Positions 1 to 64,000 of a DNA stretch of 64,000 nt are shown piece by piece. The DNA is taken from positions 155,484-219,483 of the forward strand of contig DATDQB010000020.1 of assembly GCA_035292445.1 (NCBI GenBank), read 5' to 3'. Position numbers and translations under genes: made by a program. Origin of the DNA: Candidatus Omnitrophota bacterium (GTDB lineage Bacteria > Omnitrophota > Gorgyraeia > Zapsychrales > Zapsychraceae). Positions within the stretch are counted from its first letter, which is position 1. Every line of letters begins with the position of its first letter. The notes under the pieces are model-generated. The model searched no databases and had not been told where the DNA came from. It was given only the letters and a program-made list of their open reading frames with translations.

Positions 1-567
1 CAGGCCTTGAACAATCTGGAGATGTCCCGTTACTACGAAGATGCCGTGAACCTGTCCCAAAAACTGACCCAATGGTTTAATGAGCCCAAACAACGCCGAA
101 ACCAGTTTGTCATCTGCTCCGGTGGCGGCCCCGGCATCATGGAAGCGGCCAACCTGGGGGCCCAGAAGGCCGGTGGAAAATCCGTCGGCTTGAATATTAG
201 TCTCCCTATGGAACAATATCCCAATCCGTATCAGACCAAAGACCTTGCTTTTGAATTTCACTATTTCTTCATCAGAAAATTCTGGTTTTTTTATCTGGCC
301 AAAGCGTTGGTGATCTTTCCCGGCGGGTTCGGGACACTTGATGAATTCTTTGAGCTTTTGACCCTTATCCAAACGAAAAAGACAAAAAAACACATGCCGG
401 TTGTCATGTACGGAAAAGACTATTGGGATGAAGTGATCAATTTTAAAGCTATGGCCAAATGGGGGGCTATTTCCAAAGAGGACATGAAGCTCTTCAAAGC
501 TTTTAATAAAGTAGATGAGACCTTTGAATATTTAAAACAAGAGCTCACCAAATATTATTTCAAATAA
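1..567 (+). CDS. LOG family (TIGR00730-type) Rossmann-fold nucleotide-binding protein / cytokinin riboside 5'-monophosphate phosphoribohydrolase-like. The 5' end is truncated by the window edge.
   Basis: Translation contains the family motifs GGGPGIMEAAN and PGGFGTLDEF. The ORF starts with TTG at the window edge, and the GGGxGxM motif sits unusually close to the N-terminus, so the gene probably continues upstream of position 1. Confidence 0.75.
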   Translation, partial: QALNNLEMSRYYEDAVNLSQKLTQWFNEPKQRRNQFVICSGGGPGIMEAANLGAQKAGGKSVGLNISLPMEQYPNPYQTKDLAFEFHYFFIRKFWFFYLAKALVIFPGGFGTLDEFFELLTLIQTKKTKKHMPVVMYGKDYWDEVINFKAMAKWGAISKEDMKLFKAFNKVDETFEYLKQELTKYYFK

Positions 568-569
568 AC

Positions 570-3500
570 TTATTTTCCCGGCGGGACACATTCATAACAT
601 TTGAGGATAGGACTCTTTCGGGAAGGATGAAAGAGGATCAACCCGACTTCTTCGCAATTCTCTTCCGCTTTGCAGGCTGAACAATCACGGGCATACCCCT
701 CGTCCAAACATTCGGCATCGCCCAACTCGATTGTAACTGGCCTCTTCGGTGCTTCCTGTTTCTTTTCTGCGCATTGATAGCATGTCTCTCCCTGTTTCGT
801 CTTTTGCGCCTCAACGCATTCTTTATTGGCGCTGGCAAGGCAGCTGTTATCGCATTCGCTCTTGCTTAAAGCGCCCAGATCCGCGCAAGCCTCTTGCCGT
901 ACGGCACATGTATAACAGGGCTCCCCTTGTTTGGTTTGTCCCGCGTGAGCGCACTGCGAATCGGGTTTCTGGTTACACGGCGCGCATTCCTGCTCGGACA
1001 AAAGCCCCAGATCGGCACAGGTCTGTGGTATTTCCACACAACTATAACATTGTTGCCCCTGGTTGGTCGCTTGGGCCGTGACGCATTTTTTCGAGGCAAC
1101 GGCCTGGCAGGCGACGCAATCCGCCGCCGTTATCAGCCCTAAATCTTGGCAAATCTGCGGCTTCTCAACGCAATTGAAACATTGTTTGCCTTCGTTCGTC
1201 TTTTGCCCGGGCTGGCATTGCATCTTCGGGTCTTGAGCGCACTGGGCGCATTGTGCTTCATCCAATTGGTTCAGATCCGCGCAGGCTTGCGGTTTATCAA
1301 CGCAGGAATAACACGGCTGGCCTTCTTTGGTAGGCTGGGCCGGCTGGCATTCTTTACGCGGATTTTCATTGCATAAACGGCATTCGGTTTCATTCAAAAG
1401 CCCCAGGTCTTGGCATTGCTGCGGCTTTTCGAGGCAAACATAACATTGGCCGCCCTGTTTGGTTTTATCGCCGAGTTTACATTCCGTTCTCGCGTTTGTC
1501 TCGCACTGGCGGCATTCTTCGTCGCTCAGTTGCCCGATGTCCTGACAGCTTTGCTCTTTCTCGACGAGCTTCTCAACACAAGCATAACATTGCGTTCCTT
1601 CTTTGGTCTGCTTATCCTCGCGGCATTCGGTCTTGGAGTTACGGTTACAGAGTCGGCATTCCCGCTCATCCAACAATTCCAGATCGGCGCAGGTCTGCGG
1701 CTTTTCAATGCAAACAAAACACTGCTTGCCTTCCTTGGTTTTGTCGCCAAATTTACATTCGGCTCTCGCATTCGCTTCGCAATCACGGCACCCTGCCTCA
1801 TCCAATTGAGCAAGGTCCCCGCAGGTTTGCGGCCTATCAACGCAGCTAAAGCATTGCATCCCTTGCTTGGTCTTTTTAGCGCTTTGACATTCTTTCTTCG
1901 CATCCGTTGAACAATTCCCGCAACCGGCTTCATCCAACAATTGCAGATCAGCGCAAGTTTGCGGCCTTTCCACGCAACCGTAACATTGTTTCCCTTCTTT
2001 GGTCTGTTGGGCCGGCTGGCATTCAAAATTTCCTTTTGACGTGCATGATCCACATTGTGTTTCATCAATGAGATCGAGATCTTTGCATTCCTGAGGTTTA
2101 TCTACGCAAACGAAACATGGCAGGCCTTCTTTGGTCTTGTTGCCTTCTTTGCATTCGGTCTTGGAATTGCGGTTGCACAAACGGCATTCGCGTTCATCCA
2201 ATTGCTCCAAGTCAGCGCACGTTTGCGGTCTATCGGCGCAGCTGAAACATTGTTCGCCCTCATTGGTCTTTTGAGCGATCACACATTCTTTTTTCGGATC
2301 AGATTCGCATTGGACGCACGCATCAGCCTCGACCAATCCCAGATCGGCACACACCTGCGGGCGATCCTCGCAGGAGAAACACTGCTGGCCTTCTTTTGTC
2401 CGACGGGAACTGGCGCATTGTTTCTTGGGATCCTGCGTGCAGGAGGCACAATCGCCCTCGCTGATAAGGCCCAGGTCAACGCAGGTTTGCGGCTTTTCAA
2501 CGCAGCTGAAACACTGTTTTCCTTCCTTGGTTGGCTGGGCTGGCTGGCACTCGGCATTCCCTTTGGCCACACATGACTCACATTGCGTTTCATCAATAAG
2601 ATCCAGATCGCGGCATTCCTGAGGCTTATCCACGCAAATAAAACATTGCGCGCCTTCCTTAGTTTTATTACCCTCTTTGCATTCGGTCTTGGAATTGCGG
2701 TTGCATAGCCGGCAGTCACGTTCATCCAATTGCTCCAGATCCACACAGGTCTGCGGCTTATCAATACAACTAAAACAAGCTTCGCCCTCTTCGGTCTTTT
2801 TATCCGGTTTGCATTCCTTGCCGGCCTCGACACACCCGATGCATTGATTGGCATCAATAAGCCCCAAATCGCTGCATGACTGCGGTTTGTCGGCGCAAAC
2901 AAAACATTGCTCCCCTTCATTTGTTATCTTATCGGCTTGGCATATCTTGGCGGGATCGGAAGTACATTCTTGGCATTGCGCTTCATTTAATAAATCCAAA
3001 TCGGCGCATTCCTGCGGGCGCAGTTCACAACTGTAACATTGCATCCCCTCTTTGGTCCTTTGGGAAATAACACAACGTTTTTTTGAATCTCTCTCACATT
3101 TCTTGCATTCATCAATGCTAATAAGTCCGAAATCATCGCAACTTTGCGGTTTTTCGGTACAAACAAAACATTGCCTGCCCTCTTTTGTTTTATTGCCTTC
3201 GTTACATTCCGTGTTGGGTTTTTGAAGGCACCCCTCGCAAGAGGCTTTCTCCAATTGGCCGATATCCGTGCAGGTCTGCGGTTTATCGAGGCAAACAAAA
3301 CACGCTAGCCCTTGTTTGGTTTTCTTATCCGGTTTACATTCCTTATTAGGATCTTCGCCACAAAGCTTGCAGCCAGGCTCATCCAAGAGGTTTAGATCGG
3401 CGCAGGTCTGGAGTTTATCGAGGCATCTGAAGCAGGCTTTGCCTTCTTTGGTCTTTTTGCCGGCGAGGCATTCTTTCGATGGGTCTTTCACGCATTCGGC

Positions 3501-5615
3501 GCACTGATCGGCATCAAGCAAATCAAGATCACGGCACTCCTGCGGTTTGTCAACACAGCTAAAACATGACAGGCCTTCTTTGGTTTTATCGGCTTTCTTA
3601 CATTCTTTCGATTCCTCTGTGCATAAATCACAAAATTCCTCGTCGAAAAACCCGATATCGGCGCAGGTCTGCGGCCGCTCCACGCAGGAATAACACAGCT
3701 CGCCTCCTTCAGTGCTCTTATCGGCCTTGCATTCTTTCTTCTTGTCTGCTTCACAGGAAGAGCAGCCACCCCTGGAAATTAACCCGAGGTCTTCGCATTC
3801 CTGCGGCCTTTGGACGCATTCAAAACATGGCGTGCCTTCCTTTGTTTTCTTCTTGGGCCGGCATTCGCTTCTAGGCTTTTGGGCACACTCCTGGCAGGCA
3901 GCTTCATCCGAAAGCCCCAGGTCAGAACATGTTTCAGGACGGTCCTCACACTCAAAACATGGCTTACCTTCTTTGGTCACTTTATCTTTGACGCATTGCT
4001 TCTTTCGGTTACGCTCGCAAGAAGCGCAATCTTTTTCATCCAACAAATTGAGTTCAGCGCATTCTTGGGATTTCTCAGCGCAAACGTAACACTGTTTGCC
4101 TTCTTTGGTCTTCTGATCCTGACGGCATTCGGTCTTTTTGTTGCGATCGCACGCGGGGCAATCGCCTTTATCGAGCAAGCCTAAATCGACACATTCCTGC
4201 GGCTTATCGACACAGGCAAAGCATTGTTTGTCCTCTTTGGTAGATTCCGCTTGTTTGCACTCTTTGCGCGGGTTTTGTTCGCACGAAACACCGCAATCTT
4301 TCTTATCAAGAAGCCCGATATCGACACATTCCTGCGGCTTATCCACACAAGTAAAACATGGCTTGCCTTCTTTGGTTTTCTGGGCCTCCTTGCACTCGCT
4401 TCTGTTATCTTCTTCGCATTGGGCGCAACCCTTTTGATCAAAAAAGCCGATATCTATGCATTCCTGGGGCCTGTCAACGCAGGCAAAACATGGCTTGCCT
4501 TCTTTGGTTTGCTTGGACGCTTCGCATATCTTCTTGGGATTTTGAGTACAAACAGCGCAATCTTTTTCATCGAGCAACTTCAGGTCAACACACTCCTGCG
4601 GCTTATCGATGCATTTAAAGCACGAGACCCCCTCTTTTATGTTTCTTAAAGGAACACATTGCTTGGAAGGGTCTTTGGCGCAGGATGGGCATTCTTTTTC
4701 GTCGATCAAATCAAGGTCGGCGCATGTTTCGGAGCGCGACACGCACGCGTAACATTGCCTGCCTTCCTTGGTCTGCTGGGCCGGCTGGCATTCCATCTTG
4801 AGATCGCTCGAACACTGCCGGCAATCCTTTCTCTCCAATAAACCAATGTCGGGACACTCTTGCTCTTGCTCCAGGCATTTATAACACTGTTTGCCAGTCT
4901 TTGTTTTCTTGATCTCAACGCACTGTTTATGGCGTGCAATGTTGCAGGCGTCGCATTCTTTCTTATCGATCAAACGCATATCGGCGCATTCGTTGGTGCG
5001 CAAGACGCATTCGAAACATTCCGTGCCGTCTTCCGCTGTTTCTTTCACGACGCATTCCATGAACGGATTGACATTGCAGGCCTTGCATTCGGAGATGGTG
5101 AGCAAACCGAGCTCTTTACAGACGGGTGGTTTCGACTCGCATTGAAAACAGGAATCTCCGTCAATGGTCTTGCGGACAAAAACGCATTCACCGTAAGGGA
5201 TCTTCTGGCACTCGGAGCATTGCCCTTTATCCAGAAGCTTTATTTCGCGGCATTGTTGGCGGCGCTGCAGGCATTCATAGCATTGTTCACCGCTTTTGGT
5301 CTTTAAACTGGGCTGGCAGACGTTTTTGGGGACGTCTTCACATTGACCGCAGTCTTCTCGTTTGATGAGGCCGACTTCTCGGCACGTTTGGGGGGCAGGC
5401 AGCGGGGAAACTTTAGGTTGTCCAAGAGTTTGGCGGGAGGTGGCCAAAGTATCTATTGGGAGTTTCTCCCGCTGCACAAGTGTCGATACGCTATTATTTT
5501 CAAGTTGCTGGAGCGCCTGTGGCCCCGTGGCTGCTCCAGATCTGTCTTCAGCTATTAAAGAGAAAGATATCAGTGAGCAAATAAAAACGACCGCCGCCAA
5601 TTTCGATATCTTCAT
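570..5615 (-). CDS. Giant secreted cysteine-rich tandem-repeat protein (1681 aa). It has an N-terminal signal peptide followed by about 35 copies of a 44-aa repeat with six Cys each. Function unknown.
   Basis: One uninterrupted 5-kb ORF. The N-terminus MKISKLAAVVFICSLISFSLIA is signal-peptide-like. The repeat consensus is roughly PQxCxDLGLLDxxxCxxCxxxxxxxCxxxxKTKEGxxCFxCVDKPQ, repeated throughout. Opposite-strand ORFs in this span are repeat artefacts. Confidence 0.8.
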   Translation of the reverse strand: MKISKLAAVVFICSLISFSLIAEDRSGAATGPQALQQLENNSVSTLVQREKLPIDTLATSRQTLGQPKVSPLPAPQTCREVGLIKREDCGQCEDVPKNVCQPSLKTKSGEQCYECLQRRQQCREIKLLDKGQCSECQKIPYGECVFVRKTIDGDSCFQCESKPPVCKELGLLTISECKACNVNPFMECVVKETAEDGTECFECVLRTNECADMRLIDKKECDACNIARHKQCVEIKKTKTGKQCYKCLEQEQECPDIGLLERKDCRQCSSDLKMECQPAQQTKEGRQCYACVSRSETCADLDLIDEKECPSCAKDPSKQCVPLRNIKEGVSCFKCIDKPQECVDLKLLDEKDCAVCTQNPKKICEASKQTKEGKPCFACVDRPQECIDIGFFDQKGCAQCEEDNRSECKEAQKTKEGKPCFTCVDKPQECVDIGLLDKKDCGVSCEQNPRKECKQAESTKEDKQCFACVDKPQECVDLGLLDKGDCPACDRNKKTECRQDQKTKEGKQCYVCAEKSQECAELNLLDEKDCASCERNRKKQCVKDKVTKEGKPCFECEDRPETCSDLGLSDEAACQECAQKPRSECRPKKKTKEGTPCFECVQRPQECEDLGLISRGGCSSCEADKKKECKADKSTEGGELCYSCVERPQTCADIGFFDEEFCDLCTEESKECKKADKTKEGLSCFSCVDKPQECRDLDLLDADQCAECVKDPSKECLAGKKTKEGKACFRCLDKLQTCADLNLLDEPGCKLCGEDPNKECKPDKKTKQGLACFVCLDKPQTCTDIGQLEKASCEGCLQKPNTECNEGNKTKEGRQCFVCTEKPQSCDDFGLISIDECKKCERDSKKRCVISQRTKEGMQCYSCELRPQECADLDLLNEAQCQECTSDPAKICQADKITNEGEQCFVCADKPQSCSDLGLIDANQCIGCVEAGKECKPDKKTEEGEACFSCIDKPQTCVDLEQLDERDCRLCNRNSKTECKEGNKTKEGAQCFICVDKPQECRDLDLIDETQCESCVAKGNAECQPAQPTKEGKQCFSCVEKPQTCVDLGLISEGDCASCTQDPKKQCASSRRTKEGQQCFSCEDRPQVCADLGLVEADACVQCESDPKKECVIAQKTNEGEQCFSCADRPQTCADLEQLDERECRLCNRNSKTECKEGNKTKEGLPCFVCVDKPQECKDLDLIDETQCGSCTSKGNFECQPAQQTKEGKQCYGCVERPQTCADLQLLDEAGCGNCSTDAKKECQSAKKTKQGMQCFSCVDRPQTCGDLAQLDEAGCRDCEANARAECKFGDKTKEGKQCFVCIEKPQTCADLELLDERECRLCNRNSKTECREDKQTKEGTQCYACVEKLVEKEQSCQDIGQLSDEECRQCETNARTECKLGDKTKQGGQCYVCLEKPQQCQDLGLLNETECRLCNENPRKECQPAQPTKEGQPCYSCVDKPQACADLNQLDEAQCAQCAQDPKMQCQPGQKTNEGKQCFNCVEKPQICQDLGLITAADCVACQAVASKKCVTAQATNQGQQCYSCVEIPQTCADLGLLSEQECAPCNQKPDSQCAHAGQTKQGEPCYTCAVRQEACADLGALSKSECDNSCLASANKECVEAQKTKQGETCYQCAEKKQEAPKRPVTIELGDAECLDEGYARDCSACKAEENCEEVGLILFHPSRKSPILKCYECVPPGK
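755..5375. repeat. Tandem array of about 132-bp (44-codon) direct repeats inside the Cys-rich gene.
   Basis: Periodic recurrence of motifs such as caaacaaaacattg / ttctttggtct / gcattcggtcttgg at about 132-bp spacing on the plus strand. This corresponds to the protein-level repeats. Confidence 0.8.
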
Positions 5616-5668
5616 TGCCCTTCCTTAACTTATTCGTAATCAAGAAAATAAAACTCATTACTCTATAC

Positions 5669-7759
5669 TCACATTCTACTTAAAATATCCTTTGTTTCAA
5701 GTGTTTCAAACGGAATCTCTTTGGGAATGCTCACCGTCAATTTAATTTGGCCAGTGGCCATTAACTCTTCCGACTCGATTTTCATGTAACTCGAAAGCTC
5801 AGCGGCATCTACACCCAACTCAAACGCTAATTCCTTTTGCGCCTCCTCAAGCGTCAGCTTGCGGGCCATGGCATATTTGATCTTATCCGAGGCGCTGACC
5901 ATCTCAAGGGGCTTGGAAATCTTGGTTAAATAAATACGGTTTTCCTGAACTCCCTTTTGCGCCCTGAAATTAAAAACCCCCACCTGATCCAAACCATAAT
6001 TGGCCACATAAATCTTCCCGTTGGCGACCGTTACGCTGGAAAGGCTAGGAAAATAACTGGGTCCCTGGCCGTTGGAGCCGAAATCCATCACCAATTCGCC
6101 GTTGGGATCAATGATCGTCACTTTGTGCCGGCCCCGATCCGCCACGTACAGATAATCATGCTCATCAATGCTTAGATCAACAGGGTCTTCAAATTGTATT
6201 TCCTGGTCCAACAACCCGCCGATCTGGCGGATGAATTCGCCGCCTTTGGTGAAGATCTGGATGCGCCTGTTCCTGCTGTCCAAAACAAATAACCGATCTC
6301 TTGAATCAAAAGCGACCGTTTTAGGGCTTAAGAACGTCCCCGGCGACGGGCCGGCCTCGTTCATTCTTTCTGATTTCTCTCCGAAAGCTTTCAGGTAAAT
6401 ACCGTCTTCGCTGAAGATCTGAATGCGGTTGTTCTTGCTGTCAGCGACATAGATGTTCCCCTGGCTGTCCGCGGCAACCCCGCCCAACGCGTTGAATTCA
6501 CCGGCTTGATCACCGCGCTTACCGAAAAAATAGGTCGGATTCCCTTCCTGGTCCAGAAGCTGAAGCCGATGATTCCCTGTGTCGGCGACCAAAATCCTTC
6601 CTCTGGGATCCACCTCAATGGATCCCGGCCGTTTCAATTGATGTAAATTCTCGTTCAATGGCTGGAACGTTAAATGGGCCGGGTCCTTGATAAGGATTTC
6701 TCCCCGCTTCTCGGCTAAAGCATAAAGCCCTTTTTGCTCGTCATAATTAAGATCAACAACGCTGGGACCGGCATCAATCGAACGATCATAATCAAGAAGG
6801 GGCGGTAAATAGACCGCTGGCTCAAGATTGCCCTTAGGGCTTCCTGTGATCTCCAATACCTGAACGCGCCGATTCCTGGCATCCGCCACATAAACATGAC
6901 CCGTCCGATCCGCCGTGATCCCCGATGGCCAGTTAAACTGTCCTTTACCGTCCCCTTGAGATCCGAAAGAAAACAATAACTTCTTGTTTTGATCGATCTT
7001 TTTGACGCTGTGCGAATCCGTCTCGATCAAATAAATATCCCCTCGCATGTCAACGGAAATACCCGCCGAGCTGGAAATAAGGTCCTTCCCCTCCGCCTTG
7101 AGAGTGATCTGTTCATATTCATATGTCTTCAAATTAAATTTAATGATACGCCCGATGCCCGGCATAAGGACGTAAAGATGCTCGTTAAGATCGAAAACCA
7201 AATCCGTCGGCTTAAAGCTTAACCGTCGGTAATCCAGAAATGCCCCGTTGGGGGAAAACTTGGAAATGGTCTTATTGGTGCTGTCGCCGATATAGATGTT
7301 TCCGATGTTATCAATGGCAATGCTGTCGGGCGATTTAAACTGCCCTTCGTCCTTCCCGTAATGGCCCAGCTGAAAGACAAATTCGCCTTGAGGGCCGAAG
7401 ACCTGCACGCGGCTATTGCCGGTATCCGCTACAACCACGTTTCCCGTTAATGTTAAAGCGACCGCTTTAGGCTGATTGAACTCACCGATATTCGAACCTC
7501 TTTGGCCGAAAGAACTTTTTAATTCCCCCTGTGGATTAAAGACGGATACCTTTGCCTGCTTTCGATCCAGCACATAAATGTCGCCGCTGTCATTGACCGC
7601 GGCATCAATAGGCTCCTGCAGGCCTTCCGTTAATTCCCGTACAAACTTGACCTCTTCAAGCGCCCACGAATCCTGAACATTCAGACCGATAAGACCAATC
7701 GTGAAGGCCAGCAGGAACGAATAGTTTCGGAATATTTTCCTTTGTTTCATAAACCCCAC
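5669..7759 (-). CDS. NHL-repeat beta-propeller protein (about 12 NHL blades) with an N-terminal signal peptide and a C-terminal non-repeat domain.
   Basis: Repeated GxxGxxxGQFxxPxGIAxDxxGxIYVADxxNxRIQxF-type blades (e.g. GQFNWPSGITADRTGHVYVADARNRRVQVL). The N-terminus is hydrophobic. A GGGGTGGGG ribosome-binding site lies 4 nt upstream of the ATG. The gap to the downstream Cys-rich gene is 53 bp, which suggests an operon. Confidence 0.85.
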   Translation of the reverse strand: MGFMKQRKIFRNYSFLLAFTIGLIGLNVQDSWALEEVKFVRELTEGLQEPIDAAVNDSGDIYVLDRKQAKVSVFNPQGELKSSFGQRGSNIGEFNQPKAVALTLTGNVVVADTGNSRVQVFGPQGEFVFQLGHYGKDEGQFKSPDSIAIDNIGNIYIGDSTNKTISKFSPNGAFLDYRRLSFKPTDLVFDLNEHLYVLMPGIGRIIKFNLKTYEYEQITLKAEGKDLISSSAGISVDMRGDIYLIETDSHSVKKIDQNKKLLFSFGSQGDGKGQFNWPSGITADRTGHVYVADARNRRVQVLEITGSPKGNLEPAVYLPPLLDYDRSIDAGPSVVDLNYDEQKGLYALAEKRGEILIKDPAHLTFQPLNENLHQLKRPGSIEVDPRGRILVADTGNHRLQLLDQEGNPTYFFGKRGDQAGEFNALGGVAADSQGNIYVADSKNNRIQIFSEDGIYLKAFGEKSERMNEAGPSPGTFLSPKTVAFDSRDRLFVLDSRNRRIQIFTKGGEFIRQIGGLLDQEIQFEDPVDLSIDEHDYLYVADRGRHKVTIIDPNGELVMDFGSNGQGPSYFPSLSSVTVANGKIYVANYGLDQVGVFNFRAQKGVQENRIYLTKISKPLEMVSASDKIKYAMARKLTLEEAQKELAFELGVDAAELSSYMKIESEELMATGQIKLTVSIPKEIPFETLETKDILSRM

Positions 7760-7784
7760 CCCATCAATAGATTTTTCACAACAA

Positions 7785-7812
7785 AAAAGGCCTATTCCAA
7801 AAGGAATAGGCC
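7785..7812 (-). terminator. Intrinsic terminator hairpin on the minus strand, 26 bp upstream of the NHL start codon. It is the candidate attenuator / expression platform of leader element A.
   Basis: Perfect inverted repeat aggcctattcc aaaa ggaataggcct, followed on the minus strand by TTTTTTGTTGTG. Confidence 0.6.
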
Positions 7813-8130
7813 TTAGCTAGACAGAATCTATCTGTTAAAAAAGATGCTTTGATTCGGCAGCTGGCTATCCCTTTTCAAGGACCCTTCCCCGACGCTTCGG
7901 TCGGGGCCCCGACTTCCTCATTTAATTTTTTCTGAGGAAACGTCGGGGTAGTTTTGCGACCCCGGATTACTCCGCCCCGCTTCGCCGAATTACTTTCGTA
8001 TTCGGCTACGCAGGACGTTCTGCGAAGCTCAAACGTGAAAACTTTTGAGCGAAGCAGAACGGGTGTGCCTTTTTCGTCAAAAAGACGAATTTTTAAAGAA
8101 CTGTTAGAAATTTATCTATCATCAAACAAA
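7785..8130 (-). ncRNA. Structured RNA-like element copy A (about 340 nt). It is a candidate riboswitch, attenuator or sRNA in the 5' leader of the NHL / Cys-rich operon.
   Basis: The minus-strand order is: a conserved 44-nt imperfect hairpin (GUUCUGCUUCGCUCAAAAGUUUUCACGUUUGAGCUUCGCAGAAC); a second hairpin (GCCGAAU..AUUCGGC); GC-rich stems (CCCCGAC/GUCGGGG twice); the conserved stretch GGAUAGCCAGCUGCCGAAUCAAA; then the terminator. It is paralogous to copy B, with compensatory substitutions between the two. Confidence 0.4.
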
Positions 8131-8139
8131 AAGCCTGTC

Positions 8140-8375
8140 CGCACATAAATAGAGGACAGGCCTTGAACGTCTTTCTTGCTGTTTTGATTCGGCAACTGGC
8201 TATCCTCGTGAAAGGACCCTATTAGCTTTGCGTCCCTGAGTTACCCCGCTCTACTACGCCAAATACTTAACGTATTTGGCTTCGAAGAGCGTTCTGCGAA
8301 GCTCAAACGTGAAAACTTTTGAGCGAAGCAGAACAGGTTTGCTATTATCGTCAAAAACAATGAGCAACTGACACC
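8140..8375 (-). ncRNA. Structured RNA-like element copy B (about 235 nt), a tandem paralogue of copy A.
   Basis: It shares the identical 44-nt 5' hairpin with copy A. Its second hairpin is GCCAAAUAC..GUAUUUGGC against GCCGAAU..AUUCGGC in copy A, i.e. compensatory changes. It also shares the GGAUAGCCAG(U/C)UGCCGAAUCAAA block, and ends in its own terminator hairpin cctgtcc..ggacagg plus a U-run (8147-8172, minus strand). Confidence 0.4.
8147..8172 (-). terminator. Intrinsic terminator hairpin of element B, on the minus strand.
   Basis: cctgtccgcacataaatagaggacagg, followed on the minus strand by CUUUUUGUUUG. Confidence 0.5.
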
Positions 8376-8475
8376 TAATGGAAGTATAAACTATGCCCGG
8401 CTAAAATGCAAATGATCGGAGGAAACTTCATTTAACACACCCAAATAAATCAGTACCCGTTTGACTTAACGCATT

Positions 8476-9534
8476 TTGTTCTCTAAAATAACGATATATA
8501 TGGATAATAATATTGATAAAGAGAGACGATTTCAGACCGTTTGCCTGCTCATTTTAAGCATCATCGCGATCGCCTTCGCTTTATACTGGTTAAAACCGAT
8601 GATGATCCCTTTCGTCTTGGCCCTTTTCTTCAGCCTTATCCTGACCTCATTGATCGACTTCCAAATAAAATATTTCAAGGTCCCCCGTTTCCTGGCGCTT
8701 ACAACGACCCTTATTATCGGGATTTTGATCTTGATCACCCTGGGGCTTTTGATCTCCGTTTCCGTCACCCAGATGCTGGTCAATTTCGATTCCTACCAGG
8801 AAAAGGTCTTTCAACTTCTTAACAAAGCCGCCCTCTCTCTTAATGTGGAGCGTTTTGGGATGAACCCTCAGGAAATATTGGATCCTTTAAAAAATAATCT
8901 GACTAAAAGTGTCGGGGGAATGGTGATCGGCATCGTCAATTCGATCGTTAAGCTTCTTTCGCAGGGGCTCCTTGTCCTTATCTTTGTCTGCTTTCTTCTT
9001 TTGGGAAAAACGATCCAGACGAAACCGCCCGGCAAAGAATGGAAAGAAGGCGTGTATCGGGTAAAACGCTTCATCGCGACCAAAATGGCCGTTTCCATCG
9101 TTACCGGAGTTTTGGTGGGGGCGGCGCTGATGATCTTAGGAGTTGATATGGCGCTGGCCTTCGGGTTGTTCGCCTTTATCCTTAATTTCATCCCCAGCAT
9201 CGGCTCGACCATCGCCACCCTTCTTCCCTTACCGGTTGTCCTCATCAATCCCGACATCACGCCTTTGACAGGGTTTCTCGCGATCGCTATTCCCGGTGTA
9301 ATTCAATTTGTAATTAGCAATTTCGTTGAACCTAAAGTGGAAGGTGATGCGCTGGAGCTGCATCCGGTGGCGGTCTTGATGGCGTTGATCTTTTGGGGAA
9401 TGATCTGGGGGATCGTGGGGATGTTCCTGGCCTCTCCCCTAACGGCCATCATGAAGATCATCTTTCAACGCATTGAATTTACCGTTCCCCTGGCCCACCT
9501 TCTTGCCGGGCGCGTTGACGATATCCAATCATAA
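8476..9534 (+). CDS. AI-2E family transporter (PerM / YhhT-like permease).
   Basis: 352-aa polytopic membrane protein with the typical AI-2E architecture (N-terminal TM pair, central loop, C-terminal TM cluster). The true start may be the internal Met at about 8500. Confidence 0.7.
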   Translation: MFSKITIYMDNNIDKERRFQTVCLLILSIIAIAFALYWLKPMMIPFVLALFFSLILTSLIDFQIKYFKVPRFLALTTTLIIGILILITLGLLISVSVTQMLVNFDSYQEKVFQLLNKAALSLNVERFGMNPQEILDPLKNNLTKSVGGMVIGIVNSIVKLLSQGLLVLIFVCFLLLGKTIQTKPPGKEWKEGVYRVKRFIATKMAVSIVTGVLVGAALMILGVDMALAFGLFAFILNFIPSIGSTIATLLPLPVVLINPDITPLTGFLAIAIPGVIQFVISNFVEPKVEGDALELHPVAVLMALIFWGMIWGIVGMFLASPLTAIMKIIFQRIEFTVPLAHLLAGRVDDIQS

Positions 9535-9541
9535 AATCTCT

Positions 9542-10993
9542 TTAAAGAAGCGGTGCGAACAGCCGCGCCAGTGAATTCCTTAATTTAGCGGCCGTCGTGA
9601 GATTGCTGAAATCTTCGAGGGTAAACTCGCGGCAGTCCTTAAGGTCTTCCATAAACTGCCTTTCGATTGCCAACGCGCAATCCTCCTCATAAATAAGCGT
9701 ATTCGTTTCATAATTGAGATGAAAACTTCGGATATCCAAGTTGGCCGTCCCGATGGAGCAAACCTGGCTGTCGATGGAGATGGTTTTGGCGTGCATAAGC
9801 CCTTTCTTATAGTGAAAGATGCGCACGCCGGCCTGAAGAAGATCCTCAAAATACGTGAACGCCGACCAATAGGGGAGCCAATGGTCAACGACGCCGGTAA
9901 TCATGATCTTCACCTCTATCCCGCTTAACGCCGCGGTCTTTAAGGCCATGAAAATGCTCGGGTCTGGGATAAAATAGGCTGATTGGATAAAAAGATGTTT
10001 CTCTGCCGACTTAATGAGCGCAAAATACAATTGCTTGATCGAAAGCCACTGCGAGTCCGGGCCCGAGGTCGAGATCTGGATCGGTAGATCATCTTTTAAG
10101 TCAAACGCCGGCCTATAATACTTCTCATCAAAAAGTTTCTTCTTGGTCGTGTTGTACCAATCGATCGTAAAAATGGCCTGATAAATGGACGTGGCCTCTC
10201 CCTCAACCCGCAAATGGGTGTCCCGCCAGAACTTAAATTTACCGCCGTTAATATATTCATCGCCGATATTGACGCCGCCATTGTAACCTATCGTGCCGTC
10301 GATGATAACGAGCTTGCGGTGATTGCGATAATTAAGCGTATGGGCCGTGAACAAAGACAAAAAATTAAAATACGGATAAATATCGATACCAGCTCCCCTT
10401 AATTCACGGATATATTTCTTGCTCAAAAACATGCATCCCCAAGAATCATACAAGATCCTGACCTCAACTCCTTTCTTGGCGCGTTCAATCAGTATCGCCT
10501 TGATCTTTTGGCCAAGTTCGTCATGGCGCCAAATATAATATTCCATATGGATGAACGCCTTGGCATTATTCAAATCCTCCAAAAGACAATCGAATTTATC
10601 TTTGCCGTGATGGAAAATTTTCAAACGATTATTGGCCGTCAATATGGAATTTGAGGTGTTGGCCAATAACTGCATCAATTCTCTTTTATAGGAAGTAGCC
10701 CATTTTGATTGAAGGTTCTCAAGCTCTGTTTCTTGCCTCTCAAGAAGCGGCTTTAAAGGATAGGCCAAATTCCCCTCGATAAACTGATGGACCAATTTAT
10801 CCTGGGCGCGGGAGCGTTTCCAGCTCCTTCCAAAAAAAACATAGGCGATAAAACCCAAAACAGGGAACAAAATAAAAAGGACCAGCCAGGCGATGGTGGA
10901 GGAAGGTTCACGGTTATCCAACAAAAGATAAATAGCCGTGATGACAAGGAAAATATAATAAACAATGATTAAAACAGAAAGTATATGATCCAT
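9542..10993 (-). CDS. cls: Cardiolipin synthase (PLD superfamily with two HKD motifs).
   Basis: Two N-terminal TM helices. HKD motifs HRKLVIIDGTIGYNGGVNIGDEY and HAKTISIDSQVCSIGTANLD. Length 483 aa, typical of ClsA. Confidence 0.85.
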   Translation of the reverse strand: MDHILSVLIIVYYIFLVITAIYLLLDNREPSSTIAWLVLFILFPVLGFIAYVFFGRSWKRSRAQDKLVHQFIEGNLAYPLKPLLERQETELENLQSKWATSYKRELMQLLANTSNSILTANNRLKIFHHGKDKFDCLLEDLNNAKAFIHMEYYIWRHDELGQKIKAILIERAKKGVEVRILYDSWGCMFLSKKYIRELRGAGIDIYPYFNFLSLFTAHTLNYRNHRKLVIIDGTIGYNGGVNIGDEYINGGKFKFWRDTHLRVEGEATSIYQAIFTIDWYNTTKKKLFDEKYYRPAFDLKDDLPIQISTSGPDSQWLSIKQLYFALIKSAEKHLFIQSAYFIPDPSIFMALKTAALSGIEVKIMITGVVDHWLPYWSAFTYFEDLLQAGVRIFHYKKGLMHAKTISIDSQVCSIGTANLDIRSFHLNYETNTLIYEEDCALAIERQFMEDLKDCREFTLEDFSNLTTAAKLRNSLARLFAPLL

Positions 10994-11001
10994 AGGGTTT
11001 G

Positions 11002-13068
11002 TTAAAGATGCTCGGCCAAGAATTCAGCCAGCCGCTCTTTCCATCCTTGATCCAGCGGCTCGGTCATTTCTTTCGATTCTTTAAAGTCGGCCTCGAATAA
11101 GCTCTCCAATATGCTCTCGACCGTCTTACTATCGGATGTCGCGAGATTTAATTCCAGGTTATCGACCAAACTCAGTTTATCAAAATTCGCCGAGCCCGTA
11201 CAGAGCCATCCGTCGTAAACGGCGGCTTTGATATGCGACATGCCCGGATAAAAAAAGACCCGGATGCCACTGCGGAACATCGTATTGGCGCTCACCACGT
11301 TATTGGCGTTCATGATATTATGGTTGCCGTGAATGGGAAGGATGACCCGCACATCCACCCCGCGCCGCCGGGCTTTGATCAGCTCATAAATGATCGTATC
11401 GTCCGAAAGATAGGAGTTATGGACATAAATATATCTTTTCGCCTCTTTAATGGCCAAAAGCTGGGCTTTATAAATCTGCGGGTCGTTAAGCCGCGTATAC
11501 AACGTCCGTAACGGCGGGTGCCCTTCATGCCCCCGGTTGACGGCGAGTTTATTAAAAACCGATTGTAAATACCCCAAATCGCCCCACGCGCCGGCATGGG
11601 CCCAGGCGATCTCGAATTCCTTCATGATCTCAGCCAATACGGGGCCCCGCACTTCCATCATCATATCATGCCAATGATAACGGTATTCCCGTCCGATGTT
11701 CATGCCGCCGGTAAAAAATAATTCTTCATCGATGATAATGGTCTTGGTATGGTCCGCCTTGAACCAGGCATTCGGCCTGACACGCACTTGAATATTGGAG
11801 CCTTTCCTTAAATAGCTTTCCATCGAAGAAGGCGGCGTAAACCCTTGGGGCAGATCTTCCGGGACTTTCCCCTCCCCCATCACCTGCCCCATCCCATCCA
11901 GCAAAACCCTGACCTTAACGCCTTCTTTAGATCTTTTCTTCAATAGATCCGCGATGGAAACGGCATAATCATCGTTATCAAAAATAAAAATACGCACGTC
12001 AATAGACTTCTTGGCAGCGATAATGGCATCGGTCAAGCGCGTAAAGAATTCATCGCCGTCGATAAGAAAATCCATGGCCCCATGAGAAGTTCTCGTGCCA
12101 AGGGTTTTATTGAGCTTGTCTTCAAAAGCCTTCAAGTCCATCCCCTCCCCCTTATACAAAGGCGGCGGGGGCGTGTTATCAAAGGCCGCCAAAGACGGTG
12201 GCTTGATGACATCGCGGGTCGTGGATTGGGCCCAGGAAAAAAGCCGTAAACTGGAACTGACCGGACGCTTCCACATCCCCAGCACATAACTGTCGAATAA
12301 CAAATAATCGGCGGATTTGACCCCTTTTTTAAGCAAGCCCTGGCGGTATTTGGCTTCATTACCGACAGGAAGCTTCAAATGGAAAGCGACCCTGTTGGCT
12401 ATATCAATATATAAAAAAGGATTGGTATAATCATCGTCATTCGCGACGGCTAACAAAATTTGCTCGGCCTCGATCGATTGTTTTGCAAGATACCCTTTCA
12501 TCGTCTCAACCATCTTGAAAGCAAGCTCCTGCTGGGTGAGTGTTTGCGCTATCTGAACATGCGCCGGCTTATCTTTGAGAGCCATGACCTGAAGATGCTC
12601 ATCGTCATCATAGAACAGAATTAACTCGTCCTCATTACTACGGATAACCGTTCCTTGGTTGGCTTCCTGGGGCGTCAGCGCGTGCGCCAGATCAAAACGA
12701 AAATCGTGCCAATGCTGCGCCGGAAGGGCCAAAATGCTCTTAAGTTGCTGCGGGCGACCTTGCCAGCGCTGCTCATCAATAATCTTTAAGGGGACAACGA
12801 TATTTTTAGACAGATTTATATCGGGGCTCTCGGTGGGATCCCAGTTGGCGTAAGCGTAAAACGTCTCATATTCGTCGCTGTCATTCCAGTAGCTGTTGAA
12901 ATGGATGTACAGTTCATTCTCTGCAACGGCAGCTTCGAGGACCTCCAGCGCGGCGGTTTGATTAATCCAGATGCGCGCCACATCGTTGAGTCTTGCCTGA
13001 GGGTCTTTGAGAAAAGAACAACCCCCTAACAAGAAAAGAGAAATAAAAAATAGGATCGCTTTTCGCAT
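11002..13068 (-). CDS. Lipoprotein of the phospholipase D family. The N-terminal domain of about 350 aa has unknown function; the C-terminal half carries two HKD motifs.
   Basis: Lipobox LFLLGGC after the start MRKAILFF. HKD motifs HTKTIIIDEELFFTGGMNIGREY and HIKAAVYDGWLCTGSANFDKLS. The start was chosen at the signal-peptide Met; the ORF runs on to 13161. Confidence 0.75.
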   Translation of the reverse strand: MRKAILFFISLFLLGGCSFLKDPQARLNDVARIWINQTAALEVLEAAVAENELYIHFNSYWNDSDEYETFYAYANWDPTESPDINLSKNIVVPLKIIDEQRWQGRPQQLKSILALPAQHWHDFRFDLAHALTPQEANQGTVIRSNEDELILFYDDDEHLQVMALKDKPAHVQIAQTLTQQELAFKMVETMKGYLAKQSIEAEQILLAVANDDDYTNPFLYIDIANRVAFHLKLPVGNEAKYRQGLLKKGVKSADYLLFDSYVLGMWKRPVSSSLRLFSWAQSTTRDVIKPPSLAAFDNTPPPPLYKGEGMDLKAFEDKLNKTLGTRTSHGAMDFLIDGDEFFTRLTDAIIAAKKSIDVRIFIFDNDDYAVSIADLLKKRSKEGVKVRVLLDGMGQVMGEGKVPEDLPQGFTPPSSMESYLRKGSNIQVRVRPNAWFKADHTKTIIIDEELFFTGGMNIGREYRYHWHDMMMEVRGPVLAEIMKEFEIAWAHAGAWGDLGYLQSVFNKLAVNRGHEGHPPLRTLYTRLNDPQIYKAQLLAIKEAKRYIYVHNSYLSDDTIIYELIKARRRGVDVRVILPIHGNHNIMNANNVVSANTMFRSGIRVFFYPGMSHIKAAVYDGWLCTGSANFDKLSLVDNLELNLATSDSKTVESILESLFEADFKESKEMTEPLDQGWKERLAEFLAEHL

Positions 13069-13200
13069 AAGACTTTCCAGAGCCTTGCTCCAAAACGTCC
13101 GAATGATGCCAGCCGGTGTATGAACAAGCCAATTGTAACAAAGATAAATAAAAACAGCCACTCTTTATTCTTAATAAACAGCGGCTGTTTTACTAAATTT

Positions 13201-15054
13201 CTAATTATAACTTAGGTTACGCGCAATAGGGGAAGGAACGGGCTTGATGTTCTGCAGGTTTTGCTCGACGAAATCTTCGAGCCTTGTCTTAAGTTCCTCG
13301 ATTTCCTCGATGGCTTGCAAACGGTATTCTTCCGTCTGCTCCACCATCTTGGGGAAAAGTTCTTTGTAATACTCGATGCCTTCCAGCATGTTGTTTTGAA
13401 ATTCTCTGAAGTACTGCAGTTTCTTCTCGGTGGGCGCATGGACGATCTTATCGAACTCTTTGATGAAATAATCGATGTAGATCTTAAGCTCTTTGACGAA
13501 CATATTCGACCGGTAAGTGCTGTTTAACAAATTCAGCCTGCCGTAGATGTGATCGACCATTTCCCTTAAGGTTGCGATTTTGGAAAAATAGGCGATATTC
13601 GGCCCCGGGCAGATGGCCGGAAAATGCTTGGCGGCATCCTTGACCGCGTTATTCTTGATCAAAACGCCTTCGCCTAAATCATTACAGAGGCAGGCCTTCT
13701 TGACGACTTCCTGATATTTGACATTATACGACTCATGGTCCAAATTTTGCTTACTAAGTTGTTCCAGCTTTAATTTCTGGTATTGGCGGCTGGCGGTACA
13801 GATCGGTTCTTTCGTAAATTCCGTATTGGACACCAAATACCCCTTAGGGCACGCGCTTCCCGGCTGGCCTATTTGAGAGCGCCGTTCTTTGGCGCGATCC
13901 GACGGGTTATCTCTTAGATTACTAAACGGAATGCCTAACGGTGAGACGTCGCTCATATAAATGTCTTTTTCGCCGGCTCGGGAAAGTTTCATCAACGTCT
14001 CTTGATCGACGTTCGTAACCTCAGGCACCAGCAGGAACGGCGAAGCCCACCCCGTGCCATCCAGCCCATAATATTGAAGTAAAAACTGATCTTCCAAATA
14101 CGTCCCGATGCCGCCCTGGGCGGTTATCTTCACTTCAAGCGGCTGCGAAGGACACGGCCTGTTTTGCTCTCGCAAGACCTTTTGATAAATGGCAAAAAGC
14201 TCCTCTACCAATTCAGCCCTTTTTTGTTTAAATTCTTCCAAGATCGGCCCCATCAAATACCCGTCTGTTGCGAACAAATGGCCGCCGCAATTAAGCCCCG
14301 ACTCGATACGGTACTCGGAAACCCAAATCCCTTTTTTGGCGAGGAATTTCCCTTGAATAATGGTCGAGCGGTAATCGCTGACCTTAAGGACGACTTTTTT
14401 CTTAAGGAATCCCTGTTCATCGGGAAAGAAATCATTGAATTTTTCAATATACGCATAAAGCGACCGGTTGAATCCGGCGGAAAAAACGATGGAAGATACC
14501 AAATCGCTTTGGGCATAACCGCGTAAGGCGGAGAGTGCATCCGAATATTCGGACGAAAGAGGTGTTTTATCTTTAGCAGAAAAATTGGCCCGATCGAGCT
14601 TTGTCATGATGTTGACGTTGATATCGCCAGCCACCAGTTCTTTCTTCAACTGTTCCTGGAGGCGTTTCTTCTCAACGGTACCGATAGTGGCCTTCATCTG
14701 TTCATACAAGCCATTGAGCGGTGAACTTTCCGGTAAGAGTTCGAAATATTTGGTAATCTCGCTTCCGGCTTCAAAGGCGCTTTTCTTAAGCGCCTCGAAC
14801 TTCTGCTCAACGATACGTTTGACGAGGTTCAAATAAGCCGTAATCCGTTTGGCGCGATGGTCCTCTTCATATTTGGTGATGGGCTCGTACTTTTCTTTGC
14901 TTATCTTGCAGTAATACTCGCGCATCTTCTCGATCAAGACATCGTCAACCAGAGAAATGACAGAGGAAATCCCGTATGGCGCGACCTTGACAGGCGTGTC
15001 AATCGAGAATCCCGTTCCCATGACAGGGATATGGAAGGTGTGTACTTTAGACAT
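13201..15054 (-). CDS. Hypothetical 617-aa protein with no motif I can assign. It is the first gene of the operon with the PLD lipoprotein and cls.
   Basis: Long uninterrupted ORF. It is separated from the PLD gene by 40 bp on the same strand. Glycine-rich stretches (GGHLFATDGY, ITAQGGIGTY) suggest a nucleotide- or cofactor-binding fold, but I cannot assign a family. Confidence 0.6.
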   Translation of the reverse strand: MSKVHTFHIPVMGTGFSIDTPVKVAPYGISSVISLVDDVLIEKMREYYCKISKEKYEPITKYEEDHRAKRITAYLNLVKRIVEQKFEALKKSAFEAGSEITKYFELLPESSPLNGLYEQMKATIGTVEKKRLQEQLKKELVAGDINVNIMTKLDRANFSAKDKTPLSSEYSDALSALRGYAQSDLVSSIVFSAGFNRSLYAYIEKFNDFFPDEQGFLKKKVVLKVSDYRSTIIQGKFLAKKGIWVSEYRIESGLNCGGHLFATDGYLMGPILEEFKQKRAELVEELFAIYQKVLREQNRPCPSQPLEVKITAQGGIGTYLEDQFLLQYYGLDGTGWASPFLLVPEVTNVDQETLMKLSRAGEKDIYMSDVSPLGIPFSNLRDNPSDRAKERRSQIGQPGSACPKGYLVSNTEFTKEPICTASRQYQKLKLEQLSKQNLDHESYNVKYQEVVKKACLCNDLGEGVLIKNNAVKDAAKHFPAICPGPNIAYFSKIATLREMVDHIYGRLNLLNSTYRSNMFVKELKIYIDYFIKEFDKIVHAPTEKKLQYFREFQNNMLEGIEYYKELFPKMVEQTEEYRLQAIEEIEELKTRLEDFVEQNLQNIKPVPSPIARNLSYN

Positions 15055-15255
15055 ATTTTCTCATAATAGATTACTTATATTATACATGTTTTGAATTAAG
15101 CCACAACGAAAATAACGTAAGAATGAATGACGGGCGTATTTATGAATATTGGGGAAAGTATACCATATTAAGAGAAAATGGCAAATTTTATATGGGGTGG
15201 GATAGAGCCTGCGTTGTGAGCCAAATGAGGACCCACAACGCCCCTGCAACCCTTA

Positions 15256-15774
15256 TCACTTACCGGGCATTCCTTCCTTGCGGTGTTCAAGGCGCTCTTT
15301 AAACCGTTCTTTATTGAACTTGCCTTTATGGTCTTCTTTTAGCTCCTGGAATTTCGTAAACTGTTCCGGCGTAAGGATTTTACGCACTTCAAACATCCCG
15401 TTCAAGCGATGCTCGGCCATCTTGCCCTGTAAAGTATTAACCTCATTACTAATGGCCCTGACCTTGCCTTCATCGAAATCCGCTTTTTGGATCTCGTTTT
15501 TGAGCTCCTCACGCTTGGCTTGAATCTGCTCTCTTAACGCCTTCATTTCACCGCGATGGGTTTCTTTGTGCTGCTTGAGGGCAGTACGCTGCTCTGGCGT
15601 CAAACCCAGCTCATCGTACATCTTGTTGACCTTCTCCTCCCAGTCCTTCTTATGCTCACCCATCTTACCGTTATCTTTCTCAGCATAAACATTAACGGAT
15701 GATACTAAGAAGAAACTTAAGATAAGCCCCAAAAATACGGCTGTTCGTTTAATGAATCGTTGGTCCATGTTCAT
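15256..15774 (-). CDS. Periplasmic Spy/CpxP-family stress protein (LTxxQ motifs).
   Basis: Signal peptide. Two LTPEQ motifs. Lys/Glu-rich helical protein of 172 aa. Confidence 0.7.
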   Translation of the reverse strand: MNMDQRFIKRTAVFLGLILSFFLVSSVNVYAEKDNGKMGEHKKDWEEKVNKMYDELGLTPEQRTALKQHKETHRGEMKALREQIQAKREELKNEIQKADFDEGKVRAISNEVNTLQGKMAEHRLNGMFEVRKILTPEQFTKFQELKEDHKGKFNKERFKERLEHRKEGMPGK

Positions 15775-15791
15775 CCACCTCCTTCTTTCCT

Positions 15792-16310
15792 TTAAAGAAA
15801 ATATTCCTCAATGGCCGTGCCGTAACTGGCCATTTCTGATTCTTCGCCATTTGATTCTTCAAAAGTGAATTCCTCTAACGCATATGCCAGGACCTGAATT
15901 TCCTCAGCCGGCGGCTTTTGTTGGGCAAGATGGTTGTCGTAAATGAGTTTAAACTGAAATACCATCACCAGCAGGACAATAGCGACCTTCACCGATGCCA
16001 TTACCACTTTAGGGGTCAGCAAAGCATCCTTAAGATGAGTTAAAAAGCCCATTAAGGGGTTCGATAAAAATGCCGGCGCGGCCTCTTCCTCTATCTGGTT
16101 TTTGATGTTCTGCCAGATAGCTTCTTCATCCAATCGAATGGGCTTGGCATTCTGCAGGGCGGTGACGGCCTTCTCTTTGGCCTCTTCGGCAAACGCCCGG
16201 CAGGCGAGACAACCGGCAAGGTGCTGGTCTATCTCTCTTCGTTTTTCTTCCCATTGTTCGCCGTCAAGAAAATCGGTTAAAATGATGTCCCGGATATCTT
16301 TACAATTCAT
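15792..16310 (-). CDS. Anti-sigma factor (zinc-binding, ZAS-like, single-pass membrane protein).
   Basis: HLAGCLACRAF zinc-finger motif. A central TM segment. It overlaps the upstream ECF sigma gene by 11 bp. Confidence 0.7.
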   Translation of the reverse strand: MNCKDIRDIILTDFLDGEQWEEKRREIDQHLAGCLACRAFAEEAKEKAVTALQNAKPIRLDEEAIWQNIKNQIEEEAAPAFLSNPLMGFLTHLKDALLTPKVVMASVKVAIVLLVMVFQFKLIYDNHLAQQKPPAEEIQVLAYALEEFTFEESNGEESEMASYGTAIEEYFL

Positions 16311-16854
16311 TTTTGACCACCTCTTGTCTTAAGGCCAGCATGGCCTCGCGCGCGCGCTTGATGCGTGAACGGACCGTGTTGATAGGGATCTTTAACGTCT
16401 GCGCGATCTCGTGATAACTTAAGCCCTCAATGCTTCGTAACACAATAACCGCTCTTTGCTCAGGGCTAAGGCCGGCCAATAATTGCGAAACAAGTTTTTC
16501 GTTGTCCATCTGATGCATGGATTCTCTGACGCTGTCGGCCCCTTGGGCAGCGAACACATCAGCGTATTCAACCGTATTTTTGTGCTTGCCGGTCCTTTTG
16601 ATATGGTTGATCGCGCAATTGACGCTGATGCGGTATACCCACGTTTTCAGCGACGACTCAAAACGAAAATTATTTAATTTGCGATAAATGTTCATGAAAA
16701 CGTCCTGGGTCACTTCCTGTGCATCTTCCATATTACCCACCACCCGATAAACCACGTTCGAGACAAAACCGACATGCGTTCTATAGATTTGCTCAAATGC
16801 CCTTAGATCACCGGCCTGGGCCTGCCTTATAATTTCTTGCGCTAGCTCGACCAT
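16300..16854 (-). CDS. ECF (sigma-70 family) RNA polymerase sigma factor.
   Basis: Region 2 signature VFMNIYRKLNNFRFESSLKTWVYRISVNCAINHIKR. Region 4 HTH SYHEIAQTLKIPINTVRSRIKRAR. Confidence 0.85.
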   Translation of the reverse strand: MVELAQEIIRQAQAGDLRAFEQIYRTHVGFVSNVVYRVVGNMEDAQEVTQDVFMNIYRKLNNFRFESSLKTWVYRISVNCAINHIKRTGKHKNTVEYADVFAAQGADSVRESMHQMDNEKLVSQLLAGLSPEQRAVIVLRSIEGLSYHEIAQTLKIPINTVRSRIKRAREAMLALRQEVVKNEL

Positions 16855-16915
16855 GGTGTTTACCCGTTCACTTGGTTAGACAGAAAAAAAGGCTAAAAGT
16901 TCCATCGCTCAAGAC

Positions 16916-17563
16916 TTACAAACTTTCCTCCTGGGGTACCCCTCGTAGCCGCTCCAAATGCATGACCATGATATTGGCCCAGATGCCTAAGACCTCTTTG
17001 GTGTGCCCCCATTTGGTGAGCCCCTTGGTGTAATTAAGCTTTTTCCCTTTCCTCGCGTCAATAAAGGCCAACACCCTCTCGCCGGTCAGGGAATCGACCA
17101 GTTCCGCCTCCAAGGAAGCGCCGCCGATGCCGGCGCCGATCAGGGTCGTGGACCAATGAAGATTAAGGTACACTTTATTGGGCAACACATCAGTCACCGC
17201 CGTCCTTAAAAGAAGCACGCCTTCTCCCGCTTCAGTTGTGATCGTATAATTTTCCTTAAGCCCGTCTTCCAGTTCCTTGTAAAAATAATCCGTCAATTTC
17301 TGCCGGTCTTCACCCTTCATCTGATGCGCCTCGACACTGGGATCTAACTTAAATTCAACCGGGGCAATGATGACCTTAGAGTAACCCTGCGCGATATTCG
17401 CGTTGGGATTCGTATATATATACATCCCTTTCGATTCCTCGTCTTCCTCCAACCCCGAGTAATCGCTTAAAAATCCTGTTTCTGTACGTTTCATTTCTAC
17501 GGTCGCACAGCCCGTCAAAACCATAAAAACAATACAATGGATAAACAAAAACCTCTTATTCAT
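16916..17563 (-). CDS. Hypothetical lipoprotein.
   Basis: Signal peptide with lipobox VLTGC. 215 aa. Confidence 0.6.
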   Translation of the reverse strand: MNKRFLFIHCIVFMVLTGCATVEMKRTETGFLSDYSGLEEDEESKGMYIYTNPNANIAQGYSKVIIAPVEFKLDPSVEAHQMKGEDRQKLTDYFYKELEDGLKENYTITTEAGEGVLLLRTAVTDVLPNKVYLNLHWSTTLIGAGIGGASLEAELVDSLTGERVLAFIDARKGKKLNYTKGLTKWGHTKEVLGIWANIMVMHLERLRGVPQEESL

Positions 17564-17589
17564 TTAATTTTCCTTTCTTATCGAGCGTT

Positions 17590-17655
17590 TAGATTAAAAA
17601 ATGACACACGTGTCCGGTGATGATCCCCAGATACGTCCCTACAATATTACCAATC
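17590..17655 (-). pseudogene. Displaced 3'-terminal fragment of the DUF819 gene (about 21 codons).
   Basis: Minus-strand translation IGNIVGTYLGIITGHVCHFLI-stop. This closely matches the current C-terminus of the 18386..19555 gene (LGGIIGTYLGLLVGQICHLIAG-stop), and the DNA is about 70% identical over roughly 55 bp. Confidence 0.55.
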
Positions 17656-18400
17656 ATACAACTTTGATATCATTTAATTTGAAATTATCTTTAAACTTTT
17701 TAACTAATAATACTGTGATTCATTTGAGGTTTACGCTTGGCATCCGCAGTTGTTAAATAACGGACTATCGTAATTTTAACCATTTCTGAAAATCGGGTCA
17801 TAGTTATTTTAATATCTCGAACTCCGCTGCGCCGACCACGATGACCTCGACCTATAGACAAAACACTACCCTCATCAATCCTTATTAACTCAGCTCTATG
17901 CATAAATCCATCACGCATATCTACCAGCGTCTTAAGCTTAGAAAAAGAATTTTTAATAATTCTTTCTTTTGTTCCTCTATAAATAACAATATTATCTAAC
18001 AATTCTTGCTTATCTGCGTTTGATAAATTATTGAGTAAAAAAGTAACAATTAATGGCTTGGGCACAGATTTTCTTTTTCCATTACTAATTTTTCTTTTTT
18101 CTTTTTTAGCGTTGCCTAATAAAGCCTCCATGGCAGCGATACAAGCTAAAAATCGAAATTGACTAGTTGGGGCTGAACACTTCCTACAATTACGATCATT
18201 TATATAAACATGAAATATGAAACCTATTTTAAAGATTAAAGCCTTTTCTAATTTGTTTAAATCATCAATATTTTTTCCAAAATCCTTGAACAAAGAGGAA
18301 AATTCTTTCAAGACAATTTTCTTTTTACTGTTTTGAAAATTTTTGCTGGCGTAGTATCTAAGATGAGATGGGATGTACATAAAATTTACCCTGCGATTAA
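17656..18400. mobile_element. AT-rich insertion of about 0.75 kb, integrated at the 3' end of the DUF819 gene. It carries a single orphan gene.
   Basis: Base composition drops sharply (long A/T runs) relative to the flanks. It is bounded by two versions of the same gene 3' end (17590-17655 and 18386-18450). No integrase or transposase is present. Confidence 0.45.
17700..18379 (-). CDS. Orphan hypothetical protein (about 226 aa) carried by the AT-rich insert.
   Basis: ORF in AT-rich DNA (MYIPSHLRYYASKNFQNSKKK...). An alternative start, MSLNRR, at 18406 has an AGGAC ribosome-binding site. The longer 17700..18812 ORF runs into the DUF819 gene in another frame and is rejected. Confidence 0.5.
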
Positions 18401-19555
18401 GTGACATATCTGTCCTACCAACAGTCCCAGGTAGGTCCCTATGATACCACCCAAGATGGCCAACAGCAATCCGACCGAAGCCAGCCCCGGCTGGTACACC
18501 TCCGCCACGATCGGAGCGGAGGCCACCCCGCCGATATTGGCCTGGCTGGCGACCGCGACCAAGAACAAAGGAGCGCGGATCAGCCGGGCCACGCCGATGA
18601 GGACCGCCAGATGAATAAAGACGATCAGAAATCCGGCAACGATCAAGATAAGCGCTGAGCCGATATGGGCTAAACTCGCCTTGGCGCCGATGGAGGTTAA
18701 CACGAAATACAAAAGAAAGTAGCCGATGCGCGTAGAGCCGTATTCTTCCAATCTTCTGGCCGGCGTGAATGAAAACAAAAGCCCTAGCACGGATACAAGG
18801 ATGATCGTCCACGCGTACATTGAAATGACATCTTTGACCTCCGGCAACAGGCGGGCGGCGCTGGTTGCCGCAAAGCCACCCAGGAAAGCAAATATCAAGA
18901 TAAAAATCGTGACAAAGAAATGATTTTTTTCTTTTCGCACGCTCATCATCCCCTTGATCCTTCGAGTAAGATCTTCCAGCACCTGGCGGTCACAGCGGTT
19001 CCAGCGGTCATAAATGGGTTGAAGCCCAACCAACGCGACCAGCGTTCCCATCCAAATATAGGGAACGATGGTGTCCACGATCACCATCGGCAGGAAAACT
19101 TGATCCGGGGTGCCCAAAGCTTCTTTGACGGCGATCATATTCGCGCTTCCCCCTGTCCACGAGCCCGAAAGCGCGCCAAAGCCGGACCACATCTGTGTTC
19201 CCACCACATCCTTAAAAAGAACAAAAACAACGACCGTCCCCAGCATGATCCCGAAACTCCCTGCCAACATCATCGCCAGCGCCGAGGGGCCTAATTTAAA
19301 GATCGCCTTAACATCAACGCAAAGTAAAAGTAAGAACAAACTCGCCGGCAGGAAATTCTTGGAAATAACGCCGTAAACACTTGCTTGGCTGTCAATAAAT
19401 CCCATCGTTGAGGTGACCATCGGCAAAAAATAGATCCAGAAAACCGCCGGCAGGAACTTAAAGAATCTTTTATAATGTGGATGACCGGACAAATAAAGGA
19501 TCATGATCTCGATCAACAAAAGAACGCCCACGATGCCTAAAGGATGTTTGATCAT
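18386..19555 (-). CDS. DUF819-like polytopic membrane protein.
   Basis: 389-aa protein with about 10 TM helices. Last gene of the peptide-recycling operon. Its 3' end has a displaced paralogous copy 0.8 kb downstream. Confidence 0.6.
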   Translation of the reverse strand: MIKHPLGIVGVLLLIEIMILYLSGHPHYKRFFKFLPAVFWIYFLPMVTSTMGFIDSQASVYGVISKNFLPASLFLLLLCVDVKAIFKLGPSALAMMLAGSFGIMLGTVVVFVLFKDVVGTQMWSGFGALSGSWTGGSANMIAVKEALGTPDQVFLPMVIVDTIVPYIWMGTLVALVGLQPIYDRWNRCDRQVLEDLTRRIKGMMSVRKEKNHFFVTIFILIFAFLGGFAATSAARLLPEVKDVISMYAWTIILVSVLGLLFSFTPARRLEEYGSTRIGYFLLYFVLTSIGAKASLAHIGSALILIVAGFLIVFIHLAVLIGVARLIRAPLFLVAVASQANIGGVASAPIVAEVYQPGLASVGLLLAILGGIIGTYLGLLVGQICHLIAG

Positions 19556-20634
19556 AGGCCCTGAAGGATGATCCCCACTCCCGCCTTCACTTTTCTTAAA
19601 TCATATTGGCCATCGGAACTTAAATAAGAATTACCTTTTAATCCGCCCTTGATAAAAAATGGCGTATCCAGGTCGATGTAATCAAAACACCCCAAACCGG
19701 CAGCCAGGTGCGCGGAGGCAGTCATGGCCAAAGACGTTTCCATCATCCCGCCGATCATGAGCTTTATGCCGCTCGCCCGGGCGAGCCGGGCGATCTTGCA
19801 AGCGTGCACGATGCCGCATTTCATGATTTTAATGTTAATGACGGGAACTAACTTTTGTTTTATGATTTTTCTGGCGTCGTCCATCGTACGCACGCTTTCA
19901 TCCGCGCAAACGGGAATGGTTGTCGAACGGGAAATCCTTTTAAGCCCCTCCCAATCGTCTTTGGGCACCGGCTGCTCAAGTAGATCGATCTTGATCTTTC
20001 CCTTTTCCAATAATTTCAAAAATTTCAACATCTCATCAGCCGTATATCCCTGGTTGGCATCCAGATAAATACGGCTTCTAGGGGCCGATCGTTTAACGAT
20101 CTCAAGGCGTTTGAAATCAAGGTCCATGTCCCTGCCGATCTTGACCTTAAAGGCCCGGAATCCCTGACGAAAATATTTCTTAACCGAACTTTCCGTTTCC
20201 TTAAGGCCTGCCAGCACGATCGTTATATCACTGGTGAGCTTATGGCAGCGCCGGCCGAAAAACCGCCATAAAGGCATCCTCTCCTGACGGGTCAAGGCAT
20301 CGAGCAAGGCCGTTTCAATAGCGGCAATGGCACAGGGATTGGAAGAAAGGATTTGATGAAAACGCTGCGATATTTCTTCCACCCTTGCCGGCGATTCGCC
20401 CAATAATTGTTTTTTGATACGCTCTAAATTGTCGAGGGTCTGCCGCAGTGTTTCGCCGGTGATGTGTGTGGCAACAGCGGCCTCGCCCCAGCCTTTGGTC
20501 TTATCTTCCAATTCGATGCCGAATAAAATATTTTCGAGATAATCATGGGTACCCAACGCCGTGCGGAAAGGCTGGTTAAGTTCGGCCTTGAGAATTTGGA
20601 CAGAAATGTTCTTGATCCGATGGCGCGCGCTCAA
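19552..20634 (-). CDS. Dipeptide epimerase of the enolase superfamily (L-Ala-D/L-Glu epimerase, YkfB-like).
   Basis: MR/MLE-type N-terminal capping domain and barrel (KVKIGRD..., DANQGYT..., metal-binding D/E residues). It overlaps its neighbours by 4 bp. Confidence 0.75.
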   Translation of the reverse strand: MSARHRIKNISVQILKAELNQPFRTALGTHDYLENILFGIELEDKTKGWGEAAVATHITGETLRQTLDNLERIKKQLLGESPARVEEISQRFHQILSSNPCAIAAIETALLDALTRQERMPLWRFFGRRCHKLTSDITIVLAGLKETESSVKKYFRQGFRAFKVKIGRDMDLDFKRLEIVKRSAPRSRIYLDANQGYTADEMLKFLKLLEKGKIKIDLLEQPVPKDDWEGLKRISRSTTIPVCADESVRTMDDARKIIKQKLVPVINIKIMKCGIVHACKIARLARASGIKLMIGGMMETSLAMTASAHLAAGLGCFDYIDLDTPFFIKGGLKGNSYLSSDGQYDLRKVKAGVGIILQGL

Positions 20635-21986
20635 TTTTTTATCTCAACAACGGCCGCCAAACGCCGCAACAATGAGCCTTTCTTTGAGCCCTCGCCTAAA
20701 AAAAGATCACTGACCACTACCCTGTTTAGAACGCGGATGACATCTTCATCCTGTGAAGGTTCGCGATAACCCCAAACGGAATGAATGGCATATGGATGTT
20801 CATCCACTGTTCCTAAATACAACATGATATGGCCTTTCATGGGAAGAATGACGCTTGCTCCTGGGATGTTTCCCAAGATATCGATCTTTTGATGTGCATC
20901 CACCGTTTCATCAAACCGGGCCAGCGCCCTTCCAACCTGGGCCTGATTTTTGGAATCGCGCGTTAGATTTATCCCGACGGTCGCAAAAACTTCCTGCAGA
21001 AACCTTGAACAATCTTGTTCACCATACATATCACCCCATCCGTAGGGCTTATTCAACAGCTTAAACGCCTGTTCAAAAATAGTGCGCGGTGTATGTGGCA
21101 AAAATTTATCAGAGGCCTGAGATTTTTTTATATAAGCCGTCCTTAGTTCCATCATTCCCTCGCTTGTCGGCGCGGGGATCAAAACGGCATATACCAACTT
21201 ATCGGCTTTTTTGGCCAACGGCAATATCACTCCCATGCGTACATGGTCGTAATGCTGGGTCAAGGCCTCATCAAGGTAAATATCCGCTGTCGCATCGGTA
21301 ACGACAATAAATTTACGCATAGAAATATACTGCTTAAACTGCTGGCGGGAACACAGGGCGATCGTATCAGCGGGCACCCAACCGTCGCTTAACGCAGAGA
21401 CCGCATAGAGCCAGCGCCGATCGGCACTTCGATGAAGAACAATGACAGGTATGCCGATATCAAGGCCGCTGTTTTGAAGCTCATCAAAATCAATGTCTAA
21501 CGGCTTAGCATACAAACCCAGGTCCGTCGGCAAAAACCGCTGGTCGGCGAAACGGGTAACCACCCCATATTCGACAGGAATCTTCTTGGCGATTGTATCT
21601 ACTGCCGTTTCCGCCATCATCTCATCAAAAAAACGCTCCGGAGCCGCTTGGCCATCATCCATGAAAAGCCCTCGCGCTTTCAACTCGAGAACCTTCGTCG
21701 CCAATTGCTCCTTAAGGGCCGGGCCATCATAAAACTGAGGAAACTTCTTCAGGTCTTTGGTCAGTCCCAACACCTCTTGGTTATGGCGGTTAAAATCGTT
21801 GATGGCCTGCTCATTCATGATGAGTTGGTCGGGGTCAGGATGGCGGCTGATCCAATAGCCGGCCGTTTTCATCTCGCGTGTCACGCCGGGAAGTTCACTG
21901 GGCGCGCTGTAGTAAAGCTGCTCGTGATCGGCGAACGATTGATTACTTAAAAGTATCAAGCAGATAATGAGTGGAATGTATTTCAT
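20631..21986 (-). CDS. NlpC/P60-family peptidoglycan peptidase with an N-terminal extracytoplasmic domain (YkfC-like gamma-D-Glu-diamino-acid endopeptidase).
   Basis: Signal peptide. C-terminal papain-like motif YGWGDMYGEQDCSRFLQEVF ... GHIMLYLG (Cys/His). Confidence 0.7.
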   Translation of the reverse strand: MKYIPLIICLILLSNQSFADHEQLYYSAPSELPGVTREMKTAGYWISRHPDPDQLIMNEQAINDFNRHNQEVLGLTKDLKKFPQFYDGPALKEQLATKVLELKARGLFMDDGQAAPERFFDEMMAETAVDTIAKKIPVEYGVVTRFADQRFLPTDLGLYAKPLDIDFDELQNSGLDIGIPVIVLHRSADRRWLYAVSALSDGWVPADTIALCSRQQFKQYISMRKFIVVTDATADIYLDEALTQHYDHVRMGVILPLAKKADKLVYAVLIPAPTSEGMMELRTAYIKKSQASDKFLPHTPRTIFEQAFKLLNKPYGWGDMYGEQDCSRFLQEVFATVGINLTRDSKNQAQVGRALARFDETVDAHQKIDILGNIPGASVILPMKGHIMLYLGTVDEHPYAIHSVWGYREPSQDEDVIRVLNRVVVSDLFLGEGSKKGSLLRRLAAVVEIKN

Positions 21987-22669
21987 GGATCCCCTAAAAC
22001 AATTACAGGATGTTTCGCCCCATCAAGCCATTTCAACAGCCGTTTGACATTCCGTTGCGAGAGCGCCACGCAGCCGGCGGTTGAGCTGTCCGCGCCGCGC
22101 CAGACATGCAGGAATATCGCGGAGCCGTTCCCTGCAACAACCGGGCGCGTATTATATTCGATCACCGCTGCGTATTTGTAAAGATGGTCATCGCGCTTTA
22201 AGCGTTCAAATGAATTTACTTGAGGCGTTCCTTTGACCCAAGTATTGTATTGTTCGGAAGCCGGATCATCGACCCAGAAATCATCAACTCCGACTTGAGC
22301 GTACGCGAGCTTCGTATTAACGGCCGCCGGATAACCGAACGCCCTTTCCAATCGAAAGAGGCCGGATGGCGTACGGCCGTCGCCCTCTCTTTTTTCACCC
22401 GCGCTCGCCAAGCCGTTTCTTCCAATGACCGAATTCATTGAAGGGAACACAGCCTCCCAGCCGTTTTCCCCGCGTTGCCATGCGCTCACTTTCGCTTTCG
22501 TCTGATGCTGTGGGTCGGCCTCGACAACCACCGCTTGTTGAATATCTGTTTCTAATGAACCTAAAACATTTGCCGGAGGCAAGGGTGTGGCGCATCCGCC
22601 GAGGCATAAAAGAAAGACCACAATGAACGTGTTATGAGTTTTCATTCGCTGGCAACCACTTGGGGCCAC
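21983..22669 (-). CDS. L,D-transpeptidase (YkuD domain) lipoprotein.
   Basis: Lipobox LLCLGGC. Catalytic motif HVWRGADSSTAGCVAL. Confidence 0.75.
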   Translation of the reverse strand: MAPSGCQRMKTHNTFIVVFLLCLGGCATPLPPANVLGSLETDIQQAVVVEADPQHQTKAKVSAWQRGENGWEAVFPSMNSVIGRNGLASAGEKREGDGRTPSGLFRLERAFGYPAAVNTKLAYAQVGVDDFWVDDPASEQYNTWVKGTPQVNSFERLKRDDHLYKYAAVIEYNTRPVVAGNGSAIFLHVWRGADSSTAGCVALSQRNVKRLLKWLDGAKHPVIVLGDP

Positions 22670-23867
22670 CGAGAAGGCGGGCGACCATCATGCTGGAGAC
22701 GTTGTCACCAACGGCATTGACCATCGTGGCCGGCGGGTCGACTAATACGCCTATCATTGAAATAAGCGGCAAAGCTTCTATCGGAAAACCGTATAACGTA
22801 ACGATCAAAATCTCCCCCAAGAATCCGCCGGAAGGGATACCGCTCATCACGGTCCCGCTTAATAGGGCGACACCGATAGCGGTAAGTAAGACGGCGGGGC
22901 TGGAAAAATCCATTTGATAAAGGCCGAACAATAAAGCGATCTTCAATATAGCTGACAGGCACGAGCCTTCCATGTGAATGGTCGCGCCTATTGGGATCAC
23001 CACTTCTCTTATATCTTCAGGGATCCCGATTTTTTTAGCGGCCTCCAAACTCGTCGGGATGGTCGCCACACTGCTACCGGTCGCCAACGCCGTCAAAGAA
23101 GCCGGGATAATGTTCTTCCAAAATCTTTTGATCCCTTCTTGCCCGGCGGCCAAGAACGCGTACAACGAGAACGCGGCTATAAAATAAAAGAAGGCGAGCG
23201 GGTAATACACTTTCATCGCCCGCAGGTACGAACCGAACAGCTCCGGCCCGAACACGCCCACCAGATAGGCAAAATACGCGCCTAAACCAACAGGGGCATA
23301 ATACATGATATACCCGATGACTTTCCCCATGACCTCGTTACCGCTCATAAGAAATTGCGTGAACGCCCTTCCCTTGTCCCCGGCATGGGAAGCGCCAAGG
23401 CCGATCAAAAGAGAAAAAATGATCAACGCCAGCATATTCTTCTTGGATAAAAGGTCCCCGAAATCGGAAACGGTAAAAGCCTTAACGATCTGCGCTGAAA
23501 CATTGACCGCTTCGGGCTCTGTTACCGATGGCATGTCAACACCGATCCCCTGCGCCGGCGGATAAACCTTGACGGCGATGACCATCAGGATGGATGAGAT
23601 GATGCCGGTTACGATAAAAATGAGCATCATGGCCGATAGGATCTTTCCCAGCCGCTTGCCGCTGCTCATCGAAGCAACGGCTGAGGAAATGGAGAAAAAA
23701 ACCAGCGGGACAACGCTCGTAAAAAGTAAATTAAGGAAAATGTCGCCGAAAGGCTTGAAAAAAACCGCCCTCTCTTTAAGGGCAAGCCCCGTGACCGATC
23801 CGATAACGAGCGACAAGAGCAGAATGAGGGAAAACCGATAACTTTTAAGCGGGGATGTTTTTGCCAT
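22632..23867 (-). CDS. Dicarboxylate/amino acid:cation symporter (DAACS / GltP family).
   Basis: 411-aa membrane protein with the characteristic re-entrant-loop regions (GSSVATIP, NxDG-like region near the C-terminus). Confidence 0.75.
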   Translation of the reverse strand: MAKTSPLKSYRFSLILLLSLVIGSVTGLALKERAVFFKPFGDIFLNLLFTSVVPLVFFSISSAVASMSSGKRLGKILSAMMLIFIVTGIISSILMVIAVKVYPPAQGIGVDMPSVTEPEAVNVSAQIVKAFTVSDFGDLLSKKNMLALIIFSLLIGLGASHAGDKGRAFTQFLMSGNEVMGKVIGYIMYYAPVGLGAYFAYLVGVFGPELFGSYLRAMKVYYPLAFFYFIAAFSLYAFLAAGQEGIKRFWKNIIPASLTALATGSSVATIPTSLEAAKKIGIPEDIREVVIPIGATIHMEGSCLSAILKIALLFGLYQMDFSSPAVLLTAIGVALLSGTVMSGIPSGGFLGEILIVTLYGFPIEALPLISMIGVLVDPPATMVNAVGDNVSSMMVARLLGGPKWLPANENS

Positions 23868-23916
23868 TAGCCACCATTATACATCCTGACGGTTATAGGA
23901 TAAATATGAGATTGGA

Positions 23917-24723
23917 TTATTGTGAGGGGACAGAAAATAAATCCTTAACGCGATTGAACAGCGGACGCTTGGGGGAAATTTGGCCGTTATTAACTCCCGC
24001 GTACACCTTAAGCCCGTCTTTGAGGGTGAATTGGTTTTTTAGGACGCGCATGCCTACTTTTTCCAAAAATTTACCCAAACTTTGGATGTCGAAATAATAA
24101 AAGTGATCGGAAATGAAACCTGCCCATTTGGCGCCCTGGCGCCTGACATTGCGGTGGCCGACGTTCGGCGTCCATACCTCTAAGAGCCCGTCCGATTTAA
24201 GGATGCGCCTGATCTCTTTGAAGACGGCGGAAGGATCAGGGACATGCTCGATGACATGGTAGATCGTAACGACGTCAAAGAACGCATCGGGAAAATGGGC
24301 GTCTTCCAAAAATCCGGCAAACACATTAAGCTTAAGTTCTTCCCGGGCAAATTTATAACCGATCGGTGATATCTCGACACCGTAAGGGTCAAAACCGACA
24401 TTGCGGGCCGCCTCCAGGATAAATCCGGCGGAACAGCCGATATCAAGAAACCGCCCTCCCTTTTTGTAACGGCTGATGCCCCTTAAGATCTTCTTGGCCC
24501 TGCGGCGCTTGGATTCGCTTTTTTGGATATAGCCAGCGGAATAATCGCCGTCGGTATAAACCTTATTCTGCTTTTCGATGATTAGCCGGGGATTCATGTA
24601 CACCAACCGGCAGTTGGCGCACCTGACGATATGGTAACCGTCCTTTTGGTAAAGCTGCGAAGGCGCATCGAGCCCGCACAAATTGCAGGGGACATAAATT
24701 TTATCTTGTTCCAATATTTCCAT
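23917..24723 (-). CDS. Class I SAM-dependent methyltransferase with an N-terminal zinc ribbon.
   Basis: CNLCG...CANC zinc-ribbon pattern. Motif I LDIGCSAGF. Confidence 0.7.
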   Translation of the reverse strand: MEILEQDKIYVPCNLCGLDAPSQLYQKDGYHIVRCANCRLVYMNPRLIIEKQNKVYTDGDYSAGYIQKSESKRRRAKKILRGISRYKKGGRFLDIGCSAGFILEAARNVGFDPYGVEISPIGYKFAREELKLNVFAGFLEDAHFPDAFFDVVTIYHVIEHVPDPSAVFKEIRRILKSDGLLEVWTPNVGHRNVRRQGAKWAGFISDHFYYFDIQSLGKFLEKVGMRVLKNQFTLKDGLKVYAGVNNGQISPKRPLFNRVKDLFSVPSQ

Positions 24724-24775
24724 AAGGACACATTATAACAAAAGAACGTTGGCGGCGCATATGATTTTACGGAAG

Positions 24776-26203
24776 TTAATATCCCCGCCCTTTGCCCATC
24801 ATATTATAAATGAATTTCCATACCTCAAAAGATTCACCACAGCTTAAGCCTCTATCTTTCATCAAATAATAGCGGGTATGAAAATCTTTCATCCGATACC
24901 TGACGAGAAATTGGTTCCAATCCTGGGTCGTCTTCAGCTGCTGCGCATGCTTTAGCACCCAAAACTCGAACATGCCCTTGCTGCGGTCAGGGTATTTTTT
25001 AAAAAAATCATACAAGAAATCAACAGAAAACAAAACCGCCACGGCCAAGGCGACGGCGGCCAGCCACGGCCACCATTTCTCGGCCTGCGATATCAAGACC
25101 CCGGTCAATAAACTCACAACAGGCCAATGAACGCTGGTGCGCAGCGCGTTGGGGATGTCATGGTTTGTAAGCGAAGCGGGTATCAGGGAAAGGAAAAAAC
25201 CGGCAATGCATAGAAGAATGATCCCTTCCTGCCCCTGAAAGGCCCCTCGGTCTTTTTTATACCACCTACGCCATAAAAGAAGGAATAGACCAAAGCCCCA
25301 CCCCGCGTAATCCAGCCAGCTAAATAAGCCGTTTCGGCCGGTAGAATGGACCAATAGCCCTCCTTTTCGAAAAAGGAATTCCCACGACAAATGCAGGCCC
25401 AAATTGTTGATAAATAACGACCAAACGTTCTTCATCCATAAAGGACTCAGCGCTTCTCCCTGCGCCTGGCCGAAAATACTGATCTGATTAAACCTCGTCT
25501 GCAGCTCTCCGGAGACAATGCCAAGGATCAATGGCAGCGTTATCAGGACCAAAACTAAAAAGAAAACGACCCACGGAAGAAATCCGTAACGCCATCCGCG
25601 GCATAAAACGAAAAATACCATCAAAAATAACGGAATAAACAGCCTTTCGGGAGGATAAGAATACAAGCTCAACCCGATAAAGGCGGCCGATGCCCCCATA
25701 TTCACTTTGCTTTGGGCCTTAAGCAGGAAAAATAATCCCCACCCAAAAAAAACAGCGCCGAAGATGGACTCAAGCCCCAGGCGGGAACAGACAAAAACAA
25801 TGGGCGATAAAGAAGCCGCCAGCGCTGACCACAGCCCGCAGGTTAATCCGCCGACGCGCCGGCCCAAAAAAAAGATCCCCACGATCCCGAATATGACGCC
25901 CAATGCCGTGAAGGCACGCAAAGAAGGCACCGTGGTACCAAATACTTTCGCCCACAACGCGACCGGCCACATATACGTGGGCGGCCGCGGCGTGCCGTAG
26001 CCGACATGCAAAAACAAACCGGCCTTTTCCCCCCAGCAATTCAAGCCTTCCAACGCAAAACAGCGCACCGTCACCGCGGTACTGTATTCGTCAATATTGT
26101 ATCCCAGCGGGACCTTGTCTAACTGGAAAAGCCGAAAGCCGTTAACGATAATGATGAGAAAAATCAAAAAGAAAGGAAGGAATTTTTTCACAAAATCAAT
26201 CAT
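24776..26203 (-). CDS. GT-C fold glycosyltransferase (ArnT/PMT-like, polyprenyl-phosphate-sugar dependent).
   Basis: 475 aa with more than 10 TM helices. N-terminal loop with a conserved acidic motif (NIDEYS) typical of family 39/83 GT-C enzymes. Confidence 0.6.
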   Translation of the reverse strand: MIDFVKKFLPFFLIFLIIIVNGFRLFQLDKVPLGYNIDEYSTAVTVRCFALEGLNCWGEKAGLFLHVGYGTPRPPTYMWPVALWAKVFGTTVPSLRAFTALGVIFGIVGIFFLGRRVGGLTCGLWSALAASLSPIVFVCSRLGLESIFGAVFFGWGLFFLLKAQSKVNMGASAAFIGLSLYSYPPERLFIPLFLMVFFVLCRGWRYGFLPWVVFFLVLVLITLPLILGIVSGELQTRFNQISIFGQAQGEALSPLWMKNVWSLFINNLGLHLSWEFLFRKGGLLVHSTGRNGLFSWLDYAGWGFGLFLLLWRRWYKKDRGAFQGQEGIILLCIAGFFLSLIPASLTNHDIPNALRTSVHWPVVSLLTGVLISQAEKWWPWLAAVALAVAVLFSVDFLYDFFKKYPDRSKGMFEFWVLKHAQQLKTTQDWNQFLVRYRMKDFHTRYYLMKDRGLSCGESFEVWKFIYNMMGKGRGY

Positions 26204-26285
26204 AACATAGCCGTCTTTCGGCCCATAACATTAATTCAGAAATCTTTTGCGAATTTGAGGCAGATTTGTTATAAACAAAGTACGA

Positions 26286-27071
26286 ATGAACACTCATTTC
26301 GACATCACCATCCTCATACCAGCCAAAGATGAAGCGCTGCGCCTTCCGCCCTTTTTAAATAGCGTACTTACCTTTGCCAAGAATTACCCGGGAAAAATCG
26401 AAGTCATCGTTATTGACGATGGCAGCCGTGACGATACCGGAGGTGTCGTCATAAAAGCACAACAAATGTATCCCGGCCTTAAACTTTTGAGACTTCCCAC
26501 TAATAAGGGAAAAGGTTACGCCTTAAAATGCGGGATGTCCAGCTCCCAAGGGACCATCATTGCTTTCTTGGATGCTGACGGCTCAACACCGGTTGAAGAA
26601 GTTAGCCGCCAAATAAAATGGTTTGATGAAGGTTTTGACATCGTTGCCGGATCACGGGTGTTACGGGACCCTTCTTCCCAAGTGCAGGCGTTGGCGTACC
26701 GGAGATGGGCCGGCGCCCTTTTTAACAGCCTCGTGCACATATTCCTGATGAATGACATCAAGGATACCCAATGCGGCTTTAAGATGTTCCGCCGCGGTGT
26801 TGTGGCCGAGCTTGTGAGCCGCGTGCGCTTAAACGGCTACGGCTTTGACCTGGAACTTTTATATGCCGCCAAGCAGCTCGGGCTTAGGATCAAAGAAACC
26901 CCGGTCAACTGGCATCATGTGGACGGCAGCAAAGTGAGTTTGCTCAAGGATTCCTGGCGGATGATGGCCAACATCTTTCAGATCAGATCATGGCACGCCA
27001 GCGCCCCCAAGCAGCCGCTTATGCGGGTCCGTATTGAAAATCTTGAAAATAACTACGTTGAAAAGAATTAA
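26286..27071 (+). CDS. GT2 polyprenyl-phosphate glycosyltransferase (DPM1 / ArnC-like).
   Basis: ITILIPAKDE ... IVIDDGSRDDT ... DADG motifs (DxD-type GT-A fold). Confidence 0.8.
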   Translation: MNTHFDITILIPAKDEALRLPPFLNSVLTFAKNYPGKIEVIVIDDGSRDDTGGVVIKAQQMYPGLKLLRLPTNKGKGYALKCGMSSSQGTIIAFLDADGSTPVEEVSRQIKWFDEGFDIVAGSRVLRDPSSQVQALAYRRWAGALFNSLVHIFLMNDIKDTQCGFKMFRRGVVAELVSRVRLNGYGFDLELLYAAKQLGLRIKETPVNWHHVDGSKVSLLKDSWRMMANIFQIRSWHASAPKQPLMRVRIENLENNYVEKN

Positions 27072-27076
27072 CCCTG

Positions 27077-27835
27077 ATGGACCCTGCCCAAGAGCTTGTC
27101 GTCTTACAAAAGACCCTTTACACTTCTAAGAACCCCACCAGGCGATGGCTGCATTGCCTTCGCAGGGACTGGATCATCTCAAAGATCATCGAATACAGCA
27201 AGGGAAGGGCCATTATCTCTTTGGAAACCGGCCCCGGATCGGGCGTCTACATCCCCACGCTTTCGGACGTGTCCTATGAAGTTGTTGCCTCGGACATAGA
27301 AAACGCCCATTTAAATAATATCGAAGGGCTGTTTAAGACTTATCCGAACGTCCGGCTGGTCGTGGATGACATCAGCGCCACACGCTTGCGCCCATCGTCT
27401 TTTAACTTGATATTATGCTCGGAAGTCATCGAGCATATTAACGGCTCGGCAGAAGTGCTGGGCAACTTCTTCAAGCTGCTTAAACCCGACGGGATCCTGA
27501 TCCTTTCAACGCCCCAAAAATTCAGCACGCTGGAGGTGCTTTGCAAGATCGCCTTTCTCCCCGGGATCATACAGCTCGTGAGGCTCATTTATGGGGAAAG
27601 CATCCTCAAGACCGGCCACATCAACCTGAAAACACAAAAACAATTAATGAAAGAGATCCGTCAGGCGGGCTTTACGATCGTTGAACAATACAAATGCGGC
27701 TTTTATCTGCCTTTGATCGCGGAGTTCCTTGGTGAGGCGGGATTATCGCTTGAGAAAGGCTTGGAAAAAACCATCCGCAAAACCAAATTTATGGACTGGC
27801 TGCTGTGGACCCAGGCTTATGTGTTGAAAAAATAA
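27077..27835 (+). CDS. Class I SAM-dependent methyltransferase.
   Basis: Motif I LETGPGSG, followed by the acidic motif II. Confidence 0.65.
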   Translation: MDPAQELVVLQKTLYTSKNPTRRWLHCLRRDWIISKIIEYSKGRAIISLETGPGSGVYIPTLSDVSYEVVASDIENAHLNNIEGLFKTYPNVRLVVDDISATRLRPSSFNLILCSEVIEHINGSAEVLGNFFKLLKPDGILILSTPQKFSTLEVLCKIAFLPGIIQLVRLIYGESILKTGHINLKTQKQLMKEIRQAGFTIVEQYKCGFYLPLIAEFLGEAGLSLEKGLEKTIRKTKFMDWLLWTQAYVLKK

Positions 27836-27844
27836 ACGGCCTGG

Positions 27845-28636
27845 TTACTTCTTTTCCATCCCGAAAATCTCTTTAAAAAAACCCTTCATCGCTTTCCAGG
27901 ATCGCTTGTCAGCCGTCGCATCATAAGCGTTCCCGCTGGCTTTGTCATTCCCGGCGGCTTCTTTAGTAAAGGAATGTACTGCGCCGCTATAATGGACCAT
28001 CTGCCAATCGGCCTTGGCATCGTTCATCTCTTTCATGAACGCGGCGATTTCTTCCGGCGGGACGTGCGGGTCATCGGCACCGTGCAAAACAAGCACTTTG
28101 GCGTTGATGGAATCCGTACCGGCCACTTCCCCTTTACCGAGCCCGCCGTGAAAGCTCACTACACCCGTCACATCGGCGCCGCTGCGGGCCAGTTCCAACA
28201 CCGTTGTTCCGCCGAAACAATAACCGATCGCGCCTGTCTTGGCCGCATCGACCATCGGATGTTTCTTTAATTCATTGAGCGCCGCAATAACGCGTTGGCG
28301 CAAAAGCGTCCGGTCGCCCTTAAATTTTCCGGCCTGCGCGCCGGCCTCAGCCGCGTCTTTGGGCCGCACGCCTTTGCCGTAAATATCCGCGGCAAAAGCG
28401 ACATATCCGAGTTCCGCCAGCATATCAGCCCTCATATTGCCGTACTCGCCAAAGCCCATCCAGTCATGAATGACAATGACGCCGGGGCGTTTGCCTTCGG
28501 TCGCGTTATCGTAAACAACATAACCCTCAAGCGCCGTATCGCCGTCTTTGTATTCGACAAGCTCTTTCACCAATTCCGCTTTGCTGGCCGAAACAAAAAG
28601 GAATAAAAACATCAATAACATCCATATCTTTTTCAT
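27845..28636 (-). CDS. Dienelactone-hydrolase-family alpha/beta hydrolase, secreted.
   Basis: Signal peptide. DLH-like pattern GVIVIHDWMG ... GYCFGG ... HGADDPH. Confidence 0.7.
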   Translation of the reverse strand: MKKIWMLLMFLFLFVSASKAELVKELVEYKDGDTALEGYVVYDNATEGKRPGVIVIHDWMGFGEYGNMRADMLAELGYVAFAADIYGKGVRPKDAAEAGAQAGKFKGDRTLLRQRVIAALNELKKHPMVDAAKTGAIGYCFGGTTVLELARSGADVTGVVSFHGGLGKGEVAGTDSINAKVLVLHGADDPHVPPEEIAAFMKEMNDAKADWQMVHYSGAVHSFTKEAAGNDKASGNAYDATADKRSWKAMKGFFKEIFGMEKK

Positions 28637-28643
28637 GTTCTCC

Positions 28644-28937
28644 TCACAAGGCCTCGGACTCATCGTCCGTTTTCACCAAGTTAGCGTAGACTTTAAGCCG
28701 TTCAAGAAAACGGTTATATGAACCGCTTGCACGATGGGGGATGATATTTTCAGAGGCGGTACTGACTGCGCCTAGGAGCTCTTTGAGGTCCTCGGCGTCA
28801 AACTCAATACGGTATTTTTTCTCTTCCAGGTAGGCATGCTCAAGGTTACTTAAAAGAAAAGGCTCCAAAAAAATGACCCTCTTGAGGAAATCGATCTCCT
28901 GCTTCGACACCAAAAAGGAAATTTTCTGCAGCTTCAT
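28644..28937 (-). CDS. Hypothetical 97-aa protein downstream of the receiver genes.
   Basis: ORF on the same strand as the flanking genes, with tight spacing. Confidence 0.4.
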   Translation of the reverse strand: MKLQKISFLVSKQEIDFLKRVIFLEPFLLSNLEHAYLEEKKYRIEFDAEDLKELLGAVSTASENIIPHRASGSYNRFLERLKVYANLVKTDDESEAL

Positions 28938-28952
28938 AAACCTTTCCTCCCT

Positions 28953-29333
28953 TTATTTTCCAGCCAGCGCTTTTTGGACGGCTTTTTTGATGTAACCTTC
29001 GCGAAAGGGTTTATAGAGAAAGTACAACCGGCCGCCGGCGGCGACAAAGTCCATTTGCCGCTCGATAATATGCTTATCGTACGTGCCTGTGAAACAAACG
29101 ATCTCGGTATCGGGGCTGAGCTCTTTGATCTTCTGGCAGGTTTCGGCGCCGTTCATCCCCGGCATCACCAGATCCACGAATATCAAGTCATAGGTCATTT
29201 TCCTGATCTTCTCGAGAGCCGCCTCCCCGGAGGTGACGCTTTCGACCTCATAGCCGTCTTCTTCCAGCTCCTTGATCAGCGCAATGCCGACCAATTTCTC
29301 ATCATCGACAATAAGGATCTTTTTAGCTGACAT
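28953..29333 (-). CDS. Single-domain response regulator (CheY-like receiver).
   Basis: KILIVDDE ... D54-equivalent in IFVDLVMPGMNG ... conserved T/K. Confidence 0.8.
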   Translation of the reverse strand: MSAKKILIVDDEKLVGIALIKELEEDGYEVESVTSGEAALEKIRKMTYDLIFVDLVMPGMNGAETCQKIKELSPDTEIVCFTGTYDKHIIERQMDFVAAGGRLYFLYKPFREGYIKKAVQKALAGK

Positions 29334-29742
29334 GGCTCGGCCCCCTGGCAAGATTTTTCTTGTAATTGATTTCTTTCATCAAATTCTCCGTGACCTTAAT
29401 GAGGACGCCTTCGCCCAAGGGTTTACGCAGCATCTCATCACGCCCGCCGGCGGCCGTGAAGGCCTCATGCTGCGCTTCGACCTCATAAGGATTGCCGGAA
29501 AATAAAACTACCTCAGTTTCCGGAAAAAGCCGTTTGATCTGGTGGCACAATTGCGTGCCGTTGATCTCCGGCATGATGAGATCGGTATAAACGATATCAA
29601 ACCGCTCTTTCAATAGCCGCGCGATCGCTTCTTTCGCGCTCAACGCGGACCTGGCATCGTAACCGGCCTGTTCCAATTCAATGCGAAAGGCCGTTAAGAC
29701 GATCTGTTCGTCATCGACGATTAAAATCTTACCCTTGCTCAT
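29323..29742 (-). CDS. Single-domain response regulator (CheY-like receiver).
   Basis: KILIVDDE ... VYTDLIMPEINGT. No output domain. Confidence 0.8.
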   Translation of the reverse strand: MSKGKILIVDDEQIVLTAFRIELEQAGYDARSALSAKEAIARLLKERFDIVYTDLIMPEINGTQLCHQIKRLFPETEVVLFSGNPYEVEAQHEAFTAAGGRDEMLRKPLGEGVLIKVTENLMKEINYKKNLARGPSHVS

Positions 29743-31192
29743 GCAGTGATCCCATTCTTTTGTTTAACGCCTCTGTTGTTAATGTAGGTAATCTTATGGT
29801 GAAACTCGTCCCCTTATCAACTTCGCTATCAACCGTCATTTCCCCTTTATGGCTCTCGATGATCCCGTGGGAAACCGACAGCCCCAAACCAGTTCCCTTG
29901 CCGCGGGGTTTGGTCGTGAAAAACGGATCGAATATCCTCGATAAATTCTCTTTCGGGATGCCCATACCAGTGTCGGAGAAAGTCAGAACCACGCAATGAT
30001 GCGCTTCATCATGCTGGAGCTTGATGGTCATAACACCGCCGTTGGCCATGGCATCGCGGCCATTGGTCAAAACGTTCAGGACAACCTGTTGAAGCTGGCT
30101 TTTATTGCCAAAGACCGGCGGCAAATGGACGGCATAATTCTTGACGATCTTTATATTGCCGTTGATCAGCTGGTACTGGCTGAAGCTTAAAGTGGTTTCA
30201 ATGACATCGATCAGATCGACGAAGGTCCTCTCGTCTTCGGAGGCCTTGGAGAACTGGTTTAAATCCTTGACGATCTTGGCCATGTGTTCGGAAGATATGA
30301 GCATCTCGGAAATGATCTTATGATCTTCCGAATGCGGGGAATACCGTTTTTTATATGTCCTTAACAGGCTCAAGAGCCCCGCCAAAGGGCTGTTAAGTTC
30401 GTGCGCGACGCCGGCGGCCAACAATCCCAGCGCCGAAAGCTTCTCGGCCTGCAATAATTTTACATGAAGCTCGCGCTCATTGGCCTGGGCTTTCTTGCGC
30501 TCGGCGATCTCTTCCACCAGCTCAAGGGTGCGCTCTTTAACCCTTTTTTCCAAATGATCATGTGCGCGCTTTAAGGATTCCTCCGCCTGGTTGCGTTTAT
30601 AGTGGATCAAGACCTGTGCGACCTGATCAGCTATCTCACCGGCAAAGTTGATCTCATCGGACGACCATTTCCTTGCTTTACCGACATGCTCGTGGCAAAC
30701 AACACCGACCGTTTTCCCCTTGACGCGGATCGCCGCGTTGAGGACCGACTTGACATTATTGGGGAGTAGATAGTTGCTGGCAAACCGAGCCGTGCGGTGG
30801 TCCGTCAACGCGTCATAAACGTCAATGGCACGGCCGTTCTCCAACGCATGGAAATAATTGGGGTAATCTTCCGCGTTAAAAGACATGCCGTTGGAGTGAT
30901 GGTCGGCGCTACGCTCATACAGATCAACGCAATGAAGCTCGCTTTTGTCGCTCAAAAGCCAAATACTCACCCGCTCGACAATTAAGACGTTGGCGGCAGC
31001 TTCCGTAATAACTTTTTTGGCCTCATCAAAATGGCCATTGGCGACCGCATCGTTTTTGGCGAGCTGAACAATGGTGTTTTGCTGGCTTTGAACGCGCTGG
31101 AACCATAAGAAGAGGTCTTCATCAACAATTCGGCTGGGATAACCAAGGGAAGAAAGATTGAACTGCTTCTGTTTAGATAGGATAATTTTCAT
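29729..31192 (-). CDS. Cytoplasmic sensor histidine kinase (GAF-HisKA-HATPase).
   Basis: H-box HELNSPLAGL. N, G1 and G2 boxes (LTNGRDAM, DTGMGI, GTGLGLS). No TM segments. The start was chosen at MKIIL; the ORF runs on to 31240. Confidence 0.8.
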   Translation of the reverse strand: MKIILSKQKQFNLSSLGYPSRIVDEDLFLWFQRVQSQQNTIVQLAKNDAVANGHFDEAKKVITEAAANVLIVERVSIWLLSDKSELHCVDLYERSADHHSNGMSFNAEDYPNYFHALENGRAIDVYDALTDHRTARFASNYLLPNNVKSVLNAAIRVKGKTVGVVCHEHVGKARKWSSDEINFAGEIADQVAQVLIHYKRNQAEESLKRAHDHLEKRVKERTLELVEEIAERKKAQANERELHVKLLQAEKLSALGLLAAGVAHELNSPLAGLLSLLRTYKKRYSPHSEDHKIISEMLISSEHMAKIVKDLNQFSKASEDERTFVDLIDVIETTLSFSQYQLINGNIKIVKNYAVHLPPVFGNKSQLQQVVLNVLTNGRDAMANGGVMTIKLQHDEAHHCVVLTFSDTGMGIPKENLSRIFDPFFTTKPRGKGTGLGLSVSHGIIESHKGEMTVDSEVDKGTSFTIRLPTLTTEALNKRMGSLHEQG

Positions 31193-31306
31193 GATCTTGT
31201 ATATCTGATTGGAAAATAATAGTTTATAGCTTATCAGCAAGCCATTTTCCTGTCAATACCCGTAAGGCTCCCCACCGCCAGGAAGAAAGCGGGAAAATTT
31301 TATGTT

Positions 31307-31915
31307 TTACATCCTAACCGGGATCGTTTCTTGGAACCAACTGATGAATAATCGGAGCAACTCTTGCGGAAAACTGCGGAAAAGATACTCGGCATGCGTG
31401 CCGTTCTCAAAAGAATAAATTTTTTTAACGCCTTTTTTCTTTTCAAACAGGGCTTGGGAATGCCATGGATAGATCAGCCAATCTTTTTGGCCGTGAATGA
31501 AAAAAACAGGGATCCGGACATCATTGATGGCATCAAACGGGCGGATCTTCTTAAGGAAGGGGTTCCCTAAGCGCACTCCTTTGCCGACGCGGCCTTCTTG
31601 AAAAAGGTTATACGTCACGTTCTCGGCAAAGCCCATCTTGAAAATATTAAACTCGATCTTTCTGAATTCCGTCGGGGCGCACACGGCAATCAAACTGTTG
31701 ATGGCACTACTTTGGGCGGATGCGATGATGGCCGCTGCCGCGCCCATGGAAAAGCCGATGACGCCGATCCTTGCATACCGCGCCTTGGCATAGTCCACGA
31801 CCGCCAGCATATCCAAATGCTCTTTGGCGCCGAAGGTGAACCGCCCGCCGCTTTGGCCGTGGCCGCGAAAATCCATTACCATGACATCATAATCAGCGGC
31901 CAGCGCCTGGCCCAT
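31307..31915 (-). CDS. Alpha/beta hydrolase. The conserved reading frame continues upstream to about 32107 with no ATG, GTG or TTG in it.
   Basis: Nucleophile elbow GFSMGAA and the D...H catalytic triad lie in the annotated part. The oxyanion HG motif (VIILAHGF) lies upstream of the first ATG, in the same frame, which is bounded by a stop at 32108. Confidence 0.6.
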   Translation of the reverse strand: MGQALAADYDVMVMDFRGHGQSGGRFTFGAKEHLDMLAVVDYAKARYARIGVIGFSMGAAAAIIASAQSSAINSLIAVCAPTEFRKIEFNIFKMGFAENVTYNLFQEGRVGKGVRLGNPFLKKIRPFDAINDVRIPVFFIHGQKDWLIYPWHSQALFEKKKGVKKIYSFENGTHAEYLFRSFPQELLRLFISWFQETIPVRM

Positions 31916-32177
31916 TTGCCGGAATAAAACAGCGTCTTTACTGTTGTAAAAACCATGGGCAAGGATGATGACCGTATCGCGTTTATTATCGAAATGATGA
32001 AAACTGATGGTAACACGGTCTTGGGTGGATATGGTTTGCTGAATATTTTTGTTTGTCCGGACGATGATTTTTATTATACATGAAATCTTTTCCTTATCCC
32101 TAAATATTCAACAGTTTTTCTTGCCCCTTTTACTGGTATTCTTCCCGCTTCGTTTCTTTTGCTTGCGCCCCATAAAG

Positions 32178-34385
32178 ATGTTCAGTACAATAGAGCCAGA
32201 TTTTATGATGCCGACAGACACTATCCATATTTTTACACCCGCCTCCCACCAAGATGTCCTTGCCCTCATTTTGATGATTGCCGTTTTGCTCACCACCTCC
32301 CGGTTGTTGGGGGAGCTCATGCTGCGGCTGGGGCAGCCCAGCATCATCGGGGAAATTGGCGCCGGTATCCTCCTGGGGCCTTCCATATTAGGATATTTCT
32401 TCCCCTCGATCATCGGCTATATTATTCCCGCTACCCCCACCCAAGGGTACCTTCTTGAAACCATCAGCCTCCTGGGCGCGATGTTTCTTTTGTTGATTAC
32501 CGGCTTGGAAATAGACCTGAATCTTATCAAGCATCACGCGAAAACAGCGCTGAGCGTTTCGGCTGGAGGAATTATTGTTACATTCTCAACCGGATTTATC
32601 CTCGGGCAAATGATCCCTGATGCGCTTCTGCCCAGCCCCGACCAGCGCCTGATTTTTTCTCTTTTTATGGCTACCGCCATGTCTATTTCCGCTATTCCTG
32701 TGATCGCCAAAGTTCTCATCGACCTTAATCTGATCCGCCGTGACATCGGCCAAACGATCATTGCCGCCGGCATGAGCGATGACACCTGCGGATGGATTTT
32801 ACTTTCTATCGTTACCGGATTGGCCGCCGGCCATGCCGTCTCCGCCACAACGGTACTGACATCTGTTTTTACGGTCGTTTTCTTCCTGGCGATCAGCTTT
32901 ACGATCGGCTCCGGGCTTGCCAAAAGAGCGTTGGATTTCGTGCAGGATAACATGAAAAGCCCTTATCAACTTTTGACGCTGGTTGTCGCCTTCGCCTTTG
33001 CCTGGGGCTCCTTCTCGCAGGCCCTTCATTTTGAGCCGATCCTGGGCGCGTTTATCGTAGGGATTATTTTCGGCCACCTCCCGCGGCTTCCGCGCAAGAT
33101 TCACCAGCAACTCGAGGAGATGACCTTGGGCATTTTCGCGCCCATCTTTTTTGCCGTTGCCGGATTAAAGGTCAACGTTATTGGCCTGTTGACACGGCCG
33201 GACCTATTGGCCGTCGCTTTCCTTGTCATTCTTATCGCCTCTGTCGGAAAGATCACGGGAACGTATCTTGGCGCCAGGTTTATCGGCCGGCAGGACCATT
33301 GGACAAGCCTCAGTTTCGGCGCCGCGTTGAACGCCCGTGGCGCCATGGAAATCATCATCGCCACCATCGGCCTTTCGTTGGGAATTCTAACGCAGGATAT
33401 GTTCTCTATTATCGTCCTCATGGCGATCACGACGTCTTTGATGGCGCCCTTCGCGCTGCGCTGGACATTGCGCCACGTCCATCCCAGCGAAAAAGAAGAA
33501 AAACGGATGGAAAAAGAACGCCTGGCGGAAAAAAGCCAGATCCAAAATATTCACCGCGTTTTGATCCCAATCAGAAAACGCGTCAATGACAGCAAACTGA
33601 CCACGATCCAGATCATCAAAGCCGGCCTCTTGCAAAAAATGGCCGATAAAATGGAGCTGTCCATTACGCTCTTTAGCGTCGATCTGCCGGAACACCGGGA
33701 AGCCAATTTTAAGTTCCTGCACGAGGTGGGCGCGCTTTTCCCGGGACAGGAAGTGGTGATCAAATTCGTTGAAGGTAACCCGGCGGAAGAAATCATCGAG
33801 GAATCCAAGAAAGGTTATGATCTTCTGATTATGGGCGCCTCCCAACGGCTCAGCGATGAGCAATATCTGTTCTCGGATATCATTGACTCGGTCGTCAAAT
33901 TTTCCGCATGTGCCACGCTGATTATCCACACGCCCAATATCGCCTCCGACTGGACGCCTAAACGGATTTTAGTGCCCACCAACGGTTCGGTCGCTTCCCG
34001 TCACGCCGCCGAATTATCTTTCTTATTTTCTTCTTCGCAGGACCAACAAATCGTTTTCTTACATGTCGTTGAAGCCAAATCTTATCCTTTGTCTTACAGA
34101 GAACGAGAAAGCGAACACAAGAACCAAATGGAAATCGGGAAAAAAATCATCGATGATCTAAAGGCCCTGGCCGACATGCATCATGTCAGCGCAACGACCG
34201 ATATCCAGACCCATCTCGATGCCGGAGCGGGGATCGTGCAGGCCGCCGAATCGCACAAAGTCGATCTGATCATTTTAGGAACGGACATCCGCCCCGCCTC
34301 TCACCGGCTCTTCTTCGGCCCCAGTGTTGAGCGCATCCTCAAGACCGCCTCCTGCCCCGTCCTCGTATTGAATACCGTCCAATAA
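32178..34385 (+). CDS. CPA2-family cation:proton antiporter fused to two C-terminal universal stress protein (UspA) domains.
   Basis: The membrane domain has Kef/NhaP-type motifs (GEIGAGILLGPS). The C-terminal 280 aa contain two Usp-like alpha/beta units (VLIPIR..., ILVPTNGS...). The start was chosen at MFSTIEP; the ORF track starts at 32049. Confidence 0.75.
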   Translation: MFSTIEPDFMMPTDTIHIFTPASHQDVLALILMIAVLLTTSRLLGELMLRLGQPSIIGEIGAGILLGPSILGYFFPSIIGYIIPATPTQGYLLETISLLGAMFLLLITGLEIDLNLIKHHAKTALSVSAGGIIVTFSTGFILGQMIPDALLPSPDQRLIFSLFMATAMSISAIPVIAKVLIDLNLIRRDIGQTIIAAGMSDDTCGWILLSIVTGLAAGHAVSATTVLTSVFTVVFFLAISFTIGSGLAKRALDFVQDNMKSPYQLLTLVVAFAFAWGSFSQALHFEPILGAFIVGIIFGHLPRLPRKIHQQLEEMTLGIFAPIFFAVAGLKVNVIGLLTRPDLLAVAFLVILIASVGKITGTYLGARFIGRQDHWTSLSFGAALNARGAMEIIIATIGLSLGILTQDMFSIIVLMAITTSLMAPFALRWTLRHVHPSEKEEKRMEKERLAEKSQIQNIHRVLIPIRKRVNDSKLTTIQIIKAGLLQKMADKMELSITLFSVDLPEHREANFKFLHEVGALFPGQEVVIKFVEGNPAEEIIEESKKGYDLLIMGASQRLSDEQYLFSDIIDSVVKFSACATLIIHTPNIASDWTPKRILVPTNGSVASRHAAELSFLFSSSQDQQIVFLHVVEAKSYPLSYRERESEHKNQMEIGKKIIDDLKALADMHHVSATTDIQTHLDAGAGIVQAAESHKVDLIILGTDIRPASHRLFFGPSVERILKTASCPVLVLNTVQ

Positions 34386-34386
34386 A

Positions 34387-34415
34387 AAAGGCAACCTTTT
34401 AAGGGGTTGCCTTTA
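34387..34415. terminator. Bidirectional intrinsic terminator between the antiporter gene and ssrA.
   Basis: aaaaggcaaccttttaaggggttgccttt: a stem-loop flanked by an A-run and a T-run. Confidence 0.55.
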
Positions 34416-34511
34416 ATCATGCTTGGTGGCATTTTGGTTTCCCTAAATTTATGGTAACCAAAATACCACTTAAACTCGGGTTCGCCCTATGGGCTCACCC
34501 TCGTATTTAAG

Positions 34512-34901
34512 TGGAGGTGCCGGGAATCGAACCCGGGTCCTCAAGTAACTTTCTAAAAGCCTCTACATGCTTAGACTGTTTTTAAGTTTCGTCCTGATTT
34601 TCTAAACAGACAAACGGACCAGGACCAGCCTTTAGGATCTCGCCCACATGAATAAGGCGTTCATATGAGCCAGCCTGCCAATGACCTTATTGCCCGCTCA
34701 CAGGCTAAGCAAGCATAAGGGCGCTGCGCTATTAGGCAGCGACTGTTTCGCCAGCGAAAATCGGGTTAACGATTTCGTTAGCTTGGGCTAAGATTGAATC
34801 TTCGCCGTTTAATTGGTGCTTGGGCTGATTAACGAGGCCAACCAAGCGTCCTCGGCATGCCACTGATAGTCCATCGACTCAAGTCGAGACCGATCACCCC
34901 C
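34512..34901 (-). ncRNA. ssrA: tmRNA (SsrA), one-piece, about 390 nt. The 3' CCA is not encoded.
   Basis: 5' GGGGGUGAUCGGUCUCGAC... and 3' ...GGACCCGGGUUCGAUUCCCGGCACCUCCA form the tRNA-like domain. Internal GCAUGCCGAGG and UUGGCCUCG elements are present. The tag ORF ...GCU AAC GAA AUC GUU AAC CCG AUU UUC GCU GGC GAA ACA GUC GCU GCC UAA UAG gives (A)NEIVNPIFAGETVAA followed by two stops. Confidence 0.9.
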
Positions 34902-34957
34902 ATATTTTTAAAGAACAAAAACCGTATAATTATAGAATATCTTGCGCTGAATGCAAA

Positions 34958-35620
34958 TTAATTCGCCTTCATGACCTTCTTGATCTTAAACGACTCGACT
35001 TCTAACACGCCATCTTTATTCTTGACTCTAAAGTCAACGATTAACGTTTCAGCGCTTTCGAGGTCTTTGAACGTGGCTTCGGCAAGGCTAAGGATCCCGA
35101 AATGCCTGATCTCCTTGCTTAACTCAACCAACTCCAGCCTCCTCATGATCTGTTTATCGGGATCAAAAAGCTGGAAATTCTCGGTGAATTTCGACTGCTG
35201 CGTAACGTAATCCGTCATCACCTGGCGGATCTCCTCATCGGTGTAATTCTCTTTTTTCTTAACCTTTTCTTCCGGCGCCTCGATCTTGGCGATCACCCAC
35301 TCGTTGACCACCGATTGACCGGCTTTCTTAACGATCTTGGCTTCCAACGTCACGATGCTACCGGTCGCGATATCCCGGAACTTAACCGGAACGACCGCTT
35401 CGTCGCCTTTCTGTTGAAGAAGGCCATTCTCGATCGACAGCATCCTTAGATTCAAGACCTTTCTGGTCGAATCATCGTACAGATCAAAAGTGCCGACGAG
35501 CTTTGTCCTTTTATTAAGGTCGTTCTGGATAACCTCCGTGTATGATGGGCCATCCGCAACCGCTGGATGCACCGCTAATAGTAATGCTATGAAAAACGCG
35601 TGTAACGTAATACTTCTCAT
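34958..35620 (-). CDS. Hypothetical exported protein, lying between ssrA and smpB.
   Basis: Signal peptide MRSITLHAFFIALLLAVHPAVA. No recognisable domain. Confidence 0.5.
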   Translation of the reverse strand: MRSITLHAFFIALLLAVHPAVADGPSYTEVIQNDLNKRTKLVGTFDLYDDSTRKVLNLRMLSIENGLLQQKGDEAVVPVKFRDIATGSIVTLEAKIVKKAGQSVVNEWVIAKIEAPEEKVKKKENYTDEEIRQVMTDYVTQQSKFTENFQLFDPDKQIMRRLELVELSKEIRHFGILSLAEATFKDLESAETLIVDFRVKNKDGVLEVESFKIKKVMKAN

Positions 35621-35630
35621 GATGCCCTCC

Positions 35631-36101
35631 CTAAGATCTCCTTTGACTGGCCTTTCCCTGGCGAAGCGCGCGACCAATATCCCGCTCAATACTTCTTTTC
35701 TTGATCGTTTCCCTCTTATCATGGAGCTTTTTGCCTTTGCCTAAAGCCAACTCGATCTTGACCATCCCGCGGCTGCTAAAATATATCTTGGTCGGCACCA
35801 GCGCGAACTTTCGCTGGAGCACAAAGCCCCCGATCCTTTCAATTTCCCTTTTATGCAATAGAAGCTTACGGGGCCTGTCAGGAGCGAGCAGCTGATGGCC
35901 GGCCTGAGCGTAGGGTTCAATATGAAGATTATAAAGATAAACTTCGCCTTTTTCAACCCTGGCAAAGGCGTCCTTAAAATTCACTTCTCCTGCCCGTATG
36001 GATTTGACCTCGCTGCCGTTCAAGGCAACGCCGCATTCCCATTTATCGGTAAGGAAAAAATCACGGAATGCCTTTTTATTCGTTGCGATTGATTCTGCCA
36101 T
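35631..36101 (-). CDS. smpB: SsrA-binding protein SmpB.
   Basis: Typical SmpB sequence (IATNKKA..DF....E.GV.L.G.EVKS...G...L.D....) and a basic C-terminal tail. 156 aa. Confidence 0.9.
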   Translation of the reverse strand: MAESIATNKKAFRDFFLTDKWECGVALNGSEVKSIRAGEVNFKDAFARVEKGEVYLYNLHIEPYAQAGHQLLAPDRPRKLLLHKREIERIGGFVLQRKFALVPTKIYFSSRGMVKIELALGKGKKLHDKRETIKKRSIERDIGRALRQGKASQRRS

Positions 36102-36188
36102 GACTGGTGAATTATAGCATAATCCGCCGCCAATATAAAGGCGGGATAGTCCTAACTTGCCCTGTTGATATCAGGTAAGTTGTGATAT

Positions 36189-36216
36189 TGACAGACTAAT
36201 GCACAGTAAGTATACT
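36189..36216 (+). promoter_or_regulatory. Sigma-70-type promoter for tRNA-Leu.
   Basis: TTGACA, a 17-bp spacer, then TATACT, 16 nt upstream of the tRNA 5' end. Confidence 0.55.
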
Positions 36217-36231
36217 GTGAGAAATCTACTT

Positions 36232-36313
36232 GCGGAAGTGGTGGAATTGGTAGACACGCAGGTCTCAGAAGCCTGTGCTTCACGGCATGAGAGTTCAAGT
36301 CTCTCCTTCCGCA
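36232..36313 (+). tRNA. tRNA-Leu (anticodon CAG), type II with a long variable arm.
   Basis: Acceptor GCGGAAG/CUUCCGC plus discriminator A. Anticodon stem CAGGU/GCCUG with loop CUCAGAA. T arm GAGAG-UUCAAGU-CUCUC. Confidence 0.9.
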
Positions 36314-36428
36314 TTTATCATTTCAGATAAAGGAAATTTTCTTGCAACTTCCCGCAAAGCATACTAGAATGTTGGGACAATTTTAAGAATATTAAAATAA
36401 TATTAATAATTATTAATAATACCTGCCT

Positions 36429-39110
36429 ATGAACTCGGATGGCGTCAACCACGATGAGATCAATGTCCAGGACGTAGAGATCCAGGAGTGGATGGATTCC
36501 CTGGAATATGTCCTGCAGCACGGGACCACGGAACAGGCCGCCAAGATCCTCGGGCAACTGCAGATCCGCGCCCAAGCAGCCGGCGTTACCCTCCCCTTTA
36601 CGGTCAATACCCCTTACGTCAACACGATCCACCATTCCAAGCAGCCGGTGATGCCCGGTAATAGGGAGATCGAGCGGCGCATCAAAAGCTTGGTGCGCTG
36701 GAACGCCATGGCCATGGTCGTGCGCGGCAACCGCGCGGAAGCCGGCATCGGCGGGCACATCTCAACCTACGCCTCGGCGGCGACACTTTTTGAAGTCGGG
36801 TTTAACCATTTCTTCCGCGCGCGCACCGGTAAATTCTGCGGCGATTTCGTTTATTTTCAGGGCCATGCTTCTCCCGGCGTCTATGCCCGCGCTTTTATAG
36901 AAGGCCGGCTGACCGAACAAAACATGGAAAACTTCCGCCGGGAGCTTCAACCCGGGGGCGGATTATCCTCCTATCCCCATCCGTGGCTGATGCCGAACTT
37001 CTGGCAATTCCCGACCGTTTCCATGGGGCTTGCCCCCATCTGCGGCATTTATCAAGCCAGGTTCCTGCGCTATCTAGAAGACCGCGGCCTCAAACCCAAA
37101 GATGACGCCAAAGTATGGGTCTTTATGGGCGACGGCGAGTGTGATGAACCCGAATCATTGGGCGCTATCACGGTCGCTTCCCGCGAAAAATTAGACAATC
37201 TTGTTTTTGTCATCAACTGCAACCTCCAGCGTTTGGACGGCCCTGTGCGCGGCAACGGCAAGATCATTCAGGAACTGGAAGCTATTTTCCGCGGGGCACA
37301 ATGGAACGTCCTTAAGGTCATCTGGGGCGGCGAATGGGATCCCATTTTGGATAATGATACCGAGGGCTTATTGGCCAAACGCATGGGCGAAGTTGTCGAT
37401 GGCCAATATCAGCTCTACTCGGTTTCCAAAGGCGATTTTATCCGCAAAGATTTCTTCGGGCCTGACCAGCGCTTGCAGGAAATGGGGGCGAACCTCTCCG
37501 ATGAGCAGCTGGAAAAAATCAAACGCGGCGGGCACGACCCAGCTAAAGTCTATGCCGCTTATAAAAACGCCCAGGACTTCAAAGGGGCGCCGACCGTTAT
37601 TCTCGCGAAGACAGTCAAAGGCTACGGGCTTGGCGAGGCCGGCGAAGGCAAGAACATCACGCATCAGCAGAAAAAAATGAATGAGGAAGAGCTTAAAGAA
37701 TTCCGCACGCGATTCAATATCCCGATCTCCAATGACCAGGTTGCCGATGCCCCCTTCTACCGTCCGCCGGATAACTCCGAAGAGATGAAATACATGCATG
37801 AACGGCGTAAAGCTTTAGGCGGTTACGTTCCCTCCCGCCAACAAAAAAGTAAACCGATCAAAACACCGCCGGAAGAATTGTTCGAAGAATTTTATGAGGG
37901 GACCGAAGACCGCGAAGCGTCCACCACCATGGTGTACGTGCGCATCTTAAGCAAACTTCTTAAGGATAAAGAGGTCGGCAAGCTCATCGTTCCCATCATT
38001 CCCGATGAAGCGCGCACCTTCGGCATGGAAGCGCTGTTCCGCCAATGCGGCATTTATTCCCATATCGGCCAACTTTATGAACCGGTCGACAAAGAAAGCC
38101 TTCTTTATTACAAGGAAGCCAAAGACGGGCAGATCTTGGAAGAAGGCATCAATGAAGCAGGCTCCATCTCTTCCTTCATTGCCGCCGGAACGTCTTATTC
38201 AACGACCGGTATCAATACGATACCCTTTTATACTTATTACTCGATGTTCGGCCCGCAACGGGTCGGGGACCTCATCTGGGCCGCGGCCGATTCACGCTGC
38301 CGCGGGTTTTTGATCGGCGCAACGGCCGGGCGCACCACGCTTAACGGCGAAGGCCTGCAGCACCAGGACGGCCACAGCCATCTTCTTCTTTCATCCGTGC
38401 CGACCATACGCACCTACCATCCTTCTTATGCCTATGAGATCGCCGTTATTATCCGCGATGGCATCTATCGCATGTACGAAAAACAGGATAACGCCTTTTA
38501 CTATATCAGCGTCGGCAACGAAAACTATCCCATGCCGAAAATGCCGGCAGGCGCCAAAGAAGGCATCCTTAAGGGGCTGTACAAATTCAAGGCATCGCAA
38601 CTGAAGAAAGCATCGGCCAAGGCCCAATTGTTCGGAAGCGGCGCCATTCTTAATCAGGTCATGGAAGCGCAAAAAATACTGGAAACCAAATATAACATCG
38701 CCGCCGATGTCTGGAGCGTCACCAGCTACAACGAGCTGCGCCGCGATGGCCTTCACGTCGAACGGTCCAACATGCTCAACCCGACCAAGAAGCCCCAAGT
38801 TCCCTATGTTACCGGGCAATTGCAAGGGCTCGGTGATGTTTTTATCTTCGCCTCCGATAATATGAAAGCCATGTCCGATGGCATTGCCCCATGGGTCCCG
38901 GGACCGATGGTAAGTTTGGGGACCGACGGTTTCGGGCGCAGCGAATCGCGCGCCGCCCTTCGGGACTTTTTTGAAGTCGATGCCAAACATGTGGCCTTTG
39001 CCACGCTCGGCAAATTGTTCAAAGAAGGCAAGGTCAAAAAAGGCGTTGTCGAAAAAGCGGCCAAAGATCTCAAGATCGATCCGGATAAATTGAATCCGAT
39101 GGTTTCGTGA
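36429..39110 (+). CDS. aceE: Pyruvate dehydrogenase E1 component (homodimeric AceE type).
   Basis: 893 aa. Thiamine-diphosphate binding region GDGECDEPESLGA. Collinear with enterobacterial AceE. Confidence 0.9.
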   Translation: MNSDGVNHDEINVQDVEIQEWMDSLEYVLQHGTTEQAAKILGQLQIRAQAAGVTLPFTVNTPYVNTIHHSKQPVMPGNREIERRIKSLVRWNAMAMVVRGNRAEAGIGGHISTYASAATLFEVGFNHFFRARTGKFCGDFVYFQGHASPGVYARAFIEGRLTEQNMENFRRELQPGGGLSSYPHPWLMPNFWQFPTVSMGLAPICGIYQARFLRYLEDRGLKPKDDAKVWVFMGDGECDEPESLGAITVASREKLDNLVFVINCNLQRLDGPVRGNGKIIQELEAIFRGAQWNVLKVIWGGEWDPILDNDTEGLLAKRMGEVVDGQYQLYSVSKGDFIRKDFFGPDQRLQEMGANLSDEQLEKIKRGGHDPAKVYAAYKNAQDFKGAPTVILAKTVKGYGLGEAGEGKNITHQQKKMNEEELKEFRTRFNIPISNDQVADAPFYRPPDNSEEMKYMHERRKALGGYVPSRQQKSKPIKTPPEELFEEFYEGTEDREASTTMVYVRILSKLLKDKEVGKLIVPIIPDEARTFGMEALFRQCGIYSHIGQLYEPVDKESLLYYKEAKDGQILEEGINEAGSISSFIAAGTSYSTTGINTIPFYTYYSMFGPQRVGDLIWAAADSRCRGFLIGATAGRTTLNGEGLQHQDGHSHLLLSSVPTIRTYHPSYAYEIAVIIRDGIYRMYEKQDNAFYYISVGNENYPMPKMPAGAKEGILKGLYKFKASQLKKASAKAQLFGSGAILNQVMEAQKILETKYNIAADVWSVTSYNELRRDGLHVERSNMLNPTKKPQVPYVTGQLQGLGDVFIFASDNMKAMSDGIAPWVPGPMVSLGTDGFGRSESRAALRDFFEVDAKHVAFATLGKLFKEGKVKKGVVEKAAKDLKIDPDKLNPMVS

Positions 39111-39213
39111 AAATAATTCATGGGTTACCAGTTACCCGTAACCCGTTTCCTATAGAAATCAAAACCGGCAACTGGTAACCGGTAACAGGTAACCAAACCT
39201 CCTTACTTTTACT
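39111..39213. repeat. Intergenic imperfect long hairpin built from GGTAACC-like tandem motifs.
   Basis: gggttaccagttacccgtaaccc ... ggcaactggtaaccggtaacaggtaacc. The same motif family recurs at 59258-59341. Confidence 0.6.
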
Positions 39214-40509
39214 ATGATCGACTTCAAACTCCCCGCCGTCGGCGAAAACATCGAAAAAGGAACGGTCATCAAGCTGTTGGTCTCCGTTGGCGAAGCCGTT
39301 GCCAAGGGCCAGGACCTATTGGAACTGGAAACCGACAAAGCGACCATTCCTGTCCCCTCTCCCAACAACGGTGTCATCAAAGAGATCTTCATTAAAGAAG
39401 GCGATGAGGTCAAAGTCGGCGCTGTCATTATGAAAATTGAAACCCGCCAGCATTCTTCGAATGCTGGCGAGGCCTCGCCAGATTTACAAAAGAAATCTGG
39501 CTGGCCGCCAGCCGCAAAAATTTCCGAACAAAAACCTAAAATCGCAACTAAGACCACAACAAGAGCAGTGCCTCAACCGATGTCACGCACTCCGCTGCCT
39601 AATGAAGCGATTCCCCCACAGACCAATGTCCCGGCCGCGCCGGTCGTACGGCGGTTAGCCCGCGAACTGGGAATCGTTATCTCTCAAGTGCAAGGGTCAG
39701 GCCCGGGCGGGCGCATCAGCGACGATGACGTTAAGGCGTTTGCCAAACAGATCATTTTAGGCGCCGGCCAGATGGGTGGCGGGCTGGCGAAAAAGACCTT
39801 GCCGGATTTTACCAAATGGGGCGAAGTTGAGCGCCAGCCGATGAACAACATCCGCAAAATAACCGCGGAACATTTGAGCTACTGCTGGCAGACCATCCCT
39901 CATGTCACCCAATTTGACAATGCCGACATTACGGAATTGGAAGACTTGCGCAAAAATAGATCAACAGACCATCGCAAGCTCACCATCACCGCGTTTCTCT
40001 TGAAAGTGATGGCTTGGGGCCTGAAAGAATTCCCGCAATTTAATTCCAGCGTCGATATGGACACGCAAGAGATCATTTACAAAAAATACATTCATTTAGG
40101 TGTGGCGGTCGATACCGACCGGGGGCTTTTGGTGCCGGTCATCCGTGACGTCGACAAGAAAAGCATCGTTGAACTGACCGATGAGCTTGGCAAAATGGCC
40201 GAACGGGCCAGGACCAGAAAAACTTCTTTGGAAGAGCTCCACGGCAGCAGCATGGCCCTGACCAATTTAGGGGGCATCGGCGGCACCCATTTTACGCCGA
40301 TCATCAACTGGCCCGATGTCGCCATTTTAGGCGTGTCCCGCGGCGTGTGGGAGCCGGTGTACGCGGACGGCAAATTTATTCCCCGTTTAAAACTTCCCCT
40401 TTCACTTTCCTACGACCATCGCATCATCGATGGGGCCGACGGCGCCAGATTCTTACGCTGGGTCTGCAGGAAGATCGAACAGACATCCTGGGCGGATGAA
40501 TTAAGGTAG
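39214..40509 (+). CDS. aceF: Dihydrolipoamide acetyltransferase E2 (lipoyl domain, E3-binding domain, catalytic domain).
   Basis: Lipoyl-lysine motif ELETDKATIPVPS. PSBD RRLARELGI. Catalytic motif DHRIIDGADGARFL. Confidence 0.9.
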   Translation: MIDFKLPAVGENIEKGTVIKLLVSVGEAVAKGQDLLELETDKATIPVPSPNNGVIKEIFIKEGDEVKVGAVIMKIETRQHSSNAGEASPDLQKKSGWPPAAKISEQKPKIATKTTTRAVPQPMSRTPLPNEAIPPQTNVPAAPVVRRLARELGIVISQVQGSGPGGRISDDDVKAFAKQIILGAGQMGGGLAKKTLPDFTKWGEVERQPMNNIRKITAEHLSYCWQTIPHVTQFDNADITELEDLRKNRSTDHRKLTITAFLLKVMAWGLKEFPQFNSSVDMDTQEIIYKKYIHLGVAVDTDRGLLVPVIRDVDKKSIVELTDELGKMAERARTRKTSLEELHGSSMALTNLGGIGGTHFTPIINWPDVAILGVSRGVWEPVYADGKFIPRLKLPLSLSYDHRIIDGADGARFLRWVCRKIEQTSWADELR

Positions 40510-40551
40510 GGGCAGGCCTTGCGCCTGCCCGATAACGGGCAACCATAAAGG

Positions 40552-42366
40552 TTGCCCCTACATAATATGATAGACATCAAATTACCGGAAATAGGCGAGA
40601 ACATAGAAAAAGGCACGGTCATCAAGCTGTTGGTTTCCGTCGGCGATCAAGTCACGAAGGGGCAGGATCTTCTCGAGCTGGAAACGGACAAAGCGACCAT
40701 TCCTGTCCCTTCGGCCTATAGCGGCGTTATCAAAGAGATCCTTATTAAAGAAGGCCAAGACGTCGAGATCGGCGCGGTGATCATGCGCCTCGATGCGCGA
40801 TCACTCGAAAGCGGCAAGGCTAAGCCAGCCACCCCTCAACCAAAGCCTCAAGCGCAACAAAAAACTCAAGCAGTCCGCCAACATTCTTTGAATGTTGGCG
40901 AGACCTCGCCAGATTTACAACGTAAATCTGGCGGGCAACCGCCCGTTGACCTTAAGAATATCAAAGTCGCTGTCGTTGGTGCCGGCCCCGGCGGTTATGC
41001 CGCCGCCTTTTTGGCCGCTGATTTAGGCCTAGACATCACCTTGATCGACCGTGATATCAACCCTGGCGGCGTTTGCCTTTACCGCGGCTGCATCCCTTCG
41101 AAAGCACTGCTTCATGCGGCCAAAGTTTTATCGGAATCCAAAGACGCCAAACATTTCGGTATCGAATTCAACAAACCCAAGATCGATCTCGATAAATTAC
41201 GCGGATGGAAAGACAGCGTTGTCCAGCAACTCACGGGCGGCTTAGGGATATTGGCCAAACAACGGAAGGTCAAATATGTCCGCGGGACCGCCACGTTCGT
41301 TGACTCAACCACACTGCTTATCAAAAAAGAAGACGGCTCATCGGAAAAAAGTAAATTTGATTATACGGTGATCGCCACCGGTTCCCGGCCCATTAAACTT
41401 CCTTTCCAGCCGGATTCCAAACGCCTGCTGGATTCGACAACGGCGCTCGAGCTTGAAAACATCCCTAAGTCCCTTCTGTTGGTCGGCGCCGGCTATATCG
41501 GGCTGGAATTGGGAACGGTGTATGCTGAATTAGGCGGTGAAGTTTCCGTCGTTGAAATGATGCCGGGGATCATTCCCGGAGCGGACCGCGACCTGGCCCA
41601 AGTGCTGGAAAAACGTTTAAAAACGATTTTCAAAAACATCATGCTCTCAACCAAGGTCCTGGGCATGAAAGAGACGAAAGACGGCATTAAGGTTTCTTTC
41701 GAAGACAAGGACGGCAAAAAATTTGATGAAACGTATGAAAAGGTGTTGGTCGCTATCGGCCGCAAGCCCAATTCGGAAAACTTAGGTTTGGATAAAACAA
41801 AAGTCAAGATCGACCCAAAAGGGTTTATCGAAGTGAATGGGCAACGGCGTACCGCCGATCCGCACATCTACGCCATCGGCGATGTCGCGGGAAATCCGAT
41901 GCTCGCGCATAAGGCCTCCCACGAAGGGCGCATCGCGGTTGAGGCGATCGCCGGCCATAAAGTGGCCTTCGAGCCCAACGCCATTCCGGCGGTTGTCTTT
42001 ACGGATCCCGAGATCGCCTGGGCGGGCTTGACCGAAACCGAGGCCAAAGACCAGGGCATTGAAGTGGAAGTCGTCAAATATCCGTGGGCGGCATCAGGGC
42101 GGGCCTTAACGCTTAACCGCAGCGACGGGTTTACAAAACTTTTGATACAGCCTAGAACGGAACGCATCTTAGGTGTTTCGATCGTGGGGCCCGGGGCGGG
42201 TGAGTTGATCGCGGAAGGTGTCTTGGCGCTCGAAATGGGCTCGGTCGTCTCAGACCTGAAACTCAGTATCCATCCTCATCCAACACTTACCGAAACGCTC
42301 ATGGAATCAGCAGAAATATTCTTCGGCCAAAGCACGCATGTCTACAAGCCCAGAAAAAAAGGATAG
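40552..42366 (+). CDS. lpd: Dihydrolipoyl dehydrogenase E3 with a fused N-terminal lipoyl domain.
   Basis: The N-terminal 80 aa are near-identical to the E2 lipoyl domain. They are followed by FAD-binding VVGAGPGGYAAA, the redox disulfide GGVCLYRGCIPSK, and the C-terminal HPHPTLTE interface motif. Confidence 0.9.
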   Translation: MPLHNMIDIKLPEIGENIEKGTVIKLLVSVGDQVTKGQDLLELETDKATIPVPSAYSGVIKEILIKEGQDVEIGAVIMRLDARSLESGKAKPATPQPKPQAQQKTQAVRQHSLNVGETSPDLQRKSGGQPPVDLKNIKVAVVGAGPGGYAAAFLAADLGLDITLIDRDINPGGVCLYRGCIPSKALLHAAKVLSESKDAKHFGIEFNKPKIDLDKLRGWKDSVVQQLTGGLGILAKQRKVKYVRGTATFVDSTTLLIKKEDGSSEKSKFDYTVIATGSRPIKLPFQPDSKRLLDSTTALELENIPKSLLLVGAGYIGLELGTVYAELGGEVSVVEMMPGIIPGADRDLAQVLEKRLKTIFKNIMLSTKVLGMKETKDGIKVSFEDKDGKKFDETYEKVLVAIGRKPNSENLGLDKTKVKIDPKGFIEVNGQRRTADPHIYAIGDVAGNPMLAHKASHEGRIAVEAIAGHKVAFEPNAIPAVVFTDPEIAWAGLTETEAKDQGIEVEVVKYPWAASGRALTLNRSDGFTKLLIQPRTERILGVSIVGPGAGELIAEGVLALEMGSVVSDLKLSIHPHPTLTETLMESAEIFFGQSTHVYKPRKKG

Positions 42367-42553
42367 TTGGTTATAAGTTGTAAGTTATAAGTAGTAAGTT
42401 AAAAGAAAAACAGAAAAAAACAAACAAACAAAAAAAACGATATTCATATTTTGAATATCGTTTTTTTCTTTCTTTATTCTTTATTTATTTTTTCTTTCTT
42501 TTTTGCTTTTAAGCTTTTACTTATAACCTATGACTTATTACTTATGACTCTTT
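42367..42553. repeat. Intergenic low-complexity long inverted repeat (TAAGT/ACTTA tandem motifs) around a central bidirectional terminator hairpin.
   Basis: gttataagttgtaagttataagtagtaagtt ... acgatattcatattttgaatatcgt flanked by A- and T-runs ... aagcttttacttataacctatgacttattacttatgac. Confidence 0.6.
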
Positions 42554-42925
42554 CTAAATCTCTTTCCCTATCGCCAACTTGACCACCTGGCGCACTTCAT
42601 CCATTTCAAAAGGTTTCTTCAGGCATGTGATCGCCCCCAATTCCATGGCGCGATGGCGCTTCTCATCCACCGAATAACCGCTCATCATGACAACCGGCAG
42701 GTCGGGAGCGACCTCTCTGATCTTTTCCAATACCGACACCCCATCGGGTTCCGGCATGACGATATCGATAAAAACAATATCAAACTTCTCTTTCTTGACC
42801 AATTGGACCGCCTCTTCGCCGTCCTGGACGATCTTGATGTCATGGCCCTTATAGCCCAAGGTGACCCCGAAAAGGTCCCCGATCACCCGTTTATCATCCA
42901 CGACCAATGCTTTTATTTTATCCAT
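42554..42925 (-). CDS. Single-domain response regulator (receiver only).
   Basis: KALVVDD ... IVFIDIVMPEPDG ... receiver fold. 123 aa. Confidence 0.8.
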   Translation of the reverse strand: MDKIKALVVDDKRVIGDLFGVTLGYKGHDIKIVQDGEEAVQLVKKEKFDIVFIDIVMPEPDGVSVLEKIREVAPDLPVVMMSGYSVDEKRHRAMELGAITCLKKPFEMDEVRQVVKLAIGKEI

Positions 42926-42967
42926 CGTTCTTCTCCGAATGACTTATTATAACAGAGGCCAAACCGG

Positions 42968-43864
42968 TTATGTTTTTTGTTCTTTCGTTTTAACGGCCGG
43001 GAGTTTAATGATAAAATTGGCCCCCTTGTGCGGCTGGCTTTCCACGTATACCTTGCCGCCGTGCTCGGCGATCAAGTCTTTGACGAGCGTGAGCCCGATC
43101 CCCGCCCCCTTCGGCTTTTTCGAATAAAAAGGCTCAAAGATCCTTTGTTGGTCGCCCGCCGAAATCCCCGGGCCGGTATCCAGGAAAGAAACTTCAACCT
43201 CGTTCTTCGGCGCATCAAAGCTTGTCGAAATGGCCAGGAATTTATCGCTCCCGCGCGGCAGTTCCCCCATCGCCTGCATCGCGTTAATGACGATATTCAT
43301 GAAGATCTGCTGCAGGTGGATCCCGTCGGCATAAACGAAAGGCAGGCCGTCTTCCAAATTCAGGTCCCAATTGACGCGCTGGATGCGCAATTCGTCCTTC
43401 AACAAATTGATCGAACGGTAAATGATGTCGTTGACGTTGATATAATCCTTCCTGATCTCCCGATGGCGGACCAATTCCATCAGATCGCCCAGCATCTCCT
43501 TAAGGTACACCGATTGCTCATCGATCAAACACACCGGCTTATAGAAGACGACATTGGGGTCCATTTCTTTCTTGAGGAATTTGGCGAAGCCGTGAATGGC
43601 TGTGATCGGCTGGCTGATCTGGTGCAGTATGCCTGCGCTCAAACTGGCGACGGCGGAAATTTTCCCGCTCTCCATCAATTTAAGCTGGGTGGTGCGCAGC
43701 TCCTCGACGACCTGGCTCATCTCGCGGGCCTTCTCATCCAGGGCGTTCTCGTACTGGCGCGTCTTGTCCCTGATCTGCTTATTCAGGAAGACGATATAAA
43801 TAAAAAGGACGAGGACGATGATGAACTGGATAAAAGCCAAAATGGTCAGCTGTAAAAGTGTCAT
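42968..43864 (-). CDS. Membrane-anchored sensor histidine kinase.
   Basis: One N-terminal TM helix. The H-box region is followed by HATPase N/G boxes (NIVINAMQAM, DTGPGI, GAGIGL). Confidence 0.75.
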   Translation of the reverse strand: MTLLQLTILAFIQFIIVLVLFIYIVFLNKQIRDKTRQYENALDEKAREMSQVVEELRTTQLKLMESGKISAVASLSAGILHQISQPITAIHGFAKFLKKEMDPNVVFYKPVCLIDEQSVYLKEMLGDLMELVRHREIRKDYINVNDIIYRSINLLKDELRIQRVNWDLNLEDGLPFVYADGIHLQQIFMNIVINAMQAMGELPRGSDKFLAISTSFDAPKNEVEVSFLDTGPGISAGDQQRIFEPFYSKKPKGAGIGLTLVKDLIAEHGGKVYVESQPHKGANFIIKLPAVKTKEQKT

Positions 43865-44316
43865 AGGTCCTTAATATCTAAATGGAACATCCATTGGTCG
43901 CCTTTTTTGATGCCGTGCTTCCTGACTTCCCCGGCATTGACCTCCAAGACATAGACCGCCTCTTCTTCGGGAACATAATGGGGGCAGGGGTCTTTCTCAC
44001 AGGGCACGGCCTCTTCCTTGATGTCCACGACCCGCCGGGCATCATCCAGCCATAAGATATCCAACGGGATCAATGTGTCTTTCATCCAAAATGAATGGCG
44101 GTAACTGGAAGGAAAAACGAACAACATTCCCCGGCGGCCCTCAAGCTGCTGGCGGAACATAAGCCCCTTCATCCATTCCTCCTGTGTCCTGGCCACTTCG
44201 ACCTCGTAACAAATATCTTTGAGGCAGGCCCGGTGTTGCCCCCCCGGTGCGGCGGCACACGCCAAGAATAAAAACACGACCGCCAAAATAAAATTACTCG
44301 GAAAGAATCGGATCAT
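43861..44316 (-). CDS. DUF192 (COG1430) family protein, secreted.
   Basis: Signal peptide. Conserved WMKGLMFR ... PLDILWLD pattern typical of DUF192. Confidence 0.65.
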   Translation of the reverse strand: MIRFFPSNFILAVVFLFLACAAAPGGQHRACLKDICYEVEVARTQEEWMKGLMFRQQLEGRRGMLFVFPSSYRHSFWMKDTLIPLDILWLDDARRVVDIKEEAVPCEKDPCPHYVPEEEAVYVLEVNAGEVRKHGIKKGDQWMFHLDIKDL

Positions 44317-45658
44317 CGGATTGAATGATATTCAAATAATCTTTAAATTCCAGTTTACCTGTGATCTCTTTGTTAGTGACGGCGATGCGCCGTGATATAT
44401 GCGGGTGCGTGCGCCAATAGCTGTACACCCGGATCGGGTCTTTTTCCTGCTTTTCTTTGAGCATCTCAAGAAAGACGATCATTTGGGCCGGGTCATAACC
44501 GGCATTTTTCATGTATTTGACCGCCAGCTGATCGGCCTGAAATTCATCCTGCTGGGAATATTCCGTGAACAAAGAACTGATCGCCAAGCTGACTCCCGCC
44601 GCCACATCGGAATTTTTTGTCTCCATCGATAAGATCTGCACGAGCATGGCGCCGTAAAAAGCCTGCAGCCTCTTAACGCCGTGCCGGGCAGTGATGTGCC
44701 CGACCTCGTGCGCGATGACGCCAGCCAACTGGTCATCGTTCTCGATTTTATCCATCAGGTCTTTGAATACATAAATATACCCTCCCGGAAGGCTGACAGC
44801 GTTAATGATCTCCTCGCCGCTTTCTTCTTTTTCATCGATGATCTTCGCGAAATACAGCAAGCCTTTACGGTCACAGACTTGGACGATACGCTCAAGAACC
44901 AGATCAAGCCGTTCATTAAGGTCGATGTCCTCAATGACCTCAAATTGCTCCTCGACCTGCTCGGCCACGCGTTCCCCGATACGGACTTCCTTGTCGGTCG
45001 AGTATAACAAGGATTCCTGCTGGCGCGTGGCCAGGTTATATTCGCTGGTGCATCCACAGAAAAAAACGGCCAAACACACGCTCAAGACACAAACGCCCAT
45101 TTTCTTGAGCATCCTAAACAGCTTCGCCATCGGCAATCCGATCACGTTGGTGTAACAGCCCTCGATCCGGTGGATAAAAACGCTGCCGACCCCTTCGATA
45201 TCAAACCCGCCGGCCTTATCAAAGGGGTGCACCTTGCGGTGGTAATTGCCGATCTCTTTATCCGTCAAGGCCGTCATGTACACCTTTGTCTTTTCGTAAT
45301 CAACGAGCCGCTTTCCCGAATCGGTATCGATCAGCGCCACCCCCGTATAAACCCATTGGGCCTTTGAAAAAAGGGCCTTTAAGATGCGCCGGGCATCCGC
45401 GTAATTGCGCGGCTTTAAAATAAGCCTTTTACCGCCCGCGTAAACGACCGTATCGGCGCCGATGACAATACTGCCTTTATGTCGAGCCGCCACTTCTTGG
45501 GCCTTTTTCAAAGCGTTGTGCTGGACCAAGTGGGCGCAGCTGTAGGTGATGTTCTCTAATTCTTTGGAATGGCTGGGCACGACGCAAAATTTGACGCCCA
45601 GAAGCGAAAGAAGTTTCTTGCGCTGCTTGGAAGCTGATGCAAGGATTATACGTTTCAT
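44294..45658 (-). CDS. In-frame fusion of Maf (nucleoside triphosphate pyrophosphatase) to a lipoprotein-type M48 zinc metallopeptidase.
   Basis: N-terminal 190 aa are Maf-like (ILASASKQRKKLL ... GADTVV ... IGLPM). They are followed by a hydrophobic segment with lipobox FFCGC, then an M48 domain with HEVGHITARH (HExxH). There is no stop between the parts. Confidence 0.65.
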   Translation of the reverse strand: MKRIILASASKQRKKLLSLLGVKFCVVPSHSKELENITYSCAHLVQHNALKKAQEVAARHKGSIVIGADTVVYAGGKRLILKPRNYADARRILKALFSKAQWVYTGVALIDTDSGKRLVDYEKTKVYMTALTDKEIGNYHRKVHPFDKAGGFDIEGVGSVFIHRIEGCYTNVIGLPMAKLFRMLKKMGVCVLSVCLAVFFCGCTSEYNLATRQQESLLYSTDKEVRIGERVAEQVEEQFEVIEDIDLNERLDLVLERIVQVCDRKGLLYFAKIIDEKEESGEEIINAVSLPGGYIYVFKDLMDKIENDDQLAGVIAHEVGHITARHGVKRLQAFYGAMLVQILSMETKNSDVAAGVSLAISSLFTEYSQQDEFQADQLAVKYMKNAGYDPAQMIVFLEMLKEKQEKDPIRVYSYWRTHPHISRRIAVTNKEITGKLEFKDYLNIIQSDDPILSE

Positions 45659-45665
45659 TTATATA

Positions 45666-46241
45666 TCAAGATGAATGGAAATCGCCGGCCTTAAAAACGG
45701 ATACCAGCTCACAGCCTTTTTTGGCCAGCGCTTCTTTGGCCCCTTCCCCGCGGTCGATCAGGCAAACCGCCTTCACCACCTTGACATCAAGGGCCGTTAA
45801 AACGTCCAGAGAATGGATGAACGCCTGGCCCGTCGTTGCCACATCGTCGATCAGGATAACGCGGCTGCCCTTCGCGAGCGCCGGGCCTTCGAGCAAGCGC
45901 TGCTTGCCGTGCTCTTTGGCTTTTTTTCGGATAATGAACGTCTTCAAATGTTTCTTCTGCTGGTGGCTTAACACGTTAATGGCCCCGACCAGAGGATCGG
46001 CCCCCAGCGTCGGCCCGCCGATGGCGTCATAGGTAAGGCCTTCGATCGCCTCCAGGATAAGTTTGGCGCTCAAGTACGCGCCGTCAGAGGTCAGGGTGAT
46101 GAGGCGGGCGTCGATGTAATAGTCGCTCACTTTCCCCGAGGAAAGGGTGACCTTCTCGCGGAAATAGGCGTTCTTCTTGATGATGTTCCTAAGCTGTTCT
46201 TTGTCTTGCCTGGATTCAACGCTCATGGTTATCTTATCCAT
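45666..46241 (-). CDS. pyrE: Orotate phosphoribosyltransferase.
   Basis: PRPP-binding motif VILIDDVATTG. Length and overall pattern match PyrE. Confidence 0.8.
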   Translation of the reverse strand: MDKITMSVESRQDKEQLRNIIKKNAYFREKVTLSSGKVSDYYIDARLITLTSDGAYLSAKLILEAIEGLTYDAIGGPTLGADPLVGAINVLSHQQKKHLKTFIIRKKAKEHGKQRLLEGPALAKGSRVILIDDVATTGQAFIHSLDVLTALDVKVVKAVCLIDRGEGAKEALAKKGCELVSVFKAGDFHSS

Positions 46242-46543
46242 TCATCGATGGGCGGCGGCTGCAATTCCCTTAATTGCATCTCAAGCCTTAAAGCGATGAC
46301 ATATCCCAACAATCCTTTATGCTTTTCATATTCTTTCGGCGTAAAACCTGCTTTGCCGTGGAAGGTGCGGCTGGCATCGATCTCTATCTTGACCTGGATA
46401 TAGGCGCTGATCAGGTCGGCATCCGATAATTCTTTGACTTCTTCCTTGGAAAGGACCGGCACATCGTAAAGAAAGGCCCAGGAAAGGCTTGTGGTGCACA
46501 GGAACATTCCCAACGCGATAAGAACGATGGTTTTTTTCATCAA
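46229..46543 (-). CDS. Hypothetical small exported protein.
   Basis: Signal peptide MMKKTIVLIALGMFLCTTSLSWA. Confidence 0.45.
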   Translation of the reverse strand: MMKKTIVLIALGMFLCTTSLSWAFLYDVPVLSKEEVKELSDADLISAYIQVKIEIDASRTFHGKAGFTPKEYEKHKGLLGYVIALRLEMQLRELQPPPIDEWIR

Positions 46544-46658
46544 CGACCTCCCTTATTAATTGCGTTTATTATACCTTTTCGATATGAGCGATTCAAGGCG
46601 ATTTTAACGCGAAATCGAACGGGTTGACAACAGAAGCGACGAATGTTAGGATAGCGAC

Positions 46659-47384
46659 GTGTTAAAAGACCTGGTGGATGGTTTAACTTCCCTGGTCTAT
46701 CCCCCGCAGTGTATGCTTTGCCGCCAAATGCCTCGCGCTCTTTCCCCCTCCGGTTTGGTCTGTCCATCGTGCGCCGCAAAAATTTCCAGCAACCACCCCC
46801 CGTTCTGCCTCAAATGCATGCGTCATTTACGGAATATCGGACGCCCCGTCTGTACCAATTGCTGCGATCGCCCGATTTATTTCGACTTTGCCTGGAGCAG
46901 CTCTCTGTTTGAGGAGCCTTTGAAAGAACTCATTCATCGTTTCAAATATTACCAAAAAACGCTCCTGCGGCATTTTTTCGGAGAATTAATGGCCTCCTTC
47001 ATCCGGGAGTATCATCTGGACATCGGGCAATTCGATTGGGTTGCGCCTATTCCCTTGCATCCCAGCAAGTTAAGGGAGCGCGGGTTCAACCAGAGCCTCC
47101 TTTTGGCCGAACAGTTATGCAGGAATTTTGATAAAAAACTGCGGCCTGATGTGCTGTTGAAGGTGCGCCAAACGAAGAACCAGGCGGAATTAAGCCAAAA
47201 AGAACGCTGGACAAATATGGAAGGGGCTTTTAGAATAAAACGTTCTGAAAAAGTTTCTGGCAAGAATATTTTGCTGATCGATGACCTGTTAACGACGGGC
47301 GCGACCGCCTCCGAGGCGGCAAGGGCCCTGAAAGAAAACGGCGCCCAAAAAGTGGCCGTCTACACACTGGCCGTTGCCTTATGA
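46659..47384 (+). CDS. comF: ComF-family protein (double zinc ribbon plus phosphoribosyltransferase domain).
   Basis: CxxC pairs (CPSCAAKI, CTNCC). PRTase motif ILLIDDLLTTGAT. Confidence 0.75.
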   Translation: MLKDLVDGLTSLVYPPQCMLCRQMPRALSPSGLVCPSCAAKISSNHPPFCLKCMRHLRNIGRPVCTNCCDRPIYFDFAWSSSLFEEPLKELIHRFKYYQKTLLRHFFGELMASFIREYHLDIGQFDWVAPIPLHPSKLRERGFNQSLLLAEQLCRNFDKKLRPDVLLKVRQTKNQAELSQKERWTNMEGAFRIKRSEKVSGKNILLIDDLLTTGATASEAARALKENGAQKVAVYTLAVAL

Positions 47385-47391
47385 GAAGACC

Positions 47392-48477
47392 ATGAAAATA
47401 CTGCGCACCTACATCTTGCGGGAAACATTCATCCCGTTCTTGCTGGCCCTCTGTGTCCTTACCTGTGTTTTCCTTCTGGGAAACCTGGTCAAACTGACCG
47501 ACATGGTCATCAATAAAGGAGTGGGCCTCTCAACGATCGGCAAGATCTTCATCCTCTATGTCCCGATGCTTTTGGGTTATACGCTTCCCATCGCGAGCCT
47601 TATTGCCGTCATTACAACCTTCAGCCAGCTTTCCTCCGATAACGAGATCCTGGCCATGCGCGCCTGCGGCATTCACCTGGGACGACTTCTTTTCCCTTTG
47701 TTTATCGTCGGCATCATATTAAGCCTTACCCTCATTATCCTCAATGAGCGCCTCATCCCTTACGCGCACTACCAGCAGCGCAACATCCTGAAGAATTTAG
47801 GCAAGGATAACCCGACCGCCTTCCTGGAGCCGGGCGTATTCATTGACGCCTTCGGGGACCAGATCCTTTTCATCCACAGGATCCAAGGCAATAAAATGTA
47901 TAACGTGACGATCTACCAGCCCCAAGCGAACCGCCCGACCCGCACGATCGTGGCCAAAGAAGGGGAATTTACCCCCGTGCCGGGCGAGGACCAGATCAAG
48001 CTCAAGCTTATCGATGGGACCAGTGACGAGCCGGATTTGACAAACCCGGAGAATTTCTACAAGCTGAACTTTCGAACATATTTCATGACGCTGGATTTCA
48101 CCAAAGAAAAGATCACCGCCCATAAAAAACCGAAAAGCATGAGCCTGGATGAGCTGTCCCAGGAGATCGAGCGGCTTCAAAGCCTGTTCATCGACCCCGG
48201 CAGCCTGGTCACCGAATACTGGCGGAAGATCGCCAGCTCCTTTTCCCCCTTATTTTTTATCCTCTTGGGCTTTCCGCTGGCGGTCGTGACCAACCGGCGG
48301 GAAAAATCCGCCAATATCATGCTGGCCATGATCTTTGCCGTCGGCTATTATGTGATCACCATGGGCTGCGAGGGCTTGAGTACGGAAAAGATCTTTCCCG
48401 CCCAATATATCATGTGGGCCCCTAACCTGCTGGCCGCCCTTGTGGCCGGCGCCTTATACACCAAATGCGTATCCTAG
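47392..48477 (+). CDS. lptF: LptF/LptG-family LPS export permease (YjgP/YjgQ).
   Basis: 6-TM permease with a periplasmic beta-jellyroll insert. Paired with a paralogous downstream gene as in lptFG. Confidence 0.7.
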   Translation: MKILRTYILRETFIPFLLALCVLTCVFLLGNLVKLTDMVINKGVGLSTIGKIFILYVPMLLGYTLPIASLIAVITTFSQLSSDNEILAMRACGIHLGRLLFPLFIVGIILSLTLIILNERLIPYAHYQQRNILKNLGKDNPTAFLEPGVFIDAFGDQILFIHRIQGNKMYNVTIYQPQANRPTRTIVAKEGEFTPVPGEDQIKLKLIDGTSDEPDLTNPENFYKLNFRTYFMTLDFTKEKITAHKKPKSMSLDELSQEIERLQSLFIDPGSLVTEYWRKIASSFSPLFFILLGFPLAVVTNRREKSANIMLAMIFAVGYYVITMGCEGLSTEKIFPAQYIMWAPNLLAALVAGALYTKCVS

Positions 48478-49565
48478 ACCGCTATATCCTTTCTTCCATC
48501 ATCAAGATCTTTGTCCTGACGGTCATTGTTTTCTGCCTCCTTTATATCCTTATCGATACCACCAATGGCCTGGATGACCTGATCGAACGCAAAGTGTCAT
48601 TGGGCTTGCTTTTATTCTACTACACGAACCTGCTGCCCCTGATCTTCGTCCAAACGAGCTCGACGGCAACGCTGGTGGCCATTCTTCTCACGTTCAGCCA
48701 TTTGAACGCGACCAACGAGGCCATTGCCATGCGCAGTAGCGGCATGAATTTCTGGCAGCTGACCAAACCCGCCGTCTTTTTCGGGCTCCTCGTTTCCGTC
48801 TTTGTCTTTTGGGTCAATGAGCAGATCGTTCCCCAGGCCTACTTGATGACCAAGGAGATCAGGGACGAAAAACTGCTCAGCCTTAAAAAAGTGGAATGGA
48901 AAAGGCAGGAACGCGTCAATAACCTGACCTTCTACGGGCTGCAGAACCGCCTTTATTTCATCGAACGCTATGATCCCGAGGCCGAAACGCTGCACGGGAT
49001 CACCATCATCGAGTTCGATGAGAACCAGGATATCCAGCAGAAGGTCGTGGCCTTATCGGGCACATGGACCGGGATCGCCTGGAAATTCTACAATTGCCAG
49101 ATCTCCGTGTTCGACCCCAACTCCCCCCGAACGCCCGTTAAATTCTATAAAGAAAAATTGATGGACATCAAAGATGGCCCGAAAGACCTGTTGAAACAAC
49201 GGCTCAACGTCGCCAGCATGAATTTCCGGCAGCTCGCGCAATATATCGACCGCTTCTCGACCAGCGGCGCGGTGCGGGCGATCAACAACCTGCGGGTGGA
49301 CCTTCACGGCAAGATCTCCTATCCCATGAGCAATTTCGTCATTGCCTTCACGGGCCTGCCTTTCGCGCTCATGATCCGTTCCCGCAAACGCTCCTCCTTT
49401 GCGGCAATCGGGGCGGCCATGGCGATCGGCTTTCTCTACTATGTCTTGACCGCCGTCTGCCTGGCTTTCGGCAAAGGCGGATTGTTCCCGCCCATCGTCG
49501 CCGCGTGGTCAGCGCCCCTCGTCACTATTTTGATCGGCCTGATCGTTATTGAAAGAAACTTCTAA
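48465..49565 (+). CDS. lptG: LptF/LptG-family LPS export permease.
   Basis: Paralogue of the upstream gene with the same architecture. Confidence 0.7.
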   Translation: MRILDRYILSSIIKIFVLTVIVFCLLYILIDTTNGLDDLIERKVSLGLLLFYYTNLLPLIFVQTSSTATLVAILLTFSHLNATNEAIAMRSSGMNFWQLTKPAVFFGLLVSVFVFWVNEQIVPQAYLMTKEIRDEKLLSLKKVEWKRQERVNNLTFYGLQNRLYFIERYDPEAETLHGITIIEFDENQDIQQKVVALSGTWTGIAWKFYNCQISVFDPNSPRTPVKFYKEKLMDIKDGPKDLLKQRLNVASMNFRQLAQYIDRFSTSGAVRAINNLRVDLHGKISYPMSNFVIAFTGLPFALMIRSRKRSSFAAIGAAMAIGFLYYVLTAVCLAFGKGGLFPPIVAAWSAPLVTILIGLIVIERNF

Positions 49566-49567
49566 CC

Positions 49568-50227
49568 GTGAAGAGACATATTTTCCTCTTTATTTTCACC
49601 TTCCTTTTTCTCTCCCCCGCCCTTGCCCAGCCAACATATCATTTCCGCGAATACCGCAAAAATACCAATGAAACGATCGAACGCACTACCATCCGGTTCG
49701 AACACCAAGCAGGCACTATCAAAGCCTTCTTCGCCAGGGGCCTTGAAGATTTTCCCCAACAAGAAGAATACGTTCTCAACAAGGATTACGAAACGGTTTC
49801 CTGGAGCGTAACCAACCTTCAAACCGCGACCGCCTATACGGGAGAACGAAAAGGCAACACCGTTGTCATTAAGGGAAAGTTCCTGGGCAAGGAAGTCAAC
49901 AAAGTCCTCCCCATCGATAAGCGGCCGTTCTTTGCCTTCCCTAAGATCGCGCTTACCCGCTTCGCGCTCTCCAAAAAAAAAGAATTGGTGTTCTGGGCTC
50001 TGCGTAATGATGAGCTGACCGTCTTTAAGATGCTGGCCCAGCACAAGGGGACCGAAACGATCAGCGTGAACGGCGTTCCCGTGGAGGCCGTGAAGGTCTA
50101 TTGGAGCACGGTGAACCCGCTATTTCGCATCTTTAAACGCACCTATTATTATCGGGCAAGTGACGGGATATTTCTCAAGCAAGAATATCCTGATGGAAAG
50201 ATTCGGGAATTGGTGCAGGAAGAGTAG
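49568..50227 (+). CDS. Hypothetical exported protein.
   Basis: Signal peptide MKRHIFLFIFTFLFLSPALA. 3 bp downstream of lptG. Confidence 0.5.
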   Translation: MKRHIFLFIFTFLFLSPALAQPTYHFREYRKNTNETIERTTIRFEHQAGTIKAFFARGLEDFPQQEEYVLNKDYETVSWSVTNLQTATAYTGERKGNTVVIKGKFLGKEVNKVLPIDKRPFFAFPKIALTRFALSKKKELVFWALRNDELTVFKMLAQHKGTETISVNGVPVEAVKVYWSTVNPLFRIFKRTYYYRASDGIFLKQEYPDGKIRELVQEE

Positions 50228-50247
50228 TGAACGGTCGCGACCGTTCC

Positions 50248-51369
50248 TTACTTGTAGATACGTGGAATGTTATTGCCCAGCGAACAGACGATCTCGTAGC
50301 TGATCGTGTTGGCGTACGCGGCAAGCTCATCAGCGGTAATTGTATGGGAGCTTTGTTTTCCAAGGATCACGACCGGCGTGCCCAAACGCGCGCCTTTAAC
50401 CTTCGTTACATCGGCCACGATCTGATCCATGGTCACGCGCCCCAGGAGTCGGCAACGCTTCCCGCCGACCAAGACATCCGCTTTATTGGAGAGTAACCGC
50501 GGATACCCATCGCTGTAACCGATAGGGATGGTCGCGACCGTCATCGCAGCTTTAGCGATGAAGGTGCGGCCGTAACTGATGCTTCTTCCCTTCTCGATTC
50601 TTTTAAGAAAAATAATTCTTGAATGAACGCTCATCGCCGGTTTGAGGGAAATCAATTTCTTTAACCGTGCCTGCGGATACAGGCCGTAAAGCATGAGCCC
50701 CGGGCGGAATAGGTTCAACATCTTTGTCCGGTACCCCGCCAGCCCCATGCTGTTGGAGGCGTGGATGGTGGGAATGATAATTCCCTTTCGGTCCAGTTTC
50801 CTGACCAGATCATGCAATTGACGAATTTGGCGTTGCGTAAATTTTTTGTCCGTGTCAGCCGCGGGAAAATGCGTGTAAATGCCGTCGATAATTAAATAAG
50901 GAAGCCGGCTGACCTGTTCGATGAAAGAAAAAGCGTCCGCGTGCCAAACGCCGAGGCGCCCCATGCCGGTATCGACCTTCACGTGAACTTTCACCCGCCG
51001 CCCGGCCCTTTGGGCGCAGCGGTTCAGGGCGCTGGCCAACTCTCGCGTGCACACCGTCGGGATCAGATGATGATCACAAATAGCGGAAGCTTGCTGTGGG
51101 AGCGTGCTTTCGAATAATAGGACCGGCCCCTTGATGCCTAGCTTGCGCAAACGAATCCCTTCCTGGACATCGGAGACACCTAAATAGCCGGCGTGAAGTT
51201 TATCCAAGATTTTAGCGATCCTGTCCATCCCGTGGCCGTACGCTTCGGCTTTGACAACGGCCAAGATGCGGCTCTTCGATCCGGCCAGCCGCTTGATGAC
51301 GGCGAAATTATGGCGGACCGCGCTCAAGTCGACCTCAACCCACGTTAACGGCCTTAGATCTTTACTCAT
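50248..51369 (-). CDS. alr: Alanine racemase.
   Basis: PLP-lysine motif AVVKAEAYGHG. C-terminal beta domain. Confidence 0.85.
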   Translation of the reverse strand: MSKDLRPLTWVEVDLSAVRHNFAVIKRLAGSKSRILAVVKAEAYGHGMDRIAKILDKLHAGYLGVSDVQEGIRLRKLGIKGPVLLFESTLPQQASAICDHHLIPTVCTRELASALNRCAQRAGRRVKVHVKVDTGMGRLGVWHADAFSFIEQVSRLPYLIIDGIYTHFPAADTDKKFTQRQIRQLHDLVRKLDRKGIIIPTIHASNSMGLAGYRTKMLNLFRPGLMLYGLYPQARLKKLISLKPAMSVHSRIIFLKRIEKGRSISYGRTFIAKAAMTVATIPIGYSDGYPRLLSNKADVLVGGKRCRLLGRVTMDQIVADVTKVKGARLGTPVVILGKQSSHTITADELAAYANTISYEIVCSLGNNIPRIYK

Positions 51370-52040
51370 CGATTGACCACCTGGCAGTCTTCCGCGTATA
51401 GATAAATGGGCACAAGCGTCGCCGCCTCATCAAAATCTTTCTTGGCGATCCGCGAAGAAGCAAGGGCGATCAAGTGCTTGGCTTGAGGCGCCCCATATTT
51501 TTCCGCTGCCAACGTCGCGCCGGGATGTTTAAGGACCCTTTCCTTCCCTATATTTATACCATCGCCTACAAAAACCGTCTGCCCCTTAACTGTTTTTAAA
51601 AGCTCTTCCATGGGAACGAGCATATAATCGTCGACGCGTTTAAGCTGTCCCCCTTTTTTCTCATAGCGGCAGGCGTACAATAAATTCCGCCGGGCATCCA
51701 AGATAACACAGATCTGCGCATCCTCTTGTGGCACACCGTAAGCGATCGCATCCAAACTTGCGACCCCGATAATGGGGATGCGCAAGCTGTAAGAAATGGC
51801 CTTGGCCGTTGCCAAACCGACGCGCAGCCCCGTGAAAGAGCCCGGCCCAAGCCCAACGACGATCACGTCCACTTTCTTGATCGTCAGTGAAGCCGCTTTA
51901 AGGATACTTTCAATATAACCGCTGAGCTTGGCGGATAGGTCTTTTTTAAAGCCGTAGTTCTTGGTACGGACAACCTTCCCGTCCTTGGCAACCGCCAGGC
52001 TGGCATCGCGTAATGATGTGTCCAGAGCAAGTATGTTCAT
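51366..52040 (-). CDS. tsaB: tRNA threonylcarbamoyladenosine biosynthesis protein TsaB (YeaZ).
   Basis: MNILALDTS ... VGLGPGSFTGLRVG. The start was chosen at MNIL. Confidence 0.8.
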   Translation of the reverse strand: MNILALDTSLRDASLAVAKDGKVVRTKNYGFKKDLSAKLSGYIESILKAASLTIKKVDVIVVGLGPGSFTGLRVGLATAKAISYSLRIPIIGVASLDAIAYGVPQEDAQICVILDARRNLLYACRYEKKGGQLKRVDDYMLVPMEELLKTVKGQTVFVGDGINIGKERVLKHPGATLAAEKYGAPQAKHLIALASSRIAKKDFDEAATLVPIYLYAEDCQVVNR

Positions 52041-52498
52041 GATCGTACAAATTCCTTTAACGAACTTAAAATTTTTTCGTACTTGTTTCCTTGGGCACTG
52101 CATTCCAAGCGCCTCTCATTGGTTGAAACATGAGCTAATTCGATCTTCAGGAACTCTTTGGGATACAATTCCTGCAGCTTATCCGCCCATTCGACAACAC
52201 TGACACCGTTGCCGTAAAGAAATTCTTCATAACCGATTTGCTCGATCTCCTTGGGGTTCTCCAGCCGGTAAAAATCAAAATGGTACAACGGCAGCTTCCC
52301 CTCATAAACGTTCATCAAAACAAACGTCGGGCTGTTGACCGCCTCCGGCTTGAGCTTCAAGCCCTGGGCCAGCCCCTTAACGAGCGTTGTCTTGCCGCTT
52401 CCCAGCTCGCCATGCAAACAAACGATACTGCCCGGTTTCAAATGTTGCGCCAACGCCTTGCCGAGTCTCATCGTTTCTTCAGCGCTTTTGGTGATCAT
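52037..52498 (-). CDS. tsaE: tRNA threonylcarbamoyladenosine biosynthesis ATPase TsaE (YjeE).
   Basis: Walker A GELGSGKTTLVKG. Confidence 0.85.
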   Translation of the reverse strand: MITKSAEETMRLGKALAQHLKPGSIVCLHGELGSGKTTLVKGLAQGLKLKPEAVNSPTFVLMNVYEGKLPLYHFDFYRLENPKEIEQIGYEEFLYGNGVSVVEWADKLQELYPKEFLKIELAHVSTNERRLECSAQGNKYEKILSSLKEFVRS

Positions 52499-52506
52499 GG
52501 TTTCCC

Positions 52507-53433
52507 TTAGAAATGCCGATACCCTTTAAGATTTAATGAAACAAAGCTTTTATTGGCTTTCATCAGCAAAAGCCTGCCCTTGGCCTTGGTGATCTCACCG
52601 ATACGGTAAATGCGAAAATGTTTTTGTGCCATCAAGCGGAAAGCTTCTTTCGCCGGAACCGTTACGATCAGCTCAAAATCCTCGCCGTCGTACAGGGCAT
52701 TATGTAGGGGCACAGCGCGCTGTGCCCCTACCAATCGTCTGGGAATCAATTTTTCATAAATCGTGGCGCCGACCTTGCTTTGCGTTAGGATATGTCCTAG
52801 ATCGGCCGCCAGCCCATCGGAGACATCGATCATGGATGTCGGATGGAATCTCTTCACCAAATATTGGGACTCATCGATCCTTGGAGTGAACTTAAGATGC
52901 TGGCCGCTCTTCAAAGATCCGCCCAACGCTCCCGTAACAAATATATGGTCACCGACCTTGGCACCGCTTCTTAAAACAAGCTGCTTCTTTTTAACCTCGC
53001 CGGTCAAAGCAATGTTGATGATGATTTTTTGGCTTTTGACCGTGTCGCCACCGACAACGCTAACACCGAACTTGCGCGCCAGATCATGAATGCCCCGGTA
53101 AATGTCGCGGACCTTCTCCCACGAAGTCTGGCCGGATATTCCTAAAGACACAAGCGCGTAGCGGGCAACACCTCCCATGGCCGCGATGTCGCTTAAATTA
53201 CACGCGAGCGCCTTGCGGCCGATCAAATACGCAGGATCGTCTTTCCTGAAATGCACACCCTCCATGATCATGTCCGTTGTCAGAAGCGAATATCGTTTCT
53301 TATCCAACGCCACGACCGCCGTGTCATCGCCGATGCCGGCAATAACCGACGTAGGGAACGCTCGCGAGCGTTCCCTACATTGCCTCTTGATACGCTCGAT
53401 CAAACCAAATTCACCTAACGCGGAAATCTTCAT
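52507..53433 (-). CDS. thiL: Thiamine-monophosphate kinase.
   Basis: GEFGLIERI ... GIGDDTAV ... AIR-synthase-like fold motifs. It carries the 31-bp palindrome in frame near the N-terminus. Confidence 0.85.
   Translation of the reverse strand: MKISALGEFGLIERIKRQCRERSRAFPTSVIAGIGDDTAVVALDKKRYSLLTTDMIMEGVHFRKDDPAYLIGRKALACNLSDIAAMGGVARYALVSLGISGQTSWEKVRDIYRGIHDLARKFGVSVVGGDTVKSQKIIINIALTGEVKKKQLVLRSGAKVGDHIFVTGALGGSLKSGQHLKFTPRIDESQYLVKRFHPTSMIDVSDGLAADLGHILTQSKVGATIYEKLIPRRLVGAQRAVPLHNALYDGEDFELIVTVPAKEAFRLMAQKHFRIYRIGEITKAKGRLLLMKANKSFVSLNLKGYRHF
53351..53381. repeat. 31-bp element whose core is a 28-bp perfect palindrome (gtagggaacgctcgcgagcgttccctac), copy 1, inside thiL.
   Basis: Exact self-complementary sequence. 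Identical to copy 2 at 54224-54254. Confidence 0.9.
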
Positions 53434-54443
53434 AAATGGCGGATTATCCCTTTTTCCGTCACAAACCCCGTGATCAATTCGTGCGGTGTCACATCGAAGG
53501 CCGGATTATAAACTTTGACGTTCTTGGGCGCTGTCGGAATGCCTCCCCACTGGATGACTTCTTTCCTATCCCTTTGTTCGATCGGGATGGCGCGGCCATT
53601 CTTCGTCTTAAGGTCGAACGTCGTTGACGGCGCGACCACGTAAAAAGGAACCCGGTGATGCTTGGCCAATACAGCCAGCATGTAAGTGCCGATCTTGTTG
53701 GCGGTATCGCCATTGGCCGCGATGCGGTCCGCGCCGGTTAAAATAAGATCGACTTTACCCTGCTTCATGAGTGTCGCCGCCATGTTATCACAAATGAGCG
53801 TGACATCGATTCTTCTGCGCATCAGCTCCCAGGTCGTCAGCCGCGCTCCTTGCAGGAGCGGGCGCGTTTCGCACGCGTAGACCGAAAATCTCTTCCCCGC
53901 TTCCTTGGCCGCGTACATGACGCCTGCCGCTGTGCCGTAATCGACCGTTGCCAACACGCCCGTGTTACAGATCGTCAGAACCCGAGAGCCCGATCTGATC
54001 AAAGAACTGCCCGCTTTTCCCATGGCCCGGCAAAGGCGGCGGTCCTCTTCGTACATACGAAACGCTTCTTTCTTTAACGCGGCCTTGATCTGGGAAACGC
54101 TCCGGCGCTTATTGCCCTGGGCCGCCTTTTCCATCCGTTCAAGGGCGTAAAATAAATTCACGGCAGTCGGCCGCGAGGTGCGTAAATACGCGGCGGTTTT
54201 CTTGATATGCTGTTGTAGGGAACGCTCGCGAGCGTTCCCTACATTAAATCCCTTCAATCCCAAAAGAACACCGAAAGCCCCGGCCACGCCCAATGCCGGC
54301 GCACCGCGGACCTTCAATTGCTTGATCGCTTTCCAAAGGGAAGTTACGTCAGAGTAAGTGCAGTAGACAAGCTTCTGCGGAAGCTTGGTTTGGTCGATGA
54401 GCTTGACCTTGCCGTTGACCCATTTGATAGTTTGGATGGACAT
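53430..54443 (-). CDS. mtnA: S-methyl-5-thioribose-1-phosphate isomerase (eIF-2B alpha/beta/delta family).
   Basis: VRGAPALGVAGAFG ... TSRPTAVNL ... CNTG ... CETRP ... GADRIAANGDTANKIGTY. Confidence 0.85.
   Translation of the reverse strand: MSIQTIKWVNGKVKLIDQTKLPQKLVYCTYSDVTSLWKAIKQLKVRGAPALGVAGAFGVLLGLKGFNVGNARERSLQQHIKKTAAYLRTSRPTAVNLFYALERMEKAAQGNKRRSVSQIKAALKKEAFRMYEEDRRLCRAMGKAGSSLIRSGSRVLTICNTGVLATVDYGTAAGVMYAAKEAGKRFSVYACETRPLLQGARLTTWELMRRRIDVTLICDNMAATLMKQGKVDLILTGADRIAANGDTANKIGTYMLAVLAKHHRVPFYVVAPSTTFDLKTKNGRAIPIEQRDRKEVIQWGGIPTAPKNVKVYNPAFDVTPHELITGFVTEKGIIRHL
54224..54254. repeat. Copy 2 of the same 31-bp palindromic element, inside mtnA.
   Basis: Identical 31-mer gtagggaacgctcgcgagcgttccctacatt. 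Confidence 0.9.
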
Positions 54444-54490
54444 ATTACCGAAAACTACAGTCTAGAGTCTAGTGTCTGAAGTCTCCAACC

Positions 54491-54664
54491 CTAATTTCCC
54501 GACCCCGGAGGGTTCTTCTTGATACTTTCTTCCACGTGCTCGGAGCCGCTGCTGATCCAGCCGCCCACGGTCTTGACATCATCCCCGATACCTTTTATGG
54601 TATTGCAACCATAAAGCGAGCCCATCAAGGCCAGGGTTAGAACACCTAAGATAACTTTTCTCAT
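54491..54664 (-). CDS. Entericidin (EcnA/EcnB) family small lipoprotein.
   Basis: MRKVILGVLTLALMGSLYGCNTIKGIGDDVKTVGG matches the entericidin pattern (lipobox, then NTxxGxGxDxxxxG). Confidence 0.7.
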   Translation of the reverse strand: MRKVILGVLTLALMGSLYGCNTIKGIGDDVKTVGGWISSGSEHVEESIKKNPPGSGN

Positions 54665-54744
54665 GTTAACTCCTTCCGTGAAGTTTTTCCTGCTCCCAAA
54701 GCGCGAGTCCGCCAACGGCAGACGAGCATTTGGGGTTACCTTAA

Positions 54745-55050
54745 TTATATAGGGCGCGGCGGCCGAGCGGAGCGGGCTGCGCGATCCTTGTCACCGGGCC
54801 GGAAGGGTTTCTTCTTTTCCACATACCTTCTGCCCTCATCTTGTCGCTTGTGGCTAAAAGCGCTTCCCCGCGGATTTTCATAGCGTTGATGCGCTCCATA
54901 GCTGCGGGATGATGGGGGATAACTCTTTGGCCCCGCTTGCCTGCCCGCTGACTGAGCCACCAGCGTGTCGATCTTGCGCTCAAGATAGGTGATCTGTTTT
55001 TGCAGTTCCTTAATTAAAGTAATGACTGTTTCATTGGCTTGCTGTTCCAT
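54745..55050 (-). CDS. Hypothetical small protein (N-terminal coiled coil, Arg-rich C-terminus).
   Basis: 101-aa ORF with its own upstream spacer. Confidence 0.4.
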   Translation of the reverse strand: MEQQANETVITLIKELQKQITYLERKIDTLVAQSAGRQAGPKSYPPSSRSYGAHQRYENPRGSAFSHKRQDEGRRYVEKKKPFRPGDKDRAARSARPPRPI

Positions 55051-55080
55051 AGATACTCCTTAATTTATGTGTCCCTTTTT

Positions 55081-55235
55081 AAAGTGCCTGGCATCTATTT
55101 TTTATTTTCAGGTTATTGGGTCATCAGGCGATCAGGTTGCAGGAAATCGGGGTATTGGGATATTTGGTAAAACCCGATATCCTGATAACCTAATTCCCTC
55201 CATCCTGATATCCTGATTCCCTGATGACCTTTACC
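55081..55235. repeat. Intergenic long imperfect hairpin built from ATCAGG/CCTGAT tandem motifs.
   Basis: ggttattgggtcatcaggcgatcaggttgcagg ... cctgataacctaattccctccatcctgatatcctgattccctgatgacc. Confidence 0.55.
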
Positions 55236-55507
55236 TTCTTCTTCTCCGCCAATTTTTTGGCCTTGGCGACCGCTTTAGCTTCTTTTTTGCGCTGCGCCTT
55301 TAAATTCTTATTCAACTGTTCCGTTCTCTTGATCGCGTCCTTCGCCCTCTTGGCATCGTCTTCTTTTCTCAGCTGCAGCTTATCAACATTGCGAAAAATA
55401 TTCCCGCCGTTGCCCGCGCTTGGGGCCTGGTCGGACAAAGCCAATGCGCTGGTGATGGGTATTAAGAAAATGCCTGCCGCGACCGATATAGCCTTAATGT
55501 TCGTCAT
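55190..55507 (-). CDS. Hypothetical secreted Lys/Ala-rich protein.
   Basis: Signal peptide MTNIKAISVAAGIFLIPITSALA. Highly charged helical remainder. Confidence 0.5.
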   Translation of the reverse strand: MTNIKAISVAAGIFLIPITSALALSDQAPSAGNGGNIFRNVDKLQLRKEDDAKRAKDAIKRTEQLNKNLKAQRKKEAKAVAKAKKLAEKKKVKVIRESGYQDGGN

Positions 55508-55679
55508 CCTGCTCCGCCATTTTCTTTAGGACAATCTCGATCGTTGCCGCGTCAACATCCGCTTCCCTCATGAGCGCCTCGGCGCGCTTTAGGTCATCGC
55601 CATCGACGGCGTCCATGAATTCCTCAAGCTTATCGATCCGCGCCATTTGCTCTAACACCAATGACCCTTCGAAATCCAT
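55494..55679 (-). CDS. Hypothetical small acidic protein (61 aa).
   Basis: Short ORF overlapping the downstream gene start by 14 bp. Confidence 0.3.
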   Translation of the reverse strand: MDFEGSLVLEQMARIDKLEEFMDAVDGDDLKRAEALMREADVDAATIEIVLKKMAEQDDEH

Positions 55680-55691
55680 GGAATTCCACCT

Positions 55692-56021
55692 CTATTTTCG
55701 CGGCAACTGGGAAACAAAACCAATGGCTTGATCGATCCACTCCTTCAAGGCAGCCTCGCCCTTCAACCCTTGCGGCTTCGCCATGACCCAACCCTTCATG
55801 GCCCGGCCAGTAATGTCAAAAGGCACGGTGTTCTTTTTCTTTAAAGCGATCCCGGCATTTGCCTCACCCAAGCGCAGGATCAGATTATCTTTCCAGATCC
55901 CAAAGCACATATTGCCGCGCAGCAAAAATCCCACCCCGCCGAACATTTTTTGTTGCTGGAAATCCCTTCGCTCCTCCACTATCTTCGCCAAACGTTTTTC
56001 GAGTTTCTGATCGTAGGCCAT
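55692..56021 (-). CDS. TfoX/Sxy N-terminal-domain family protein.
   Basis: Conserved MFGGVGFLLRGNMCFGIW ... LRL pattern of the TfoX_N domain. Confidence 0.65.
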   Translation of the reverse strand: MAYDQKLEKRLAKIVEERRDFQQQKMFGGVGFLLRGNMCFGIWKDNLILRLGEANAGIALKKKNTVPFDITGRAMKGWVMAKPQGLKGEAALKEWIDQAIGFVSQLPRK

Positions 56022-56033
56022 AATTAATTGAAC

Positions 56034-56066
56034 CTGTCCCCTCAGAGTGTCCTGTCCCCTTCTCCT
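56034..56066. repeat. Inverted-repeat copy (reverse orientation) of the GGGGACAGGACACTC element.
   Basis: cctgtcccctcagagtgtcctgtccccttctcc is the reverse complement of ggagaaggggacaggacactcccaagggaca at 56407-56440. Confidence 0.75.
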
Positions 56067-56383
56067 TTTTCTAAGTTACCTATACATTGATATTTAACTG
56101 TTACCAGATTGTCCGAACAAAAAGAGTTCTCACCAGATTGACATACAGAAGTTGCTTGTCCAAAGGGTTCAGCACTATCATATCCCCAAGCCTGACATCT
56201 CTGCTTCGCAGTTTGCAATGCTGACGCCCAATCTACTTCAACCGTGTCCAGCCAACTATATTGATAGGACATCTCTATAATGCCGTCTGCCCGACTTCCA
56301 CCCGTTGGTTGTAAAACTTTTACCACCGTACACCCAATGAAAACGGGCAATAGGGCTGTCATTATTAAAATCTTTGTTTTCAT
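56042..56383 (-). CDS. Small hypothetical lipoprotein (113 aa). Its coding ends run into the flanking inverted repeats.
   Basis: Lipobox LLPVFIGC after MKTKILIMTA. Cys-rich mature part. The C-terminal GEGDRTL is encoded by the inverted repeat. Confidence 0.5.
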   Translation of the reverse strand: MKTKILIMTALLPVFIGCTVVKVLQPTGGSRADGIIEMSYQYSWLDTVEVDWASALQTAKQRCQAWGYDSAEPFGQATSVCQSGENSFCSDNLVTVKYQCIGNLEKGEGDRTL

Positions 56384-56406
56384 ATTCTTTGGAAAATCAT
56401 GGAGAA

Positions 56407-56447
56407 GGAGAAGGGGACAGGACACTCCCAAGGGACACCCTTCTATT
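56407..56447. repeat. GGGGACAGGACACTCCC element, forward copy 1.
   Basis: ggagaaggggacaggacactcccaagggacacccttctattt. Repeated directly at 56578-56617. Confidence 0.75.
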
Positions 56448-56577
56448 TCTTCTCTACTTCGATCCTCGGAAACAACGCTTCGTGCGTTTGCATCCGAATT
56501 CCTCATCTAAAATAAAAATATTGTACGGGCCGCAGATCTGCGGCCCCTACTTTGTCTCGATTCTTGTATTGAAGGGG

Positions 56578-56617
56578 ACAGGACACTCCCCAGGGACACC
56601 CTTCTATTTTTTCTCCA
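56578..56617. repeat. GGGGACAGGACACTCCC element, forward copy 2.
   Basis: gaaggggacaggacactccccagggacacccttctatttt. Confidence 0.75.
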
Positions 56618-56757
56618 CTTCTCCCCAAATGCTCCCCGCCTTTACACTACAATTGTTGCCGCGCGGCAACAATTTGAATATGTGCCCGCCGGCACAAATT
56701 GTCGGCCCAGCACACAATTTTAAACAGTACGGACCGCAACAGTGTGCGGCCCCTACG

Positions 56758-57144
56758 TTATAACGCCTTAAACAACCCCTCCACAAACTGAAGATACTCG
56801 CTGGCCTCTTTTTTGGCGATCAGCATATCGGCATTATACATATCCCGATTACGGCTTTTGCGCATCCTTTCGCCGACAACCAACACATCCTGCGAACCCA
56901 AGATCTCGCTTAACGCCTCGATGATCTTCTTATGATGCCCCGGACGACTTTTGACGCGGTAACCTTCCTTCGCCAGATAATAGATCCCTATCATAATAAG
57001 CGCCATATAGGAAAAGTGAAAGACCACCTCCGGCTCCCCATGGCGGCCGGCAATATCCAGATTCCGCTTCGCCGATTTGCGATACTTTCCCAGTTGGGCC
57101 TGCGTAAATTTCTGGCTTATAAAAAAATCCTTATCAAATGTCAT
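56758..57144 (-). CDS. HEPN-domain protein, the putative toxin of a HEPN/MNT pair.
   Basis: Rx4H motif (RPGHHKK). 128 aa. Overlaps the upstream MNT gene by 4 bp. Confidence 0.65.
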   Translation of the reverse strand: MTFDKDFFISQKFTQAQLGKYRKSAKRNLDIAGRHGEPEVVFHFSYMALIMIGIYYLAKEGYRVKSRPGHHKKIIEALSEILGSQDVLVVGERMRKSRNRDMYNADMLIAKKEASEYLQFVEGLFKAL

Positions 57145-57686
57145 AATAGACGGACCGTTTTTCCGTCAAAAATGTTTTTGATGAACTCATCCTTTTGTTT
57201 TTTATTCTTGGCCAACTCCTGCGGGGTGATATCGATGACATTGATCTCGCGGCCGGTCTCTTTTTGAAGGCCATAAATGGCCTTTTGCGCCTCTATGCTG
57301 CTGTGGGTCCCGACCAGCAAAATATCGATATCGCTCATCGCTTCATAACGGCCATTGGCGTAGGAACCGAAAATATAAGCTTCCTTGAGGTTCTTGACCG
57401 TTTTAAGCCTCTCGCTCAAACCGTGCTCAAAACCCGCCGTCTTAAGGAAAATTTCTTTATAGTGCTTGTAGAGAGGGTTCCCCTTATTAACGGAAAAAAA
57501 CCTCTCTTTGCCCCTGAACTCGCTTTTAAGAAGGCCTTCCTGCTGAAGCTGCACCAGGATGCGAAAGACGTTCTTGGGGTCGGCTTCAATAAGCCGGGCA
57601 AGCTCGTTAATATAAGCCTGTTTTTCTTCGTTCAAGAAGAAGTAATTGAGGACCCTCGTTTTGGTTTGGGAACGCGCTCGGATCAT
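57141..57686 (-). CDS. Minimal nucleotidyltransferase (MNT, Pol-beta-like) with an N-terminal winged-helix domain, the putative antitoxin.
   Basis: GSYANGRYEAMSDIDILLVG (GSx9-13DxD). N-terminal HTH-like region NELARLIEADPKNVFRILVQLQQEGLL. Confidence 0.7.
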   Translation of the reverse strand: MIRARSQTKTRVLNYFFLNEEKQAYINELARLIEADPKNVFRILVQLQQEGLLKSEFRGKERFFSVNKGNPLYKHYKEIFLKTAGFEHGLSERLKTVKNLKEAYIFGSYANGRYEAMSDIDILLVGTHSSIEAQKAIYGLQKETGREINVIDITPQELAKNKKQKDEFIKNIFDGKTVRLL

Positions 57687-57742
57687 AATGGTCTTTCTTA
57701 ACCATGATTATGGTATAAATATACCATAACAGAAAAAACCTG

Positions 57743-59257
57743 TCAAGCGGCTGCCTTAGGAGTGGTTTCAATCCTCGGAAACAACGCCTCATGCGTTTGT
57801 AGCTGCGTGCCGCTTTTGAGTTCGCCCCACTTGCTCCCTGATTTAACAGCACCCAAAACTTCAAGTACCTTCTGTGTCTTCGAAGGCATAACGGGGGCTA
57901 GAAAGACCGCGCTTATGCGTAGCGCCTCGCTCGCGGTGTAAAGGATAACGCCGGCTTTTTTAAGGTCCTCTTTGGCGACCTTCCAGGGAGCAGATTCCTC
58001 CAGGTATTTATTCGCCATGCGGACAATGTTCAAGGGCGCTTCAATGGCTTCCCTTATATTCATCCGCTCGATGGATTCCGGAACGGTCTTGGCTAACGCT
58101 TCCGCCGCTTGTTTAATATCTTGTACGGAACGGTCGAGACCGTTCCCTACGGGGATTTTCCCATCAAACAATTTATTAATCAACCCGCTCACGCGGTTCA
58201 ACAAATTCCCAAAGTCATTAGCGAGATCGCTATTGAAACGTTTGATAAAGGATTCGATCGTAAAGTTCGCATCAGAACCGAGCACCATTTCACTCATCAG
58301 ATAATAGCGGACCGGGTCCACCCCATATTGCTCGATCAGATCCAATGGATTGACCACATTCCCTAAGGATTTGCTCATTTTGGACTCGCCAATAAGCCAC
58401 CAGCCGTGGGCGAAAATTGTTTTGGGCAGCGGAATGCCGAGTGAGAAAAGCATGGTCGGCCAATACACGGCGTGGGTGGTCAAAATATCCTTGCCGATCA
58501 GATGAACGTCCGCCGACCACCATTTCTTAAAATTTTTCTCATTGCTTCCATAACCTGGGACGGAAATGTAATTGATAAGCGCGTCAAACCACACATAGGT
58601 GACGTAATCTTTATCAAAAGGAATTTCAATGCCCCAGCTCATGCGGGACTTGGGCCGCGAGATGCACAGGTCCGTCAGCGGCTGCTTTAAAAACCCAAGA
58701 ACTTCATTCTTACGATGTTCGGGCTGGATAAATTCGGGATGCGTATTGATGTATTCGATGAGCTGTTTCTGGTACTTGCCCATCTTGAAAAAATAGTTCT
58801 TCTCTTTTAATTCCTTAACGTCCCGGAAGGCGCCGGATTCTTTCTCGGTTGAGGTGATGAAACGCTCCTCCGAAACCGAATACCAGCCCGTGTACTCATC
58901 GATGTAAATATCGCCCTTGTCGTAGACTTCCTGCAACACTTTTTGCACGATTGTCGTGTGGCGCTTCTCGGTCGTGCGGATAAAATCATCGTTCTCGATC
59001 TCAAGGCGCTTCCACAATTCGCTGAACCTCGGCGCCATCTCATCGGCGTGCTGCTGAGGGCTTACCCCTCTTTTTTCCGCGGCCTGGGCCACTTTTTGCC
59101 CGTGCTCATCGAGGCCTGTTAAGAAAAAAACCTCATCACCCGCGACCTTATGGTAACGGGCGAGCACATCGGCGAGGATCGTTGTGTACGCATGCCCAAT
59201 GTGCGGCTTGTCGTTCACGTAGTAAATCGGAGTTGTGACAAAAAATTTGGAGCTCAT
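57743..59257 (-). CDS. metG: Methionyl-tRNA synthetase (core form without the C-terminal tRNA-binding domain).
   Basis: HIGHAYT and KMSKS motifs (PHIGHAYTTILAD, SKMSKSLGN). Confidence 0.9.
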   Translation of the reverse strand: MSSKFFVTTPIYYVNDKPHIGHAYTTILADVLARYHKVAGDEVFFLTGLDEHGQKVAQAAEKRGVSPQQHADEMAPRFSELWKRLEIENDDFIRTTEKRHTTIVQKVLQEVYDKGDIYIDEYTGWYSVSEERFITSTEKESGAFRDVKELKEKNYFFKMGKYQKQLIEYINTHPEFIQPEHRKNEVLGFLKQPLTDLCISRPKSRMSWGIEIPFDKDYVTYVWFDALINYISVPGYGSNEKNFKKWWSADVHLIGKDILTTHAVYWPTMLFSLGIPLPKTIFAHGWWLIGESKMSKSLGNVVNPLDLIEQYGVDPVRYYLMSEMVLGSDANFTIESFIKRFNSDLANDFGNLLNRVSGLINKLFDGKIPVGNGLDRSVQDIKQAAEALAKTVPESIERMNIREAIEAPLNIVRMANKYLEESAPWKVAKEDLKKAGVILYTASEALRISAVFLAPVMPSKTQKVLEVLGAVKSGSKWGELKSGTQLQTHEALFPRIETTPKAAA

Positions 59258-59341
59258 AGATTTGGGTTACCAGTTACCTGTTTCCTGTTACCAGTTGTTA
59301 CCTGTTTTATTGGTAACCGGTAACGGGTAACCGGTAACTAT
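59258..59341. repeat. Intergenic GGTAACC-motif long hairpin, the same family as 39111-39213.
   Basis: gggttaccagttacctgtttcctgttaccagttgttacctgtttt attg gtaaccggtaacgggtaaccggtaac. Confidence 0.6.
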
Positions 59342-60124
59342 TTATGTATATACCGACTTGACCAGGCGGCCTTCACCCACATCCACGGTCACGTACTTTT
59401 TGAGGATGTTGATATCCACGACCCTGCCCTTGCCTTCGGGGAGCGTGACCTTATCGCCGACCCGAGGTAAGTTCCTGGCAAATTCCCTGTAGACCTCGTA
59501 CTCATACGCCATGCAGCATTTGATCCGCCCGCACACCCCTGATATGCGTGAGGGGTTAAGGGGCAGCCCCTGGCTCTTGGCCATTTTTATCGACAAAGGA
59601 TGGAAGCCTTTCAGGAAAGAACTGCAGCAAAGCTCGCGGCCGCACACGCCATAACCACCGATGATCTTCGCCTTATCGCGCACGCCTATTTGCTTCAATT
59701 CGATGCGCACCCTAAAAACGCGCGCCAGATCCTTAACAAGATTGCGGAAATCCACGCGCCCTTCGGAGGTAAAATAAAAAATGACCTTGCTTGAGTCAAA
59801 GGTGTATTCCACCTTCGTGATCTGCATATCAAGCTTGCGGTCGGTGATCTTGCGCACACAGGTGCTTTGGGCGTCCTTGGCCTTCATGAGGTTATTCTCG
59901 ATCTGCTTAAGGTCCCCTTCGGTCGCTTTGCGCAAGACCTTGCCCTCGACGGATTCGGGCTTGGTGTCACATACCTTTTTGATATCGGAGATGACACGGC
60001 CGAACTCACTCCCGCGCTCGACCTCCAGTATCACGATATCGCCTCTATTGCATTCCACGCTGTTCAAGTAACACAAACTCGGGCCGCGAAACTCGCCCAA
60101 TTGCACTTCGATCAGTCTATCCAT
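59342..60124 (-). CDS. PSP1-domain protein (YaaT / RicT-like).
   Basis: PSP1 C-terminal domain pattern. Conserved position between holB and metG, as in the Firmicute tmk-holB-yaaT arrangement. Confidence 0.75.
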   Translation of the reverse strand: MDRLIEVQLGEFRGPSLCYLNSVECNRGDIVILEVERGSEFGRVISDIKKVCDTKPESVEGKVLRKATEGDLKQIENNLMKAKDAQSTCVRKITDRKLDMQITKVEYTFDSSKVIFYFTSEGRVDFRNLVKDLARVFRVRIELKQIGVRDKAKIIGGYGVCGRELCCSSFLKGFHPLSIKMAKSQGLPLNPSRISGVCGRIKCCMAYEYEVYREFARNLPRVGDKVTLPEGKGRVVDINILKKYVTVDVGEGRLVKSVYT

Positions 60125-61082
60125 GGATCATCTCCCTCAATATCATCAATGACAAGCGGATGTTAAGGTTGTCCGTAAGCTGCTTGTAGGCCAGAACAAC
60201 CGTGTCATGGATCGTATTTAACTGCGCGAATGAAAATTTGACCTGGAAATTCTCCAAATCCTTCTTGCGGTCCAGATGGATGAGCCGCTGGTCAGCGACC
60301 CCCGATTTGCACAAAATGGCGTCCCTGACCCAGCTCAATAGGACTTTAAGGAACTCTTGGCATTTTTCCCTATCAGTACTCATCTCTTTGATGAACGCCT
60401 CGCTGTCAGCGCGGAAAAGAAATTCATCCAAATATTCGTTCTTGGCCTCGAAAAAACCTTCCTCCCGCAGCCGCTCGGCCCTTTTCAGGCACCCTTCGGC
60501 GAAATACGACAGGAAATGGGACGAGGCAAAGCTTTCCACATATTTTCCTTCCAGGTATTGGAGGATCCTTTCGCTGGATTCGCTTAAAAAATGCACCGCT
60601 TGGCAGCGCGAGCGCACCGTCGGCAAAAGTTTCTCAGGAACCGAGCTCGTCAACAAAAGGACGCTTGTGCTGGTAGGCTCCTCAAGCGTTTTTAAAAGGG
60701 CATTCGCCGCATCCGGCGTCATCCCTTCGGCGTCCTTGATGATGAAAACTTTCCTTTTCGCCTCGAACGGCCTTAAGCGCGCCTGGCCCAAGAGCTCTCT
60801 GACCTGGTCGATCTTGATGACGGATGAATCCTCTTCGCATTGCAGCACGTGCACGTCCGGATGATTGGATTTAATTATCTTCAGGCAGGAGGCGCATTGA
60901 TCACAAGAAATGCCTTCACCCGGCTTCTCACAATTGAGCATTTTGGCGAGCACGAGGGCCGTTTCGAATTTGCCGACCTCCTGGGGGCCGATCAAAAGAT
61001 AGGCGTGGGCCAAGAGGCCTTTCTTCTCAATCGTGCAAAAGCGCTCAAGAATATTTTGATGGATGTTGAGGATTTCTTTCAT
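60117..61082 (-). CDS. holB: DNA polymerase III delta-prime subunit.
   Basis: AAA+ Walker-A-like GPQEVGKFETALVLAKMLNC. Zinc module CDQCASC. SRC box TVRSRCQ. Confidence 0.85.
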   Translation of the reverse strand: MKEILNIHQNILERFCTIEKKGLLAHAYLLIGPQEVGKFETALVLAKMLNCEKPGEGISCDQCASCLKIIKSNHPDVHVLQCEEDSSVIKIDQVRELLGQARLRPFEAKRKVFIIKDAEGMTPDAANALLKTLEEPTSTSVLLLTSSVPEKLLPTVRSRCQAVHFLSESSERILQYLEGKYVESFASSHFLSYFAEGCLKRAERLREEGFFEAKNEYLDEFLFRADSEAFIKEMSTDREKCQEFLKVLLSWVRDAILCKSGVADQRLIHLDRKKDLENFQVKFSFAQLNTIHDTVVLAYKQLTDNLNIRLSLMILREMIHG

Positions 61083-61159
61083 GTTAGCTTTCAGTCGTCA
61101 GTCTTCAGTCATCAGAAACCATCCGTCTGACAGCTGACGACTGACGTCTGATGACTTAT
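61083..61159. repeat. Intergenic hairpin built from GTCAG/CTGAC tandem motifs, between tmk and holB.
   Basis: tcagtcgtcagtcttcagtcatcag aaaccatcc gtctgacagctgacgactgacgtctgatgac. Confidence 0.55.
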
Positions 61160-61780
61160 TTACATTTTTAACAACCGCTCAATATACGCTTTTACCTTTG
61201 CGTGAATTATCTCCGGAGATCCATTCACCTTGATCACCTTGACCCTCTTGGGTTCTTGGCGCGCGATCGTAAGATACCCCCGGCGCACCTTTTGATGGTA
61301 CGATAACTTCCTTCGTTCGATCCTATCTTTCTTGCGATGGATGCGCGAGAGGCCGGTTTGCGGTTCGATATCGAAAACAAGCGTCAGATCCGGCGTGATC
61401 CCCTGGGTTGCGAAGGCCCCCATTTTCTTGATGAGCGCCAGATCCACCCCGCAACCGTAGCCCTGATAAGCAAGCGTTGAATCCAGAAAGCGGTCGCATA
61501 AGATGATCTTGCCCTTTTGAAGCGCCGGGCGGATGACCTCGGCGACCAGTTGGGCGCGGGCGGCCATGTACAGGAATGTTTCGCATTCCTTGCCCATGCG
61601 GACGTTCTTGGCATCCAGCAGGATACGGCGGATTTTCTCGCTGATGGCAACACCTCCGGGCTCGCGCACGAACAGAACGGATCTGCCTTTGCGCTTTAAA
61701 TATTTCTTGATGAGCTCGATCTGGGTGGATTTCCCTGAGCCTTCCGAGCCTTCAAAGGTGATGAATTTACCTTTTATCAT
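61160..61780 (-). CDS. tmk: Thymidylate kinase.
   Basis: P-loop FITFEGSEGSGKST. DRF-like motif CDRF. LID-region basic residues. Confidence 0.85.
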   Translation of the reverse strand: MIKGKFITFEGSEGSGKSTQIELIKKYLKRKGRSVLFVREPGGVAISEKIRRILLDAKNVRMGKECETFLYMAARAQLVAEVIRPALQKGKIILCDRFLDSTLAYQGYGCGVDLALIKKMGAFATQGITPDLTLVFDIEPQTGLSRIHRKKDRIERRKLSYHQKVRRGYLTIARQEPKRVKVIKVNGSPEIIHAKVKAYIERLLKM

Positions 61781-61784
61781 TGTT

Positions 61785-62093
61785 TCAATTCTTTGCCAAC
61801 ATGGCAAAACGCAACGAATAGTCTTTTAAAGATTCGGGATCGATATCGTAAACTTTCGTCTGGCAATACCAATCGCTCAATACTTCCTTAAATCGGCACA
61901 ATTCCCTCAATCTCGATACATTCCTTTTATCGTCTATGGTCAGATCCAATAATTCAAGCAGCCTCCATAACGATGAGTTCATATGTTCAGTATCATTTTG
62001 GTCCTTGAACTTAATGGCCCGGCTTAACTCGCTGGCAACATTGCCCAGCTGCTGATAGAACGACAGGTTTTGCCATTTTTGTTGGCTGATCAT
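61785..62093 (-). CDS. Hypothetical 102-aa protein.
   Basis: ORF that overlaps the upstream gene by 4 bp and lies just upstream of tmk. Confidence 0.45.
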   Translation of the reverse strand: MISQQKWQNLSFYQQLGNVASELSRAIKFKDQNDTEHMNSSLWRLLELLDLTIDDKRNVSRLRELCRFKEVLSDWYCQTKVYDIDPESLKDYSLRFAMLAKN

Positions 62094-62437
62094 AAAAAGA
62101 CCTTTTCAAAAATGATGCGTTTCATTTCTTTGCGAATGGCAGGGTCCTGGACTTCTAAATTCCTGTTATTATCTCTCGGCCGAATATTGATAAACGACTC
62201 GAACATCAGGCATTCTTCTTTATTTTTATCTAAAAGAATATTAAAACCCCATAGATCAGATTGCTTCGAGCCATTCTTTAATAAAACCTCCTCGGCATCC
62301 GCATGCATCTCGCCCCCCAAGGCCACCACTTCACGCCTTATGTCAACGACGCCTTTGATCAGATCTTCGTAATATTCCTTGGCCAGGTCTTTTAATTCCT
62401 CTTGGGGAATAGGTTGACTTATAATGCGTATGCCCAT
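62090..62437 (-). CDS. Hypothetical 115-aa protein (possibly a DUF-type conserved small protein).
   Basis: ORF with acidic motifs (VVALGGEMHADAEE). First gene of the apparent tmk operon. Confidence 0.45.
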   Translation of the reverse strand: MGIRIISQPIPQEELKDLAKEYYEDLIKGVVDIRREVVALGGEMHADAEEVLLKNGSKQSDLWGFNILLDKNKEECLMFESFINIRPRDNNRNLEVQDPAIRKEMKRIIFEKVFL

Positions 62438-62492
62438 ATATAAATCCTCGGTTCAAAATTCATGGTCTTGAATGAAAAATTCCCGGATGCGT

Positions 62493-63173
62493 TTAGCTGC
62501 GGGGCTTGCCCTTATCCTCGAGGTCTCTCACCCGTTGGATAATGTCTTTTAAGTGCTGCATAATAGGATCCGTTACCTGCACGTGATCCATCATGAGGTC
62601 TATTCTTTTTCCATCTTGCTTGGTGACGTGGCCGGGAACGCCGACCACGGTCGAGTTGGGCGGCACGTCCTTCAAGACGACCGCGTTGGCCCCGATGTAC
62701 GTGTTGGAGCCGATAGTGATGTTCCCTAAAATTTTCGCGCCCGCGCCCACGACGATATTATCACCGAGTGTGGGATGCCTTTTGCCGGTTTCTTTGCCTG
62801 TCCCGCCGAGCGTCACCCCCTGAAATAACGTGACGTTATCGCCGACGATCGATGTCTCCCCGATCACGACCCCCATCCCGTGGTCGATAAAAAGCCCCTT
62901 GCCTATTTGCGCCCCGGGATGAATCTCGATGCCGGTAAAAAACCGCGCGAGCTGCGACAACCAGCGGGCAAAAAAAGTGAGCTTGGCCTCCCACAGGACA
63001 TGGTTGATCCGGTAAGCGATGATGGCGTGCAGCCCCGAGTAGATCAGGATGATCTGCAGAAATCCGCGCGCGGCCGGGTCCCTTTCCCTGGTACTGTTGA
63101 TCTCGTCTTTAAAGAAGACGCCGATAAGCACAATGGCAACAATGAATATGACCAATATTTGTATTAACATCAT
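62493..63173 (-). CDS. cysE: Serine O-acetyltransferase.
   Basis: [25 protein letters not shown]-terminal SAT region, followed by left-handed beta-helix hexapeptide repeats ([11 protein letters not shown] ... [14 protein letters not shown]). Confidence 0.8.
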
Positions 63174-63188
63174 ATCCCCTTTGGGTCC

Positions 63189-63674
63189 TTAATCTTTAGC
63201 TTTGATCAATAAAGCACTCGCGAATGCCGCGATACCTTTACCTTCTCCGATGGCGCCGAGTTTTTCCTGGGTCGTCGCTTTGATGTTGACCTGGTTTTCA
63301 TCGATCGCGAGCTTGTACGCGATATGAAAACGCATCTGCGTTTTAAAATTCTTCAAATTCGGCTCTTCGGCCTGGATCACCGTGTCAATGTTGGCGACCT
63401 TGTAGCCTTCCTTCTCGAGCATCTCATTGATGTGCCCCAAAAGGACCATGCTGGAGATGCCCTTATATTTAGGGTCGGTGTTCGGGAAATGCTCCCCGAT
63501 GTCGCCGCGGCCCAGAGCTCCCAGAATAGCATCGCAGACGGCGTGCGTCAAGACATCCGCGTCCGAGTGGCCCTCGAGGCCTTTTGAATACGGAATTTCC
63601 ACGCCGCCCAGGATAAGCTTCCTTCCGGGCGCGAAACGGTGGATATCGTAACCTATGCCGAAGCGGTATGTCAT
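63189..63674 (-). CDS. ispF: 2-C-methyl-D-erythritol 2,4-cyclodiphosphate synthase.
   Basis: GIGYDIHRF ... EGHSDADVLTHA ... zinc- and substrate-binding motifs. Confidence 0.9.
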   Translation of the reverse strand: MTYRFGIGYDIHRFAPGRKLILGGVEIPYSKGLEGHSDADVLTHAVCDAILGALGRGDIGEHFPNTDPKYKGISSMVLLGHINEMLEKEGYKVANIDTVIQAEEPNLKNFKTQMRFHIAYKLAIDENQVNIKATTQEKLGAIGEGKGIAAFASALLIKAKD

Positions 63675-64000
63675 GGCTTTAATTGACCGTTCCCTTGCGC
63701 GATGAACGCCTGCGCGATGGTCAGGTCTTCTTCGGTCGTCACTTTGATGTTACGGTAATCGCCTTCGATGATCTTCACGCTGACGCCCATTTGCTCAACG
63801 AGCATGGCGCAATCGGTCACGTCCTTGCCTTGATTCTGCTCATGCGCTTTGACTAAAATGTCCCTTTTAAAGACCTGGGGCGTTTGGATCTCCCACAAGT
63901 CCTTTCGGTCAATGGTCTGTGCCACCGACATTGATTGCGGGTCGACACGCTTAATGGTCGGCTTGATGGGAACCCCCACGACAACGGCCCCGTATTCCTG
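63671..64000 (-). CDS. ispD: 2-C-methyl-D-erythritol 4-phosphate cytidylyltransferase, C-terminal part only (the 5' end lies beyond the window).
   Basis: The C-terminal IspD region ends in ...IEGDYRNIKVTTEEDLTIAQAFI. It overlaps ispF by 4 bp. The ORF is open to the window end. Confidence 0.7.
   Translation of the reverse strand, partial: QEYGAVVVGVPIKPTIKRVDPQSMSVAQTIDRKDLWEIQTPQVFKRDILVKAHEQNQGKDVTDCAMLVEQMGVSVKIIEGDYRNIKVTTEEDLTIAQAFIAQGNGQLKP

Follow-up and report, generated by a model that had tools for sequence, protein, structure and literature searches.

The gap downstream of metG in the 64-kb window (the whole stretch of DNA that was analysed) is, as judged from its sequence, an insertion hotspot built up in layers, in which REP-like repeats have been seeded. 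Three observations at the sequence level underlie this assignment: the repeats are the same as those flanking a RAYT-like transposase gene, the 3' end of metG is duplicated and the inserted DNA is not syntenic in relatives. The order and the mechanism of the events, and the transposase as the spreader of the repeats, are what we infer beyond this. The initial annotation had held that the locus is not ordinary intergenic DNA and had suggested a recombination hotspot; both statements were borne out, as in the relatives metG is followed by the IF-2B-family gene or by another island, and the metG 3' end is duplicated. The features of the locus are as follows.

54444-57742, minus strand: accessory DNA separating metG from the IF-2B-family gene, about 3.3 kb
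56033-56067, minus strand: repeat copy 1, left-end (LE) type, minus-strand reading GAAGGGGACAGGACACTCTGAGGGGACAGG
56042-56383, minus strand: yecR-family lipoprotein gene, 113 aa (Pfam PF13992, YecR, E=6.4e-25)
56405-56440, plus strand: repeat copy 2, right-end (RE) type, GAAGGGGACAGGACACTCCCAAGGGACACC
56443-56490, minus strand: non-functional metG 3'-end remnant, translated as QTHEALFPRIEVEKK and a stop
56523-56550, minus strand: GC-rich hairpin with BglII palindrome (-13.4 kcal/mol, z=-6.0), followed by AATATTTTTATTTT on the minus strand
56571-56600, plus strand: RE-type repeat copy 3, lying within the 51-nt direct repeat 56571-56621
56604-56621, minus strand: second metG-tail remnant, fused to repeat copy 3, translated as EVEKK and a stop
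56651-56719, no strand assigned: three abutting palindromes with AATTGT/ACAATT-type ends (56651-56674, perfect, 24 bp; 56678-56701; 56697-56719)
56727-56756, minus strand: GC-rich, terminator-like hairpin right after the stop of the HEPN-like gene (-10.4 kcal/mol, z=-3.6)
56758-57686, minus strand: two-gene module, with wHTH + MNT nucleotidyltransferase (57141-57686) and HEPN-like 128-aa protein (56758-57144)
57709-57746, minus strand: promoter-like site TTGACA-17-TATATT, 11/12 matches, with TG extension
57743-57799, minus strand: live metG 3' end, of which the 33-nt block 57767-57799 (QTHEALFPRIE) is common with the remnant

The accessory DNA comprises the MNT/HEPN-like module, yecR, a TfoX_N gene and four small ORFs. 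It is missing in three of the four relatives compared, where metG and the IF-2B-family gene are separated by 2, 88 and 294 nt (L027, L029 and L043, respectively). In the fourth, L025, metG is followed by another island, which contains AbiEii, Dcm, Vsr and EcoRII genes and in which no duplicated metG end was found within 6 kb. Synteny of the region, which the initial annotation had associated with simply conserved regulatory hairpins, was not found in these four. All of them show at most 78% MetRS identity, so the order of the insertion events cannot be reconstructed from this comparison.

The metG 3' end is present 2.3 times at the locus. The longer remnant retains the family-typical MetRS C-terminus; many Omnitrophota MetRS proteins end in ...LFPRIEVEKK, and the genuine metG end in L043 is identical to the remnant at 41 of 48 nt and encodes the same 15 residues. 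The live gene ends in TTPKAAA (7 codons and stop, 57743-57766), and this tail comes from the inserted MNT/HEPN-like module. A motif at 56458-56490 recurs at 57767-57799 (33 nt, 91%). This recurrence had been noticed before and stands, but its interpretation as a repeat with a loop-compatible change does not, since the motif is metG coding sequence and its 3 differences are synonymous third-position changes. All five differences in the coding remnants are synonymous, with a chance of 0.007 and 0.019 under random substitutions and of 0.04 and 0.10 when only transitions are allowed. The 51-nt and 33-nt repeats meet at the TTC 56458-56460, and their junctions coincide within 3 nt. The third repeat copy, formerly taken as an extra solo copy, and the recurring motif turned out to be duplicated pieces of the metG 3' end and not extra transposon ends. 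An in-situ tandem duplication of the metG end was also considered. That every one of the five differences is synonymous speaks against it, as does the 80-nt terminator segment, which is not repeated after copy 2.

The locus resembles the islets known at the 3' ends of housekeeping and tRNA genes with att-like duplication. As in those, the end block of 33 nt is directly repeated on both sides of the insert, a TA/defence module is the cargo, relatives have different islands at the same site and a replacement gene end comes with the insert, which leaves metG intact. Unlike them, it has no integrase, the insert is only 1.3 kb long, an extra internal copy of the old metG tail is present and the old and the replacement tail share no homology.

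In the inserted module, a minimal nucleotidyltransferase gene adjoins a gene for a protein of predicted HEPN fold. The MNT protein matched Pfam NTP_transf_2 at 1.2e-10, with an NCBIfam MntA-like match below the cut-off, and the gene pair matched the PADLOC models PDC-M05A (1.9e-38) and PDC-M05B (1.8e-13). For the 128-aa protein no Pfam HEPN match was obtained and a PDB sequence search gave nothing useful. Its AlphaFold model (pLDDT 88) had HEPN proteins as best PDB fold matches at TM 0.5-0.63 with weak E-values, and a HEPN-like fold is predicted. The earlier designation as a HEPN gene is thus not supported by Pfam, but it agrees with the predicted fold and the PADLOC pair. The module is similar to MNT-HEPN (MntA/HepT, type VII) toxin-antitoxin systems (PADLOC PDC-M05) in the 4-nt overlap of the nucleotidyltransferase gene with a small gene for an all-helical HEPN-fold protein, in the match to the PADLOC pair and in having its own promoter and a palindromic candidate operator. 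It differs from them by the N-terminal winged-helix domain of the MNT protein, by the missing Pfam HEPN match and by a canonical Rx4-6H motif that is not evident at the expected place; in a look-up by eye only, RVKSRPGH was seen at residues 63-70 and SRNRDMY near residue 100. The -35 hexamer of the promoter-like site overlaps the metG stop codon, and a 20-bp palindrome within the site (57709-57728) is likely the operator of the MNT/HEPN-like operon.

Every repeat and palindrome described in the initial annotation was confirmed as real and non-random. The lipoprotein gene is indeed bracketed by inverted repeats (56035-56067 and 56405-56437; 33 nt, 91% complementary, spacing 337 nt), and a third copy does lie in direct orientation, 56571-56621 matching 56410-56460 over 51 nt at 94% identity. 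The 18-mer GAAGGGGACAGGACACTC has 3 exact copies in the window and 0 across 100 dinucleotide-preserving shuffles. Each unit in the window has two direct GGGACA half-sites; the LE type (copy 1) ends in ..GGACAGG and the RE type (copies 2 and 3) in ..GGACACC. Copy 1, with the terminus ..GGACAGGTT, resembles the LE arm of the RAYT-like gene (L030, 9950-9983), and copy 2 is identical to a copy at L013 (30/30). Copy 1 covers the yecR stop and the 7 codons before it; the initial annotation had already ascribed the last codons of the gene to the repeats. The first codon of yecR (ATG, 56381-56383), which it had ascribed to them as well, is not part of the other arm, which begins at 56405. Copy 2 precedes the yecR start by 22 nt and follows the stop of the metG remnant by 2 nt. 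Folded as single-stranded DNA, the window units gave z = -1.5, +0.2 and +0.8 and are not convincing hairpins, and therefore a defining REP feature is missing. Only some copies pair with partial inverted neighbours, as at L013 (z=-5.9).

Apart from the contig with the locus itself, 3 further contigs of the same sample contained the 18-mer in a metagenome scan. One of these has an inverted pair of the repeat around a 202-aa ORF, which matched Pfam Y1_Tnp (1.4e-10) and scored 72.7 bits (E=2.8e-20) with the NCBIfam model of REP-associated tyrosine transposases, just missing the cut-off of 80; an adjoining 167-aa paralogue scored 82.5, above that cut-off. The arms at L030 (9950-9983 and 10606-10639; 34 nt, 82% complementary) are inverted around the transposase gene, and the same inverted-flank layout was seen at L034 and L039, the orthologue arms at L039 holding a GTCCAC..GTGGAC stem. 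Transposase orthologues in other Omnitrophota genomes (61-66% identity) possess 28-29-nt inverted flanks of the design GAAGGGG-N-CAG-...-GGACA, in which the inner bases vary and the distinction of left ..ACAGG and right ..ACACC is retained. These distinct left and right subtypes are conserved across three genomes. The transposase is situated downstream of RHS/YD toxin genes in two genomes (61% identity), and one orthologue (P0127) has the same context on 19 contigs, which fits a single-copy, vertically inherited gene. The gene encodes a RAYT-like and probably domesticated Y1/HUH single-strand-DNA transposase. The flank of the second paralogue (GACCGGGTACCAAT) was searched in the window and is absent there. 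The NCBI accession of the ORF is HLF17562 and that of the metG product HLF18767, both labelled as TPA Omnitrophota MAG proteins; exact look-ups succeeded with the 202-aa version (P0241) and gave no record for the 113-aa YecR and P0121. The contigs of the transposase and of the window share the same samples. Going by the HLF accession block and these shared samples, and not by a single contig, the transposase gene very probably belongs to the same MAG as the window; GC content is 38% in the transposase contig versus 49% in the window.

At least nine repeat copies at at least four loci were recovered from the same sample. This copy number, like the extragenic bias, was sampled from metagenome contigs and is not a whole-MAG count. 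The element is thus not unique to the locus, as the initial annotation had considered it might be: an inverted pair is found at the transposase gene and solo copies at other loci. At L012 it flanks a ParE toxin-antitoxin pair, and a repeated unit of about 100 nt separates two toxin-antitoxin cassettes; at L014 it flanks a lipoprotein gene. The flanking copies at both loci are direct and not inverted. GTDB representative genomes, a set without the source genome, gave 7 single chance matches to the 18-mer in unrelated phyla, and viral contigs matched neither the repeat nor the 24-bp palindrome. Since the same sequence forms the inverted flanks of the RAYT-like Y1 transposase gene, a putative derivation of the repeat family from a mobile-element-type system is supported.

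To our knowledge, work on REP/RAYT systems has been almost confined to Proteobacteria, where a REP is a hairpin. The literature on REP/REPIN sequences and RAYTs reportedly includes Nunvar 2010, Bertels & Rainey 2011 and Ton-Hoang 2012. The present system agrees with REP/RAYT systems in several respects: a short repeat forms an inverted pair around a Y1/HUH transposase gene that is apparently single-copy, further copies of this repeat are found at other, mostly extragenic sites in the sampled contigs and just past stop codons, and from one genome to the next the repeat sequence varies in step with the transposase. In abundance the repeat is low to moderate, similar to RAYT groups 1 and 4, for which about 12-14 occurrences per replicon are given (Bertels et al. 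2017, PMC5581495). It differs in that the units measure about 30 nt, contain two direct GGGACA(G/C) half-sites, fold weakly and have no GTAG-headed palindrome; none of the window units convincingly forms the 20-40-nt imperfect-palindrome hairpin with GTAG/GGAG-type head that marks a REP. Further differences are the distinct left and right flank subtypes, the flanked gene scoring just under the NCBIfam RAYT cut-off and the host, a member of Omnitrophota. With IS200/IS605 elements and PATEs the system shares the Y1_Tnp fold, a left end that differs from the right end and a compact unit of about 700 bp. Unlike in IS200/IS605, the transposase is apparently single-copy and syntenic rather than multi-copy, and its ends form a 28-34-nt inverted repeat, which is absent from IS200/IS605. 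The repeat system is unusual and not a fundamentally new kind of bacterial repeat.

We consider it moderately probable that REP-like repeats from the ends of the RAYT-like transposase were seeded in a repeatedly invaded post-metG gap. The three GAAGGGGACAGGACAC... units would be REP-like copies of both end sequences of the transposase gene located elsewhere in the genome, and the gap downstream of metG would have accepted foreign DNA repeatedly in this lineage. The ancestral metG presumably ended in ...QTHEALFPRIEVEKK and a stop, followed by a terminator and the IF-2B-family gene. An RE-type repeat may have landed just past the metG stop. The MNT/HEPN-like two-gene module, with its own promoter and terminator, would then have entered exactly at the ...PRIE/VEKK junction, giving metG its new 7-codon tail and stranding the old tail and the repeat downstream. 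A second event, by a Campbell-type crossover or homology-facilitated illegitimate recombination with DNA of a related strain, may have placed two such metG ends in tandem, with the 33-nt metG block as homology. According to this scheme yecR would merely lie between one RE-type and one LE-type repeat, the LE-type copy having replaced the natural yecR stop.

The yecR segment allows other interpretations. The NCBI gene call gives an identical 113-aa protein (P0243), whose C-terminal tail is longer than in 13 homologues; these stop 0-7 residues past YQCIG, and here the tail has 11 residues, the last 7 of them repeat-encoded. The initial annotation regarded the gene and its arms as a miniature mobile cassette, which in molecular terms would be a PATE- or MITE-like transposon with the arms as terminal inverted repeats and yecR as cargo mobilised in trans by the Y1 transposase. 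The complementarity of the 33-nt arms, their correspondence to one LE-type and one RE-type copy of real transposase flanks and the small accessory genes flanked by the same repeat at L012 and L014 would suit such an element. It is nevertheless very unlikely. Read along the yecR sense strand, an RE-type arm, yecR and an LE-type arm follow one another, which is inside-out relative to the autonomous locus (left end, transposase, right end), so the unit is not a PATE, and the flanks at L012 and L014 are direct rather than inverted. In the databases searched the protein is encoded at one locus only, with the nearest homologue 57% identical, and a homologue locus examined (L040) has no such arms. 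The segment is identical and in the same orientation in four independent assemblies, among which no empty-site or alternative-site variant was found. The orientation, constant in five contigs from four samples, also makes it scarcely credible that a site-specific recombinase flips the 337-bp segment as a switch for a phase-varying surface lipoprotein. A surface-lipoprotein gene between inverted repeats does recall such switches, but no recombinase gene is nearby, the segment holds a whole gene and not a promoter, and the arms are members of a dispersed family.

Looking at the locus as a whole, an integron-like cassette array (CALIN) would explain the repeats and palindromes as attC-like sites between promoterless cassettes, namely the TA module, the lipoprotein gene and small ORFs. 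All inserted genes are co-oriented, the cargo (a TA pair and small secreted proteins) is typical, L012 has its two TA cassettes split by the repeated unit, and the recombination junctions coincide within 3 nt. Against this, the precomputed Pfam list showed no integrase or tyrosine-recombinase domain among the called genes in 8.5-10 kb on each side, the repeat has neither attC R''/R' cores (RYYYAAC...GTTRRRY; none around the repeats) nor the bulged-hairpin design, and one copy lies in inverted orientation. Elsewhere this sequence is found on both sides of a Y1 transposase gene and not of an integron, and the MNT/HEPN-like module has a predicted strong promoter of its own; a CALIN is thus highly improbable. 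An idea that we hold to be quite unlikely as well is an integrase-free analogue of the integron, in which the Omnitrophota RAYT-like Y1 transposase with asymmetric, non-palindromic LE/RE sites would help to assemble small accessory cassettes at the 3' ends of housekeeping genes. Its footprints would be the coincident junctions at metG ...PRIE/VEKK, the repeat-bounded TA cassettes of L012 and population variants at the outer edge of copy 3. A cis-regulatory RNA, compatible with the REP-like origin of the repeats that we prefer, is judged unlikely: the arms would pair in a read-through transcript, the 33-bp stem enclosing the yecR mRNA would control its stability or translation, and the other palindromes would be terminators. 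In its favour, the gene string is co-oriented with both arms on its transcribed strand, the interval from the HEPN-like gene to yecR yielded no sigma-70-like promoter, two terminator-like hairpins are present, and REPs are reported to act in transcription termination and mRNA stabilisation (PMC3733652). The arrangement is, however, not conserved around yecR homologues, and the two upstream terminator-like hairpins make read-through into copy 2 uncertain. There is also no match to an Rfam family: searches of the whole window at gathering thresholds and of 55900-57900 at E<=1 gave only tmRNA, tRNA-Leu and two sub-threshold chance matches.

The locus suggests that a RAYT-like gene is conserved in Omnitrophota, an uncultivated phylum. 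Flanks and dispersed copies made of direct half-sites, with distinct left and right versions, would widen the recognition range of Y1 transposases. It is also a clear example of how the last codons of an essential gene can take up a spliced-in TA/defence module while the gene stays active, with datable scars left behind. Neither the RAYT-like flank design nor the splice-in at metG overturns current understanding.

The palindromes of the spacer were located as described earlier, the perfect 24-bp one at 56651-56674 and two more hairpins at 56681-56696 and 56731-56752. The array at 56651-56719 is not accounted for by the preferred explanation, and no further copies of it were found in the window, the fetched loci or viral contigs. 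The 20-bp BglII palindrome was found at 56527-56546 and extends to 56523-56550. This hairpin sits after the block of EVEKK, stop and repeat copy 3, and appears terminator-like on the minus strand, a reading based on its T-rich tail because the terminator scan flagged the plus strand only. GTAG-headed hairpins (GTAGGGGCCGCA...) were considered as a second REP family and rejected; the only two copies are at this locus, each just past a stop codon, and are rather read as terminators.

The genes around the repeats all lie on the minus strand and are listed with metG first.

Gene order around the repeats in the window
57743-59257, minus: metG
57141-57686, minus: wHTH-MNT nucleotidyltransferase gene
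56758-57144, minus: 128-aa (HEPN-like) gene
375 bp: spacer from the 128-aa gene to yecR
56042-56383, minus: 113-aa YecR-family lipoprotein gene (yecR)
between yecR and the IF-2B-family gene, minus: TfoX_N gene, then four small ORFs
53430-54443, minus: IF-2B-family gene

The window belongs to a Candidatus Omnitrophota MAG. An NCBI TPA protein is 100% identical to its MetRS; identity to the next relatives is 78% at most. The gap between metG and the IF-2B-family gene is 2 nt in the relatives L027/L028, 88 nt in L029 and 294 nt in L043. In all of these an AIRS-TsaE-TsaB-Alr string comes after IF-2B, and the same string is found in the window. The relatives L025/L026 carry another island after metG, composed of AbiEii, an HTH gene, MazG-like, LexA-like, Dcm, Vsr and EcoRII. 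As IF-2B directly follows metG in three relatives and a different island occupies the site in L025/L026, the 3.3 kb at 54444-57742 is, judged from gene order, lineage-specific and the post-metG site is a hotspot. The initial annotation's proposal of a recombination hotspot beside a toxin-antitoxin module is borne out. Within 8.5-10 kb to the left and right, the domains recorded for called genes include no recombinase. Other small insertions occur nearby in the relatives, namely a RelB/ParE pair that separates IF-2B from the AIRS gene (L029 8681-9135) and, in the gap from metG to IF-2B, a tRNA-like sequence on the opposite strand (L043 4390-4470). Directly past the metG stop, other Omnitrophota have different short repeats of their own: AATGGGGA(T/A)TGACCCTTTT, present twice (L025 7646-7687), and GTCACC-rich palindromes (L029 7510-7590).

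The inverted repeat was confirmed at 56035-56067 and 56405-56437 (33 nt, 91% complementary). The third, direct copy lies within a 51-nt direct repeat (56410-56460 and 56571-56621, 94% identical); the motif that recurs forms another, of 33 nt (56458-56490 and 57767-57799, 91% identical). The perfect palindromes of 20 bp and 24 bp also lie where described, and so do two more hairpins. The repeat was said to supply both ends of yecR; it does supply the last seven codons and the stop, but not the start, since the arm extends from 56405 and the ATG, at 56383, lies outside it. The 18-mer common to the three copies has three occurrences in the window, against none in 100 shuffles. Single repeat units folded no better than shuffles. 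A second repeat family, runs of (C/T)(C/T)AGAC-type heptamers (CAGACACTAGACTCTAGAC), is present in the window (54465-54490), shortly before IF-2B begins and at the distal edge of the 3.3-kb insert, and in the repeat-bearing contig L012 (53-64, 837-848, 903-914 and 1701-1712). In L012 it comes after the REP-like unit and ahead of a terminator hairpin, and the whole, about 100 nt long, separates ParDE-like from VapBC-like cassettes. Octamers of the ATCAGG(A/G) type follow one another at 55119-55230, at the 3' end of a 105-aa ORF, and have an inverted partner of 18 nt.

In GTDB representative genomes the 18-mer gave chance hits only. In JGI metagenomes, the sample that yielded the window's contig has three further contigs with it. 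In L015 (same locus as L030-L033) an inverted pair of the GGGGACAGGACAC element directly flanks a 202-aa ORF matching Y1_Tnp, which upholds the earlier view of a repeat derived from a mobile element. This ORF scored 72.7 bits on the NCBIfam RAYT (REP-associated tyrosine transposase) model against a cut-off of 80, an adjoining 167-aa paralogue scored 82.5 bits, and some homologues are annotated by JGI as RayT. The accessions of the transposase (HLF17562) and metG (HLF18767) are about 1,200 numbers apart, both labelled TPA Omnitrophota MAG, and the contigs of the two come from the same three samples. From these points we infer that transposase and window locus belong to the same genome, despite the difference in GC (38% for the transposase contig, 49% for the window). 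In other Omnitrophota, orthologues with 61-66% identity lie between inverted flanks of 28-29 nt that share this design, in which GAAGGGG, CAG, CAC and GGACA are invariant and the inner bases vary between genomes; the left arm of transposase flanks always ends in ..ACAGG and the right arm in ..ACACC. RAYTs have been described as single-copy, vertically inherited, domesticated transposases (PMC5581495). The 202-aa ORF would fit this description, as it and the 61% orthologue both lie downstream of RHS/YD toxin genes and the orthologue has one single context on 19 contigs.

Elsewhere, one further copy lies upstream of a lipoprotein gene (L013), and two direct copies surround a ParE module (L012) and a lipoprotein gene (L014, another metagenome). 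Two small genes in L014 are enclosed by direct repeats, each about 130 nt long and spaced by 1.35 kb (1-180 and 1355-1500), which gives them a cassette-like look. An ORF in L013 (465-701), a contig of the same sample with a different gene context, is about 70% similar by eye to a 61-aa ORF of the inserted block (window 55494-55679), as paralogue or orthologue. A second REP-like type, GAAGGGGACAGTCCACCGGCAGTGGACA, was seen beside the transposase left arm (L030 9885-9912, equal to L015 1782-1810); within it GTCCAC..GTGGAC forms a true hairpin, and it is similar to the arms at the L039 orthologue. The first transposase unit lies between direct repeats of about 60 bp that share a GACCGGGTACC core (L015 970-1030 and 1822-1878), and a 14-nt inverted pair of this core flanks the 167-aa paralogue (L030 10679-10692 and 11260-11273), whose own repeat it may be. 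In two Omnitrophota genomes, large genes for RHS/YD-repeat toxins and small ORFs with a putative immunity role come just before the RAYT-like genes (L030 2761-8566; L034 1-2572).

Among known systems REP/RAYT is the closest, with three of its five features present in full or in part. Its palindrome with a GTAG head is absent from the window units, which are therefore called REP-like, a variant of REP/RAYT and not a member. IS200/IS605 PATE, integron/CALIN and an invertible switch each failed on a defining membership test. The locus presents a repeat-system variant in an under-studied phylum, with clear insertion scars at the 3' end of an essential gene.

The arms around yecR had hinted at a miniature mobile cassette carrying the lipoprotein gene. 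Copy 1 is of the left-end type, even to the following GGTT, and copies 2 and 3 are of the right-end type. Read along the sense strand of yecR, a right-end type comes first, then the gene, then a left-end type, whereas the autonomous unit reads left end, transposase, right end; by this order the arm pair does not bound a transposon in the way that the ends of the autonomous unit do. The gene is single-copy, its closest homologue is 57% identical, the flanking inverted repeat is absent from the homologue locus L040, and four independent assemblies showed one orientation and identical sequence in this part, all of which speak against the cassette. YecR homologues end 0-7 residues after YQCIG. The window protein has a tail of 11 residues, the last 7 repeat-encoded, so the repeat appears to have arrived at the natural 3' end of yecR and overwritten it.

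Parts of the metG end are present again in the spacer. The sequence at 57767-57799 codes QTHEALFPRIE near the live metG end, and 56490 to 56443 on the minus strand translates to QTHEALFPRIEVEKK*. The C-terminus ...LFPRIEVEKK is common among the 120 closest MetRS, and the real metG end of L043 has the same 15 residues, with 41 of 48 bases identical to the remnant. EVEKK* is present again on the third repeat copy (56621 to 56604), and the 51-nt and 33-nt repeats abut at one TTC (56458-56460).

Minus-strand layout from metG
metG-A1, 33 nt
X: new tail TTPKAAA*, promoter, MNT, HEPN-like gene, hairpin, palindrome array
B3: EVEKK* and repeat
Y: hairpin with T-run
A2, 33 nt
B2: VEKK* and repeat
yecR, then inverted repeat copy 1

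The motif noted as recurring with a loop-compatible change does recur, but it is metG coding sequence in which the differences are synonymous (3 of 3 between the blocks A1 and A2, as are 2 of 2 in the EVEKK codons). The chance of all being synonymous is 0.007 and 0.019 for random substitutions, and 0.04 and 0.10 for transitions only. This pattern suggests that the copies diverged as ends of functional metG genes, i.e. in different lineages; in-situ decay of the copies is less likely.

The hairpins at 56727-56756 (z = -3.6) and 56523-56550 (z = -6.0) fold strongly. On the minus strand the former follows the HEPN-like stop and the latter the EVEKK* remnant and repeat, each with a T-rich tract downstream. 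On the minus strand, a promoter/terminator scan picked out 56752-56731. As it picked out the BglII hairpin on the plus strand only and its total of terminator-like sites was not above shuffles, it is by the strength of their folds and by where they lie that both hairpins are read as putative intrinsic terminators. The promoter of the MNT operon is near-consensus, with a -35 hexamer overlapping the metG stop and a 20-bp palindrome over the -10 region, which indicates that the MNT/HEPN-like genes are a self-contained module. The module matches the PADLOC candidate system PDC-M05A/B. The 128-aa protein has a confident model (pLDDT 88), a helical bundle; HEPN proteins are the top hits to it in the PDB, with weak E-values. 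Three abutting AATTGT...ACAATT palindromes at 56651-56719, of which a second copy was not found in any sequence searched, might at a guess be a protein-binding array.

Read together, the sequences would fit an ancestor with metG...EVEKK*, a terminator and IF-2B. A right-end-type repeat would have settled just past the metG stop, and the MNT/HEPN-like module would have entered at the GAA/G junction. Recombination via the 33-nt metG block would then have joined a second metG end bearing its own repeat and yecR, either by single crossover with a circular copy or by one-sided homology and an illegitimate join with related-strain DNA. Other orders of the insertion events are possible.

The outer edge of repeat copy 3 showed population variants in other assemblies of the locus (L001 11150-11185, L003 6240-6365; window 56566-56575 and 56736). 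In L001 the variant is a 10-bp tandem duplication, CCCTTCAATA. In the L003 contig ...CCCCTTCAA is joined straight to CGGTCCGTAC within the upstream hairpin, as would be expected from a tandem duplication of 168 bp, from a circle junction or from an artefact of the contig end. The window also contains a tmRNA gene (tag GEDSILAQANEIVNPIFAGETVAA; 34509-34901) and a tRNA-Leu(CAG) (36231-36314), both ordinary.
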